Shown: one piece after another, positions 1-64,000 of the stretch | How the letters are laid out: the number at the start of each line of letters is the position of its first letter | Position numbering within the stretch: the stretch's first letter is position 1 | Virus genome (UHGV): UHGV-0117634 | Strand: one strand, 5' to 3' | Origin: a virus | Length of the DNA: 64,000 nt | Made by a program: the position numbers and the translations under genes | The notes under the pieces: model-generated | What the model saw: the letters and a program-made list of their open reading frames with translations, nothing else | What the model was told of the DNA's origin: nothing | Databases searched by the model: none

Positions 1-19
1 GGGTCTCCGAAGAGACCCC
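1..19 (-). terminator. Stem-loop at window edge (GGGTCTC-CGAAGA-GAGACCC) downstream of minus-strand ORF 27..362
   Basis: 7-bp GC-rich inverted repeat seen directly; U-tract would lie outside the window. Confidence 0.3.
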
Positions 20-26
20 TTAGAGA

Positions 27-362
27 TTAAATGCTAAAAATCTTTTTACTTTCCCAGAGTTCAATGAACTTCTGTGACACTTTTGTTAGTGAACCTTTAG
101 ACATTGTATTCATATACCAGTAACGTTTACCTTCATCGAATGCCATGTCAAGTTTCTCACTAATATCTTCTTCAAGTCTTGCAATTGAAAAGTTACCACG
201 TACTTTGCAGACAACTCGTCCAAATTTGATATCGCTGCGGCCTTTGCAATCTTCAGTGTACATTACAAAGTCACCATGATGTAATGTCTCACCAAACTTA
301 TCATTGCCTAGTTCTTCACCAGCTTTGATTTCTTCTTTAGTTAACTTTTTAATTTTAGACAT
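27..362 (-). CDS. hypothetical protein
   Basis: ORF track, 111 aa; no recognisable motif. Confidence 0.45.
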   Translation of the reverse strand: MSKIKKLTKEEIKAGEELGNDKFGETLHHGDFVMYTEDCKGRSDIKFGRVVCKVRGNFSIARLEEDISEKLDMAFDEGKRYWYMNTMSKGSLTKVSQKFIELWESKKIFSI

Positions 363-681
363 GGTATCTATCCAAGTTTCGTTTCAAGTAAATCCACTGG
401 TCATCTGTGCGCTCTACACCCATGAACAGGGGGGCTACAACAACTTTACCAAAAGTATTTCTGTGCTGGCAAATCTCGTAAGAGTACGGTTTATCAATAT
501 TTAAGCCATACTTATACAACACTGCTGCTAATACTTGTTCATTATCCAGAATCGTTTCTGGCTTCTCTCCGTACTTGTCTAACAGTGAATCATTCATAAA
601 CACTGTCATAGAGAGGTTGTAGTTGGAGAAGTGGCTTTTTGCCACCACTTCTTCACCTTTATTAATGTTCTGTGAATCCAT
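355..681 (-). CDS. hypothetical protein
   Basis: ORF track, 108 aa; tightly packed in minus-strand operon. Confidence 0.45.
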   Translation of the reverse strand: MDSQNINKGEEVVAKSHFSNYNLSMTVFMNDSLLDKYGEKPETILDNEQVLAAVLYKYGLNIDKPYSYEICQHRNTFGKVVVAPLFMGVERTDDQWIYLKRNLDRYHV

Positions 682-1417
682 TATAACCGACTCCTTTCAA
701 CCACTGCTTGAGGTTGATTGCATCATAATTCAATTTCGGATATGAGGTTACATGGAACTTCTCACCATCATAGTACACAATATCCGCAAGCCATAATCCA
801 TTCTCACGGCAGAAATCTTTATCTGCTTTTGAAGAGATTGGTTCAACTTTAGAAAAGTTTTTAATGCCAAGACTACCAAGACTTCCAATCAGTCCTTGGC
901 AGATAACGCATGTGTCAGATGTTACCACAAATAATTCTTTTGCGTCAACTTCTGCAACAAAACTTTCAAGTTGAACTTTTGGAAGATTAGACTGTTTCAT
1001 AACCTTACCATCAGACTTGCGAATAATTGCAAACCACTCTTTGCCTTCGATGATTGATTGGCGCAGGTAGCATTCATCACCAGTACGTTTCTCAATATCA
1101 AACATTCGCTGTACAGCTTCTTGATAGTCATCTGTGTATTTGAGGTTGTTGTTTTCACAAACAGCCTTGATAGCACCATCATGGTCATGCTGTGTTAGGA
1201 AAATTAAACCGTCAAGTACATACTGCAAATCAGCTTGAGCATCAAGAGTTTCAATGGGGTCTTTGGCTTCTACTGCTGCGACTAACTCTCTAGCTTCTTC
1301 AAGCATGCACAGAGATTGACTTTTCAGTGATTCCCAATACTCTGTGCTGTATGGCTCTTTTGGGTTATTGCCACAACGTAGATTCCAATTTCTTACGGAT
1401 TCTCTGGAATTAAACAT
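662..1417 (-). CDS. MazG-like nucleoside triphosphate pyrophosphohydrolase domain protein (putative)
   Basis: N-terminal acidic helix motifs LEEARELVAAVE and DAQADLQYVLDGL resemble the MazG all-alpha NTP-PPase signature; weak. Confidence 0.4.
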   Translation of the reverse strand: MFNSRESVRNWNLRCGNNPKEPYSTEYWESLKSQSLCMLEEARELVAAVEAKDPIETLDAQADLQYVLDGLIFLTQHDHDGAIKAVCENNNLKYTDDYQEAVQRMFDIEKRTGDECYLRQSIIEGKEWFAIIRKSDGKVMKQSNLPKVQLESFVAEVDAKELFVVTSDTCVICQGLIGSLGSLGIKNFSKVEPISSKADKDFCRENGLWLADIVYYDGEKFHVTSYPKLNYDAINLKQWLKGVGYNGFTEH

Positions 1418-1647
1418 TAAGCCTCCTTATCTTCAAACAACTTTTGTTGAGACTCAATATATTCCATTCGTTCTTTGAGTTCAACACGTTTGCTTAACAG
1501 ATGTTGAATTTGTGATTCCAGAGCATCCATCTCAGCTTCTGTAGCTGACTTAGCTTTACTGATAGTTTCCTTCAGTGCTGCTACGCCACTCTGGATTTTA
1601 GAAACATGGTCATTTTTGATTTTATTAAACATTTTAAACTCTCTCAT
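1417..1647 (-). CDS. hypothetical coiled-coil protein
   Basis: ORF track, 76 aa, heptad-like charged sequence. Confidence 0.4.
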   Translation of the reverse strand: MREFKMFNKIKNDHVSKIQSGVAALKETISKAKSATEAEMDALESQIQHLLSKRVELKERMEYIESQQKLFEDKEA

Positions 1648-2134
1648 TAAGTTTCATGATTTTAGTGATTCTCTTCTCAGCTTCATCATAAGTCTCTTTT
1701 GTAAGAAACTTGATTGCTGCAATGTTTGCATTGTAGAAGAGTCGAAGCTTAGAGTCAATCCTTTTTGTCATGACGTCAAACTTATGCTGTAGGTTAGCTT
1801 CGCCATAAACTAAGCCACCTCGCGTATAGTAAGTCTGGATGATGTAGAAGTCAAACTCTTTTTCACCAAAAGATTCAATATCCTTCTTAATGTATTCAGA
1901 AGATGTTTGATAAGTCATCCAATCACTTTCTTTTGTCACGACTTTACGTCTGGTCTTTCCAGCAACCTTTCTCTTAGTGACATTATTAAATTGTTTCTTT
2001 CCAATATAATATTGCCCAGTTTTCTTACAGTATACTAAATAGACAAAACCAAAATAGTTAGCGGGGTCAATTTCCCCGCACAGTGAAATCCAATGTCCAT
2101 AAACAGGGCAATTTCCAAATCCTTTAATCTTCAT
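1634..2134 (-). CDS. GIY-YIG-like nuclease domain protein (putative)
   Basis: FVYLVYCKKTGQYYIGKK matches the GIY...YIG core pattern. Confidence 0.4.
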   Translation of the reverse strand: MKIKGFGNCPVYGHWISLCGEIDPANYFGFVYLVYCKKTGQYYIGKKQFNNVTKRKVAGKTRRKVVTKESDWMTYQTSSEYIKKDIESFGEKEFDFYIIQTYYTRGGLVYGEANLQHKFDVMTKRIDSKLRLFYNANIAAIKFLTKETYDEAEKRITKIMKLNERV

Positions 2135-3191
2135 TCATAACTGGCTCCCAATTGTATTTTTTAAACGTAAAATCATCTTTAGGATTTCGTTCTTGATAAG
2201 CAATCCAGAAGTGCTGCTCCATTAGTTCTAGTGGAGTTCTTGTCACAATCTGACCATCCCACGATTCATAAGTATATGACTCTTTCTTAGCATAAAGTTC
2301 ATAGATTGCGTCTAAGCACTCTTTGTAGGTAGTTTTACCTTCCAGTGCATTCATCACTGCAACCTTACCAGCACCTTTTAAACCGAAGTAGTTATCTGCA
2401 TTATCACCTGCTACAGCTTGATAGCAGAGGAATTTAAAACCTACTCCAACTGTCTTCTTAGCTTTCGGTTTAGATTTGATAGGGCAATCCCAAATCTCAC
2501 CAACGTTATTATCTGCAATGAAAATTAATGGAGCTTTCTCATAAGTCATATCAATACAGTAAGTTCCTTCAGCTTGACGAAGGTCTTTATCAATACTCAT
2601 CAGAGCAGCTTTTTTACCCATCTTCTCAGCTTTTGCAATAACGATAGAGTCTGCTTCGAAGCCCCCCTTTAGGAGCTTAAACTCTGGTCGTGACAGAAGA
2701 TACTCACGACAAGCAACTAGGTGTGTAGGTGTTACAGCTTCTTTTCTGTTACCTTGGTATTGGTGTTCAAGACCTTTGATATCCTTGTGTTTGTGAACAC
2801 CTTTCTCAGTAAGGTAACCCATCCATTTGCGTTCTTTACCAACGACTTTCAACCACTCCTGAAGAACTTGCTGTGTAGCCATAATTGCTTCAGCTTCACT
2901 CTTAGCCTCCTTCCAAGTCTGTCTTTCCCATTCATCTTCATCAAAGTCAAGTCCTAACTCTTCAGTTAAAACTCTTTGGTCAGACAGCCATTGTGCTGCC
3001 AGTTTTGCACTATCAAAAGCGTCGGATTCTTCAGCAGTGATTTTATTCACATACTTGTACTTTGCTTTTTCAACTACACAAGCACCTTTGTAAGCAATGC
3101 TATCAGAGTCAATAAAGACGTGTGTAACGCTCTCTGGGAGCTTTGTTAAGGTGTATTGTTCCATTGTACTCTCCATACGAAAAAGCCCCAT
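2124..3191 (-). CDS. 5'-3' exonuclease / flap endonuclease (T5 D15 / T4 RNase H-like)
   Basis: N-terminal VFIDSDSIAYKGA and C-terminal GDNADNYFGLKGAGKVAV (H3TH-like) motifs. Confidence 0.7.
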   Translation of the reverse strand: MGLFRMESTMEQYTLTKLPESVTHVFIDSDSIAYKGACVVEKAKYKYVNKITAEESDAFDSAKLAAQWLSDQRVLTEELGLDFDEDEWERQTWKEAKSEAEAIMATQQVLQEWLKVVGKERKWMGYLTEKGVHKHKDIKGLEHQYQGNRKEAVTPTHLVACREYLLSRPEFKLLKGGFEADSIVIAKAEKMGKKAALMSIDKDLRQAEGTYCIDMTYEKAPLIFIADNNVGEIWDCPIKSKPKAKKTVGVGFKFLCYQAVAGDNADNYFGLKGAGKVAVMNALEGKTTYKECLDAIYELYAKKESYTYESWDGQIVTRTPLELMEQHFWIAYQERNPKDDFTFKKYNWEPVMNED

Positions 3192-3226
3192 ACGTCTGTA
3201 CAGGGCTTTGTAGTAGTTACTGACTA

Positions 3227-4087
3227 TTACTCGTCGTCAGTTTCGAAATCATCTTCGTCATCATCATCTGGGTTTGGCAGGTCGTCGTCATCGTCATCAC
3301 CACCTTTACCTTCATCACCAGAATCTTTTGCATCTTCTTCAGTGATTTCGCCGTTGTCTTCAACACCTGCAAGACCAAGCATTGCCAGTTCATCTTCATC
3401 CAGTTCAGTCTCAGTAGCACCACCAGTACCACCAGTGTAAGGAACCAGAGTATCAATGATAAATTGTTCCTGAATTGGCTTGGTCAGAACGTTACCTTCA
3501 AATGTGTAGAAGTGAGTCGCCAGAATCACACTACCAAATGAGCCGTTACCAACTGCAATATCTGGATGAATTACATCGTAAGTCTTATCATCATCGTGCT
3601 TATCAGATTTTGCTGCCTTGATTTTCTTCATAGGCTGCTTAACTGCAACACGCTTACCGTTGATTTCTTCAACCAGCATTACAGGGAAACTCTGTTTTGC
3701 TGACCACACAGCACCGTCTTTATATGCTGCTGAACGGCTAACCTTCAGGATGTGATAGGTGTCAGCTTCAAACGGAGGCTCACAACCAAACTTCTCTTCG
3801 AAGTCATCTGCATCAACAGCCTCTGTAGTAACTTTATCCCAACCTTCAGGACTCTTTTTAGACTTGGTGAACTCTTTAAAGAGCTTGTTACCATCTTTTG
3901 CCAGAATTGAAACGCTGTAGTTACAATCTTTGCCCGGAAAATGCTTATCCACAGATTTACCCTTTTGAGGACGTGGAATAGTGTTCAGGTAATAGAACCA
4001 AACATCTTTCAGCAGGTAACGAAGAGTCTCACGTTCTTGACCATTGTACTTCTCTACCGGAGCTTTCATTTTAACACCTTTAGACAT
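3227..4087 (-). CDS. single-stranded DNA-binding protein (putative)
   Basis: Strongly acidic C-terminal tail DDDDDDLPNPDDDDEDDFETDDE typical of phage SSBs; sits in replication operon. Confidence 0.55.
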   Translation of the reverse strand: MSKGVKMKAPVEKYNGQERETLRYLLKDVWFYYLNTIPRPQKGKSVDKHFPGKDCNYSVSILAKDGNKLFKEFTKSKKSPEGWDKVTTEAVDADDFEEKFGCEPPFEADTYHILKVSRSAAYKDGAVWSAKQSFPVMLVEEINGKRVAVKQPMKKIKAAKSDKHDDDKTYDVIHPDIAVGNGSFGSVILATHFYTFEGNVLTKPIQEQFIIDTLVPYTGGTGGATETELDEDELAMLGLAGVEDNGEITEEDAKDSGDEGKGGDDDDDDLPNPDDDDEDDFETDDE

Positions 4088-4173
4088 TTTAATACCTCTT
4101 TCTCAAATTAACTTTCAACTCAATTATCAAGGAGTACAATCTTACAGACTTCGTACTCCATTGTCAAACATTT

Positions 4174-4311
4174 TTAAGCAGATTTTTTAGCTGCTTTACG
4201 AGCTGTCTTACCTGTGCGAACTCGCTTCTGTACATAGTGTTCAGCAGACTTACCAGCAGTTGCTTTCATGGAATCGCCAAATACTTTCTCAAATGCTTTA
4301 GAATGTTTCAT
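4174..4311 (-). CDS. small basic protein (about 45 aa), hypothetical
   Basis: Not in ORF track (<60 aa); ATG overlaps upstream stop as ATGA; GGAG 7 nt upstream. Confidence 0.3.
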   Translation of the reverse strand: MKHSKAFEKVFGDSMKATAGKSAEHYVQKRVRTGKTARKAAKKSA

Positions 4312-4589
4312 GAATCTCTCCGATATATTTCATATTCAAAATGTTTATTTGTCAAGGTAAACATGTAAACTGTGGACAAATTATCAATTGCTAATGCAAA
4401 CATCTCAACATTGTCTTTTGATATATGTTCAAACTTTACTTCATGTCCCTTGTTGATGAGTACTTTACCGAACTGTTCTATCTTAGTCAAGCACTCATTT
4501 ACAAATTTTTCTCTACTTTTTTCTGAATAGAAGGGTGTAAAACACTCCTTCAGATAGCTATCAATCAGTTTCGAACGGACAGTCATCAT
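4308..4589 (-). CDS. hypothetical protein
   Basis: ORF track, 93 aa. Confidence 0.45.
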   Translation of the reverse strand: MMTVRSKLIDSYLKECFTPFYSEKSREKFVNECLTKIEQFGKVLINKGHEVKFEHISKDNVEMFALAIDNLSTVYMFTLTNKHFEYEIYRRDS

Positions 4590-6552
4590 TATCCTCGTTA
4601 ATCACAGGTGGAATGGTGGAACTTTCACGTTGTTCTTGTGTGTAAATCTCTCCAGATTCACGGTCAAAATCAACATCTTCATAGTGTGGCATAGAGTCAT
4701 CGTAATGGTCTTCAGCCTCACCAATACCAAACTGCTGACGAATATTCTCTGCTGCACCATCAATATCAACACCACATCCAGCAGCCTTTACAAGACGACC
4801 TGTATCTGGATTATACCAAGTGTGACCAGCAATACCAGTTGACTTACCATGACGGCGACATTTTGTTAGCTTGATTTTTGTCAAGTTCTTTTTAACAGGG
4901 TCTGGGTCAACCTTGTTACGCATAAGCAAAATGTTGTTCATGGAAATCTGGAAGTATGCACCAGAACCCTTGATATCTTCTTCAGAAATATCACCACCTT
5001 CAGAGTTGGCCTTTTGACCACCTGCACTCTTACGAACGTGACATACGTTTACCTGAGCATACTGATAACGCTTACAGCGACGAAGTAACTCAGACAGAAC
5101 TTCTTCTTCATCTGTATCAGAGCGTGACAGTGCCAATGTAATAGGGTCAAGGATGATAATCTTACAATCGAGACTGTTAACAAGATAGTCAACAAACTCC
5201 AGCAGGTTATCTTGGTCAATTGCCCCTTGGTGGTCTACGATGTGAATACGACGACCTTTTGATAACTCAGCATGTGCAACCTTAATCTCATCCCAATTAC
5301 GCTCATCGTAAGGAATCTCTGAAATCTGCTTACTAAGATGGATTGCACAGAGCATTTCCATAAGTTCTTCGTAAGTATCCTCTACAGGAATCACACCGAT
5401 GTTGTACTCAGTATCTTTCCATGCTTTGTAAATCATCTCACGAGTATATGCAGATTTACCTACAGATGAAGGTGCAGCAAGGGTTGTAATCTCGCCTAAA
5501 CCATACCCGCCATAAGTCAGCTTATTCAAATCCCCGAAAGAATCTGGGAAAGGAATTAAAGGAATCTGACCACGATTCTTCATAGCATCGAAACCGTCTG
5601 CAAAGTTCTTGATACCAGCAGGACAGTAACGAGGTGCATTGTAGATTCGTTGTTTAAATCCTTCTAAGACTGTATCTTTGTCTTTGAAGAACTTAGTCCA
5701 CCACTCACTAAGGTCTTTAATACCTTCAGGATACTGGAACAGTCTTACTTTCTCAATAGGTAAGATACCAGCAGCTTCCTTAGTTGCTTTAGCCCCTGCT
5801 TCATCATTATCAAAGCACAGGTAGATTTCATCAAAGGAAGTAATATACTGATAGTTCTCTTTGATAGACTTAACATTAGCACCAGATGGTACAGAAACGT
5901 GGCAGTAATTCTTACGTCTAGACTTATCTTTAATTGCTAAAGAAGTCATGTAGATTGCTGTAGCACATTCCATCTCACCTTCCCAGATGAAAAGACGGTT
6001 ACCACCTTCTGGAGCAATCCATGAACCGAACATAGCCAGTTCACCTTTAATATCTCCGACACCACCAGAAAAGTCTTTCAACTTCCCACGTAAGTGCTCT
6101 TTGTGATAGTCATCTGGATATTTGTGACGAACACGATAACCTACATGTTGCAACTTACCATCTTCATCTTTTTTGTATGTTGGATAGAAATGTGCATCAA
6201 TGTCGCCATTATCGTCAATATCAACTTTAATACCAAGACGCTCAAGGACTTTTGCAGGAATCTTCCTGTCTTTTAAATCCATTGCTTCTAGGTTTTCTTT
6301 CACATCATCCAAATCCATACCACGAAATGTACGGTTTTTATTCTCTGAACCTGAAGTATGAGTACTCACAATCTGCCCTTTATCAAAATCCCACTCTGGA
6401 AAACCTTTTCCACAACTGAAACATGTCATTGAATATGAACCGTCATCATGACGATATATAGAACCTGCATCTGAAGATAAACATTGAGGGCGTGGACATG
6501 CACAGTGACCTACAAATGTTCCAGCATCTTTCAGTTTTCTCTGTTTAGCCAT
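4561..6552 (-). CDS. bifunctional DNA primase/helicase (T7 gp4-like)
   Basis: N-terminal Cys4 zinc finger, TOPRIM-like LCFDNDEAG, Walker A AAPSSVGKSAYT, Walker B IIILD. Confidence 0.85.
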   Translation of the reverse strand: MAKQRKLKDAGTFVGHCACPRPQCLSSDAGSIYRHDDGSYSMTCFSCGKGFPEWDFDKGQIVSTHTSGSENKNRTFRGMDLDDVKENLEAMDLKDRKIPAKVLERLGIKVDIDDNGDIDAHFYPTYKKDEDGKLQHVGYRVRHKYPDDYHKEHLRGKLKDFSGGVGDIKGELAMFGSWIAPEGGNRLFIWEGEMECATAIYMTSLAIKDKSRRKNYCHVSVPSGANVKSIKENYQYITSFDEIYLCFDNDEAGAKATKEAAGILPIEKVRLFQYPEGIKDLSEWWTKFFKDKDTVLEGFKQRIYNAPRYCPAGIKNFADGFDAMKNRGQIPLIPFPDSFGDLNKLTYGGYGLGEITTLAAPSSVGKSAYTREMIYKAWKDTEYNIGVIPVEDTYEELMEMLCAIHLSKQISEIPYDERNWDEIKVAHAELSKGRRIHIVDHQGAIDQDNLLEFVDYLVNSLDCKIIILDPITLALSRSDTDEEEVLSELLRRCKRYQYAQVNVCHVRKSAGGQKANSEGGDISEEDIKGSGAYFQISMNNILLMRNKVDPDPVKKNLTKIKLTKCRRHGKSTGIAGHTWYNPDTGRLVKAAGCGVDIDGAAENIRQQFGIGEAEDHYDDSMPHYEDVDFDRESGEIYTQEQRESSTIPPVINEDNDDCPFETD

Positions 6553-6745
6553 TCACACCTCTTCGTTGTAGTTCTGCCTTAAGACCGTTTTCAATCTTAT
6601 CAAGCTCATGGATTTCTTCTGCAATCTCTTTCCTTCTTGAAGCGACCCTTTCAAGTCGCTCCATCATAACTTCTTTGGAAAGAGATGAGAGTTCCACTGT
6701 ACGGTGGTCAATTACTTTAAAGTTATTCTCTCTCATCTTCAACAC
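6545..6745 (-). CDS. hypothetical protein
   Basis: ORF track, 66 aa. Confidence 0.4.
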   Translation of the reverse strand: MLKMRENNFKVIDHRTVELSSLSKEVMMERLERVASRRKEIAEEIHELDKIENGLKAELQRRGVNG

Positions 6746-6748
6746 CTT

Positions 6749-7489
6749 TTACAGATTGATAATGGTTTTAAGTTTACTCTCTAATTCTTCCATCGTTCCA
6801 TTATTCTGGATAATATCACGAGAGAAGTTAGTGGAAATACCACGTTCAGAGCTATGGGAAGCCACCTGAATAGCATCTTTTCTTGTAATCTCAATTATCT
6901 GGCTATCATAGCTTTGAAGGAACTCAGCTTCAATATCAAACCTTAAATCACATATCAGTGCAATACCTATGTGACTTTTCTTAACACAATCACCATAGAA
7001 TTTTTCAATACGTTCTGCTAAGTCTGTAATCCAGAAACGCTCTCCAAGAATTTTACGGATAACCTCACTACCCCAGACTTGCTGTATTTGTCTTGAGGAA
7101 ATCATATATTCATTTTTCAAACCAAGCTTTGTAAGCAATGTTGGCTTACCAACTTTCTTTAACTCTTTGATAAGTCTGTCTGTGATTTCCCCACAAAGTT
7201 TTGCATCATCTTGTATACCCTTGCTTTTCATGTTTATATTGAAAGCCCATGCCACACGAGAGTTAAGGTTGTCAAAATCTAAGCTAAACTTTTTAGGCGT
7301 TTCTTTCGTATCACCATATAGGTCGTGCCAGTTTAAGTCAAAGATAAACCCAGCAGTTGCTTTTAAGTTATCGGCAAACGCAAACACTTTAACAGTGTAT
7401 CCAGCCTCATTCAATAGATTTTTTACAATGCTGCAAGACGTATCCTTTCCAGAACGAGCTTTTCCAGTAAATGCAATAACACTTTTCAT
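6749..7489 (-). CDS. deoxynucleoside monophosphate kinase (T4 gp1-like)
   Basis: MKSVIAFTGKARSGKDT P-loop and C-terminal GTMEELESKLKTI parallel T4 dNMP kinase ends; start moved to internal ATG with GGAG SD. Confidence 0.8.
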   Translation of the reverse strand: MKSVIAFTGKARSGKDTSCSIVKNLLNEAGYTVKVFAFADNLKATAGFIFDLNWHDLYGDTKETPKKFSLDFDNLNSRVAWAFNINMKSKGIQDDAKLCGEITDRLIKELKKVGKPTLLTKLGLKNEYMISSRQIQQVWGSEVIRKILGERFWITDLAERIEKFYGDCVKKSHIGIALICDLRFDIEAEFLQSYDSQIIEITRKDAIQVASHSSERGISTNFSRDIIQNNGTMEELESKLKTIINL

Positions 7490-7546
7490 ATAAGTCACTC
7501 CATAATAAAAAGCCCCCAATTAAGGAGGCTGAAGGGTATGCCACAA

Positions 7547-8341
7547 TTATTGTAGTTGAGAACCAGTGAGTTCACGCTCAGACATTGCTTCTAGCTGCTG
7601 AACAAACTCTTCACCGAAGTTGATTGCAATTTTGGTGCTAAGAACTGCTGCACCAGTTTGACTAAATACTTCTCCGAGTGCTGCTGTATGAGCACCTTGT
7701 GACATGCTCTCTACAAAGCTTGGGTCAGACTCTAACATTTTTGACACTTCAAGTAAAGCATGAATACCCATGATACTAAAGATGGCATTTAACATTGAAG
7801 TTACTTTAACCTGAATAGGGTCTAGAGAGAGACCATTAGTAATCTCTGACAGCTTATTCATTGTCTCATCAGCATACTGAATTGCCTTGTCAGATACTTC
7901 ATCAAAGCCCCAATCCAGTTTTACATAACGTGGTGACTTATCATTCATACGCTTCTCTAGTGATGCCATTACAGCAGCAACTGGCGTACAAATACCTTTC
8001 AGAAGGTCTTCATCACTCATGTTATCAAGCTCTTTAATACCCTGCTCAGTAATCTGGATGTATCCACCTGAATACATTTCATCAAAGATATATGTTGCAA
8101 AAGCATCAACACCAATGAGGATGGTTTTCAGAGCATCAGTCTTATTAGATAGCAGGTATTCAACCTCTTTACGGAAATCTTCGTCATTCTCTACAGCGTT
8201 TTTTACAACACGCAGAGATTCAGGGATAAATTTTCCTGACAGTGAGTTGCTACGCATAATGATAGCAAGAGTCTCAACAGTGTTCAGCATGAATGCTTCG
8301 TCAATACCTTTTTCTTCCAGAATCTCATTTACAGTTTTCAT
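7547..8341 (-). CDS. hypothetical protein
   Basis: ORF track, 264 aa. Confidence 0.5.
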   Translation of the reverse strand: MKTVNEILEEKGIDEAFMLNTVETLAIIMRSNSLSGKFIPESLRVVKNAVENDEDFRKEVEYLLSNKTDALKTILIGVDAFATYIFDEMYSGGYIQITEQGIKELDNMSDEDLLKGICTPVAAVMASLEKRMNDKSPRYVKLDWGFDEVSDKAIQYADETMNKLSEITNGLSLDPIQVKVTSMLNAIFSIMGIHALLEVSKMLESDPSFVESMSQGAHTAALGEVFSQTGAAVLSTKIAINFGEEFVQQLEAMSERELTGSQLQ

Positions 8342-8765
8342 CTTTAATCTCTCTCATTTTGTTAATAGTAAGTCGTGATAATCTTAAGCTTTCTTGTGAA
8401 GAGAAGTCAAGTCCTTTTTCAGACCGTGGGAAGTAATTTCTGTCCCACGTATTCTCTGCATCCTGAAGCAGTTGGGATAGACTATCTAAGTCCGTTCCAT
8501 TTTGCAACTTATTTTTTAAGGTATCTATCAAAAAGATTGTGTCTTTCGCTTTACGTCTTTCTGAAGATATCTCTTTCATGTGCTCAAATACCGAGCACTT
8601 TAAACCTTCGTCGTATCCACTTGATAGTTCTATCTCATGCTGAACATCAACCATTCGACGATGTTGATAAGCATACTCCTTCTGAGCCTCAATGTAAAGT
8701 GCTTCAACTCTTTCTAAAGCTTGGACAAGGTTATTGATATCTGGGTGAACGTACATCCTCTGCAT
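8325..8765 (-). CDS. hypothetical protein
   Basis: ORF track, 146 aa; first gene of minus-strand operon next to divergent region. Confidence 0.5.
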   Translation of the reverse strand: MQRMYVHPDINNLVQALERVEALYIEAQKEYAYQHRRMVDVQHEIELSSGYDEGLKCSVFEHMKEISSERRKAKDTIFLIDTLKNKLQNGTDLDSLSQLLQDAENTWDRNYFPRSEKGLDFSSQESLRLSRLTINKMREIKDENCK

Positions 8766-8937
8766 AATTGCCTCTGTTAAGTATCTATAAAGATTTTAAT
8801 CTCTTATCTTTATGTATGTTATACATATAACTTTAAAGCTTTTTTAAAAGCTATTAAAAATCTTTTGAGACTTTTAAAGAAACTGTATAGTTAATCTATA
8901 AAGGGAGTCTATTAAGATAAAACCCACTTCGAAAAGA

Positions 8938-8962
8938 CTAACACCTTGTCAAGCAGTTTGTC
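8938..8962 (-). promoter_or_regulatory. Tandem CTTGACA(-35-like) motifs in divergent intergenic region
   Basis: plus-strand TTGTCAAG-N4-TTGTCAAC; same tandem motif recurs at 49826-49851. Confidence 0.3.
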
Positions 8963-9025
8963 AACTTGCTTTTTGCAGAAAATTGCTGTAGGGTATTATC
9001 CAGAATGATTTGAGAGGGAGTAAAA

Positions 9026-11725
9026 ATGGACAATGTAGATTTCGAAAAATTACATTTGGTTGGTGATACAGAAACTGATGGGTTGCTCCTTGAGTTTACA
9101 AAAGCACACGTAATGGCTTTCGCAGACTATAAAGATGACAGTGATGAACCTGCTGTGTGGGTTTTCACTGATGAGCCTATTCTTGGTCACAAGTATACAA
9201 AATACATCAAAGGTGGTCTGCGTGAAGGTGTTGAGTTTGCACTGAAAGCTAAACGTCTTTGTATCCACAATGGTCTTGGTTATGACTGGTGGGTGTTTAA
9301 TCACATTGCACCTGACCTGTGGAACTTTGAGAATCCTAAGTGTAAGCCTTGGAGTGACTTCTTTCAGGATTCACTTATCCAATCTCGCGTACAGTGGATG
9401 GATAGAACTACACCAAAAGGTTACAAAGGTGCTCATGGTTTGGCTGCATGGGGTGCTCGTGTTGGTGTTCGTAAACCAGAGATTGAAGAGTGGGGTGTCT
9501 GGAATGCAGAGATTCTTACTCGTGTTGTAGAAGATATTAAGATTAACGCCAAAACTAAACGTGCTCTTGACAATGAGTATCTCAAGCTTAAGAAGTGTGG
9601 CGTGGATACTTATGAAACCTACATGCGAGCTAAAGAAACATCTTTCTGGATGAGTCAGCAAGCTATCAACGGTTGGAAAGCTGATGTAGAGCTTATGCAG
9701 TTCCACGTTAAAGAGCTTGACAAGTTAACTAATGAGTTGGCTGCTGAGGTTGAACCACACCTTCCACCAACTATTAAGACAAAAGGTAAAGTCACAGGTG
9801 AAGAATTTGCCAAGTCTTGGAACGAGTATGTAGATACATTTGGTCACGTTGACGGCTTAAAAAGGATTACCAAGTACCCTAAGACAAAGTATCGTGAACA
9901 GATGCGTGAAGGTGAGTTGAAGCAGTACCCTATTAAGCCATATGGTAAGCCAACTACAAAGATTTTTAATGTTGAGAAACGCAACTGCTACACTCCAACT
10001 AACACGGTCACAAAAGAAGAGTACCCTGAAGGTTTTGTAGCAATGAAAGATGCTCGTGCAGTTTGTAATGAACTGAATGAGAAGATTGGCAAGAAGTGTA
10101 AAGATTGGAAGCCAGTTAAGACTGTGAAAACTGTGAAGTACTACAATGTTCACGTTGTTAATCACTTTGAGTTAGAGTCTAGTCGCTACACTGGTTTGAT
10201 TGATGCACCATTTACACCAATTGAGTTTGAAGTTTCACGAATGACTCAGGTAGCTGTGGTGAAGGATTACTTAAAATCTGTTGGTTGGATTCCTGATGAT
10301 TGGAACTATAAAAAAGATTCTGATGGTCGTCCTATCAAGGTTTGCAGATTCAAAGACAACAAAAAGATGATTCGCAAACATCCTAAGTGGGATGAGATGG
10401 TTGAGCGTTGTGGGTTGAACTATATTGAGCATGAAGGTGTCTATTACATCGAGCATAACTGGTCTGTTAAGAAGTACACAGATGTGCTTGAACCTTGCTT
10501 GATTAGGACTTCACCAAAGCTTACAGAGTCTTCTTATGATACAATCGAAGGTGAGCTTGGACAGAAGATTGCGAAGTACTATACTTTGATGCACCGACGC
10601 AGGACTATTGAGAACTCAAAGGATGATGAGAAAGGTTGGCTGAACCAGATTCGTCCAGATGGTCGTTTGAGTGCAGGTGCAATGGTGTTTGGTACTTCTA
10701 CTGGACGTATGACTCAGTATGGTATTGTAAACGTACCTTCTGGTGCTGCTGTTTACGGTGAGCCAATGAGGGCAGTGTGGATTTGTGAAGAGGGAACCAA
10801 CGTAGTATCTGTTGATATGAACTCTGCACAGCTTGTACTACTCTGTAACTTCATGGGTGATAAAGACTTCACCAAAGCGGTAACAGAGGGTAAAGAAGAG
10901 ATTGAGTTTGTTCGTCAAGAGGATGGAAGATACTACTGCAAACACTTTGACCAGTATCTGAATCCAGAGATTGACAAGTATCTGCGTTATGACTCTGAAA
11001 ACGATTTGTACGTAGTTTACTCAGGGACTGATGCTCACACTCTGAACAGTATCTACTTCAGCCTTAATGATGAGCAAGATATCTTGACTTGTCGTGCTAC
11101 TCAGGATGAGAATCTTCTTCATGAGATTAGCAAGGGACGTAAGAAAGCTAAGAATGGTATCTATGCCCTGTTGTTCGGTGCAGGTGATGAGAAGTTTGCT
11201 AAAACAATTAAAGCAGCAACTACTCAGGAAGGTGCATTGACTAAGCAGACTTACTTTGTGCGTTTACCGAAGATTAAGAAACTGTTAGACAACTTGGAAG
11301 CTGATTTCAAAGCAACTAAGAAAGCACTTGAAGAGGTGTTTGGTAAGACTGCTGCAATCTCTAAAGGTGGTTTTGTGAAGGTTGCTGGGGCTTGGCTGTG
11401 GTGTAAGTCTCCACACAAACTCTTGAACTATTTGTTAATGGGTTCAGAAGCACAAGTTCAGAATGAAGCAATCAACCTTGCATGTCGTCGTATGATTGAT
11501 GAGGGTTTGATGAAGTTGAATGGTCGTAAACCAGCTATTGGTGCTCGCTTACTCTGTGCTTACCACGATGAAACAAGCTGGGAATGTCCAGAGAGCATGA
11601 CAGCAGATGTGAAAGCAGTAACTGACTGGTATTATGGTCAAGCATCTAAGAACCTTGGACTAAGAAAAGAGACACTAGTCACAGGTGCAGGGAAAGTTGG
11701 TAAATCGTGGCTTGAAGTCCACTAA
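9026..11725 (+). CDS. DNA polymerase, family A with 3'-5' exonuclease domain
   Basis: Exo motif DTETDG, motif B KKAKNGIYALLFG, motif C YHDE; 899 aa. Confidence 0.9.
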   Translation: MDNVDFEKLHLVGDTETDGLLLEFTKAHVMAFADYKDDSDEPAVWVFTDEPILGHKYTKYIKGGLREGVEFALKAKRLCIHNGLGYDWWVFNHIAPDLWNFENPKCKPWSDFFQDSLIQSRVQWMDRTTPKGYKGAHGLAAWGARVGVRKPEIEEWGVWNAEILTRVVEDIKINAKTKRALDNEYLKLKKCGVDTYETYMRAKETSFWMSQQAINGWKADVELMQFHVKELDKLTNELAAEVEPHLPPTIKTKGKVTGEEFAKSWNEYVDTFGHVDGLKRITKYPKTKYREQMREGELKQYPIKPYGKPTTKIFNVEKRNCYTPTNTVTKEEYPEGFVAMKDARAVCNELNEKIGKKCKDWKPVKTVKTVKYYNVHVVNHFELESSRYTGLIDAPFTPIEFEVSRMTQVAVVKDYLKSVGWIPDDWNYKKDSDGRPIKVCRFKDNKKMIRKHPKWDEMVERCGLNYIEHEGVYYIEHNWSVKKYTDVLEPCLIRTSPKLTESSYDTIEGELGQKIAKYYTLMHRRRTIENSKDDEKGWLNQIRPDGRLSAGAMVFGTSTGRMTQYGIVNVPSGAAVYGEPMRAVWICEEGTNVVSVDMNSAQLVLLCNFMGDKDFTKAVTEGKEEIEFVRQEDGRYYCKHFDQYLNPEIDKYLRYDSENDLYVVYSGTDAHTLNSIYFSLNDEQDILTCRATQDENLLHEISKGRKKAKNGIYALLFGAGDEKFAKTIKAATTQEGALTKQTYFVRLPKIKKLLDNLEADFKATKKALEEVFGKTAAISKGGFVKVAGAWLWCKSPHKLLNYLLMGSEAQVQNEAINLACRRMIDEGLMKLNGRKPAIGARLLCAYHDETSWECPESMTADVKAVTDWYYGQASKNLGLRKETLVTGAGKVGKSWLEVH

Positions 11726-11786
11726 TAGTGTTGACAAGGTGCTCATGGAAGAGTACCTTATACTATATATTATATAGGAGACTTGT

Positions 11787-11987
11787 ATGACTATTTCAGA
11801 AATTGAAGTTCAACTGCAATGTGCTGGATATTCTCAAAGTGAGATTGAGGCTATGTGCATCATCATTTGCAGTAGCCATAAGCACCTCAAGCTTTCTAAT
11901 GAAAATCTTCGCAAGGTTGATATTTTTATTGCTGGAGGTAAGATTATCAAGGATAAGACAGGATACCTTAAAGGTGAACGTCTATGA
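11787..11987 (+). CDS. hypothetical protein
   Basis: ORF track, 66 aa. Confidence 0.4.
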   Translation: MTISEIEVQLQCAGYSQSEIEAMCIIICSSHKHLKLSNENLRKVDIFIAGGKIIKDKTGYLKGERL

Positions 11988-12193
11988 GCCATCGTGGAAG
12001 AACTCATCTCGCTATGATGCAAGGTGCTTCAAAAGAGACTATCAAGAATCGGAAGAAAACTCTTTTTGACAGAATGAATAGACTCATTGATAATGCGAGC
12101 CTACCTAACTCTGAAAAGGTTTTCTTGAAAGGAAATCTGAAGAGTATTGCACAGGAACTTATTGACATTGAATTTTGGAGACACCAAAAATGA
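11984..12193 (+). CDS. hypothetical protein
   Basis: ORF track, 69 aa, overlapping stop/start. Confidence 0.4.
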   Translation: MSHRGRTHLAMMQGASKETIKNRKKTLFDRMNRLIDNASLPNSEKVFLKGNLKSIAQELIDIEFWRHQK

Positions 12194-12447
12194 GCAGCAA
12201 AGAAGAAGAAGGTTTAGCAATAATCCGTCACAAAAACCCTCAGATATCATTCGTTTCTGAAGCATGGTGTCGTGGTTTAGACTATCAATGGTACTTAGAT
12301 TTGTGTAAAATGAAATCTGTAGAGCCAGTAAAAGAAGGGACTTTCAAGGAACTTTACAAGACCGTCCAAGAAGGTTACGAAGAAAACTGTGAAAAAGGAA
12401 ATCAACTATGTGGAAAACAATCATTGCACTTGGAGTGCTTTTTCTAA
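12175..12447 (+). CDS. hypothetical protein
   Basis: ORF track, 90 aa. Confidence 0.4.
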   Translation: METPKMSSKEEEGLAIIRHKNPQISFVSEAWCRGLDYQWYLDLCKMKSVEPVKEGTFKELYKTVQEGYEENCEKGNQLCGKQSLHLECFF

Positions 12448-12653
12448 CTGGCTGTAACCCAAGCTACGATAACAAAGAAGGGAGCTACACACTACCTCCA
12501 GAGATGAGAGATTGCTCAATCTATCGGCTGAATGGTTCCATGATTAATAGGGACTTGGTAGTTGTTCGTTGTCCAAATTCACAGACTACAACTACCTCTA
12601 AAGTTGGTAGAAGTAGTACCCAAAGTGTAACAGTTATCAACGAAGGATATTAA
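12408..12653 (+). CDS. small lipoprotein (putative)
   Basis: Signal peptide with lipobox LFLTGC at N-terminus. Confidence 0.5.
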   Translation: MWKTIIALGVLFLTGCNPSYDNKEGSYTLPPEMRDCSIYRLNGSMINRDLVVVRCPNSQTTTTSKVGRSSTQSVTVINEGY

Positions 12654-12654
12654 G

Positions 12655-12861
12655 ATGCAAGTACTGGTAAACTTTATTCACCTATATGACGTTATACACT
12701 CAACTACTACAGTTGCCCAACGTAACCCTATCGTACCACGAGAAGGTGAGTGGGTAAGGATTGATGGTTGGACTTACACTGTAGAAAATGTCATTCACAA
12801 GTTTGATGTTTGTGGAGACACTCAAGTTATCGACGTAGAAATTGGTGGTAAGAGAAAATGA
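12655..12861 (+). CDS. hypothetical protein
   Basis: ORF track, 68 aa. Confidence 0.4.
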   Translation: MQVLVNFIHLYDVIHSTTTVAQRNPIVPREGEWVRIDGWTYTVENVIHKFDVCGDTQVIDVEIGGKRK

Positions 12862-13958
12862 CAATTCTGTACAAACAAAACAAAGATGGTTCTTTCAACG
12901 TTTGGTCATGTGTTGCTGTAGGTGATAAAGTTGTTACAACCTACGGTAAAGAAAATGGCAAGATGATGTTCGAAGAGTACACAGCAGAACCAAAGAACAT
13001 TGGTAAGAAGAATGAGCGTAATGCTGAACAGCAAGCTCTCTTTGAAGTTGCTGCTAAGTACAAGAAGCAAGTTGACCGTAAAGGATACGCTTACACAAAA
13101 TCTGAAGCAGAGAATGTTGAGAAGGTTGGTGTACAGCTTGCTCAAGATGCTTCCAAGATAAGTCATAAGAAATATTTGAAGTTCCCTGCTGACGCTCAAC
13201 CAAAACTTGATGGTGTTCGTTGCAGGATTTCAAGGAATACTGATACTGTAAGCTTCACAGCTTATTCTCGTGAGAATACGGTATATAGCATACCTGAAGA
13301 GTTAATTCCTGATGTTCTTCTCATGTTGAAGCTTCACAAAGATGTTAAAGACTTCGATGGTGAGATTTATGCTCATGGTTGGGACTTAGAAGATATTGTT
13401 TCGATGATTAAGAATGCTGACAATCCAGACCGTCACCTTCTTAAATTCTACTGGTATGATATCTGTGACAAGACCAAATCTTGGCCTGAGCGTCGTGAAG
13501 TTATTGACAATTCGCCAATCGTTGAACTCGGTGATGCTTGCAGGGTTGTACCTGTTCAGACAATACGTGTCAACTCTTGGGAAGAGTTTGATACTGCTCA
13601 TGACAATTGGGTTAAGCTTAAGTTTGAAGGGGCAATGTATCGCTCAATCTCACCAGATTCGTTCTATGAGTGTAGTCACCGTTCATACTTCCTGATTAAG
13701 CATAAGAAGATGCACACACAGGAATTTAAAGTAACTGGTGTAAAGACTGATAAGCGTGGTCATGGCAAGTTCGTTGTAGAAACACTTCCTAATGTCTTTG
13801 TAGATGTTTCATGGAAGACTACACACGAGAAGAAACAGTATCTTGCTGAACATCCTGAAGAGTTTATCGGGAAACCTTTGACTGTTCAGTTCCAGAAGAT
13901 GACTCGTAAGGGTTCTTTACAGTTCCCTGTTGGGCTAGTAATTCGAGACTATGAATAG
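12858..13958 (+). CDS. ATP-dependent DNA ligase
   Basis: Nucleotidyltransferase motif I KLDGVRC (KxDG). Confidence 0.8.
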   Translation: MTILYKQNKDGSFNVWSCVAVGDKVVTTYGKENGKMMFEEYTAEPKNIGKKNERNAEQQALFEVAAKYKKQVDRKGYAYTKSEAENVEKVGVQLAQDASKISHKKYLKFPADAQPKLDGVRCRISRNTDTVSFTAYSRENTVYSIPEELIPDVLLMLKLHKDVKDFDGEIYAHGWDLEDIVSMIKNADNPDRHLLKFYWYDICDKTKSWPERREVIDNSPIVELGDACRVVPVQTIRVNSWEEFDTAHDNWVKLKFEGAMYRSISPDSFYECSHRSYFLIKHKKMHTQEFKVTGVKTDKRGHGKFVVETLPNVFVDVSWKTTHEKKQYLAEHPEEFIGKPLTVQFQKMTRKGSLQFPVGLVIRDYE

Positions 13959-13966
13959 AGGCCAGT

Positions 13967-14116
13967 ATGTTTAGTGCAATTGTTCTGTTTATATTTGTTG
14001 TTTTATCATTGGCTTACTTCACAAGTAAACTCTTAAGTATAACATACAAAGCAGCCTTAGCCTTTACTCTGTTGTCATTTGTAGTAAATGCAGTAGTCAG
14101 AGAATTTTTAGTATAA
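13967..14116 (+). CDS. small hydrophobic membrane protein (about 49 aa), hypothetical
   Basis: Not in ORF track; ATG with AGAGG SD; two predicted TM stretches. Confidence 0.3.
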   Translation: MFSAIVLFIFVVLSLAYFTSKLLSITYKAALAFTLLSFVVNAVVREFLV

Positions 14117-14121
14117 AGTTG

Positions 14122-14149
14122 TTGACATGAAGAATCTGACGGGTATACT
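14122..14149 (+). promoter_or_regulatory. sigma70-like promoter TTGACA-N16-TATACT overlapped by a 9-bp inverted repeat
   Basis: Consensus -35 and near-consensus -10; CTGACGGGT (14136-14144) and ACCCGTCAG (14174-14182) flank the -10. Confidence 0.45.
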
Positions 14150-14199
14150 GCCTATATAGAAAATTATATATTAACCCGTCAGAAATCTCGGAGGTAGTT

Positions 14200-14580
14200 A
14201 TGAAAAAGTTACTTGTTGGTGTCATTGCTCTTGGTATGAGTTTTAGTGCAGTGGCTATGAAGATGCCTGAAGCAAACTTTAATGGTGTTGCTTTAGAGTC
14301 TTGTAAGATTGTACAGAAAATTGCATCAAATGCTGGAGAGTTAACTAAACCGTTATCTGCTCCAACTGTTCAAGAAATGACTGATAAGATGGTTGACTAC
14401 AATTACCATTTTATGGGTGATTACTATGACAGATTAGCAGATGAGATGGTCACCCAGAATGTCGATGTTCTTGACAGCAAAGGTATCGAAACTGTAGAAG
14501 ATGTGAAAGATAATTTTATGCGTGAGTCTTTCAAAGGTGTCCAATATTTTATTGAAAATCGTAACTGCATAGGTTTATAA
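14200..14580 (+). CDS. secreted protein with signal peptide, hypothetical
   Basis: N-terminal MKKLLVGVIALGMSFSAVA signal-like sequence. Confidence 0.5.
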   Translation: MKKLLVGVIALGMSFSAVAMKMPEANFNGVALESCKIVQKIASNAGELTKPLSAPTVQEMTDKMVDYNYHFMGDYYDRLADEMVTQNVDVLDSKGIETVEDVKDNFMRESFKGVQYFIENRNCIGL

Positions 14581-14582
14581 TC

Positions 14583-14786
14583 ATGAAGAAGAACATCTGT
14601 AGAACAGACTATGGTGAAGTGGTCGATGATGACGGAGTAGTTATTTACAGAGTTTGGGCTAATGATTTTTCAACCCTTGTAGAGTCTTTAGATAACTACA
14701 TCAACGGGACTCGTGAAAACGTCAGAGCAACTAATCTTGATTCGTTAATAGACACTTCTCGAAAGCGGAGAAAGAAAGATGAATGA
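14583..14786 (+). CDS. hypothetical protein
   Basis: ORF track, 67 aa. Confidence 0.4.
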   Translation: MKKNICRTDYGEVVDDDGVVIYRVWANDFSTLVESLDNYINGTRENVRATNLDSLIDTSRKRRKKDE

Positions 14787-15078
14787 AGTCTTCGACCCTT
14801 ATGCACCTCAAGATTCTTGGGAGGCTGATAGAGAGGCTGAAATGGAGAGTTATGTCTGTCCAATGGATATAGAAGAGATGAAAGACTTTGTATCTTTCAG
14901 ATTCTCTAAAGAGATTGAGAAGCTAAAACTTTCTCAGGCTCAAGTAGCAACTGTTTGTGAAATCTCACAGAGTCGTGTATCAAATATCATTAACGACCCT
15001 CAAAAGATTTCTTTAGAGTACATGCTTAATGCTTGTACAAAACTTGGTGTAAATTTTAACTTAAGGCTGGCAGATTAA
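14779..15078 (+). CDS. HTH (XRE/Cro-like) DNA-binding protein (putative)
   Basis: C-terminal LSQAQVATVCEISQSRVSNIIN helix-turn-helix-like segment. Confidence 0.5.
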   Translation: MNEVFDPYAPQDSWEADREAEMESYVCPMDIEEMKDFVSFRFSKEIEKLKLSQAQVATVCEISQSRVSNIINDPQKISLEYMLNACTKLGVNFNLRLAD

Positions 15079-15079
15079 T

Positions 15080-15439
15080 ATGAAACGTGAAAATGCAATC
15101 TTTAACGATAACTTTGCAATTGGCTTCTATGGTAAACCAACTCCAGCAGAGAAGCTTTATGGTAATGCAATTCTGGAGACCTTGAAAGAGGTTTACACAA
15201 CTGGTGGTATGAAGCATACTGAAGCAAACCGTGTAAGAGGTTATATGGCAATTGGCTCTGCAATCTCTAACATCAAACTTGAAACCACCAGTGCCAAAAA
15301 GGTACGAGACCACTTCATCAAAGAGTTGTCAGAGAATCTAGATGGTGTTGATGTTAAGGCTGTCTGGTTAGATGTTGATGGTCACAACTACACAACTTTT
15401 GTGTTTAAAAATGAGGATATCAAATGTCTCTTCCCTTAA
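15080..15439 (+). CDS. hypothetical protein
   Basis: ORF track, 119 aa. Confidence 0.45.
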   Translation: MKRENAIFNDNFAIGFYGKPTPAEKLYGNAILETLKEVYTTGGMKHTEANRVRGYMAIGSAISNIKLETTSAKKVRDHFIKELSENLDGVDVKAVWLDVDGHNYTTFVFKNEDIKCLFP

Positions 15440-15927
15440 AACTCGATTTATACTTTGGGTACAGTGTATTGCAAGGCAGCATACTATCACTACCAAAGTC
15501 AGATTATCGTTGTGATTTAGGTTCTGTGAAACGTGCATCACACTTTAACAACAACATCTTAGGCTTGCAGACACTTCACAGGTGGCTTGAGGAAGATGGA
15601 CGGTTGAATGAGTATCTTCACCAACTCGAACTAGCCAAAGAAGAAGGTCATATGGGCTATGAAATGCTTCCACGTCTTTACAAACCTGTAAGCCCAAATG
15701 AGATTCGTTGGAATGAGCAAGCTGTTGAGAGCTATAATAAATTTAATATAACTATTTGCTCCAGAGCTTGGAAGGAGTATATGAAACTCCGTGAAATCAT
15801 CATACAGACTATTGGAAAGCGTGTAGCAAAAGGTCTTGCTTATGATGAAAAGGTTGACTGGAATACACAAAAGTGTATAAAATTCTTCAAGTACGATAAT
15901 GACAAGGATACTTTTGTAGAGGTTTAA
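15424..15927 (+). CDS. hypothetical protein
   Basis: ORF track, 167 aa. Confidence 0.45.
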   Translation: MSLPLKLDLYFGYSVLQGSILSLPKSDYRCDLGSVKRASHFNNNILGLQTLHRWLEEDGRLNEYLHQLELAKEEGHMGYEMLPRLYKPVSPNEIRWNEQAVESYNKFNITICSRAWKEYMKLREIIIQTIGKRVAKGLAYDEKVDWNTQKCIKFFKYDNDKDTFVEV

Positions 15928-15928
15928 C

Positions 15929-16444
15929 ATGAAAATTGGAATTACCCTTTGCCAGCCTGAAGCAGAGTTCTTGAAATCAATGTTGTCTGAGCATATGAAA
16001 GCTACAAATCATACTGAGAAGACATTCTTGATTGATACAAACTATGATGCAGGAACTATTGAGTTCATCGATGAAGACACTGCTGACTCTCTGTGTGTTC
16101 TTCCTGCTCACTTATTTACTCCAGAGCTACGGGATAGTCGTTCTATTGAAGTTAATCTGGAGCCAAGTATTGAACTGTACTCAGATACACAGTATCCAAG
16201 AAGTTTTAAAGCATTGCTAAACATCTTCATAGCTGATATTGTAGAGATTGTTAAGCAGACTGAAGGTGGTCATGTAGTAACTGCTGAGTATGAACAAGGA
16301 ACTATCAAACTGACAGGTGACTTTGGTTCTATGAGTTTCTTAGACTTTGTGCCAAAACACTTTGAAGATTTTCTGTCAAGTGAAGTTGATGACCTTGATT
16401 TCATACTAAAATTTGAACGCACTTTTAAGGTAAACAAAAAATGA
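15929..16444 (+). CDS. hypothetical protein
   Basis: ORF track, 171 aa. Confidence 0.45.
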   Translation: MKIGITLCQPEAEFLKSMLSEHMKATNHTEKTFLIDTNYDAGTIEFIDEDTADSLCVLPAHLFTPELRDSRSIEVNLEPSIELYSDTQYPRSFKALLNIFIADIVEIVKQTEGGHVVTAEYEQGTIKLTGDFGSMSFLDFVPKHFEDFLSSEVDDLDFILKFERTFKVNKK

Positions 16445-16713
16445 AAATCTTAAGCGGAGTATCACAGTGTTACATGAATAATGGTGAGCCAGTTAAATGC
16501 TGCCATTGTGGAGGTGAGAACTTCCAAGGTGAAGTTTCAGAGATTGTCTCTGGCAATATCGCTGAAGAGTACACCCGTTGCTGTGGATGTGGAAAGATTT
16601 TATCTTTTTGGGCTTATGGAAGTTATGAACCACAGCCTCACCTTATTTACCATCCGAACAGGATTGTGAAGCGTGTTCTAAACTGGTTCATTATCAAAGG
16701 ATTTACAAAATGA
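16441..16713 (+). CDS. Cys-rich small protein (putative zinc-binding)
   Basis: CCHCGG...CCGCGK cysteine clusters. Confidence 0.4.
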   Translation: MKILSGVSQCYMNNGEPVKCCHCGGENFQGEVSEIVSGNIAEEYTRCCGCGKILSFWAYGSYEPQPHLIYHPNRIVKRVLNWFIIKGFTK

Positions 16714-17255
16714 TTAAGTTAATTTTTGCAAGTGGTATTAACGGGGAGTTTGGCACAGCTACTGGAATGCCTTGGCCTCGTAATAAACAAGATATGGCAG
16801 AGTTTAAGAAGCAGACTGTTAACCAGTTAGTCTTGATGGGTAGCGAAACTTGGAAGACTCTTGGGAGCAAACCTTTGCCAAACCGTGAGAACCTTGTCTT
16901 AACAAACTCTCTTGACTTTTATGGTCTGGACTTTAAAGATGACTCTCATTGCAAAGCAAGAGTTAAGTCTGAAGCTTTTGGGGCTTTCCTAAAGTATATT
17001 GATAGTTCTATTGAGGAAGATGTTTTAGTAATCGGTGGAGCCAATATCTTAATCTCAGCTTTGCCGTATGCTGACGTAGTTTTCCACAGTGTTATTAAGG
17101 AAGTTACTGAAGAGGCTACTGTCAAGCTACCTTATGAGGGTTTCTTCCAGTGCTTGTATGACACAGAGTTATTTGCTAAAGTACAGTCCAAACCCTCAGA
17201 AGATAAGTCTGTGGTGTTTGATACCTATGTTCCACAAGTAAGAGGACGTTTCTAA
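16710..17255 (+). CDS. dihydrofolate reductase
   Basis: N-terminal IFASGINGEFG..MPW...F...T....VLMGSETW...LPNRENLVLT matches DHFR core pattern. Confidence 0.75.
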   Translation: MIKLIFASGINGEFGTATGMPWPRNKQDMAEFKKQTVNQLVLMGSETWKTLGSKPLPNRENLVLTNSLDFYGLDFKDDSHCKARVKSEAFGAFLKYIDSSIEEDVLVIGGANILISALPYADVVFHSVIKEVTEEATVKLPYEGFFQCLYDTELFAKVQSKPSEDKSVVFDTYVPQVRGRF

Positions 17256-17256
17256 T

Positions 17257-18156
17257 ATGTCACAAGCAGATGTAAGCTACAAAGCTATTTTAAACCATGT
17301 TTTATCAGTTGGTGAGTTGCGTAAAACCCGAACTGGCTCAGTGATTTCGACCTTTGCTCCACCTGAGTTCCGTTTTGATATGCGTAGTGGATTCCCATTA
17401 ATCACCTCAAAACAAACATTTATGCGTCAAGTCCTCGGTGAAGCATTATGGTTTATGAACGGTGAAAACCAACTAGGCCATTTGCGTTACAGAACTTGGG
17501 GGGAGAACGACGGAGAGCGTTGGACTATCTGGACAGATGATTTTAAACGTTGGTTGAAAACAACCTATGCTACAGAGAATGATTGGCTGGAGGACGCTGG
17601 AGGAAGAATCTATGGGGTCCAATGGAGAGCCTACGAAGGTCATGGTGGCGTTGTTGTAGACCAGTTGAGTAATCTTGTAGAGAAGATGAGAAAGTCCCCT
17701 ACAGACCGTTACATGCTCGTTAACGCATGGAATGCAGCAGATATCTCAAGTAACTCTATGGCATTAGCACCTTGTCATGTACTTTTTCAGATTTATATCT
17801 CGAATACTAATGAGGTGGATTTAAAATGGTATCAGCGTTCTTGTGATACGTTCTTAGGGTTACCGTTTAACATCGCTTCCTATGCCTTTATCTTGGAAGT
17901 GTTGTGTAAACTGACGGGATATACACCGAGATATCTGATAGGTACTTATGGTGATACTCAAATCTACCAGAACCATATGTCGCAGGTTTTTCAACTTCTT
18001 GGTAATGAAGAGTTTCCAGCACCTAAGTTTGAAATTCATCAAGATTTGAAGTCTCTTGAAGACTTGAGACATATGACAGCAGATGACTTTCTAGGTGGGT
18101 TGAAAGGGTATAAACATGCTGGTAAGATTGAAGCGCCTTTATCAGTAGGTAAGTAG
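17257..18156 (+). CDS. thyA: thymidylate synthase (ThyA family)
   Basis: Active-site region ALAPCH and YQRSCDTFLGLPFNIASYAF signature. Confidence 0.85.
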   Translation: MSQADVSYKAILNHVLSVGELRKTRTGSVISTFAPPEFRFDMRSGFPLITSKQTFMRQVLGEALWFMNGENQLGHLRYRTWGENDGERWTIWTDDFKRWLKTTYATENDWLEDAGGRIYGVQWRAYEGHGGVVVDQLSNLVEKMRKSPTDRYMLVNAWNAADISSNSMALAPCHVLFQIYISNTNEVDLKWYQRSCDTFLGLPFNIASYAFILEVLCKLTGYTPRYLIGTYGDTQIYQNHMSQVFQLLGNEEFPAPKFEIHQDLKSLEDLRHMTADDFLGGLKGYKHAGKIEAPLSVGK

Positions 18157-18163
18157 AAACAAA

Positions 18164-18190
18164 AAAGGCTCCCGTAAAAAGGAGCCTTAT
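18164..18190. terminator. Bidirectional intrinsic terminator between convergent thyA and minus-strand gene
   Basis: AGGCTCC-CGTAAAAA-GGAGCCT hairpin flanked by A-run upstream and T-rich downstream. Confidence 0.6.
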
Positions 18191-18192
18191 AG

Positions 18193-18567
18193 TTATTTCT
18201 TTTTAGTGCTTTGGGTATTTTGTTCTGTAATTGCCTGCAAAGCTGATACAGATTGTGCTAAGTTGTTAACACTGTCAGAGAACTTATCAAGGGTCTTAGT
18301 CAACTTAGCGTTTTCTCCCTTAACATTCTCTAGCTGAACTTTCTGGTTCTCCATCCCTAATTGTAGGAGCTTCATATCAGATTGTAAGTCACGAATAGCT
18401 GAATAGTTACCTTTTGAGTAACCATCCAACTGCTGTAACTTATTTGTGATAGACACTTCCTGTTTACCATCAGAGACCTGCATTGTAGTGTACATACCAA
18501 TTACACTGAAAATACCTACAACGATTGCACCAATATTATTCTTAAAAGCATCTTCAAGCCACTTCAT
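18193..18567 (-). CDS. membrane-anchored coiled-coil protein, hypothetical
   Basis: N-terminal hydrophobic segment then coiled-coil. Confidence 0.4.
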   Translation of the reverse strand: MKWLEDAFKNNIGAIVVGIFSVIGMYTTMQVSDGKQEVSITNKLQQLDGYSKGNYSAIRDLQSDMKLLQLGMENQKVQLENVKGENAKLTKTLDKFSDSVNNLAQSVSALQAITEQNTQSTKKK

Positions 18568-18761
18568 TATTTCTCACCTTTAAAAGCCTTTTCCAAGGTA
18601 TCTACAAATTCATCATCAATAGGTGTATCTGTTTTACTCGCAAGGTATCTTGCAAGCTTAAAGAACACTTTTTCAATCATGTATTCGCTAAGAAGAGAAA
18701 GTAGAAGCTTCCAGAAGAATGCCCCAAGATTTTTCAAGAGGATTGCTAGAATGGTTGGCAT
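18567..18761 (-). CDS. small membrane protein, hypothetical
   Basis: 64 aa with N-terminal hydrophobic helix. Confidence 0.35.
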   Translation of the reverse strand: MPTILAILLKNLGAFFWKLLLSLLSEYMIEKVFFKLARYLASKTDTPIDDEFVDTLEKAFKGEK

Positions 18762-18806
18762 TTAATCACCTTACTTCTTGAGCCAAGATGGTGAGAATAC
18801 CTACTA

Positions 18807-18837
18807 AGAAATATTAACACCATCTTGACAGTTAGTC
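18807..18837 (-). promoter_or_regulatory. sigma70-like promoter (minus strand) TTGACT-N17-TAATAT
   Basis: Read on minus strand upstream of 18567..18761; overlaps 10-bp inverted repeat CAAGATGGTG/CACCATCTTG (18786-18828). Confidence 0.45.
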
Positions 18838-18847
18838 AACAAGGTAA

Positions 18848-21223
18848 TTATGCAGTTCTTACCCAAGCCATTAGTTTAATGTAAGTGTTAAGAACACTGA
18901 ATGCTGCACCAGAACCAGTTGCCCTAGTGTTACCACTGAATGTGTGGTTGTGTCTACCAATACCTACACCGTGACCATGAGCACCTACCCAACTAGTTCT
19001 ACCTGTCCAAGTTCTGGAAGCATAGAAGTTAACTGGCGCACCATAAGTGAAGTTAGAACCAGTGAAACTATGACCACCTTGGCTACCACTCATTGCAAAA
19101 GCACCGTCTGCAAGGTAAAATGACTCATTATCACTTCTAAACCATCCAAAGTTACCAGAGATTTCCATATTACCTCTGTCGTGGTCGTGAGCACCATTAA
19201 CATCTGTGTACTTAGTACCATAGTCAAACCAAGAAGTTGTTCCAGAGAAGCTGTGAGTGTGTGCAGGGATGTGACCAACACTTAATGCAACCGTATCAGC
19301 ACCACCAAGACCCTTCACATCAGAACCATTTTCAGAACCAATCCTAATAGTTCTGTTTGCACCCTCAGTTAAGTAAGTCCAAGTAGTGCCTGGGAAAGCT
19401 GTATTTGGGTTGACATTAGAAGCAAAGAACGCCACAATACCAACCGGATACACTTTCTTAAGGTCTGTAGCATCAGTTACAGCGGAAGCAATACGTTGGT
19501 CCACTTCAGCCTTGGTGTAAGCACCAAGTTCAGAGGGTGTAGGTTTGTCTTTGTCGGTGTAGATTTTAGCCCAAGCCTCTTCAAAACCAAACCCATCCCT
19601 TGCTGTTCTATAATAGATTCCAGTATTCTTGTAGTTAAATTTAAACTGTGCAGTTGGTGTAGATGCACCAACTCCAAGGTACATTTGGTAAACTAAGTGA
19701 GTAGACCCACCAGTTGAATTTGTAACACTGTACAAACCTGTTTTTGCATCCCAAGCAACACCTGTGCCATCACCTACTTCTGTTCCAGTTCCAGATACAC
19801 CAGACAACATATATCTTGAGTTTGCAGCAGATTGTGTGTAGTATCTTGAGTCAAAGTTTGACCAATCGCTTGGTCTTACTTGTCCAACAATATTCATATG
19901 TGTATTCACATCTAAATCAGTACCAATATTGATTGCCTTTCCTGTTACATCATTGTTAAGTACCACATTGTTTTGACCAGCATCACCAATACCCAACCAC
20001 CATCTCCTGCTCCCATTAGCATTATGTGCAGACATGTAGATTCCAGAGTCTTGTACTGTTGCCTGTAGTCTAAAAGGATTGTCGCTGTCAGTATTGATAG
20101 TCTGTGGACTAGTAAAAACGTTTGCAGCATTAGTTCTTGCAAGAACGTTCGTCAAAGAGCTTGGAACATATCTTGTATCAAAGTTAGAAAAGTCACTTGG
20201 TTTTACCTGACCAGCTACATTGATAGCTTTGTTAAATGAAAACTCTGTAGCAATTTTCAAGTTAACATTTGTCATCTGGTTTGCTAAAACAATCTCAGAC
20301 TGCGTACCATCTGGTTGACCTACATACCAAGCACCTGTCCCAGCACTGTTGTAACCACGCATAAATAATGCAGCATTCTCTGAAGCCGCTCTTAAGTTAA
20401 GTGCATTCCTATCTGCAATAACATAAGTCTTCCCGTTGAAGTTGTTAACCCCAACAAAGTTATTACTTGCATTAAGTCTTGCAAATCTCTGGTCAGCAGC
20501 AGTCTGTGTAAAGAATCTTGCATCAAGGTTGTTCCAGTTATTAGGCTGAACCTGACCATTGATTTTAAAGTTCTTGTCAACACTAACAGAGTTTGTACCA
20601 AGAGTCAACGTAGCACCTTTGCTGTTAACTAATGTAACATCAGTCCCAGAAGTCAAGTTACCAACTGTGAATCTCAAAGCATTATTTGAGTCTCTTGCTT
20701 CAATATATGCTCCACCATCTGGTAAGATGCTTTTAAGTGTCAAACCAACACCGTTGATATTAATGATTTGTCTTGCCAAGAAGGTATTTTCAGTTTCCTT
20801 CATAGCGTATCTTGCATCATTTTCAGTATTAGTTCTCATACCTAATTCATTAGGAGATGGTTTATTAAGTGTGTGATAAACTGTTGCAGACCTTGTGGCA
20901 TCATTTACAGTTAATCTTAAAGCACTTGCATTAATTCTAAAGGTCTTGGCAGTGTCACCGAGAATAACCTCAGAAGAACCTGTTGGGTCTAATAAGTCTT
21001 TTCCACCGTATCTTAATTTGACGATGCCAAGATTCCCTGTCATATCCCCACCAGTTAGTTGTAAGAATCTTTCTAGTTTGAAAGAGGCAAGGAAATTTGC
21101 ATAGGTCATTTTACGGTCTTCATCACCTAGCATATCAGACCTTTTGATAATTCTTAGGTGAAGTAAATCTTCTGAGCGAACTGTATCAATACTGTTTAGC
21201 TCACTTAGCTTATATTCAGCCAT
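18848..21223 (-). CDS. tail fiber protein with His-rich C-terminal repeats
   Basis: 791 aa; repetitive beta-rich sequence; C-terminal HTHSFSG...HDHD...HGHGVGIGRHNHTFSG shared with next ORF. Confidence 0.7.
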   Translation of the reverse strand: MAEYKLSELNSIDTVRSEDLLHLRIIKRSDMLGDEDRKMTYANFLASFKLERFLQLTGGDMTGNLGIVKLRYGGKDLLDPTGSSEVILGDTAKTFRINASALRLTVNDATRSATVYHTLNKPSPNELGMRTNTENDARYAMKETENTFLARQIININGVGLTLKSILPDGGAYIEARDSNNALRFTVGNLTSGTDVTLVNSKGATLTLGTNSVSVDKNFKINGQVQPNNWNNLDARFFTQTAADQRFARLNASNNFVGVNNFNGKTYVIADRNALNLRAASENAALFMRGYNSAGTGAWYVGQPDGTQSEIVLANQMTNVNLKIATEFSFNKAINVAGQVKPSDFSNFDTRYVPSSLTNVLARTNAANVFTSPQTINTDSDNPFRLQATVQDSGIYMSAHNANGSRRWWLGIGDAGQNNVVLNNDVTGKAINIGTDLDVNTHMNIVGQVRPSDWSNFDSRYYTQSAANSRYMLSGVSGTGTEVGDGTGVAWDAKTGLYSVTNSTGGSTHLVYQMYLGVGASTPTAQFKFNYKNTGIYYRTARDGFGFEEAWAKIYTDKDKPTPSELGAYTKAEVDQRIASAVTDATDLKKVYPVGIVAFFASNVNPNTAFPGTTWTYLTEGANRTIRIGSENGSDVKGLGGADTVALSVGHIPAHTHSFSGTTSWFDYGTKYTDVNGAHDHDRGNMEISGNFGWFRSDNESFYLADGAFAMSGSQGGHSFTGSNFTYGAPVNFYASRTWTGRTSWVGAHGHGVGIGRHNHTFSGNTRATGSGAAFSVLNTYIKLMAWVRTA

Positions 21224-21267
21224 TTATAAATCCTCTTTCTAGGGGCTGTGTAGCCCCTTATAAATAA

Positions 21268-22443
21268 TTACGCAGTTCTCTTCCAAACATATACAACATA
21301 AGAAGGTTGCTCAATATTAAATGCTTGTCCAGCACCAAATGCACCAGTTGTACCTGAGTGAGTGTGCTCAGAAGATTGAACTGTCACAGTACCTGAGTGT
21401 CCATGTGAACCAATTGCAACGCTGTGTCCATGTGCTCCGATATACACACTGTGAGAGTGGTTACCACCAACTGAAGAGTTAACGTTGAAGGTATGTGTGT
21501 GAACCCCATCAAAGTCTGTATATGACGCATTACCAACACCTGCATCAGCCGTTGCCGTAATAGCGTTTACACCACCCCTGTCAGAACCCCTCAATGGAAT
21601 CCTGTGGCTGTGACTACCAGCACTGCTTACAGAACCATTAACATTATGAGCGTGGCTTCCAGAGTCGTTTGTGGCCTTAGAACCATAATCAAAACTTGAT
21701 GTGCTCTTAGTCCCATAGTCAAAGCTAGAAATTACTACTGTTGCATTATGGGAGTGTCCACCACCAGTTAACAACACAGAGTGTGTGTGACTTGGAATGT
21801 TATTTTGTGTAAGTGTTACAGTAGCAGAACCAAATACTGATTCTACAGGTCTTGTATCTGTGTCATAACCGACAAGAGACCTTCCTTTAGAAACTAACTC
21901 CCAAGTACCACCACAAAGTAAATATGTAGATGGGTTTGCAGGGTTAACTGACAAATGAATAGTACCAATTGGATAGCTATTCTGGATAGCTCTATATAAA
22001 GCATTCACAGCTTTTGCAGTAGCATACTTATCAGCATCTTCAGAGTAAGAGTTTGAATATGTCCAGTTTTGAATATTAGACAAACCTACTTGAATCTTGT
22101 TAGTGTTGTGAGGGTTATTCTTGTCATTAATGTGATTTTGAATAAGGGCATTAACTTCATCACTTGATAGAATATTAAGGTTCTGTCTAGCCTCTTCAAC
22201 ACTAACCACGTCTGACAAGTTATTAGCAGCCACTAATTGGAGTGCGTTAACAACATTACCAAGTTCTACGTGAACCTTTGTAACACCGTGTGGGTTATTT
22301 CTTAAAGATGCGTGTGGAGCAAGTAATTGCTCAAGTGTGCATCGTTTATCCTCAATACCTTGCTTCAGGTGAAAGATATCACTTAAATCAATCGGTAATG
22401 AGGCTTGAGGCAATGCACTAATTTGAATTTCACCGACTGCCAT
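21268..22443 (-). CDS. tail fiber protein with His-rich C-terminal repeats
   Basis: 391 aa; HTHS/HSHN/HAHN/HGHS repeats; same C-terminal ...RTA ending as 18848..21223. Confidence 0.7.
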   Translation of the reverse strand: MAVGEIQISALPQASLPIDLSDIFHLKQGIEDKRCTLEQLLAPHASLRNNPHGVTKVHVELGNVVNALQLVAANNLSDVVSVEEARQNLNILSSDEVNALIQNHINDKNNPHNTNKIQVGLSNIQNWTYSNSYSEDADKYATAKAVNALYRAIQNSYPIGTIHLSVNPANPSTYLLCGGTWELVSKGRSLVGYDTDTRPVESVFGSATVTLTQNNIPSHTHSVLLTGGGHSHNATVVISSFDYGTKSTSSFDYGSKATNDSGSHAHNVNGSVSSAGSHSHRIPLRGSDRGGVNAITATADAGVGNASYTDFDGVHTHTFNVNSSVGGNHSHSVYIGAHGHSVAIGSHGHSGTVTVQSSEHTHSGTTGAFGAGQAFNIEQPSYVVYVWKRTA

Positions 22444-22445
22444 TA

Positions 22446-22745
22446 TTAGCTCCCTTTATATTCATATGTGTAAAGGTTAGTCGTGCTGGTGTGTGCAGTT
22501 CCTGTTACTGTTTCAATTAATTCCCAACCATTGGAAACTAAATCAGGTTGCTCCGTAGCAAATGAACGAACCTCTCCAACCGTACCATTTACTTTGTTAA
22601 GCAAATAGTTGATAATATAGTTAAACCACTGACGACCCATAGGTTCACCCCTTAATAGGCCAGTGGCTTGAATTTCTGGAGGTGGTAAAACTTTAAGCTG
22701 GTTACCGTCAGCATCAACTGTATCTGTAGACCATGAAAGAGACAT
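22446..22745 (-). CDS. hypothetical tail-associated protein
   Basis: ORF track, 99 aa, between baseplate and fiber genes. Confidence 0.4.
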
Positions 22746-23602
22746 TATGAACTTCCTTCTTGTTGAGATTTATCTTTTCTGCCTTTGACGATTTGGGCGA
22801 CTTCTGCCATAATCCCATAATCACCACCTGCTACTGTTTCTTTACCAGCAATGAAATAGTCGTTGCTATTGTTTGTTTTGCTGACTTTTAAATAATCTTT
22901 ACTGGTACTTCCACCAGTTTTATCCACTCTTACATAACCATCCCTTACACCTGCATCTGCAAAACTACCTAATTTGTTTGCTTCTAGAGAGCCACCTGTG
23001 TTGTTCGTAATAAGACCCTTGTTAGTGTTTGTTACAAACCAGTTATTGTTCTCATCAGTAATTGCCAGAGATGAATCAGCAACCTCTACAGGAGTCCAAG
23101 CAGTACCATTTAAGGTAACATCTCTAAGGATAACTGCTGAACCAATAGTTGTTGCAGCAATCTTAGAAAGTGTGTATGCTGTATCTAACACGTTATTACG
23201 AGTGTTTACACGGATAACAATTCCACCAGTCATTGGCGTAATGTGCTCAAAAATCTGACTGAATGATGCGTTGTAAAGGGTCATAACAGCCCTTTGTAAG
23301 AAGCTTGGTGTGGTGTCAGAACGTCTTAAGAAAATTTGAATGTAGAGGATAGCTCTGTAAGTGTCATCATCAGCACCAATAGGTCTAGGGACTTTAATCA
23401 AAGCCCCGATGTTATCAAGTTGTGTGCCAACACCTACACGAATATTCCTTTCAGTATATAACTGATTACTGATATCCTCTAATAATTGTAACTCATCTGT
23501 GATAGATTTCAATAGACTTGTGTAAATAAACTTATCTTTGAATTGAGTTACAGTTCTTTCGTCCAATGTTTTCTCATAAAAGTTTTCAATCTTTTTAAAC
23601 AT
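22745..23602 (-). CDS. baseplate/tail protein (P2 gpI-like position)
   Basis: Position downstream of J-like baseplate gene; start moved to internal ATG with GGAG SD. Confidence 0.45.
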
Positions 23603-23604
23603 TG

Positions 23605-25074
23605 TTACTCCTTGGTAATTGTATACTGTGAGCTTTCCCAAACAGTGTACTGGTCACCATCAATAGTGATTCTTGAAGTTGTGTACTGCCCCTCAGCAGG
23701 TGGAATTGCTTGGTTATTTGAAAGTGCAACCTTAATCTCATTAATCTCGATACCTTGAATCACATCATAGATATGTCCATAGATTCTGTTAGGGATTACA
23801 TCATTACCAACTTTCAAAGTTCTACCGTAGGCATTAATACCTTGAACAATTCTGTCATGAATATCCTGTTCAGGGATGTTAAGAGTTTCTTCATCGTAAA
23901 GAGAGTAAGTAACCTTGACAAAAACGTATTTAGGCATTGGTCTACTAAAGTAAACGTCGTGAGGAAGAGAACCTAAGTCATATGCAGTACCAAAGATTGT
24001 ACCAAATGGGCGAATACCAGCAGGTTTCGTGTCCCAGATTGCCTGTGCAATATTATCATTCTGACCACCAACTACAACAATCTTAAAAGACTTCGGAGGA
24101 AGACCGTCAGCGTTTGTTGTCTCAGTATCATTTTCTACACCAGAAGCATCAGACACACCTTGCACTCTCTTGACAGCAGCTACAATAGCATCTAGAGTAC
24201 CTACACCAGTAACAGCCAGAGATTCTAAGTAACGCTGTCTCAGTTCTGTGTCAGTTTCCTCATCACGACCTGTTGTCAAGTCATATCTGTTGAAAACACT
24301 ATCAAGACCATCTACAGTTGTTTCAATCTCAATCAAGGTTCCTGCAAGAGTCTGGATAGCTCCAGTTTCATCTGCTACAACGTCACTGATTGAAGTAATC
24401 TTTGTAAATGTTAAGAATGTCGTTGCAGTAACAACCATAGGGTTAGTTCTGGCAATGATATCTCCAGTGTCTTTATAGATTCTTAGGACTGAACCATCAT
24501 TAATAACTTCAGCCTTTGCAATAATACCACCATTGATAGCATCTGCAAGTTTCTGTAGCAATGTTGTAATGGTGTCAGAGCTAGTCGGCTGATATGAATA
24601 CTCAATGTTGTCAATGATAATAACATAGTTTGCATCTGTTCGTAAAGAGTTAACTTCTAAGTTTGCCTCTACACAGTAAGATGGAGTCAGCGTGAAAGTT
24701 GACACAGGGTAAAAGATGTTACCTGCTGTGCTTCTTAGTCTTGTAGTGGCTGGTACAGGAGCACCAGAATTACCAGTGAACTCAGCTTGACCTCTTGTAG
24801 CCTGCGCCACATATCTGTATACAGCATTCAAAGCTGTTACATCATCTAAACTGAATCCTTCAGCTTTGTCAATAGTACCACCGTCATAAATTTCTGACAA
24901 GATTTCATGAACGTCTGCAAGACCTCGGCAAACAGAAGCTAAGAATAACCCAAGTTCGCTATCTTCAGAAACATCAAGGTTTGGTGAGATATCTCTATAC
25001 AGACTTGCTTTAACATCATCCAAGATTTCTTGATATCTTTTTGTTTGTAAACCTGTAGTTGTTAATCCAGCCAT
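23605..25074 (-). CDS. baseplate J-like protein (putative)
   Basis: 489 aa; size and synteny in contractile-tail baseplate module. Confidence 0.5.
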
Positions 25075-25489
25075 TAAATGTTTACCTCTGTATTAATTTC
25101 AACATCGTCAGCAGTTGTCGTTGCATTAAATCTTACTGACACTTTCCTCATTGCATTATCCATTGTTGAAGAGTAGTTGTAGATGTTTGTTACATCTCTC
25201 GTTTCAACAAGGTAACCTTTCATATAATTATCAAAAATAGAGGTCTTCTGCTTGAACTTAGCAAGCTGTAAATAAGGGAATCCAGCAGATGTATTAAAGA
25301 ATACCTCTCCAGCCCTTAGAAGACACCTAATATGTAATCTTTGAGCTACCTGAGTAGCTTTATCGTCTTCTGGGATAATTCTAATCTGATTACCCGTAAT
25401 TTTTAAATCTCCGTGAGCAACGTATACAGAATCATTTCCTAATTTAGCTACGTAGTCACCACCAAGATTAATTGCAAAATCTGTTTTCA

Positions 25490-25490
<1 letters not shown>
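25074..25490 (-). CDS. baseplate wedge protein (gp25/gpW-like, putative)
   Basis: 138 aa; size and synteny. Confidence 0.45.
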
Positions 25491-28251
<2,761 letters not shown>

Positions 28252-28252
<1 letters not shown>

Positions 28253-30489
28253 TATTCATCCTCTGGGTAGCTAGAGTTTAACAGAATATCTTCCTGACTC
28301 TTATCAGTGATATCCACCATCTTAGTAGCAATCTGCTTACCATCCAGATTAAAGGAAACGTTAAGCGTCTGCTTAGTTTGCAATGGTAGTCCAGAAGGAG
28401 TCATCATCATAGGTGTCTGGTTAAACTTGTTTGCAAAGTTATTTAGAGACTCAGACAGGTTGTTCATGATAATATCCCAATTTGACAAACCATTATCAAC
28501 TCTCTGAATATTTCCAGAAGTGTCTGTGGTATATTGTGCAAACTGAAGTTGCCCATTCTGGTCAAAGAACATTGGACGTTTTGGATTAGTGATTCCTGAG
28601 ATAGCTTCATTGAAAGGATTAGGTGTGTTAACCTCGTTAAATCTCTTTCCAGCATTCTTGTCAACTGAACCAGATAACATTAATGCAGAACCACCTACAC
28701 CAAGAGCCATTCTGGTTGCTGATACACCAGCCGTTGTAGCTGCTGTTTCTGCTGCTGTAGTTAACCCAAACTTCTGTGCAATCTTAGCTAAGATACCTTC
28801 TTCAAAAATACTCTTGACAAATGCTACAGTACCACCAAAGATTTTAGCAACTTTTGTAATAGCTGCAATTGAGACACCAATAGCAGTGAACGTAGCAACT
28901 AACTCAGCAGAATCCTTGATTAGTTTCTGTTGACTAGCATCTAATTCCTTGAAATAGCCCATTGAGGTATAGTACAATGAAGAAATGCGGTACATGATAT
29001 CTGTCACGAAGTCTAGAAGGTTACTAGCACCTTTTAAAAGGTAACCAATACCTGTACCAAGTGCTTCAGATGTACCAAGGGAACCTTGCAAGAACATTGC
29101 AACTGAGTTAGAGAGTTGTGAGATACCTTCACTAGAGTTGTTAAACAAAGCTACAAGGGTGTTATCCCACATTGCCTTTGCTTGACCCATAGAGGTAGCT
29201 GTCTGCTTAGAAACTGCATTCATACCACCTGCTGCTTCAACAAGCTCTCTCATTTTTTCTGAGACTTTTGGTAGAACGTCTTTTGCAAGAAGCTGACCAT
29301 CTTTCATCATCTTGTCAAGTTCTTGTGGAGTTTTACCAATAGCATCAGCAAATAACTGAACAGCACCTGCCAAACGGTCACCTAACTGTCCACGAAGTTC
29401 TTCAGCCTGAATCTTACCTTTAGATGCCATTTGCTGGAAAGCAACCATGATACCTTTCAAGTCTTCATCAGAAGCACCACGAATACGTGAGAACATAGCA
29501 GCATTCTTATAGAACTCTTGAGTTCCTTTAAAACCTAACTCTGGTTGAGCACCAGCAGCGAAGTTTGAGTACTGCTTCATAGTGTCTGTGTAGTTCTGAC
29601 CAATCTGGTGAGAGAACGTAGCAGCGAACATTCTAGCTTGCTGTGTATCCCCTCCAAAGATAGCTGTTGAGGCTAACTGTGCAGACTGTCTCTTTACACC
29701 TGCATCAATAGTCTTCTGAGCTAATTCCAGCATAGCATACGCTGAAACAAAACCACCTACAAGCTGTCTTAGTGAAGAGTTTGCTCTGTCTTGTAACCAA
29801 GCTGACTCTCTGACTGCCTTAAGTCTAGCATTTTCTGCAATAACCCAACGTTTGGTAGTGTCAATGAGTTTCTTGACTTCCATCTCATACTCACCAACTT
29901 TACCACTACCTTTGTACTTATTATAGATTCCTTGTAAGCTTCCTCTGAAGGAAGTAGCCATTTGGTTACCTTGTCCACCAATTGTTTCAAGACGACGAGT
30001 CAAACCAGAATAGAAGTTGTTATTAAACATTCTTTCCATTTGTCTTTGAGCAATATCAGGTCTAACTCTAGGTGAACCACCACCTCCAACCGGAGGGATA
30101 GTATTACCACGGCCTCTACCAACTCCACCACGAACATTGACTTTACCTTCAACATTCATAGCTTGTCTTAGAGCCTTATTAATTTCTTTGGCTGTTTTCT
30201 TACCCTGTGTTTCTAATCTACGAAGTGATTTTACACCTTGTGAATCTAAATTCATAGCATTGTTTAGGGATTTATTGATTCTGCCTGAAGCAGTCTGAGC
30301 GTTTTTTACAAGTCTGTTTAGAGCGTCTTGTGAACTTCTATTAGGCTTCACATCAAAGGCTTTATTGATATTGCGTTCGATACGTTGAGCAGACTGCATA
30401 GCCATTTTCTCAACTCTTTGCAAACCCTTAATAACCTTTTCACTGAATCCAAGTTCAACAACAAAACTATCAACTGTATATTGTGCCAT
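28252..30489 (-). CDS. tail tape measure protein
   Basis: 745 aa; long alpha-helical Ala/Gly/Gln-rich sequence; follows chaperone pair. Confidence 0.8.
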
Positions 30490-30716
30490 TAAATTTTACC
30501 TGCTTTTCTGAGTTCGTTGTAAGCCATTTCTTCTTTATATGACTTCTGGATTTCTAAATATTGACGTAGAGATAATAAATCAACGAAGGTCATATCAAAA
30601 AGTTGGTTGAGTGTTTCTTTACACCCATCCATACCATAAATAGCAAGCACAAATTTCATCTCATCTGCTTCATCATAAGTTGCCTTTACAGCCCCGTCAG
30701 TCAGCGGGGTCTGCAT
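30489..30716 (-). CDS. tail assembly chaperone (distal small ORF, putative)
   Basis: 75 aa between chaperone and tape measure. Confidence 0.4.
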   Translation of the reverse strand: MQTPLTDGAVKATYDEADEMKFVLAIYGMDGCKETLNQLFDMTFVDLLSLRQYLEIQKSYKEEMAYNELRKAGKI

Positions 30717-30724
30717 AGAATAAC

Positions 30725-31126
30725 TTAAGCTTCCTGCTGAGAAGTTAGGCTTTTGAAAATGCTTGCCTCGAAAAAACTTCCGAAGTTTGCCTCCAAAGCA
30801 AAAGCTAAGAAGTCAATAAATTCACCGTAGTTCGCTTGGAAGTAACTATCAATTTTCAGTGGGAAGTCATTAACTGTTGCCCCCTGAAATAGTGTCTCTG
30901 CCATTGCATCAATATCTAGTTCGTCAACCTTTTCAAAGCAAGCTTCAACGAGTTCTTTAAATGGAATTTTAGCTTCCCCATCTTTAGAGGTTAAACCAGA
31001 GAGCATCTGTGCAAATGCTGGTACAACTGCTTTACCAAGTTTCATAGAGATACGGATACCATCTCTTGCTCCAAGAAGAATAATAGTTACCTTCTTGCCA
31101 TTAATCATTTTAGTTTCAGTCTTCAT
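30725..31126 (-). CDS. tail assembly chaperone (putative)
   Basis: 133 aa; between tail tube and tape measure. Confidence 0.45.
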   Translation of the reverse strand: MKTETKMINGKKVTIILLGARDGIRISMKLGKAVVPAFAQMLSGLTSKDGEAKIPFKELVEACFEKVDELDIDAMAETLFQGATVNDFPLKIDSYFQANYGEFIDFLAFALEANFGSFFEASIFKSLTSQQEA

Positions 31127-31202
31127 TGTGATTCCTTAAAAGTTATGCTATAAAAACACAAAAGGGGAAGACCTTTTACAGTCTCCCCCTTATTAGGATT
31201 TG

Positions 31203-31649
31203 TTAAACGCTTGACGCAGGGATTGTTGAAGTGTAGTCTAACTTCTCACAACCGAAAATCCAAGTTTTCGAGTTCTGGTCACGACCTAGCTCAATCTGTG
31301 GAAGCTCTTGCAACCAAGCATTAATACCTGTTGCCAGAACTGAACCAGATGGGTCGTAAATTACAAAGTTAGATGAGATATCTTCTTCAAGTTCCATGTC
31401 ATCTTGTTTAGCTTGAATTGCAGAAAGCATCTGGTTTGATAGAGAAGTCTGCATTAGCTCAATCTCAATCGTACCTGTCTTGTCTGCATTTCTTGTCAGA
31501 GCTACTTGACCACCTGCACCTACAACTGGCGTAACAAGTGGAGAAGTTCTCTGAAGACGCAAGAATGAGTCTGGTGCAAAACCTTCAATGGCAATGCCAT
31601 TCCAGCTACAAACTACATCTTTAGGGGAATATTGCTGATACATAGCCAT
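31203..31649 (-). CDS. tail tube protein (putative)
   Basis: 148 aa, immediately downstream of sheath gene. Confidence 0.55.
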   Translation of the reverse strand: MAMYQQYSPKDVVCSWNGIAIEGFAPDSFLRLQRTSPLVTPVVGAGGQVALTRNADKTGTIEIELMQTSLSNQMLSAIQAKQDDMELEEDISSNFVIYDPSGSVLATGINAWLQELPQIELGRDQNSKTWIFGCEKLDYTSTIPASSV

Positions 31650-31663
31650 TCCTAATTACTCCT

Positions 31664-33016
31664 TTATTCGTAAGCCACTGTGCCTTTCAAGTCAACATCC
31701 AAGATAGCCCCTGCAAGAATACCGTGGAAGGTAACGTCTTTCAGGATACGTGCTTTCTTATCTGCCAATGCAACTTGTGAGGCTTTAGGAACAGTAACAG
31801 TGTAAGTTGACAAAAAGTTTCTGTTAACTGCTCGCTGAAGAGATGTTTCAATGACCTGACGAATACGGGTAATACCAGTATCATCATAAGTAATCTTACC
31901 ACCCTTCTGATTAATTAGCAAGTCTCTCAGAGATGTTTTCAAATCAGATTCAAGCCAATCAACACCACGTACAATATCAATCCATTCACCACCAGAAGTG
32001 ATACCTCTACGCACTACAGGAACCCCACCATCGAGGTCAATGAAATTACAGCTACGGGTATCCAAAGCTGACTTCTGAATGCTTGTCAGTGGTCTCTGGT
32101 TAGCAGGTTGTAGAGATGCTGCAACACCAGTTAATTGAGCGTTACCCCAAGCAATTGAACCTGCATCATATGGAGCACCATATGCGATGTAAGCCATTTC
32201 TGGGTAGTCATACTCGGCTGTGTGATGCCACAAGCAAACTGTACGAGTGTACTTTCTCTTAGCTAACTGTGCCGGAACATCTGTTGCAGAGGTCAAATCA
32301 GTGCCTTGCAGAGCCTTAACGTCAGCATTAGCTGTGAAGAAAATCTTCTTACGAGCCTGAATCTCTGAAGCCATTGCCAAGACAAACTGTTGAGTTCTGT
32401 CTTCTGCTGAGATGAAGTACCAATCTGTTGAATATGCTTCAATGGATGCCAGAGCAGCGGAAGCCGTGTCAGCAGTTGTTGCTGCAATAGATGTTGTAGG
32501 TGTAATAGACGTTACTTTTACGAAGTCATTATCACCAGCTTTAGTAATAATCATCGTCGCAGAAGCACCAGTACCTGTTACACTAACATTAACACCATCT
32601 TTAATTGTTGGGCTTGCTTCAATCTGTGATTTAAACTCATTCAAGACAATAAGTGCTGTGTCGTTTTCTTTTGCAGTGTACTGGAATGGCTGAGAAACAC
32701 CACCACCGATAGCAACTGTCAATGAATATTCATTTCCTTCAGCCACTGTGTCAGGAATAGAAACAGTATATTGCATAGTTCTTCTACCAATATACAGTTG
32801 AGTTACTTTTGGAGTTTGGCTCCATAGCTGTTTTGCAGCTTTATACGCAGCAGTACTTTCATCAAAGTCTTCAGCTACTTCTGTTAATGAAGTATAACCA
32901 CGGATTCTTTCTTCAAAGTTATCTGTTGAAGCAAGGAATAATGGTAAACCAAAACCTTCTCTTGTAGTTCCTGCTGTGTTCAATGTAATATCTACATTAA
33001 CAATTGGATTCCACAT
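31664..33016 (-). CDS. tail sheath protein (putative)
   Basis: 450 aa; N-terminal pattern resembles P2 FI / Mu L sheath N-termini. Confidence 0.6.
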   Translation of the reverse strand: MWNPIVNVDITLNTAGTTREGFGLPLFLASTDNFEERIRGYTSLTEVAEDFDESTAAYKAAKQLWSQTPKVTQLYIGRRTMQYTVSIPDTVAEGNEYSLTVAIGGGVSQPFQYTAKENDTALIVLNEFKSQIEASPTIKDGVNVSVTGTGASATMIITKAGDNDFVKVTSITPTTSIAATTADTASAALASIEAYSTDWYFISAEDRTQQFVLAMASEIQARKKIFFTANADVKALQGTDLTSATDVPAQLAKRKYTRTVCLWHHTAEYDYPEMAYIAYGAPYDAGSIAWGNAQLTGVAASLQPANQRPLTSIQKSALDTRSCNFIDLDGGVPVVRRGITSGGEWIDIVRGVDWLESDLKTSLRDLLINQKGGKITYDDTGITRIRQVIETSLQRAVNRNFLSTYTVTVPKASQVALADKKARILKDVTFHGILAGAILDVDLKGTVAYE

Positions 33017-33616
33017 TTATTTTACCCCTTTGGAGTCTACATCTAGATGGATAGTATATTCTGGTGGCTCCTGTCCTTCCTCGTAAACCAATTCACCATC
33101 CACAATGACACGTTCAATAATACTTCCACGTTCATCTTTTAATACTGAATTTTTTACAAGGGTTACAACAAGAGGTGCAGAATTTTCAAAATCTGTGTTG
33201 AGATAAGTATAATCATTTGGGATAGCCCCTGTATCAAGTACTGAAGCACCTGTCATGTCAGCTAGATAATCTCTTGTAGTACTCATCTCTAATCTTTGTT
33301 TTAGCTCAAGCATAATACTGTGAGCACCTTTACCATTTACAGTAATCAGTACAGGAATCTGAAAAGCAATTCTATAACAAACTACATCATCTTCCACGAA
33401 CTTATCAAGAACCCAACCATAAGGTGTGGTAGCATCTTGACAGTATACTGTAATAAAAGGCTGGTCTGGTTTTAGACCTTTATCATTGGAATTATCTGAA
33501 GGGTAAGCCCTAATAACATTTGGTCTGTTATTCTTGTCTCTCGCTAAACGGTGACCAATAACATCAACCAAAACTCGGACAATACCTTTCTCAAGTTCTG
33601 CTGTTTCTAACTGCAT
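33017..33616 (-). CDS. head-tail joining / tail completion protein (putative)
   Basis: 199 aa; position between capsid and sheath genes. Confidence 0.4.
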   Translation of the reverse strand: MQLETAELEKGIVRVLVDVIGHRLARDKNNRPNVIRAYPSDNSNDKGLKPDQPFITVYCQDATTPYGWVLDKFVEDDVVCYRIAFQIPVLITVNGKGAHSIMLELKQRLEMSTTRDYLADMTGASVLDTGAIPNDYTYLNTDFENSAPLVVTLVKNSVLKDERGSIIERVIVDGELVYEEGQEPPEYTIHLDVDSKGVK

Positions 33617-33992
33617 TCATCTTATCCCTTCTAATAATGATATACTCATAATGGGATGTGTGAGCTAATTGTTCAGACCAATCCATTGTCATAAAGACTT
33701 CGTATTCGTGTCCCTTAATCATGACAATATCCGCTTCAGTCCAATCAACATCATCAGACGTTCTTAACTCAGCTACAGTGAAAAGGATTCTTGTATCTGT
33801 CAATCTGATACCTTCAGGTAAAACAATCTGTGTACCATTCTTTACAGAACCCTTAATATAAGGTTGAATATTACCTTTACAGTTAATTGATACAATATCC
33901 TGTGAAGCTACCCAATCACCATCTTCATTGTAATAACCATCTTCAGATACCTTTCTTTTAACTACAAAGCTGTGTCTATTTAAGAGTCTCAT
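33591..33992 (-). CDS. head-tail connector protein (putative)
   Basis: 133 aa; synteny. Confidence 0.4.
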   Translation of the reverse strand: MRLLNRHSFVVKRKVSEDGYYNEDGDWVASQDIVSINCKGNIQPYIKGSVKNGTQIVLPEGIRLTDTRILFTVAELRTSDDVDWTEADIVMIKGHEYEVFMTMDWSEQLAHTSHYEYIIIRRDKMNAVRNSRT

Positions 33993-34471
33993 TTTTTAAT
34001 ACCTTTCTTAGTAGAGATTTTATAAGCAAGGTTATCTCGTAAATCTCCAGTTTCCACAAGAGGGGCATTGAAGCCTTTCTTTTTAACTGTAGATGGAGCG
34101 TTAGGAGGCAATATAGCCGTATTACCAAAACCTCTTTTAATTGCTTTCTGAGCACTCTTTGCAAATGCTTCTAAAGTATCTGAGGGGTCAGTATTAAGAC
34201 TGTTTAATTGCTTATAGAGATTCTTCTTAGTCTGCTCTAACAAGGTCTGTCTGTGTAACATCATAGTAATTTCAAACAACCTACGATATACTTTACCTGA
34301 AGCTGCTGGTACACCAATAACTTCATGCAAGTACATTAAAGCAGAGTAAGAAAAACCAGAGCTATGTTGACCTTGTTCCTGAAAATACCCAACTTGAGCA
34401 TTAGCCGTATGCAAGTTCTTCATAGCCCCGACTAATTTAGCTCTAGCGGGGTGAATAACCCTTTTAACCAT
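33989..34471 (-). CDS. head-tail connector protein (putative)
   Basis: 160 aa; synteny. Confidence 0.4.
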   Translation of the reverse strand: MVKRVIHPARAKLVGAMKNLHTANAQVGYFQEQGQHSSGFSYSALMYLHEVIGVPAASGKVYRRLFEITMMLHRQTLLEQTKKNLYKQLNSLNTDPSDTLEAFAKSAQKAIKRGFGNTAILPPNAPSTVKKKGFNAPLVETGDLRDNLAYKISTKKGIKK

Positions 34472-34920
34472 TATTCATCTCGCTCGATAATAAATACACC
34501 ATTGACACGTTCACAGTAATCTCTACCATTGTATCTAACAGCATCGCCATATTCAGTATATTTCTTGACAGAGCAAGGATTTTGACGACGCATATTAATA
34601 TCACACTGGTTAATACCACCCGCATAAGGGAGGCCACTAACAGAGCTTTTAACTAGGTCGTCATAGACAGCTTTCAGAGATTTGAATCTGGAAGAGTTTC
34701 GTAAATAAACACCACCAACTTTCTCATCTCCCATCTTGGCTACTTGAAAGAGTAAATATTTAAGAGCTTTGATGGCTGCTTTCTTTTCATCCTTTCCAGA
34801 TTCTTGGTAGAACCACTCTAGCACCGATTGGTCAATGAGGATTTCATTGTTGTCAGTATCGGTGCAGAGGATTCGAACTCTATCAAGAGGGTTATTAGCG
34901 GGGTCGCCTGTATAACACAT
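34471..34920 (-). CDS. head completion protein (putative)
   Basis: 149 aa; synteny. Confidence 0.4.
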   Translation of the reverse strand: MCYTGDPANNPLDRVRILCTDTDNNEILIDQSVLEWFYQESGKDEKKAAIKALKYLLFQVAKMGDEKVGGVYLRNSSRFKSLKAVYDDLVKSSVSGLPYAGGINQCDINMRRQNPCSVKKYTEYGDAVRYNGRDYCERVNGVFIIERDE

Positions 34921-34942
34921 TTATAACCCTCCTTTCAAGTTA

Positions 34943-36046
34943 TTACTCAGCGTCTGAACGAACGTCAACAAGCAGTTGAGGACGTGTGCAGTATGGCAGC
35001 ATGTAAGAGTGGGCTTCGAAGTCAATACCTTCGTCACGGTCTTTCTCATATTCGAACACATACAGTTCCTGACCCAGAGTGTTTGCATAACCCATCTTAG
35101 GACATGGAGCGTAAGCAACTTCGAAGATGTTGTTAGCTTCACCCAACATTGCTACGTTAGGGAATGCGTGACCTACACCAATATTAGTGTCAGATACACC
35201 GTCAATGCTAACCAGAGTATGAGTCTTACCACGCTTGTCTTTGAACTTACCGTTGTACTGTACGAATACAACACCACCGTAGTAGAAGCGGTTCATGTGA
35301 GCCTGAACACCATCAGTACCACCAGTTCTCAGAGAACCAGTAATCTGTTGCCAAGCCAGCGGAGTCTGCTGTGCAAGGTATGCGTCACGAATCTTAGGAT
35401 GCTTGATAAGCTTGCTGAAAAAAGTTCTGTCAACAACGATGTGAATTTCTTCACCGTTAATTACAGTACCTGTCTTAGCTTCATCTTCCATGTGCATACG
35501 CAGGTCTTCAATGTGCGCATCGATATCAGAGTTCGGGTTGTCCAAGTCGAAGTAGATAGTCTTCTTAGTTACATCGAACTGCTTGTACAGGTCTGCGTAC
35601 AGAACACCGTTAGCGTCGATAACTTTACCCTTCAGGGCTTGCATAAACAAGAACTCACGAGTAATATCAAACTTGGTACGAATCTTCATCAGCTTCTTAG
35701 CACGTACAACTGCTTCAGTAGTCAGTTCATTTGCAGTGCCTGGCTGACGAACACCCTGAATCTCATCAGGAGTGATGCTTTCAACTTCCTTGAAGTACAT
35801 CATCGGGAAGCTAATCTGACGAACACGCTCAGGAGCGCTAGTCTCAGCTTTACGGCTGGTACGGTCTACCGCATCCAGTAAGCTGATATCCCAATCAGTC
35901 AAGTCCATCAGGAAAGTAGTCTGTGTTTGTGGGGCAGAACGGAACAGTCCCAGACCAGAGATATATCCGTAAGTATTTGGAATAGACTGGACTTCACCAG
36001 TTAAGTCAGCAAGGAAAAATCTGCTTTTTTCAGAATTAGTCAACAT
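34943..36046 (-). CDS. major capsid protein (lambda gpE-like)
   Basis: 367 aa; FMQALKGKVIDANG and C-terminal segments align by eye to lambda gpE. Confidence 0.75.
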   Translation of the reverse strand: MLTNSEKSRFFLADLTGEVQSIPNTYGYISGLGLFRSAPQTQTTFLMDLTDWDISLLDAVDRTSRKAETSAPERVRQISFPMMYFKEVESITPDEIQGVRQPGTANELTTEAVVRAKKLMKIRTKFDITREFLFMQALKGKVIDANGVLYADLYKQFDVTKKTIYFDLDNPNSDIDAHIEDLRMHMEDEAKTGTVINGEEIHIVVDRTFFSKLIKHPKIRDAYLAQQTPLAWQQITGSLRTGGTDGVQAHMNRFYYGGVVFVQYNGKFKDKRGKTHTLVSIDGVSDTNIGVGHAFPNVAMLGEANNIFEVAYAPCPKMGYANTLGQELYVFEYEKDRDEGIDFEAHSYMLPYCTRPQLLVDVRSDAE

Positions 36047-36077
36047 TGTAAAATTCTCCAGAATGTCTTATTATTAA

Positions 36078-36455
36078 TTACAGGCCAGTTGGGACGAAAT
36101 CAATACCTTTCGCCTTAAGAGCAGACTTGACAGCAGCAGCATCAACGCCACTCTCTAGCTTCAGCAAGTCTTTCAGTTCAGCGTCACGGTAGATACCAAC
36201 GACTTTCAACTGACCATGATAAGACAGTTGTAGGTCTGCATAGAAGTTAACGATACATACAGAATCTGCCTGAGCTTCTTGACCAGCAGCTACTTTAGAG
36301 CCGTCAGCCTTCAGAACTTCACCAACACGGTATTCTGTGCTTGCTACTGGAGCATACTCTTTACGAGAGTGACCAGTTGGGGTAATTTCTTCCCAAAGGA
36401 TGATATCGTTAAGAGGTTCTCTTTCACCTAATTTAGTAAAACCTTGATATGCCAT
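36078..36455 (-). CDS. head decoration protein (lambda gpD-like, putative)
   Basis: 125 aa between protease and capsid genes. Confidence 0.5.
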   Translation of the reverse strand: MAYQGFTKLGEREPLNDIILWEEITPTGHSRKEYAPVASTEYRVGEVLKADGSKVAAGQEAQADSVCIVNFYADLQLSYHGQLKVVGIYRDAELKDLLKLESGVDAAAVKSALKAKGIDFVPTGL

Positions 36456-36467
36456 TATTTGTGTTCC

Positions 36468-37817
36468 TTATTTCTTGATAAGAGTATTCAAAGCATTCTG
36501 GAGAGCCAGTTTGCGTTGGTCAGCGTTAGCATTAACATTTGCTTCTGGAGTGGTATCTTTACCATCATCCACTTCTGCTTCGCCGTCATTGCCAAGTTCT
36601 TCCATAGCGTTTGAGTGTTCCAGAACAGCACCAGCAGCTTCTTTCAGCTTAGTGATTTCAGAATCCTTCTCAGACATGGCAGAAGCATGGGACGCGATAG
36701 TTTCATTAAGTTTCTGGTTAGCACCTTCCATAGCATTCATAAACAGAACACTCAGAGGGTTGTCAAGACCAGCACCTAAAATAGCTGTTGCAGCTTCTTT
36801 TGCATCAAACCCAAAAGCTTCAGCAGATGCAGAAATCTTACCAGTTAAATCTGTAAGAACTGTTTCCTGTTCCTTAGCTTTCATTTGAGCAACCTGAAGA
36901 CGCAGAGCTTCTAGTTCTTGCTTTTCTTGTTCAGTCATTTCTTCACCTGAATTGTTTGTGTTTAAACTTACAGGAGCTTCTTCAGAACCTTGTAAGTAAT
37001 TTAAGAAATCATCTTGAGACATGATAGAGTTAATTAAACCAAGTTCAAGAGCTTCCTGAGCAGAATAAACATTCGCCTCAGTATTCTTTACAGCTTCTTC
37101 AGAGATATTACGTGAGTCTGCAACAAAACTAGTAAAAGTCTTGTAAGTGTCATCAATTCTCTTTTGAAGTCTATTCTTGCTTTCTTCTGATAATGCTTGG
37201 AATGGGGAACCCATACCTTTAAATTCACCAGCTTTAATAACGTTAATAGTTACGCCATTCTTTTCAAATGCTTTAGTTAATTCTTGGTGAACCATAATCA
37301 CACCAATTGAACCAACATCTGCATCTGGTGATGCAATAATTTCTTCAGCGGAAGATGCAAGAGCGTATGCAGCAGAGCAAGCAAACTCATCTACATAAGC
37401 AATAATTTTCTTTTGGCCTCTTGAAGCCATGATGTGACGTGCCAACTCAAAACAACCTGACGCTTCACCACCACCTGAATCAACGTGCAGCACGATAGTC
37501 TTAATAGACTCATCTGCTAGGGCTTCGTCAAAGCCTCTGCGTAAACCTTCATAAGAACTTAGTCCACCAGTACACATTGCATCCATGAAGGTCATACGAT
37601 GTGTTAGGCCACCCATAATAGGGATGATAGCAATGTCTTCTTTAACTTTTAAAAGACTCCTTGCTTCACCTTTTGGCTTATCGAAGTTTACTGCTGCTTG
37701 TACCTCACCTAACAAGCGGTTATTAACATAAGTCGCTGCTGAGTGGGCTAATGATTCTGTAGCTAGTAAAGGTTGGTTGAATAATCTGTCAGCAAGTCTG
37801 AAGATATTCGAACTCAT
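36468..37817 (-). CDS. prohead protease (S49/ClpP-like) with C-terminal scaffold-like region
   Basis: S49 peptidase-like core IVLHVDSGGGEASGCFE...FACSAAYALASSA; coiled-coil C-terminus. Confidence 0.75.
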   Translation of the reverse strand: MSSNIFRLADRLFNQPLLATESLAHSAATYVNNRLLGEVQAAVNFDKPKGEARSLLKVKEDIAIIPIMGGLTHRMTFMDAMCTGGLSSYEGLRRGFDEALADESIKTIVLHVDSGGGEASGCFELARHIMASRGQKKIIAYVDEFACSAAYALASSAEEIIASPDADVGSIGVIMVHQELTKAFEKNGVTINVIKAGEFKGMGSPFQALSEESKNRLQKRIDDTYKTFTSFVADSRNISEEAVKNTEANVYSAQEALELGLINSIMSQDDFLNYLQGSEEAPVSLNTNNSGEEMTEQEKQELEALRLQVAQMKAKEQETVLTDLTGKISASAEAFGFDAKEAATAILGAGLDNPLSVLFMNAMEGANQKLNETIASHASAMSEKDSEITKLKEAAGAVLEHSNAMEELGNDGEAEVDDGKDTTPEANVNANADQRKLALQNALNTLIKK

Positions 37818-37828
37818 TTTTACTCACC

Positions 37829-38161
37829 CTATTTATTTAAGTCAATGGATACTGAAGAGATAACATAAATTCCTTCTTCAGCAAAGAACTGAGGGCTACT
37901 TAGAGCACCTGTTGCCACGCACTTAGAGTTGTCATCCCATAAGCTAAAATGAGAAACTGTAGCAGAAGCCGGAACAGTAATATTAACTGTGTCTTCTGAG
38001 GCAATTAATCCATTATTAGGTTCTGAGAAGAAGATAGCCACTGGCTGAGTAACCTTGTTTGCTGTAGGGTCTGCCGTTGGGTCTACATTGTGTAATACAA
38101 TAGTTGTCGGGGTTAGTGTGGCTAGGATTTTATTCTTACCATCAATCGTTAATGTTCCCAT
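37829..38161 (-). CDS. hypothetical head protein
   Basis: ORF track, 110 aa. Confidence 0.4.
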   Translation of the reverse strand: MGTLTIDGKNKILATLTPTTIVLHNVDPTADPTANKVTQPVAIFFSEPNNGLIASEDTVNITVPASATVSHFSLWDDNSKCVATGALSSPQFFAEEGIYVISSVSIDLNK

Positions 38162-38661
38162 TAATTAAACCTTACTTTTTGTTTAAGGATTGTTGAATGG
38201 TTACCAGATTCATCTACCACATTTACAATCATATCATAAACTTTACCTTTGACAAGTACTTTGTAATCATTTTGTGAAAAAATGTACTCAAGTCTGTTAG
38301 ACTCTTTATTTACTGTCATTGGAGATTGAAATGCTGTATCAATGGTAATGAATGCAGCTTCAACACTATTAACGTTAACACGTTTATTCTCACAGTTATA
38401 TAACTTTACACCCAAAAGGCATGAACTGTCAAATGGAATTTTAACAATTTCGTTACAATTGTTTGAAATAAACTGTTTTCCGCTCATTGGAGCATCAAGT
38501 AACCTGCAAATAGTGAAAACGTCAGAGGTTCCACCATCACTAACATACCCTGAAAGGCTGACCCTTGAGCCAGCCTCTACAGTTAATTCATCAGTGATAA
38601 TTAAGACACCTCTATAAGAATGCACTCGCGTAGCATTGGAAATAGAGATAACTTCTGCCAT
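38161..38661 (-). CDS. hypothetical head protein
   Basis: ORF track, 166 aa. Confidence 0.4.
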   Translation of the reverse strand: MAEVISISNATRVHSYRGVLIITDELTVEAGSRVSLSGYVSDGGTSDVFTICRLLDAPMSGKQFISNNCNEIVKIPFDSSCLLGVKLYNCENKRVNVNSVEAAFITIDTAFQSPMTVNKESNRLEYIFSQNDYKVLVKGKVYDMIVNVVDESGNHSTILKQKVRFN

Positions 38662-40127
38662 TATTTGTTTGCCTTATTAGCTGTACTTGGGTCTTTAGCT
38701 GAAGGAGTATTAGCAGTCCCTTCTCCAGCAGTTTTATAACCATCACCAGAACGACTTTGAGTGTTTGGAGATAGTTTCTCAGATACTGGTTTAGACTCAT
38801 CAGCAGGTTCAAGGTCAAGATATTCTCTAAGCTTGTCAGACAATGGCTTGTCAACTTCCAGAGCACCAACTGCAACTGTTTTCTGAATGAATGATGCAAT
38901 AGCTTCAAGGTCTGGTGTCTCAATATCATCATACACAATTTCTACGTGTTCTTCATCATCCCACATATTTAGTGCATAAGTCTGAGCAACCAAATCACGG
39001 TTAATTACATTCTTCACTTGCTTCAGAAGAATATCAACTGACATTGCCAGTAAGCTTGTCTTAGAATCTGCCAGAGAGAATGAGCCATACTTTGACTGTC
39101 CCATAGCAAGAACATCAGACATAAACGCCATCATAATTTGCTTAGAGTATCTATCAATGATAGAACCTGTATCATAAGCTTTAGCACCCTGTCGAGAAAC
39201 TAATGAGAACTCAAAGATATCTTCTTTAGTTTCTGGGTCGATAAATCTAGGCCAAATTAAACCTGCTCTGTCATTAGCAATTAAATCATTTACTACTTCT
39301 TGGCAGTATTTAACAAAAGCTTTCTTTTCAGGTTCTGCATCTTCACCTAAGTAATCAGGTGGAAGACCAATCTTTGGCATACCTACTAAGTCTCTGGAAA
39401 CACCAACTGCTTCAAACTCTTCAATTTGAACTTTGTATTTCCAAGGAACATAAGCATTAAGTAATGGTGAACGTCCCTCTGGGTTACCATATTCATCGTC
39501 ATACTTGAACAATAAGAATTTACTTCTAGGAAGCTTTCTTGTCAATGGTTGTTCACCAAGATTAATTGCTCCTGCAATATGGGAAACATTACGCAGGTTC
39601 TGTCTAACACCAATGACTTTTCTATAGTCAGAGTCAAAGTACCATTTGTCTAATGTAGTCTGATTACGGATTGGTAATTTAGCCCAACCAATTAAACCAT
39701 CATTATATTTTGAAGGGTACTTACCTTTCTTGCCTTGACGTTTCTTATAAACTTTTTCGTTTACACAGAAACCGTAAGTACAGAATGACATTACAGAGTT
39801 AATAAAGTCAGCCCAATCGTGCTCCATGTCATTCATTAGTGAGTTAAAGAAATTAGCCCTTTCAATCATCTTGGCATCTTTCTCTTTTCCCTTCGGTGGT
39901 ACGAATCTCCAGTTAACCTTTCTGACAAACATCTTAATAATATTTACAGAGGCTGCTACTGAAGGGTCTCTCATCATAAGTTGGAAAGTCTTAATACTTT
40001 CTGGGAATCTTAAAGCCTGTCTAGGTTCTTCATAGATTCTTCCTGAGCGAACTTTAAGGCCAAGACTCCCAACCTCACCCATTCTGAATGGAGGAAGGCT
40101 TTCTTGTGTTTCTGTGATATCTGCCAT
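38661..40127 (-). CDS. portal protein
   Basis: 488 aa directly downstream of large terminase. Confidence 0.7.
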   Translation of the reverse strand: MADITETQESLPPFRMGEVGSLGLKVRSGRIYEEPRQALRFPESIKTFQLMMRDPSVAASVNIIKMFVRKVNWRFVPPKGKEKDAKMIERANFFNSLMNDMEHDWADFINSVMSFCTYGFCVNEKVYKKRQGKKGKYPSKYNDGLIGWAKLPIRNQTTLDKWYFDSDYRKVIGVRQNLRNVSHIAGAINLGEQPLTRKLPRSKFLLFKYDDEYGNPEGRSPLLNAYVPWKYKVQIEEFEAVGVSRDLVGMPKIGLPPDYLGEDAEPEKKAFVKYCQEVVNDLIANDRAGLIWPRFIDPETKEDIFEFSLVSRQGAKAYDTGSIIDRYSKQIMMAFMSDVLAMGQSKYGSFSLADSKTSLLAMSVDILLKQVKNVINRDLVAQTYALNMWDDEEHVEIVYDDIETPDLEAIASFIQKTVAVGALEVDKPLSDKLREYLDLEPADESKPVSEKLSPNTQSRSGDGYKTAGEGTANTPSAKDPSTANKANK

Positions 40128-40139
40128 TCTTTCTACCTA

Positions 40140-41756
40140 TTAGCGTCTTAGCCCCTGATATGGATTACTCTTCATAATATCTGTATGAGCACCCATTGAA
40201 GGTGGCTTGAATAGTTTAACTTCGTTTAGACTGTTGAAAGCATCACTGGTAGCATCCACTTGGTCATCCTTAGTACGACCATCGCCACAAAAACCTTCTA
40301 GTTCTTGGAAATATGCTTCATTCCAAGAGCCTCTAACAATTTTGACAAGTCCTGCCTCAGAAGCAGCAGAGAAACCCGCAAAACGGGTGACTTTATCTTT
40401 ATTTGTTGGTTTAGCTCTTGCTCGGAAACCTTTCTCAGCAAGTTTTCTAATAAGGGAGGTTGCGTAGGATTTACCAGCAGCGCCGGGGTCTTGAGGGATA
40501 AAAATACCTGTGCGCTTACCATCACCTTCAGCAGTTTGGTTAATTTGTGTTTCAACTCCAGAAGGTCTATCTCTAAATCTTACTACGTTAATCACATAAT
40601 AGCAACCATCTTTTTTAGATTTACCCATTTTAACACCTGCTGTCCAGTCAGGGTTAGGGTTAACCTCAGAAGGTAATGTTGCTGCTAAGTCCCATGCTCT
40701 TACGTCAAATACGTCTGCTGGAACACTATCAACAATTTCACACCATTGTCTTTGCCAGTAGTTTGAACCTTCAGCACGAGCTTTCCAGTTACCAAAACGT
40801 AAACGTGCAACGTTAACTGGTGTGTTGTTTTCTAATTTACCACGATACTTAGGTTCAAGGAAATCTAGAATAGGGTTGTCATCAATTGTACCGGAAATAA
40901 AGGTATATGTTTGAGGAATCTCAAGAGGGAACATTTCAAGAATTTTATCCCTATCCCAATCAGAAACCATGACACCATCATTCATAACATACCAACGAAT
41001 CCTACCGCACTTCTCTGGGTCTGGATATCCAGCATCATCTAGGAAAGGTTCTACCCAATCATAAATAAAGTGGTCTCTATCTGGGTTCATTGAGATTTTC
41101 ATATATGAGTCACCTTCAGCACCAGAACGTAAACGTGTCTGAAGATATGAAATCTGTGAAGCCGAGAAGTGTGTACCTTCGTCGAAATAAATAGCTGAGT
41201 ATTCGATACCTTGGTGACCTTCTGAGTGTTTCTCAAGTTCCAAATAAGTAAACTTGATAGTTGCTCCAGAAGGGAAAGTGATAGTCATTTTCTGTTCATG
41301 TGGAACTCCACCAAACTTACCAAATAACTTCTTAGCCGCAGGCCACAGACCACCTTGTAACTGTGTTGTATTTCGACGGAAATAAACAGCGTTATAGTTT
41401 GGGTCTTCAATAAACCTTAGTGAGTCCATTAAAAGGGCAGCAGTCTTACCAGCACCAGCAGCACCACCATATAGTACCAAGTCAGCATTAGTGTTCAAGA
41501 ATACCTCTTGAGAGCCAGGCTGTGGAGCTACATAGTTCTTGTCAGTCATCAATTTAAAGATGAGTCTTACTTGGTCTGGGGTGTATCTTAATAAAGTCAG
41601 AATTTGAGTTGGAAGGAATTTAGAGGGGTCTTTACCAAAGGATTTGATAATATCTTTTACTTCTTCAGAAAGCCCCAACTCACCTGCTAGGACTTTCCTT
41701 ACATCTTCCACTCGCTTCTGCTTAATAACATTTAAGTCCATTAAGCACCTCTGCAA
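40140..41756 (-). CDS. terminase large subunit
   Basis: Walker A LYGGAAGAGKT; 538 aa; first gene of structural operon. Confidence 0.9.
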   Translation of the reverse strand: MQRCLMDLNVIKQKRVEDVRKVLAGELGLSEEVKDIIKSFGKDPSKFLPTQILTLLRYTPDQVRLIFKLMTDKNYVAPQPGSQEVFLNTNADLVLYGGAAGAGKTAALLMDSLRFIEDPNYNAVYFRRNTTQLQGGLWPAAKKLFGKFGGVPHEQKMTITFPSGATIKFTYLELEKHSEGHQGIEYSAIYFDEGTHFSASQISYLQTRLRSGAEGDSYMKISMNPDRDHFIYDWVEPFLDDAGYPDPEKCGRIRWYVMNDGVMVSDWDRDKILEMFPLEIPQTYTFISGTIDDNPILDFLEPKYRGKLENNTPVNVARLRFGNWKARAEGSNYWQRQWCEIVDSVPADVFDVRAWDLAATLPSEVNPNPDWTAGVKMGKSKKDGCYYVINVVRFRDRPSGVETQINQTAEGDGKRTGIFIPQDPGAAGKSYATSLIRKLAEKGFRARAKPTNKDKVTRFAGFSAASEAGLVKIVRGSWNEAYFQELEGFCGDGRTKDDQVDATSDAFNSLNEVKLFKPPSMGAHTDIMKSNPYQGLRR

Positions 41757-41762
41757 ATAGAA

Positions 41763-41969
41763 TTATTCAGAAACTTCTTCAGATTCCTGTTTAGGTTCTA
41801 CACCAAACTTTTCATCTACCAAATTAAGAAGTTTATCCATCGTTGCTTCTTGTGGGTTAATACCAGTTGCAACAATTAAACGTTCAGCCACAGCCATTAC
41901 AGTTGCCTGAAGCATCTGAGCCTGTTTCTGAGTTTCATATAGTTCTTTGTAAACATTAGTCTCGTTCAT
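41763..41969 (-). CDS. hypothetical small protein upstream of terminase
   Basis: 68 aa; too small for a confident small-terminase call. Confidence 0.4.
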   Translation of the reverse strand: MNETNVYKELYETQKQAQMLQATVMAVAERLIVATGINPQEATMDKLLNLVDEKFGVEPKQESEEVSE

Positions 41970-42188
41970 TGTATTTCTCCAAAATTAAAGTTATAGTGAT
42001 TCTCCTGAAAAAAGACGGTGCAGAGACCGTCAAGGAGAAACCACAATGTATGCCAGAGACATACTGTATAGGTCTTCCCATAAAGTATAACTCTATAAAA
42101 AAGCCCTGTCTAAAAATACTCTCCGGTAGCGAAAGGGAGAATACTCATAGCAGGGCATAATAACTTTGAGAGAGATATTAATATAAAT

Positions 42189-42264
42189 TGGAGTATCGGA
42201 AGGGACTCGAACCCTCATAAACCTGTTTTGCAGACAGGCACATAACCATTTCTGACACCGACAC
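42189..42264 (-). tRNA. tRNA-Cys (anticodon GCA)
   Basis: Hand-folded cloverleaf: 7-bp acceptor, T-loop TTCGAGT, anticodon loop CTGCAAA, encoded CCA. Confidence 0.75.
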
Positions 42265-42270
42265 ATAATT

Positions 42271-42364
42271 TGGAGGAAGATACCAGACTTGAACTGGTAC
42301 GCCGATTTCTCGGTTACTGGCAGTTTAGCAAACTGCTCCCTTACCTTTTAGGGTTAATCTTCCA
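42271..42364 (-). tRNA. tRNA-Ser (anticodon GCT), class II
   Basis: Acceptor GGAAGAT/ATCTTCC, anticodon loop TTGCTAA, long variable arm, T-loop TTCAAGT, CCA. Confidence 0.7.
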
Positions 42365-43098
42365 TTATTTGTTCAGAGCTTCTTTCATCTCTGGAGTTGC
42401 GATAGTATCAATCACACCAGTTTTACATGAATCATCAAACCAGCTTGGTAGAACATTCGCAAGGAAACCATTAATATTTGTTTTCAGGTATTCTGCAATC
42501 AGTGCTGCTTCATCTGCAATCATCTGAGTTACTTCATTAGCATATGCAGTAATCTTTGCAATACCCTCATTAATTGCTGTAACGGCCTGTGTAGCGAGTT
42601 CAGAGATTGTATCTAGTCCTTGGTCGATTGCATCTTGCAAATCGCTTAGAACGCCATTTACAGCGTCTATGGAGGTATTAATCAAATCCATCGCTTTATT
42701 ACCGTACTCGGTAGCTACGCCCATGATACCGCTAAACGGTGTACATCCAACCTGTTCACCTGCTGCTCCCATAACGTTAGAGTAACCTTTAGCTACTTGC
42801 ATACGTTGTGAAAACTCATCTACAGACTTTTGTCCATACTCAGTAAGTGTACTTGTCGTTGAAGTTGTACTTCCAAGGCTTGTTGTGAAGCTTCCTAATA
42901 AGGCTGTTGTCAGTCCAGCAGCAACTAAAATCTGTTGTGTAGCTGGGTCTGTTACAGAACTAATTGAGTTAACTAATGATTGAGAGGCAGCTATAGTACC
43001 ACCAAGAACTGCTGCACCAGTAATAAGAGGGTTTGAGAAACCATTACCGGTTTTAAGGAGATTAAAAATCTCTTTACTTTGTTCTGTCATCTCTTTCA
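42365..43098 (-). CDS. hypothetical protein embedded in tRNA cluster (Gly/Ala/Thr/Ser-rich N-region, helical C-region)
   Basis: ORF trimmed to internal ATG with AGGTG SD because the track N-terminus overlaps a tRNA; about 244 aa. Confidence 0.5.
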
Positions 43099-43114
43099 TT
43101 ATGCACCTATAAAG

Positions 43115-43191
43115 TTGGTAGCCCATCGGGATTTGAACCCTGTTCTCATGTTTTTCAGACACGCGCTTTAACCATATAAGCTAATTGAGCT
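43115..43191 (-). tRNA. tRNA-Phe (anticodon GAA), atypical D-arm and T-stem
   Basis: Acceptor TAGCTCA/TGGGCTA, anticodon arm CGTGT-CTGAAAA-ACATG, T-loop TTCAAAT; only 3 clean T-stem pairs. Confidence 0.55.
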
Positions 43192-43197
43192 ATTAAA

Positions 43198-43274
43198 TTG
43201 GGGTGACCTACGGGAATCGAACCCGTATAGACCATGTTCACAGCATGGGTCATTATCCATTTATGATAAGGCCA
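43198..43274 (-). tRNA. tRNA-His (anticodon GTG)
   Basis: Anticodon arm CCATG-CTGTGAA-CATGG, T-arm ACGGG-TTCGATT-CCCGT, discriminator C, CCA. Confidence 0.7.
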
Positions 43275-43305
43275 CATTTAAGGACTCTCGTAAGAACCCT
43301 TAGAA

Positions 43306-43381
43306 GTGGCAGCAGTATAAGGATTTGAACCTTAATCTTTCAGCTTCAGAGGCTGGAGCATTGCCAGTTATGCTATACTGC
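43306..43381 (-). tRNA. tRNA-Gln (anticodon CTG)
   Basis: Canonical 76-nt fold; anticodon loop CTCTGAA; T-arm TAAGG-TTCAAAT-CCTTA; CCA. Confidence 0.65.
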
Positions 43382-43387
43382 TAATAT

Positions 43388-43459
43388 TTGGTACTCCATA
43401 TCGGATTCGAACCGATACATAACACAGATTTTAAGTCTGGCCTCTCTGCCAATTGGAGT
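43388..43459 (-). tRNA. tRNA-like gene, atypical (short D region; anticodon loop CTTAAAA, anticodon TAA)
   Basis: 7-bp acceptor TACTCCA/TGGAGTA, T-arm with TTCGAAT, but truncated D-arm and no long variable arm. Confidence 0.45.
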
Positions 43460-43468
43460 AATGGAGCA

Positions 43469-43544
43469 TTGGCGGGGGATGTTGGAATTGAACCAACTTC
43501 TTCGATTTCAAAGACCGAGGTTTTAACCTTGTAAACTAATCCCC
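43469..43544 (-). tRNA. tRNA-Gln (anticodon TTG)
   Basis: Anticodon arm TCGGT-CTTTGAA-ATCGA, T-arm GTTGG-TTCAATT-CCAAC, CCA; A1-C72 mismatch. Confidence 0.7.
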
Positions 43545-43771
43545 TAACTAACTCTTGTAAGAATATATGCGTTATTGCATGTATCTTTATTTTCTGGCAA
43601 CATTGTTTCAAAGATAACTTGCTTTAATTCCAAACCAGCAAAGTTGTAGACAATCTTTCTAACTTCTAATGGGTCAGCTTTCCAGCCAACTCTGATAAAG
43701 AAAGTATCTCCAAATCTCCCTGTTTCAAGCTTGTCATCTTCTGGGTGTTTTTCAACTATGAGTTTAAACAT
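43544..43771 (-). CDS. hypothetical small protein within tRNA cluster
   Basis: 75 aa; AAGGG SD-like sequence upstream; stop abuts tRNA-Gln. Confidence 0.35.
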   Translation of the reverse strand: MFKLIVEKHPEDDKLETGRFGDTFFIRVGWKADPLEVRKIVYNFAGLELKQVIFETMLPENKDTCNNAYILTRVS

Positions 43772-43790
43772 AAGTTACCCTTTTAAATTT

Positions 43791-43867
43791 GGTGCAGAAT
43801 AAGGGATTCGAACCCCTAACTAACAACTTCGTAGGTTGCTGCTCTGTCCATTTGAACTAATTCTGCA
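43791..43867 (-). tRNA. tRNA-Arg (anticodon ACG)
   Basis: Acceptor GCAGAAT/ATTCTGC, anticodon arm GCAAC-CTACGAA-GTTGT, T-arm AGGGG-TTCGAAT-CCCTT, CCA. Confidence 0.75.
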
Positions 43868-50906: not shown

Positions 50907-50949
50907 GTTTTATGGGGCGAAAGCCCCTTTTATTTGTTAAGGATAGATA

Positions 50950-51318
50950 ATGAAGGCAAAGAGTGGAAAAGACTTTTATTGCTTCCTACAATCTTATGTC
51001 CAAAGTGTTCAAGAAGGTGACAGGTATAATCTTGATGATGTACTTCCGACACCCTTAACATGGCGTGATAGCAAATGGCCTGAGAAGGATATCAACCCTA
51101 CCGAAACATATTCCGAATACACACCTAAAATTCCTCTACCAGATACTGAAGAACTTCTTTACCCAATGTTTCATATCGTTGGTCTTGGTACATTTTTGAT
51201 GGATATTCAATATGTGATGGGTAAAGGCTATAAGATTGACGGAGTTGTTGTAGGTGATGTTTCACCGCAGCACAAAGGTTATTTTAGACTAAATGCAAGA
51301 TTAGAGGCTAAGAAATGA
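50950..51318 (+). CDS. hypothetical protein (paralogous to N-terminal domain of next ORF)
   Basis: 122 aa; shares WPE.DI...EELLY...MDIQY pattern with 51315..52199. Confidence 0.45.
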   Translation: MKAKSGKDFYCFLQSYVQSVQEGDRYNLDDVLPTPLTWRDSKWPEKDINPTETYSEYTPKIPLPDTEELLYPMFHIVGLGTFLMDIQYVMGKGYKIDGVVVGDVSPQHKGYFRLNARLEAKK

Positions 51319-52199
51319 TTAAAGCAAAGACATATCCAGATTTTAAAGAGTTCGTTAAAGACTTTGTAGCGAATGTTAAAGCTGGCAAAAGATACGACTT
51401 CAGAAAGTATCAAGAGGCCGTTCTGCCTCTGACATATAGCTCACCGTGGCCTGAGTCTGATATTCCAGAAGTTACTGACTTCAATTACACACCAGACTAC
51501 ACAGTTCCATTTAGTGAAGAACTTTTATATTCAGTTGGTGCTCAGATGAGGACTGCTGACTTCTTCATGGACTTGCAGTATGCAATCATCAATGGGAAGG
51601 ATGTTGACACAGTTTATTGTGAATGGTTGGCAAGGGTTAAACCTTTCTCCATGCTTAATGCAAAGTTGAAGGATGCAATCACACCTCCAGTTATTACACA
51701 GCAGCCAACTGACCAAACTGTTAACGAGGGTGGAACACTTACACTTTCAGTTGTTGCTACTGGTGCAACTGGTTATCAGTGGAAGAAAGGTGCATCAAAC
51801 ATCTCTGGAGCAACCTCTGCAACATATACTAAGAATGGCGTAGTCCCTACTGATGCTGGCGCATACACCTGTGTAGTTTCTGGTGAAGGTGGCTCAAGTG
51901 TTAATTCCAACGCTGCCACAGTAACTGTGAATGCACTGCCTGTGATTACACAGCAACCTACTAACCAAGAGATTACAGAGGGAGATACACTCACCCTTAG
52001 CATCGTAGCCACTGGTGCAACTGGTTATCAGTGGAAGAAAGATGATGTAGATATCCCTTCAGCAACATCTGCAACATATGAAAAGACACCGACTTCTAAA
52101 GCTGATGATGAAGGTACTTACTCTTGTGTTGTAACTGGTGTAGGTGGCTCAATCACATCCCAATCTGCCAAGGTGGTTATTAACGCAGTAGGAGGTTGA
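51315..52199 (+). CDS. protein with two Ig-like repeat domains
   Basis: Tandem about 80-aa repeats PVITQQPT(D/N)Q...LTLSVVATGATGYQWKK...SATSATY...Y(T/S)CVV(S/T)G(E/V)GGS. Confidence 0.55.
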   Translation: MIKAKTYPDFKEFVKDFVANVKAGKRYDFRKYQEAVLPLTYSSPWPESDIPEVTDFNYTPDYTVPFSEELLYSVGAQMRTADFFMDLQYAIINGKDVDTVYCEWLARVKPFSMLNAKLKDAITPPVITQQPTDQTVNEGGTLTLSVVATGATGYQWKKGASNISGATSATYTKNGVVPTDAGAYTCVVSGEGGSSVNSNAATVTVNALPVITQQPTNQEITEGDTLTLSIVATGATGYQWKKDDVDIPSATSATYEKTPTSKADDEGTYSCVVTGVGGSITSQSAKVVINAVGG

Positions 52200-52666
52200 T
52201 AATGCAACTCTCAAGTAAAGGCTTAGAAGCCATTAAGTTCTTTGAAGGGCTTCGCTTAGAAGCTTATAAAGACTCTGCTGGAATCCCCACAATCGGCTAT
52301 GGAACAATCCGTATCAACGGAAGACCTGTAACAATGGGGATGAAGATTACTGCTGAACAAGCTGTTCAATATCTCCTTGCAGATGTTGAAAGTTATGTAG
52401 GTGCAGTAAACAGAGCAATTAAGGTTCCGACTACGCAGAACGAATTTGACGCACTTGTTGTAGAGACTTACAACATTGGTATCGGTGCTATGCAGGATTC
52501 AACTTTTATCAAGCGTCACAATGCTGGTAACAAAGCTGGTTGTGCAGAAGCTATGCAGTGGTGGAACAAGATTACAGTGAATGGTCAAAAAGTAACTTCC
52601 AAGGGTCTACAAAATAGACGTAGTTTGGAAGCCAAGATTTACCTTGACGCTGTTTATCCAAAATAG
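52196..52666 (+). CDS. endolysin, T4-type lysozyme (GH24)
   Basis: N-terminal FEGLRLEAYKDSAGIPTIGYG matches T4 lysozyme catalytic region [20 protein letters not shown]. Confidence 0.85.
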   Translation: MIMQLSSKGLEAIKFFEGLRLEAYKDSAGIPTIGYGTIRINGRPVTMGMKITAEQAVQYLLADVESYVGAVNRAIKVPTTQNEFDALVVETYNIGIGAMQDSTFIKRHNAGNKAGCAEAMQWWNKITVNGQKVTSKGLQNRRSLEAKIYLDAVYPK

Positions 52667-52673
52667 TAGATTA

Positions 52674-52700
52674 AGAGGCTCCTTCGGGAGCCTTTTTTAT
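52674..52700 (+). terminator. Rho-independent terminator after endolysin
   Basis: GAGGCTCC-TTCG-GGAGCCTT hairpin followed by TTTTTT. Confidence 0.7.
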
Positions 52701-52716
52701 TTCTATGGAGAAAACT

Positions 52717-53115
52717 ATGAAGCTTTGGGCAAATGATAATGGTACTTTCAAGTACACAAGAAGTGGTATGAAGGTTCGTATTGCAGGAACCAAGTTGATT
52801 ACGATGGGCGATAAGGTGTTCACAAAGTTTGTTGTTGAGGTCATTGAACGTTCACCTATCACAATGGCTAACAAAGGTTTCTTTGCTGGTGAACTGTACA
52901 ACGTGGATGACAATGGTATGTTCTCACCTTTAGGTGAAAGTTCTCTTGATATTATTTCAGAGCACCCCTTGACAAGAGGGCAGTTATCAGGTTACTATAA
53001 ATTTCTACTTGAGCAGAAGAAGAAGTTACACCAGAGTGAGGCTACATACCATAACAATGAGTGTATTAAACTTCTGGATAAAATTGAGAAAGCTGAGAGA
53101 GGTTATTATGAATAA
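52717..53115 (+). CDS. hypothetical protein
   Basis: ORF track; start set to second ATG with GGAG SD. Confidence 0.45.
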   Translation: MKLWANDNGTFKYTRSGMKVRIAGTKLITMGDKVFTKFVVEVIERSPITMANKGFFAGELYNVDDNGMFSPLGESSLDIISEHPLTRGQLSGYYKFLLEQKKKLHQSEATYHNNECIKLLDKIEKAERGYYE

Positions 53116-53488
53116 GATTGATGTATTGGTTGACACTTCAGGTCACGATGATAACGATTGCCGCGATTTTGCAAAAGCAATTATTTTCCAAGACAATGGG
53201 AAACTGAAGTTACAGTTTGAATCAGGTAGCACATTAGACCACCGAGGGGATGATGCAGATGGTTGTCCAATTTTTGGATGGTTTGACCTGAACTTTAACA
53301 AATATGCTTACCACTACCCAGACGGTCAGGAAGATTGGACTACACAAGCTATCTTTGATGAACTGAATGGTGTACCTCTGGAAGATGAGGTTTCAGAACC
53401 AACTCTTCTAACTTTCACCTTCATCAAAGAAGAAAAAGTAGGTGATATCTCCGTAACAGAAGCGTTGCAAGTTACACAGGTACTTTGA
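53108..53488 (+). CDS. hypothetical protein
   Basis: Internal ATG (MNKIDVL) with GAGAGG SD; track N-terminal extension overlaps previous gene. Confidence 0.45.
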   Translation: MNKIDVLVDTSGHDDNDCRDFAKAIIFQDNGKLKLQFESGSTLDHRGDDADGCPIFGWFDLNFNKYAYHYPDGQEDWTTQAIFDELNGVPLEDEVSEPTLLTFTFIKEEKVGDISVTEALQVTQVL

Positions 53489-53489
53489 T

Positions 53490-53783
53490 ATGAGTAAAGT
53501 ACAGGTTATCTTTCCGATTAATGACTTTAGCTATGAAGCTGAGTTTGACCTGTACGAAGAACTCACTGATGATGTTATCTGGAGCGTGGTATCAAAGGCC
53601 ATTAAGAAACTTTATGGTGGCCTTTTAAACCCTAATAACCCAAAAGTGTCAACAAAGCAAGTTTCCGAGCCATACACAAGCTACGATGCTGAAAAGAGTA
53701 AGTTCGAAATTACTTGCTATGACCTTCTGGTATCTGATAACAAAATCAACTACTTCTTCGTCAGAGAATACGCAGATGCTTAA
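53490..53783 (+). CDS. hypothetical protein
   Basis: ORF track, 97 aa. Confidence 0.45.
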   Translation: MSKVQVIFPINDFSYEAEFDLYEELTDDVIWSVVSKAIKKLYGGLLNPNNPKVSTKQVSEPYTSYDAEKSKFEITCYDLLVSDNKINYFFVREYADA

Positions 53784-54120
53784 GCTCCACATCGTTGTTT
53801 ATAAGAATTTTGCAGATATACAAGAAGCCCTGTCATCAAGGCTGGACAAATGTCAGCAAAGACTATTTCTGATGTTTGATATGCTTGACTATAAACAACC
53901 TGATAAGCTTGTGTATAAAGATGGTACAGTAATCTTTAAAAGTGAAGATTCAGTGACCATCTTTGTTAAGCATGGTATGCCAGCTAAAAATATAGGGATG
54001 CTTGAGTTCTACATCTACCAATCCACAGGTATGCGTGGTGAGGGCATCAAAATAGATTCTATTGAGGTCTTTGAAAAACCGAAGACACCACTTAAAAAGT
54101 ATTTAGTGAGGAAGTTATAG
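53776..54120 (+). CDS. hypothetical protein
   Basis: Internal ATG (MLKLHIV) overlapping upstream stop. Confidence 0.4.
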   Translation: MLKLHIVVYKNFADIQEALSSRLDKCQQRLFLMFDMLDYKQPDKLVYKDGTVIFKSEDSVTIFVKHGMPAKNIGMLEFYIYQSTGMRGEGIKIDSIEVFEKPKTPLKKYLVRKL

Positions 54121-54121
54121 T

Positions 54122-54715
54122 ATGAGTGTAAACATTAAAGAAAATGGTGGAGTTGATTCTCCACAAGTTGCATTAGTTCAACACTACGGTAATGTTCAGG
54201 GTGTGCTTGCTGCGTTCCAGCCAAACATTAACTCACCAGCAAAAGTTGTCAAATTGACTATGGATGTGAACAACATCTCTGCATGTATCATTGAAGATGT
54301 GCAGTACTTTAAGTTCTCATCTAAAGAAGTTGATGAAGCACTTCTGAAGTACCGTTTAGACCTTGAGAAAGACATTAACCACCAAGAGGTTGTGAAACTG
54401 TTTGGTGACCTACATGATATGCTTGATAAAGTCCACAAGCGTACATATTACATGAATGGCGGTTCAGTTATCACCACGTACACCTCCCCATTCACTAAAG
54501 AGGTCATCTTAACCGATGATGAGCAGTTCTTTGTTATGACTGCTTCAAGCTCAGATTGGTGGATGAAGAACACAGGTATGAAGACGATTATTGAAGCTAT
54601 TCGTCAGTATATCCCAAACTTCAGCCCTTGGAAGGGTGCTTCTGATGACTTCATAGCTATCCTTGAAGATGTTCGAAGCAGAAAAAGTAAGTTACTGCCT
54701 AGAAAATATACTTGA
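54122..54715 (+). CDS. hypothetical protein
   Basis: ORF track, 197 aa. Confidence 0.45.
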   Translation: MSVNIKENGGVDSPQVALVQHYGNVQGVLAAFQPNINSPAKVVKLTMDVNNISACIIEDVQYFKFSSKEVDEALLKYRLDLEKDINHQEVVKLFGDLHDMLDKVHKRTYYMNGGSVITTYTSPFTKEVILTDDEQFFVMTASSSDWWMKNTGMKTIIEAIRQYIPNFSPWKGASDDFIAILEDVRSRKSKLLPRKYT

Positions 54716-54741
54716 CAGTAATATCTAGAATTTTGTATGAT
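54712..54741 (+). promoter_or_regulatory. sigma70-like promoter TTGACA-N18-TATGAT
   Basis: Consensus -35 overlapping the stop of the previous gene; upstream of 54786..55526. Confidence 0.45.
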
Positions 54742-54785
54742 GGGAGCTATCGAAAGGTGGTTCCCTTTTTTGTTGGAGAGATAAA

Positions 54786-55526
54786 ATGAACAAAGTTAAT
54801 GAATCAGATACAATATTTATATATGTCAAGGAAAACCCATTGCGTAGAGTTGCAGCCACGGTCACACATGTCTCTGATAGTGGTGTGGTGTACTTCAGAC
54901 CTTTGAAAAATATACACTTCAAGCTGTACCCAGATTCTCAAAACCTTGCAGAAGGACATTTGTGGGCTGGTAAAGTTTATTCAACTGCTGATATAGAAAA
55001 TCTGGTATTCACAGGAAGCTTTAGAGACCTCCTTGGTATTGCTTTGGTAGATACTGGAATTGTTAAAGATGAAGAGTCTGAAAAGGCAACTTTTGAGGCA
55101 ACTCCGACTCTGAAGAAAGAGGTAACTCCAAAGGTTAGAACGATTGATGTTACTATTGAGTCTCCTACACACAGACTCGCAGATGTACCTGAGCAAGAGT
55201 CTCGATACCAAACTAAAGAAGATGGTCATCAAACTCTGGTTGTAGATAACGTCAGAGATTACTTCAAGTATTTCTGTGATGCAAATCCACATAGTCATGC
55301 TTGGACTACACCACAAAAGAAATTTGACTCTGTGTTGACCAGCACTTGTGAAGATGCTAAAAAGAAAGCTGAAGAGTTAAAAGAAGCAATCAGTGTCACA
55401 GACCATGTGGTTAATAAGAATGACATTGAGTACACAGTCAGGATGATGTTAAAAGCTGGTTTCACACCTTATCAGATTGCTGAAGAGATTCAAAGGCAAT
55501 TCTACAACGCAATGGTGAAAGAATGA
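54786..55526 (+). CDS. hypothetical protein
   Basis: ORF track, 246 aa; GGAGAG SD. Confidence 0.45.
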   Translation: MNKVNESDTIFIYVKENPLRRVAATVTHVSDSGVVYFRPLKNIHFKLYPDSQNLAEGHLWAGKVYSTADIENLVFTGSFRDLLGIALVDTGIVKDEESEKATFEATPTLKKEVTPKVRTIDVTIESPTHRLADVPEQESRYQTKEDGHQTLVVDNVRDYFKYFCDANPHSHAWTTPQKKFDSVLTSTCEDAKKKAEELKEAISVTDHVVNKNDIEYTVRMMLKAGFTPYQIAEEIQRQFYNAMVKE

Positions 55527-55741
55527 AAAAGTTTACAACTCTAGGTGAATACTGGAAGCTCTCTGTTTCTGAGCAGTACAGACGAGCTAAGAAGACTAAA
55601 CAGTGTTATGGCAAATTTGCCAGAGGTGATATCTTAGTATGTACTGAAGAATCACTTAAGAACGTTACTCCAAGAGGTAAGACATTCCAGAGAATGATTG
55701 ACAGAGAGTGGAATGCACGATTAAAGAGGATTGAGCAATGA
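55523..55741 (+). CDS. hypothetical protein
   Basis: ORF track, 72 aa. Confidence 0.4.
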   Translation: MKKFTTLGEYWKLSVSEQYRRAKKTKQCYGKFARGDILVCTEESLKNVTPRGKTFQRMIDREWNARLKRIEQ

Positions 55742-56244
55742 TTTACGAAGATTCAAGAGACCAGATTTCTTATGAGAAGTCAAGACACCATGTCTCATTC
55801 AAGATTGTGAAAGCAAATGGTGAAGAAGGAACTATTTCACACTTTGGAGGTGAAAATTGGTTTGGTACAGGATGTTTTGAAGGTTACAGCAGAGAGTACT
55901 TGAAAGCTTTCTACAGAGACTTCTCAGCAGACTACAACGAACTTATCAATCTTGAAAATAAGCGTAGAAATGCTGAACATAATACCAGAGGGTGGGCAGG
56001 AATAGCAATCATGTTATCTGTATTCCTTGCTATGATTTGTGTAATCTCCTTCGGTGGCATGTACATGCAGGATTTAACGTTTAACCAAGCTGAGAAGAAA
56101 ATTTCTGAGATTTGGTTCTTGTATGTGATTCCAATAGTTGGTATCATCCTCTCATGTTTGAGAATGACGACTTACAAGAAGAGAATTGTAGAGTCTGAGA
56201 AGAATTTTGAAGAGGTCAGTAAAGAATGCAACCTAAAATTTTAG
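55738..56244 (+). CDS. membrane protein, hypothetical
   Basis: Two hydrophobic helices (WAGIAIMLSVFLAMICVISFGG; FLYVIPIVGIILSCL). Confidence 0.45.
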   Translation: MIYEDSRDQISYEKSRHHVSFKIVKANGEEGTISHFGGENWFGTGCFEGYSREYLKAFYRDFSADYNELINLENKRRNAEHNTRGWAGIAIMLSVFLAMICVISFGGMYMQDLTFNQAEKKISEIWFLYVIPIVGIILSCLRMTTYKKRIVESEKNFEEVSKECNLKF

Positions 56245-56314
56245 TAATTTGTATCCGCTATGCTATTGCGGAAATGATTAACCAGAAAATCTTAAAAGAT
56301 ATCTCGGAGGGTAA

Positions 56315-56524
56315 ATGATTAGAACACCTGTCAAGCCTTTTGGCTTTAACACTCTGGAAGAGTTCAAAGAGTACCTTGAGAAAGGTTTCTACAACGAACA
56401 ACCAGTAACAGTGATTAAGTCTGACTTAGCACAGCTTGTTGACATTGCTATTGCAGCAACTGAGCCTAAGAAGAAAGAGAAAAAGGCTTCTTCAAAGAAA
56501 GATAAAGAATCTGTTGAAGAGTAA
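56315..56524 (+). CDS. hypothetical protein
   Basis: ORF track, 69 aa, Lys-rich C-terminus. Confidence 0.4.
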   Translation: MIRTPVKPFGFNTLEEFKEYLEKGFYNEQPVTVIKSDLAQLVDIAIAATEPKKKEKKASSKKDKESVEE

Positions 56525-56566
56525 TCTGTCAAGGGGGTGTAAAAGCCCCTGTTTAGAGGAAAATCT

Positions 56567-56863
56567 ATGACTCCACAATCCAGAGGTGTTAAAGGTATCC
56601 ATCCTCCAAAGGGTGGTTGGAAAGATAACACTTTCTACATCGTTGAAGTTGCTTACAAGCCACTTAACATGATTCATAAAGCAATGTTCTACACAGGGTT
56701 CTGCGATGATAATGGTGTACCTGCTGGTTACAACTGGCTTATGAATGGTGGTTATGAAGAACTTTGCAATATTCAAGAAGCTTATTACTTGAAAGCTATT
56801 GCAGAGTTACCTGACGAGTTTCAAATTGAGAGAGATGAGGATTGGAAAGATGAAGAATGTTAA
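56567..56863 (+). CDS. hypothetical protein
   Basis: ORF track, 98 aa. Confidence 0.4.
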   Translation: MTPQSRGVKGIHPPKGGWKDNTFYIVEVAYKPLNMIHKAMFYTGFCDDNGVPAGYNWLMNGGYEELCNIQEAYYLKAIAELPDEFQIERDEDWKDEEC

Positions 56864-57284
56864 AGATATAGTGCGTAAAGCTTTGCTTAACAACGGAACT
56901 AAAGATGATATGTACAAAGATATCGTTGCAGAATTTGGTTGTTCAAGACATGCTGCAAAGGTTCTTCTTCATAGCTTTATCTGGGAGTGTTCAGAAGCTT
57001 ACATGCAATCTGTAATAACTGAAGGGCTTGATATGTCTCTATCTGAATGCTTCAAAGAAGAGACTAAAGTTAGTTCCATAAAGCTAAACACACTCTATAT
57101 TGTAGAAACCGTTGATACAGGTGAACCAGTAGGCACAATACATATCGAAAGTGTGTGTGATGGTAAGTTTCTTGGTTATGGTGAAGCAAACGCATATAGT
57201 GCATTCTCAACCGCACACTGGATAGTTGAAAATGATGGGCATATTCAGGTCAATGGTAAAAATACTTTCAAACTTAAGATGTGA
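56850..57284 (+). CDS. hypothetical protein
   Basis: Internal ATG (MKNVKDIV) overlapping upstream gene end. Confidence 0.4.
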   Translation: MKNVKDIVRKALLNNGTKDDMYKDIVAEFGCSRHAAKVLLHSFIWECSEAYMQSVITEGLDMSLSECFKEETKVSSIKLNTLYIVETVDTGEPVGTIHIESVCDGKFLGYGEANAYSAFSTAHWIVENDGHIQVNGKNTFKLKM

Positions 57285-57952
57285 TTATGGGACACCTACT
57301 GAAGAAGAGTTGGAAGAACTTAATAGATATGGTTCCCCATCTGAAGAGGAAGAGAAAGAACTCCGAAGAATGGGAAGCAATTACTAAGAAATGTTTTAAG
57401 GATTTGATAGAGATGAAAAAGTTTGAACTTGAAAGAAAGTATCTGGTACTGAGTCTAGATGATATCAATACATATTTTGACGAAAGTGAGAAGTGGTCTT
57501 TAGACTTACTTGTTAATCGACTTAAGATGGAACGAGAAGATTCAGGTAAAGAGCCACTTGAAGGTGTCTTTGTCAAGAAGTCTTATCCGTTCTTTGAAGA
57601 TACTTTGAAGAAACTTGAGATGTATGTTAAGCAGCAGAACCGTAAAGAGTTCTCTATGATTTCTCTTGGTGGACAACAAATGCTGGTTATGGAAGATATA
57701 AACCCTAAGAGAACCAACAAAGGTGTTTGTATCAAGGTCACAGGTAAAGAAGAATTTATCAATATTGGACATTTGAAACATGTCAGTGAAGGTGGCTCCA
57801 TTTCACTCAATGGTAACCATTATTACATACGAACATACCCAATTAAGGGTTCACAGATTATGATTACAGTCATGGATGATGGTACTGGATTCACACACTT
57901 CTTCCAAACTACAAAGCAAGCTATACAAGCAATCATTGAAGAATTGTGTTGA
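57281..57952 (+). CDS. hypothetical protein
   Basis: ORF track, 223 aa; last plus-strand gene before the repeat region. Confidence 0.45.
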   Translation: MIMGHLLKKSWKNLIDMVPHLKRKRKNSEEWEAITKKCFKDLIEMKKFELERKYLVLSLDDINTYFDESEKWSLDLLVNRLKMEREDSGKEPLEGVFVKKSYPFFEDTLKKLEMYVKQQNRKEFSMISLGGQQMLVMEDINPKRTNKGVCIKVTGKEEFINIGHLKHVSEGGSISLNGNHYYIRTYPIKGSQIMITVMDDGTGFTHFFQTTKQAIQAIIEELC

Positions 57953-57961
57953 TTAATATTT

Positions 57962-58011
57962 AGCCCCTTAAAATGGATTCGCTAGAATCTATCTCATAGG
58001 GGCTTTTTATT
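57962..58011 (+). terminator. Candidate terminator after the plus-strand block (AGCCCCT ... AGGGGCT + TTTTTATT)
   Basis: 7-bp stem with a long loop followed by a T-run; weaker than a classical terminator. Confidence 0.35.
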
Positions 58012-58019
58012 GAGTAAAA

Positions 58020-59600
58020 TTTACGAAATTTATATTTTTATAAAATTTGGGATTCACTCCGTTCATCTTGGGTCACCATGATATGTGATAAAATATCTAT
58101 ACCCTTCTAAACACCCTCTCTAAGCATCATCTCTATATAGTATTATATAGTATCTATATAGCCTCTTAGTCCCTAAATAGTGCTCTCTATATAACCCTCT
58201 ATAAAGCCTTCTAAGCCTACCATTAATCAACCCTATACAATCACCTTCCTAGCCTCTTCCTAGCCCCTATAGCCATCTTAATCTCTAGGTTATCTGTGTT
58301 ACTTAACAGTAACCCATTAGGTAAACGATAGTACCCTATATAGCAGAATCACTAGGTATTACTAAGCCTCTATATAGACTGTTATATAACACTAAACAGG
58401 TATTCCCTGTAAAGGCTTATCCTACAAGGTCTAACACGGTACTAACAAGGTATCTTATAAGCCTGTTAATTCCTGTTTTATATAAGATAGTGTATAGATA
58501 GCTATTCAGTTCTATAAAATTTTTATAAAATAGACTAGGTAGGCCACTTTTTAGGTTCTTGGGAGTATCTGAAAAATATCTACAAAGGCTGTATATCTGC
58601 TTGGTAGCCCTTAACAGCCCTGTAACATCCCCTTTGCAAAATCTTAAAATATCATTAACAATCCCTTAACAACTCTCTCAAGCTCTTAACATCTCTTCAG
58701 AGTTCTTAACAGTTTCTTAACAGGACTAGCAAGGGCTTAACAAGTCTGTAATATTGCTTACAAGAGTCTAACAAGTTGCTTATAAGTTGCTAAATAGTTA
58801 AATCTTAAGAGTTATTTTGTTAAGATAATTAACAAGATGCTAACAAGTTCTAAATCTTTTTAACAAGCTATTAACATGGTCACTATCTCTTGGTCTATAG
58901 TTCCCTATCCCTCTTAGTGACTCTTTATAAAGCCCTCTATAAAGCTCTGTATAGCTCTGTATAGCCTCTTCTAAGCTTCTCCCTAGTAACTACACCCCAA
59001 ATACCTGTATAGCTCTTTATAGGGCTTTCTAGGGGCTTATACAGGGACTTCAAAGTGTCTAACAAGCTTTTAACATACCTCTAACAAGGATTTAACAAGG
59101 GGCTAACAAGTCTCTAATAAGCATAACTATGTTGCATTTGTTAAGATTTTGTTAAGAGAATGTAAAGGGGGCTAACTTTTACGTAACTTTATAGCCTCTT
59201 TTACGTAACTTTGAAGTAACTTCATAGCCCCTATAACATGTTTTTTAGTGACTATCAAGCCCTTTTTAGATATTCACAAGATACTAACGAGATGATAAAG
59301 CTTACACCCTTATAAGATTCTTTTAAGGCTCTAGGAAGCTCTATAGAGGGCTTTTAAGAGTGGGTTAATATGATTGGTTAAGTTGAGTTGATAAGCCGTT
59401 ATAGAGCGTTATAGAGCGTTTAAGGGATTGCCCTTCCCTTTCGGGTTATGGGCTTATATTTAAGGGATTGGTAACAATACCAATTAGTTGATTTGATAAG
59501 AGGTTATAGAGTAATCTATAGAGTTATTGCTCTAAATGTCTGGTAAGAGTCTAGAAAGGGATTGTATGAGGATTCGATAGAGTCCTATCTTATAGACGTT
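58020..59600. repeat. 1.6 kb non-coding region of short degenerate direct repeats with a strand-skew switch
   Basis: No ORF of 60 aa or more; repeat families CTATA(A/T)AG, CTTAACA, TAACAAG, CTTCTAAG; tandem CTCTGTATAG x2 and CGTTATAGAG x2; plus strand is G-depleted up to about 59300, then G-rich with inverted motifs. Confidence 0.6.
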
Positions 59601-59622
59601 AAAAAGCCCCATTGAAGGGGCT
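59600..59622 (-). terminator. Rho-independent terminator ending the minus-strand early gene array
   Basis: On minus strand GCCCC-TTCAAT-GGGGC followed by TTTTT; a second GC hairpin at 59647-59661. Confidence 0.6.
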
Positions 59623-59663
59623 TGTATAGGGTCTGGGGCTATTTGCCCCGTTGCGGCGACTTG

Positions 59664-59915
59664 TTAGTCATTATAACCAAATTTTTGATGGTAAAGCGTG
59701 ATAAGGGAACCATCCCAATAGTAAGACACTACACCATTTTTCAAGACTTCCTGTTTGACTTCTTTCCAGAAGTTTTCAGTTGGTTTATAGTCCTGAATAG
59801 TTGCCTTCAGACACATATCAACCATACCGAAAGCATCACCAGTGCCAACCATATCAAATTTAACATCTAATACGTTAAAACCAAAAGTGTTTACAGTTGC
59901 GCGGATAGTTGCCAT
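59664..59915 (-). CDS. hypothetical small protein (early array)
   Basis: ORF track, 83 aa; conserved upstream cassette. Confidence 0.45.
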   Translation of the reverse strand: MATIRATVNTFGFNVLDVKFDMVGTGDAFGMVDMCLKATIQDYKPTENFWKEVKQEVLKNGVVSYYWDGSLITLYHQKFGYND

Positions 59916-59985
59916 TTTTTGAATCTCCAGTTTAGGATTTTGGGTTAGTGGGGAAGTCTCCCTCCCCGTTGAAAGTAATATTAAT
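59916..59985 (-). promoter_or_regulatory. Conserved upstream cassette 1 (SD plus variable GC hairpin)
   Basis: minus-strand ...CCTAAACTGGAGATTC(A/T)AAA-ATG core; hairpin GGGGAAGTCTCCCTCCCC. Confidence 0.4.
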
Positions 59986-60244
59986 TCATTGCGGCGTATG
60001 TTGCAAGTCTTTTTTCTTTGTATTTTGTAAGAATCTCACAAGATAAAACGTCATACTTTACAATTGCTTCAGATTTAGTTAGACCAAAATGGCTTATAAT
60101 TTCACCATTCATGAATCCAACTACCTCATAAGATTCTGCGATGATTTCCCCGTTAAACCAGTCACTTTCTATACGTTTGCAAAGTTGGATATCTTCTTTG
60201 TCAGTACCAATCTGTAACAGGATAGTGATTTCTGCGTTATTCAT
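59981..60244 (-). CDS. hypothetical small protein (early array)
   Basis: ORF track, 87 aa. Confidence 0.45.
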   Translation of the reverse strand: MNNAEITILLQIGTDKEDIQLCKRIESDWFNGEIIAESYEVVGFMNGEIISHFGLTKSEAIVKYDVLSCEILTKYKEKRLATYAAMN

Positions 60245-60310
60245 TTCTAGTCTCCAGTTTAGGATTGTTGGGGAAGGCCATTCCCTCCCCGTTGATGAGT
60301 ACTTTATAGA
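60245..60310 (-). promoter_or_regulatory. Conserved upstream cassette 2
   Basis: Same core; hairpin GGGGAAGGCCATTCCCTCCCC shows compensatory changes; AGTACT palindrome. Confidence 0.4.
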
Positions 60311-60831
60311 GTTCTGATGATTTCGTCAAGCTCTTTTTCCATATCTTTTACAGATTTTTCGTGTAGTTTAATCATATCATTTAATGCTTGCCCTAACTGT
60401 AAGTTAAAATCACTGTCTTTTGTCTCGCTTAGATAGATGTTTTCTACGTCGTAAAGCTTGCAAGGGTGGCAACCTGTACCCATCGCCATAATCCCATGTG
60501 CCAACGGCATGATATACATGTTATGGGACTTGATAGAGCGCTCATAAGCCATTTTAAAGTGGTTTAACTCTTCTTTTGATGATTTGATGCAATGTTCACA
60601 AAGTTCTGCGACTAGTGCCATAAAATCAGGGAGGATTGTTGCAACAGCTTGCATAAAGTTTTCTGCTGTTACTACCTTAACGTTTTGGTGATGTACATAA
60701 TATTTTTTATCCTCCCCTTTCGTAATGACTGCAAACAACTTGTCATTGCAGCGAAATTCGAAAGTGTCTTTTACTGGCTTGCTCATCACGGCATTGGAAC
60801 GGATATGATTGATAGCTTGAAACTTATTCAT
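60304..60831 (-). CDS. hypothetical protein (early array)
   Basis: ORF track, 175 aa. Confidence 0.5.
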   Translation of the reverse strand: MNKFQAINHIRSNAVMSKPVKDTFEFRCNDKLFAVITKGEDKKYYVHHQNVKVVTAENFMQAVATILPDFMALVAELCEHCIKSSKEELNHFKMAYERSIKSHNMYIMPLAHGIMAMGTGCHPCKLYDVENIYLSETKDSDFNLQLGQALNDMIKLHEKSVKDMEKELDEIIRTL

Positions 60832-60915
60832 TTTTAGATTCTCCAGTTTAGGATTGTTTTATGGCTTGAATAGAACTATACAGAATTACTTAGTGTCTTG
60901 CAAGTACTTTTTCGC
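60832..60915 (-). promoter_or_regulatory. Conserved upstream cassette 3 with candidate promoter TTGCAA-N17-TATAGT
   Basis: Read on minus strand; -35 overlaps the AAGTACTT palindrome. Confidence 0.4.
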
Positions 60916-61028
60916 TTATCTATAAAGAATCTTTTAAGTGAATCCCTTTAGATAAACCCCTCGAACAAATGTACTATTGTCAAGGGGCAATGTCAACAGT
61001 TTTTTCAAAGAATTTTGTAAGTTGTTGA

Positions 61029-61370
61029 TTAGCTTATAAAGATTTTTTCAGGCTTGACGTAGGTTAATGCTTGTTTTTTAAGCAAATCAGACCAAATCAA
61101 AGCGGCAATGTGACTATAGCCCTTTTCTCTTAGTTCCCGCATAGCTTCTTTGCGAGTCTCAAAACGTGTAGCATAGTATTCAGTGTTAAGTGTAGTTTTG
61201 TTCCCTTCATTGTCAACATGCACAACCTGCATTACTTGGAAAGGGCTTACATCTTCCCCCCTGTTCCATTGCTCAAAGTATTTGAGGCATTGCATAGGTG
61301 TCATTTTGTCGCTTACTTGAGTGGACCAAGATGAATTCTCTTTATCAGTAATGACTGTTACGTATGCCAT
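61029..61370 (-). CDS. hypothetical protein (early array)
   Basis: ORF track, 113 aa. Confidence 0.5.
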   Translation of the reverse strand: MAYVTVITDKENSSWSTQVSDKMTPMQCLKYFEQWNRGEDVSPFQVMQVVHVDNEGNKTTLNTEYYATRFETRKEAMRELREKGYSHIAALIWSDLLKKQALTYVKPEKIFIS

Positions 61371-61432
61371 TTTTAGATTCTCCAGTTTAGGATTGTTGGG
61401 GCTTGCTTGCCCCGTTGATAAGTACTTTACTT
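61371..61432 (-). promoter_or_regulatory. Conserved upstream cassette 4
   Basis: Core plus hairpin GGGGCTTGCTTGCCCC plus GTACTTT element. Confidence 0.4.
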
Positions 61433-61452
61433 GTTTTGATTTTCAGTGTCAA

Positions 61453-61683
61453 TCATTTTTCTATGATTATTTCATATTGACCATCGACACTATCAAAATA
61501 AATTCCGTCATCATCTTCTGATTTGAAGTAACATTGTATATCATCGCTTTTTGGGTAGTCAAGCCTTGCAATTTGGCAAGCCTCTATAGCATTTTCTTTA
61601 CTTCCTGTAAACTCTTCAAGTCCTTTGAAGTCCCATTCAGTACCATTTGACAAGGAAAGAATAAGATAGATTGTTGTAAGCAT
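61453..61683 (-). CDS. hypothetical small protein (early array)
   Basis: ORF track, 76 aa; AGAGG SD; different upstream element. Confidence 0.45.
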   Translation of the reverse strand: MLTTIYLILSLSNGTEWDFKGLEEFTGSKENAIEACQIARLDYPKSDDIQCYFKSEDDDGIYFDSVDGQYEIIIEK

Positions 61684-61701
61684 GTTTTAAGCCTCTTGTA
61701 A

Positions 61702-61722
61702 GCCCCTGTGCGGGGCTTTTTT
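61702..61722 (+). terminator. Plus-strand-oriented hairpin plus T-run inside the minus-strand array (antisense terminator?)
   Basis: GCCCC-TGTGC-GGGGC followed by TTTTTT on the plus strand. Confidence 0.35.
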
Positions 61723-61746
61723 AGTTAACTAATAAGATTCTATAGA

Positions 61747-62304
61747 TTATGCTTCAAAGTCGCTTAGATTGCTTTCTACGACGTTGGATTGCATAGTCTC
61801 GAAAATGTCACAATAAACATTATTCATTTCATCGCTACGTTGTACCATTGCTGCAATGTTGCGTAATTCATCCGGTACATACCCAAGGTTACGATTTTGT
61901 AAAGATGGTACAAAAAACGGGGCATACATAGCATTGAATTCAGTTGTGTAAAGCTTTTTAATCCAAGATTTATCAAAGTGTTCTGTAAAACTTGCTACGT
62001 CGCTCATATTCTCACAACTCCAGTCATCTTGTAAATCTTCGTCTGGAATGTCAAGCTCTAAGATAACGATATTCTGTGATTTCATTTGAAACGCTGCTGT
62101 AATACTTGCGCTATCCAGAGCATTTTTTATACCCTCATCAGTGATTTGTTCTGCGTCCATATCTTCTACATCATAGAACTTGCTAACAGGGTAAACATAA
62201 AAACACCCATCACTATCAGAGCAATTCCAAGCCCCTGAAGGTTTTTCTCCACCACTTAGCAGGTTTGCAAAGTTTTCTTGAGTAGTTCCGTGAAAGCATT
62301 TCAT
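61747..62304 (-). CDS. hypothetical protein (early array)
   Basis: ORF track, 185 aa. Confidence 0.5.
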   Translation of the reverse strand: MKCFHGTTQENFANLLSGGEKPSGAWNCSDSDGCFYVYPVSKFYDVEDMDAEQITDEGIKNALDSASITAAFQMKSQNIVILELDIPDEDLQDDWSCENMSDVASFTEHFDKSWIKKLYTTEFNAMYAPFFVPSLQNRNLGYVPDELRNIAAMVQRSDEMNNVYCDIFETMQSNVVESNLSDFEA

Positions 62305-62365
62305 TTTAGAATCTCCAGTTTAGGATTGTTGGGGCTTGCTTGCCCCGTTGATGAGTACTTTAATA
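62305..62365 (-). promoter_or_regulatory. Conserved upstream cassette 5
   Basis: Core plus hairpin GGGGCTTGCTTGCCCC plus GAGTACTTT. Confidence 0.4.
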
Positions 62366-62387
62366 TATCTAAAATCAGTGTCAAACG

Positions 62388-62406
62388 TTTTTTTTTTTTT
62401 TTTTTT
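62388..62406. repeat. Homopolymeric T19 tract (A19 on the coding strand) overlapping the stop of 62405..62806
   Basis: 19 consecutive T directly visible. Confidence 0.8.
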
Positions 62407-62806
62407 AAAGTTCTGCGTAAATTGTGTCACAGATATCTTCAAAATCTTGTTTAGACAAATTACGTTGTAACCATGTAGCAAAGAAATCAGCAATTGCAAA
62501 ATTAGCGTCGAAATCTACAGATAGCCACACTTTAACAGCAAATCGAAACATTTTCAAGTCTAATTCCTTATTAAGGACTTTTGACTTTGCCAGCATTTCA
62601 GCCATTTCATATTGTGCGCCGTCAAGTGTAGCACCATTTGCAACGTTTGCAAGAGAATTTTTGATGTTTTCAACGTCTAAAATTACACCTTGAATTTTAC
62701 CAATAATATTATGCAGTGTCTCATCAGGTGCAGTTGATGTGATAGAGTTAATACGGTTTACGGTCAAGCGTGCTTTCAGAATTGCGATATCTTTATTTGT
62801 AGCCAT
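62405..62806 (-). CDS. hypothetical protein (early array)
   Basis: ORF track, 133 aa. Confidence 0.5.
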   Translation of the reverse strand: MATNKDIAILKARLTVNRINSITSTAPDETLHNIIGKIQGVILDVENIKNSLANVANGATLDGAQYEMAEMLAKSKVLNKELDLKMFRFAVKVWLSVDFDANFAIADFFATWLQRNLSKQDFEDICDTIYAEL

Positions 62807-62892
62807 TTTTGAATCTCCAGTTTAGGTTAGTGATAAAGTTCTTTATCTGGGGCTTATCTTATCGAACTATAAACCCCATGTAAAGTACTTTG
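62807..62892 (-). promoter_or_regulatory. Conserved upstream cassette 6 (long variant) with perfect palindrome AAAGTACTTT
   Basis: Variant B: AGTGATAAA...CTGGGGCT...AACCCC plus GTAAAGTACTTTG. Confidence 0.4.
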
Positions 62893-63165
62893 TTAAGCAA
62901 GATGTAACTTTTTACCGTTAACAATAATGTAACTTACTCCACTATTACTGTAAACATCTTGATAAATTCTGCGTAACTTGCCTAAATATCGAACTTTCCA
63001 AGATGTAGGAATTTTCTTCCCGTATCCGGTAGCGGTTTTCTGTAAACCTGCTACTTGCCAATCTAATAAATGTTGCTCCGCTTGCAAGTCTTCAAAGTTT
63101 AATACACCGTCTACATAGTGCTTTAAAATTACGTTTAAAGTGCGGCCATTGTTAGTTGCAAACAT
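62893..63165 (-). CDS. hypothetical small protein (early array)
   Basis: ORF track, 90 aa. Confidence 0.45.
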   Translation of the reverse strand: MFATNNGRTLNVILKHYVDGVLNFEDLQAEQHLLDWQVAGLQKTATGYGKKIPTSWKVRYLGKLRRIYQDVYSNSGVSYIIVNGKKLHLA

Positions 63166-63260
63166 CTTTGAATCTCCAGTTTAGGATTGTTGGGGCTTGC
63201 TTGCCCCGTTGATGAGTACTTTACTTATTTTGGTTTGGTCTTGCAAGTACTTTTTAAAAC
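63166..63260 (-). promoter_or_regulatory. Conserved upstream cassette 7 with candidate promoter TTGCAA-N17-TAAAGT
   Basis: Read on minus strand; both promoter hexamers overlap AGTACT palindromes. Confidence 0.4.
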
Positions 63261-63584
63261 TTATTTTCGTTTGCTTATTTCTTGAACGATAACAGGATAA
63301 TAATCTTTTAAATCAGTGACTTGTAAAGCTTCTAATAACGCATTGTAACTATTAATAAGTTGATAATCACCGTTTAAAATGTCTTGTATCTTGTACATGT
63401 TTACACTGTATCGAAAACTCATCTCTAAACGTTCCAACTGACTAGCGTCTAAACGCTCTAGGAAGCCCGTTACAAGATTATTTTTAACCTGTAGTGTAGT
63501 TGCATCACTTGCCAGCTTATGCGCCTGATAAGCCTTATAGAGTGCGACAATTGAAATCAGAATTGCAATGCCAGATAGTAACAT
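63261..63584 (-). CDS. hypothetical membrane protein (early array)
   Basis: 107 aa; N-terminal hydrophobic helix; start 4 nt after upstream stop with AAGGAAAG SD. Confidence 0.45.
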   Translation of the reverse strand: MLLSGIAILISIVALYKAYQAHKLASDATTLQVKNNLVTGFLERLDASQLERLEMSFRYSVNMYKIQDILNGDYQLINSYNALLEALQVTDLKDYYPVIVQEISKRK

Positions 63585-63588
63585 TTTA

Positions 63589-63876
63589 TTACTTTCCTTT
63601 ATGTGACAGTTTACCAGTGTGACTAATTTCGAATGAATCTATCATATCTTTTGTGGATTTAATAACAGATTTGTTAGTGTTATCATAAATATCCACCTGA
63701 AGCAATGGCTTTTTATATCCTTTTGTGTAATTCCATACACAAATCACAACTTCTTTACCATTAATCTTTCCATGATACCATTCCATAACATCTTGTGAAC
63801 GTCTATGGGACTCAATAAAGGAAATGTTTTGTAGTAGTTGGCTTAATTTTGAGCGTACATTAGCAGCAATTTTCAT
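63589..63876 (-). CDS. hypothetical protein (early array)
   Basis: ORF track, 95 aa. Confidence 0.45.
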   Translation of the reverse strand: MKIAANVRSKLSQLLQNISFIESHRRSQDVMEWYHGKINGKEVVICVWNYTKGYKKPLLQVDIYDNTNKSVIKSTKDMIDSFEISHTGKLSHKGK

Positions 63877-63965
63877 TTTAGATTCTCCAGTTTAGGATTG
63901 TTTAGTGATAAATCTCTTTATCTGGGGCTATCTTATCAGCCTGATAACCCCATGTAAAGTACTTT
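63877..63965 (-). promoter_or_regulatory. Conserved upstream cassette 8 (long variant) with perfect palindrome AAAGTACTTT
   Basis: Near-identical to cassette 6. Confidence 0.4.
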
Positions 63966-64000
63966 ATTAGTTAATTTCAAAGATTGTTACATAGCCATCA

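What the first reader, a model, noticed from the sequence alone, without database searches (positions are those of the whole stretch)
62388..62406. T19 homopolymer directly after a stop codon
A 19-nt homopolymer overlapping the stop of 62405..62806 is unusual and prone to replication or transcription slippage. It could act as a phase-variable element, a slippery site extending the protein, or a spacer affecting the downstream cassette.
Basis: seen in the sequence. Interest (0 to 1): 0.4.

Follow-up and report, generated by a model that had tools for sequence, protein, structure and literature searches.

The report
Hypervariable poly-A tract before phage promoter
The 19-base run is real and its length varies (12–19 bases) among otherwise identical gut phage genomes, but it sits after the stop codon and just upstream of an early-gene promoter, so it cannot alter any protein and most likely only adjusts how strongly the next gene is transcribed.

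Summary
The T19 at 62388–62406 is confirmed. It is the only homopolymer longer than 7 in 64 kb (about 1e-5 expected). The genes here are on the minus strand, so it reads as A19, and its first two A's belong to the TAA stop of a 133-aa ORF.

The window is a Felix O1-like myovirus (Ounavirinae, Mooglevirus, 92% to Citrobacter phage HP1). Three bases after the tract comes TTGACA-16 nt-TAAAGT, then a GGGG…CCCC hairpin, an SD and an ATG. This is a repeated, PeSL-like early-promoter cassette that drives a 185-aa gene.

Across 64 distinct cassettes, an A5–6 run centred near -43 is a conserved, UP-element-like feature. At this junction, 21 genomes that are at least 7% diverged all carry A6. One gut-metagenome clade (at most 1.5% diverged, 16 independent assemblies plus the window) carries A12–A19. 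Sequences with zero flanking substitutions still show 12, 15, 17, 18 and 19.

So this is a genuine hypermutable microsatellite, expanded from the promoter's own upstream A-tract. No observed or modelled length changes the stop codon or fuses reading frames. The likely effect is graded tuning of promoter strength; a neutral slippage runaway is the main rival. The function is untested. This is a new phage instance of a known kind of promoter-proximal repeat, of moderate interest.

The parts
62388..62406 (-). Poly(dA·dT) tract: A19 in the sense of the genes, T19 on the plus strand. With the transcription start inferred 7 nt after the -10 hexamer, it spans about -38 to -56 of the downstream promoter.
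   Evidence: sequence; only run >7 in the window. (A12-A19 in 16 independent near-identical assemblies plus the window; A6 in 21 more distant genomes). (position relative to the promoter).
62405..62806 (-). Upstream ORF of 133 aa (phrog_4327, unknown function; Felix O1 p41/orf20 homologue). Its TAA stop at 62405-62407 contributes the first two A's of the tract.
   Evidence: (Silverhawkium gp117 note).
62379..62384 (-). -35 hexamer TTGACA of the cassette promoter, 3 nt (CGT) downstream of the tract.
   Evidence: 10 of 12 match to the sigma-70 consensus. (conserved in all orthologous junctions). (annotated as a promoter in phage AYO145A).
62363..62378 (-). 16-nt promoter spacer CTGATTTTAGATATAT. 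Relatives and the A12-15 sub-lineage have 17 nt (T5 instead of T4).
62357..62362 (-). -10 hexamer TAAAGT.
62331..62346 (-). GGGGCAAGCAAGCCCC hairpin. It starts exactly 10 nt after the -10, so about 3 nt from the inferred 5' end of the mRNA.
   Evidence: MFE -13.9 kcal/mol, z -2.3. (same position in 50 of 58 distinct cassettes, with different stem sequences).
62302..62324 (-). Conserved CCTAAACTGGAG(N8)ATG block: Shine-Dalgarno GGAG at 62313-62316 and the start codon of the downstream gene at 62302-62304.
   Evidence: family D1, 8 copies.
61747..62304 (-). Downstream gene driven by this cassette: 185 aa, phrog_3303, unknown function, with a weak to moderate ADP-ribosyltransferase-like fold.
61373..61472 (-). 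Paralogous copy of the same 100-nt cassette (A5-TGA-TTGACA-17 nt-TAAAGT-hairpin-SD) in front of the 113-aa gene.
   Evidence: family D2.
63167..63266 (-). Paralogous copy of the cassette (A5-GTAC-TTGCAA-17 nt-TAAAGT-hairpin-SD) in front of the 90-aa gene.
   Evidence: family D2.

Best explanation
The run is a hypermutable poly(dA·dT) microsatellite. It arose in one recent lineage of a Felix O1-like (Mooglevirus) gut phage by expansion of the short A6 tract that normally sits just upstream of the -35 hexamer of a repeated early-promoter cassette (A-tract, TTGACA, 16-17 nt, TAAAGT, 5' hairpin, SD, ATG).

Once past the slippage threshold, the tract changes length by slipped-strand mispairing during replication. 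It now ranges from 12 to 19 among genomes that are otherwise identical. It has no coding consequence.

It occupies the positions read by the two alpha-CTDs of host RNA polymerase (proximal subsite about -43, distal about -53). Its most likely effect is therefore quantitative: longer tracts fill more of the UP-element region and change, probably raise, initiation at the promoter of the downstream 185-aa early gene.

Shown: the tract is real; its position relative to the stop codon and the promoter motifs; the A-tract is a conserved part of the cassette; a single-clade origin; length hypervariability; no frame effect.

Inferred: the promoter is active and early; the transcription start site; contact with alpha-CTD; any effect of length on expression.
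For: 1. Position. The sense strand reads ...CTT TAA A17 CGT TTGACA-16 nt-TAAAGT-ACTCATCAAC-GGGGCAAGCAAGCCCC-...CTGGAG-N8-ATG.
2. The promoter element is conserved at this junction across Ounavirinae (28 relatives) and recurs before many small ORFs (75 distinct cassettes). The GenBank record of AYO145A annotates it as a promoter. Felix O1 ORFs 20-22, which flank the orthologous '39-bp repeat', peak at 5 min after infection (PMC3185647).
3. In 64 distinct unexpanded cassettes, A frequency is 0.72-0.97 at -45 to -41 and 0.47-0.67 at -55 to -50. 78% have A>=5 within 16 nt of the -35, against 2.3% for background. This matches alpha-CTD subsites centred near -43 and -53 and their preference for A/T-tracts (PMC3326320).
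4. Threshold behaviour. 21 genomes that are >=29/399 nt diverged in the upstream gene all have A6. The clade with 0-6/399 differences has A12 (x4), 13 (x2), 14, 15 (x4), 17, 18 and 19 (x4). Sequences with 0/399 differences show 12, 15, 17, 18 and 19. Window, L030, L039 and L042 are identical over 420 + 1402 nt of flanks yet carry A19, A18, A19 and A19; L041, with one flank mismatch, has A17.
5. Tract class co-segregates with a linked 1-nt spacer polymorphism (16 nt with A17-19, 17 nt with A12-15), so the differences are heritable rather than sequencing noise.
6. There is an independent expansion (A11) at the same junction in a Felixounavirus contig (L024).
7. The A/T-triplet count in the proximal plus distal subsites, the best UP-strength predictor in PMC3326320, rises from 4 (A6) to 9-12 (A12-15) to 14-15 (A17-19).
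8. T- or A-tracts adjacent to -35 elements are experimentally shown to tune promoter output in H. pylori (PMC4081817).
Against: - No expression data exist for this phage or any Felix O1-like phage promoter. The transcription start, promoter activity and alpha-CTD contact are all inferred.
- Upstream A-tracts can stimulate or inhibit depending on the rate-limiting step (Ellinger 1994, as cited), so the direction of any effect is uncertain.
- Persistence of the long tract next to flanks that are 5-10% diverged downstream does not require selection. Recombination at the cassette just downstream would carry the tract along with the upstream gene.
- Differences of +/-1 between assemblies could be technical. 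For example, A12 versus A13 came from two assemblies of one biosample, and the second contig ends 3 nt after the tract.
- The gene being controlled has no established function.
Confidence: 0.55

Rival explanations
1. Neutral slippage runaway. The anatomy and mutational mechanism are the same, but the length has no measurable effect on transcription or fitness. The tract is simply a microsatellite that crossed the instability threshold in a spot that tolerates insertions (after a stop codon, before a promoter) and now drifts.
For: The tract sits in the only few bases of this intergenic gap that carry no conserved motif. Lengths are spread broadly over 12-19 with no single favoured value. The expansion is confined to one young clade with <=1.5% divergence, and all other lineages do well with A6, or with A1 in Moogle- and Suspvirus-type genomes. 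No functional data exist.
Against: The position coincides exactly with a conserved A-rich zone of the cassette at the alpha-CTD subsites, where tract length is known to matter in other systems. No member of the clade has reverted to fewer than 12. The longest tracts co-occur with a sub-optimal 16-nt spacer, which could be compensatory.
Confidence: 0.33
2. RNA-level element. Read-through transcripts from the upstream cassettes carry an internal A12-19. This could bind Hfq or ribosomal protein S1, direct processing or decay, or undergo transcriptional slippage, and so affect stability or translation of the flanking cistrons.
For: No terminator-like site lies between the upstream ORF and the tract, so the tract should be transcribed as part of polycistronic mRNA. 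Runs of 9 or more A/T are known to cause RNA polymerase slippage, and poly(A) is a high-affinity Hfq distal-face ligand (own knowledge).
Against: Slippage would have no coding consequence here. The short ancestral A6 is part of a DNA-level promoter pattern shared by cassettes with unrelated upstream genes. No Rfam family matches the region. Nothing in the data points specifically to an RNA role.
Confidence: 0.06
3. Classical ON/OFF phase-variation switch, or a recoding site. Length changes would switch a gene on and off by altering promoter spacing, extend the 133-aa protein, or fuse it with the next ORF.
For: A homopolymer of this length is certainly slippage-prone, and its length does vary. 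The CTT-TAA context superficially resembles the CUU-UGA +1 shift site of prfB (own knowledge).
Against: The tract lies upstream of the -35, so the -35/-10 spacing is unaffected. TAA is retained for every length, and no frame reaches the downstream ATG. The codon before the stop is not conserved among relatives (CTT, CTC, CTA, ATT) and the stop may be TGA. No SD-like stimulator lies upstream.
Confidence: 0.02
4. Sequencing or assembly artefact, such as a spurious homopolymer or a chimeric join.
For: Long homopolymers are error-prone. Several short contigs end near this locus, and one (L051) ends 3 nt after the tract with a mismatched base.
Against: 16 independent assemblies from different samples and three assembler types all have a long tract at the same position, with perfectly colinear flanks. 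The length class co-segregates with a linked spacer indel. Most contig breaks fall inside the repeated cassette, which is the expected cause.
Confidence: 0.02

Closest known systems
Promoter-proximal T/A-tract 'rheostat' of Helicobacter pylori sabA and other H. pylori genes (PMC4081817)
   Same: It is a homopolymeric T/A tract directly adjacent to the -35 element. Its length varies between closely related genomes by slipped-strand mispairing, over a similar range (T9-T18-plus versus A12-A19). The proposed action is on RNA polymerase alpha-subunit / UP-like contacts rather than on the -35/-10 spacing.
   Different: In sabA the tract acts as a spacer that changes the phasing between the core promoter and separate UP-like A-boxes further upstream. 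Here the sequence upstream of the tract is coding DNA without phased A-boxes, and the tract itself fills the UP positions. That predicts a graded rather than a multiphasic effect. The host is a virulent phage, not a bacterium, and no expression data exist.
UP elements / upstream A-tracts of sigma-70 promoters (Estrem 1998, 1999; Aiyar 1998; summarised in PMC3326320)
   Same: It is an A-tract located at about -38 to -57, with conserved A peaks near -43 and -53 across the cassette family. This fits the alpha-CTD preference for the narrow minor groove of A-tracts.
   Different: The consensus UP element is mixed A/T (NNAAAWWTWTTTTNNAAANNN), not a pure 19-nt A run. Natural UP elements are not length-hypervariable. 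Binding has not been tested here.
PeSL (promoter-early stem-loop) cassettes of T4-type phages (PMC2839356, PMC4122927)
   Same: [quoted passage not shown] It is repeated before small ORFans in a plastic early region. ORFan gain and loss occurs between neighbouring cassettes (HP1_129-like ORF).
   Different: PeSLs were described only in T4-like myoviruses, and a Felix O1-like phage is a different subfamily. The Felix O1 paper listed these elements only as direct repeats. No homopolymer expansion has been reported in PeSLs.
Hypermutable polyG tracts in Campylobacter phages (Sorensen et al. 2021, Cell Rep 35:109214, cited in PMC10877375)
   Same: It is a homopolymer in a lytic phage genome that varies in length within and between populations.
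   Different: Those tracts lie inside coding sequences, including receptor-binding protein genes, and act by frameshifting. This one is intergenic and cannot change any protein.

Membership tests
Simple-sequence-repeat contingency locus (hypermutable homopolymer) | Homopolymer longer than the slippage threshold (about 8-9 or more) | tested here: met
   A19 in the window and A12-19 in the clade.
Simple-sequence-repeat contingency locus (hypermutable homopolymer) | Repeat number differs among otherwise (near-)identical genomes, i.e. it mutates much faster than point substitution | tested here: met
   Lengths 12, 15, 17, 18 and 19 occur among sequences with 0/399 differences in the upstream gene. 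Flanks of 1.8 kb are identical for A18 versus A19. A6 is invariant in 21 diverged genomes.
Simple-sequence-repeat contingency locus (hypermutable homopolymer) | Length heterogeneity within a single population or lysate | tested here: inconclusive
   Two assemblies of biosample SAMEA4527661 give A12 and A13 (L050, L051), but the second contig ends at the tract.
Simple-sequence-repeat contingency locus (hypermutable homopolymer) | Repeat-number change alters expression of a gene with adaptive consequence | not testable with these tools
   Needs reporter or fitness assays.
UP element (alpha-CTD-binding upstream promoter element) | A/T-tract DNA located between about -38 and -59 of a sigma-70 promoter | tested here: met
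   The tract spans -38 to -56 relative to the inferred +1. The promoter matches the consensus at 10 of 12 positions. The transcription start itself is inferred.
UP element (alpha-CTD-binding upstream promoter element) | Conservation of A/T-tracts at the proximal (~-43) and distal (~-53) subsites across the promoter family | tested here: met
   A frequency is 0.72-0.97 at -45 to -41 and 0.47-0.67 at -55 to -50 in 64 cassettes. 78% have A>=5, against 2.3% for background.
UP element (alpha-CTD-binding upstream promoter element) | Stimulation of transcription that depends on the alpha-CTD (R265) | not testable with these tools
   Requires in vitro transcription or reporter assays with alpha mutants.
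H. pylori sabA-type tract rheostat | T/A homopolymer immediately adjacent to the -35 element, variable in length | tested here: met
   The tract ends 3 nt upstream of TTGACA and ranges over A12-19.
H. pylori sabA-type tract rheostat | Separate UP-like phased A-boxes upstream of the tract, whose helical phasing to the core promoter is changed by tract length | tested here: not met
   The 40 nt upstream of the tract are the 3' end of the 133-aa ORF (GACTTTGAAGATATCTGTGACACAATTTACGCAGAACTTT), with no A-run of 4 or more and no phased A-boxes.
H. pylori sabA-type tract rheostat | Multiphasic promoter output as a function of tract length | not testable with these tools
   Needs expression measurements.
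PeSL regulatory cassette (T4-type phages) | [quoted passage not shown] | tested here: met
   compared with the definition in PMC2839356.
PeSL regulatory cassette (T4-type phages) | Many copies flanking small ORFans in a plastic region, with ORF insertion or deletion between neighbouring cassettes | tested here: met
   There are 8 copies in 59.9-63.9 kb. An 80-82-aa ORF is present in HP1 and Silverhawkium and absent in the window and Moogle. The same ORF is present or absent downstream of the identical P0047 protein.
PeSL regulatory cassette (T4-type phages) | Occurs in T4-like myoviruses; promoter and terminator activity shown by reporter assays | tested here: not met
   The host genome is Ounavirinae. 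The 2014 PeSL survey does not mention Felix O1-like phages. Activity is not testable here. So it works like a PeSL, but membership of the described family is not claimed.
Programmed frameshift / transcriptional-slippage recoding site | Slippery run inside the ORF, upstream of the 0-frame stop, giving access to a conserved alternative frame | tested here: not met
   The run begins inside the stop codon. The alternative frames are short, depend on tract length and are not conserved.
Intrinsic terminator (plus-strand T-run) | GC-rich hairpin ending 0-2 nt before the T-run, downstream of a gene on that strand | tested here: not met
   The nearest hairpin (62331-62346) ends 41 nt before the run. 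The terminator scan finds nothing here, and no credible plus-strand gene exists.

The most novel reading that the evidence does not exclude
The tract is a phage-borne contingency locus. Replication slippage would continually generate subpopulations that express different amounts of an early, ADP-ribosyltransferase-like effector (the 185-aa gene). This would let the phage hedge its bets across hosts or host defences.

The tract occupies the site read by RNA polymerase alpha-CTD residue R265, which is the residue that T4 Alt and ModA ADP-ribosylate (own knowledge). If the effector acts in the same way, it could even feed back on its own UP-dependent promoter.
Probability: 0.1. Interest if true: 0.7.

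Novelty: new member of a known kind. Interest (0 to 1): 0.35.

Why it matters
Promoter-proximal homopolymers that tune transcription are established in bacteria with few regulators, such as H. pylori. I found no report of one in a virulent phage, where the known hypermutable tracts sit in coding sequence.

If tract length really sets the output of this early promoter, it would show that lytic phages also use microsatellite 'rheostats' for early-gene dosage. It would also provide a natural allelic series (A6, A11-A19) for testing how a pure A-tract fills the two alpha-CTD subsites.

There are two practical points. The locus is a fast-evolving strain marker for this gut phage lineage. It is also a place where assemblies and variant calls will disagree.

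If the tract is neutral, it is simply a well-documented example of threshold-dependent microsatellite instability in a phage intergenic spacer.

Tried and rejected
- **IMG/VR flank pattern.** An exact-flank gapped pattern in IMG/VR found nothing. The lineage is absent there, so I switched to protein-anchored loci and exact-protein look-ups.
- **JGI metagenomes.** A scan for the expanded junction gave 0 hits.
- **Other long A-runs.** An IMG/VR scan for A>=9 in front of TTGACACTG found only the A11 contig already known, plus two contigs I did not inspect.
- **Frame fusion and +1 or -1 extension.** Modelled for all lengths and rejected.
- **Plus-strand terminator reading of the T-run.** Rejected.
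- **Known RNA family.** None matched.
- **Transcriptome or TSS data for Felix O1-like phages.** None found. Only the RT-PCR timing in PMC3185647 is available.
- **Pfam for all eight neighbouring ORFs.** No significant hits. PHROGs gives only 'unknown function'.
- **Pfam support for an ART domain in the 185-aa protein.** None, even at E<=10. A PDB sequence-profile search also found nothing.
- **Intermediate lengths.** I looked for A7-A11 in proteins 1-13 residues away from the window's and found none: only A12-13 (1 residue away) or A6 (5 or more residues away).

Full report
**Observation**

The plus strand of the window carries 19 consecutive T at 62388-62406. No other homopolymer in the 64-kb window exceeds 7 bases. 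From base composition, only 1.2e-5 T-runs of 19 or more are expected.

All credible ORFs in 59.6-64 kb are on the minus strand. In the sense of the genes the run is therefore A19. The sequence reads ...GAA CTT TAA A17 CGT TTGACA..., so the first two A's complete the TAA stop (62405-62407) of a 133-aa ORF (62405-62806), and the remaining 17 follow it.

**What genome this is**

The region matches Felix O1-like myoviruses (Ounavirinae). The best hit is Citrobacter phage vB_CbrM_HP1 (Mooglevirus, 92%), followed by Moogle (88.7%) and Silverhawkium (84.6%). No isolate in the phage collection belongs to the same close lineage.

**Local anatomy**

Every small minus-strand gene between 59.9 and 63.9 kb is preceded by a repeated cassette (8 copies). 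There are two types.
- The commonest type has a short A-run, 3-4 nt, a -35 hexamer (TTGACA or TTGCAA), a 16-17-nt spacer, TAAAGT, ACWYATCAAC, a GGGG...CCCC hairpin, AACAATCCTAAACTGGAG, about 8 nt, then ATG.
- In the second type (62824-62895 and 63894-63969) the hairpin spans the spacer and the -10.

For the cassette downstream of the tract, the consensus scan gives TTGACA (62379-62384), a 16-nt spacer and TAAAGT (62357-62362), a 10 of 12 match. The hairpin is at 62331-62346 (-13.9 kcal/mol for the leader, z = -2.3). The SD is at 62313-62316 and the ATG of a 185-aa gene is at 62302-62304.

In 58 distinct leaders from relatives, the hairpin starts exactly 10 nt after the -10 in 50 cases, with several different stem sequences. 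Given the usual 7-nt distance from the -10 to +1, this places it about 3 nt from the inferred 5' end of the mRNA. That step is inference.

No Rfam family matches the region. No terminator-like site separates the upstream ORF from the tract.

**What is already published about the cassette**

The same element has been seen before but hardly interpreted.
- The Felix O1 genome paper lists TTGACACTGGTTTTTAGATAGATTAAATTACACATCAAC as a 39-bp direct repeat between genes 18/19 and 20/21 (PMC3185647).
- The wV8 record annotates DR_1 to DR_9 there.
- The AYO145A record annotates a promoter at the orthologous spot.
- Felix O1 ORFs 20, 21 and 22 are maximally expressed 5 min after infection, which is consistent with an early promoter.

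[quoted passage not shown] The shuffling is visible here. HP1 and Silverhawkium carry an extra 80-82-aa ORF with its own cassette between the two genes that flank the tract. The window, Moogle and ESh22 lack it. Assemblies encoding the identical upstream protein P0047 occur both with and without it.

**The A-run is part of the cassette**

I analysed 64 distinct cassettes without an expanded tract, numbering the first base of the -35 hexamer as -35.
- A frequency is 0.72-0.97 at -45 to -41.
- A frequency is 0.47-0.67 at -55 to -50.
- 78% have an A-run of at least 5 within 16 nt of the -35, against 2.3% for random 16-mers of the same strand.

These two peaks coincide with the proximal (~-43) and distal (~-53) binding sites of the RNA polymerase alpha-CTDs, which prefer A/T-tracts because of their narrow minor groove (PMC3326320, citing Estrem 1998, 1999 and Aiyar 1998). 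The short ancestral run is thus best read as an UP-like element.

**Comparative survey of this junction**

In 28 relatives from IMG/VR and GenBank the run after the stop is one of the following:
- A1: the TGA stop overlaps TTGACA (Moogle and Suspvirus types).
- A5 or A6: almost all others (Mooglevirus TAAAAAACGTTTGACA; Felixounavirus TAAAAATTTTGTTGACA).
- A11: one Felixounavirus contig (L024), an independent expansion.

Exact-protein look-ups then found many independent metagenome assemblies of the window's own lineage. At least two of the records are labelled human gut metagenome, and SPAdes, MEGAHIT and Logan assemblers are all represented.

| Group | Divergence in the 399-nt upstream gene | Tract lengths |
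|---|---|---|
| Expanded clade (16 independent assemblies plus the window) | 0-6 differences | A12 x4, A13 x2, A14, A15 x4, A17, A18, A19 x4 |
| More distant genomes (21) | 29-52 differences | A6 in every one |

(Table.)

- Sequences with zero differences in the gene still show lengths 12, 15, 17, 18 and 19.
- Window, L030, L039 and L042 are identical over 420 nt upstream and 1402 nt downstream, yet carry A19, A18, A19 and A19. L041, with one mismatch, has A17.
- Length class co-segregates with a linked 1-nt indel in the promoter spacer: T4 (16 nt) with A17-19, and T5 (17 nt) with A12-15 and with every A6 junction where the spacer was measured. The differences are therefore inherited and are not sequencing noise, although +/-1 differences may be technical.
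- No A7-A11 intermediates were found in this sampling.

This is the classic threshold behaviour of a microsatellite: stable at 6, unstable once it is 12 or longer.

**Coding consequences**

There are none. The T of TAA precedes the run, so every length of 2 or more preserves the stop right after Leu133. For the lengths modelled (6, 12-15, 17-21), the +1 and -1 frames give short, length-dependent peptides that never join the downstream ORF.

The codon before the stop is not conserved (CTT, CTC, CTA or ATT), and the stop may be TGA. A prfB-like +1 site is therefore not supported.

**Likely mechanism**

With +1 placed 7 nt after the -10, the tract spans the following positions.

| Tract | Positions covered | A/T triplets in the two alpha-CTD subsites |
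|---|---|---|
| A6 | -39 to -44 | 4 |
| A12 | -39 to -50 | 9 |
| A15 | -39 to -53 | 12 |
| A19 (window) | -38 to -56 | 15 |

The triplet count is the best predictor of UP strength in PMC3326320. It is 9-12 for A12-15 and 14-15 for A17-19.

The expansion therefore progressively converts the coding-sequence DNA at the distal subsite into A-tract. I infer a graded change, probably an increase, in initiation at the promoter of the 185-aa gene. The caveat is that upstream A-tracts can also inhibit promoters limited at later steps (Ellinger 1994, cited).

The closest experimentally established analogue is the T- or A-tract adjacent to the -35 of H. pylori sabA and other genes, which tunes promoter output like a rheostat (PMC4081817). 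That mechanism relies on phasing between the core promoter and separate upstream A-boxes. No such boxes lie upstream of the tract here, so I do not claim membership of that mechanism, only a resemblance.

**Rival explanations**

The main rival is neutrality. The run may simply have crossed the slippage threshold in a spot that tolerates insertions. Its persistence next to downstream flanks that are 5-10% diverged is explained by recombination at the cassette just downstream. An RNA-level role in read-through transcripts, an ON/OFF switch, a recoding site and an assembly artefact are each much less likely, for the reasons given under the rival explanations.

**The gene under this promoter**

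The 185-aa protein (phrog_3303, no Pfam) has homologues only in Ounavirinae. An AlphaFold model (pLDDT 75, pTM 0.73) gives weak but consistent matches.
- In the PDB, ranks 1-23 are all ADP-ribosyltransferase-fold proteins: DUF952, cholera and pertussis toxins, EcPltA and Rhs ART toxins (E 0.04-0.4).
- In BFVD, the named matches are a phage DarT (E 3e-3), a Tpt1-like protein and an Arr-like protein; the two strongest hits (E 1e-5 and 3e-4) are uncharacterised proteins.

Invariant H5 (FHGT, strand 1), invariant Y36 (strand 2) and nearly invariant E83 (strand 77-85) would fit an H-Y-E triad. This is a lead, not a finding.

**Verdict**

The tract is real, strongly non-random and hypervariable in nature. 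The ideas of variability and of influence on the downstream cassette are supported in outline.

It is a new, phage-borne instance of a known kind of element, a promoter-proximal homopolymeric repeat at UP-element position. Its function is untested. Interest is moderate (0.35).

Noticed in passing
window 61747-62304 (-): The 185-aa early gene downstream of the tract has no Pfam or PHROG function. Its AlphaFold model matches only ADP-ribosyltransferase-fold proteins among the top PDB hits (all weak, E >= 0.04), and a phage DarT at E 3e-3 in BFVD. Invariant H5 (FHGT), invariant Y36 and nearly invariant E83 could form an H-Y-E triad.
   Followed up: partly
window 62305-62404 versus L001 2403-2803, L003 3128-3548, and L056 versus L057: An 80-82-aa ORFan (HP1_129 / Silverhawkium gp116-like) with its own cassette is present between the two genes in HP1, Silverhawkium and several metagenome contigs. 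It is absent in the window, Moogle and ESh22. Assemblies with the identical upstream protein (P0047) occur with and without it. This looks like PeSL-style cassette-mediated gene gain and loss in a Felix O1-like phage.
   Followed up: partly
window 62363-62378 (-): The promoter spacer is 16 nt (T4 run) only in the A17-19 sub-lineage. All A12-15 genomes, and every A6 junction where the spacer was measured, have 17 nt (T5). This is a second slippage-type change in the same promoter, possibly compensatory.
   Followed up: partly
L014 ~1902-1935 and L037 ~545-570: The same promoter shows (TA)n variation in its spacer and -10 region in two other contigs. L014 reads TTGACACTGGTTTTTATATATATATATTAAATT, lengthened compared with the usual ...TTTTTAGATAGATTAAATT. 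L037 reads CTGATTTATATATATATTAAAGT.
   Followed up: no
L024 1890-1906 (IMGVR_UViG_2706796783_000001): There is an independent A11 expansion at the orthologous junction in a Felixounavirus contig, with a TGA stop. It suggests the site is recurrently prone to expansion.
   Followed up: partly
window 62824-62895 and 63894-63969 (-): A second cassette class has a longer hairpin (GGGGTTTATAGTTCGATAAGATAAGCCCC) that spans the promoter spacer and overlaps the -10 (TTTACA-17 nt-TAAGAT). This corresponds to another PeSL subclass.
   Followed up: no
window 58442-59110 (-), within a ~1.2-kb ORF-poor stretch at 58.4-59.65 kb: 10 of the window's 17 CTTGTTAR motifs are clustered here, all on the minus strand, together with other short direct repeats (CTCTATAAC, GCTATACAGAGCT). 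It is a possible iteron, origin or regulator-binding array.
   Followed up: no
window 61700-61718: The intergenic gap before the 76-aa gene (61453-61683) lacks the promoter cassette. Instead it has a GC hairpin (AAGCCCCTGTGCGGGGCTT) followed by a T-run on the plus (antisense) strand, which scores as terminator-like.
   Followed up: no
L043-L045, L036-L038 (short metagenome contigs): Many short contigs of this phage begin or end inside the repeated cassette (GGGGCAAGCAAGCCCCAACAATCCTAAACTGGAG). The cassettes therefore fragment metagenome assemblies of these genomes.
   Followed up: no
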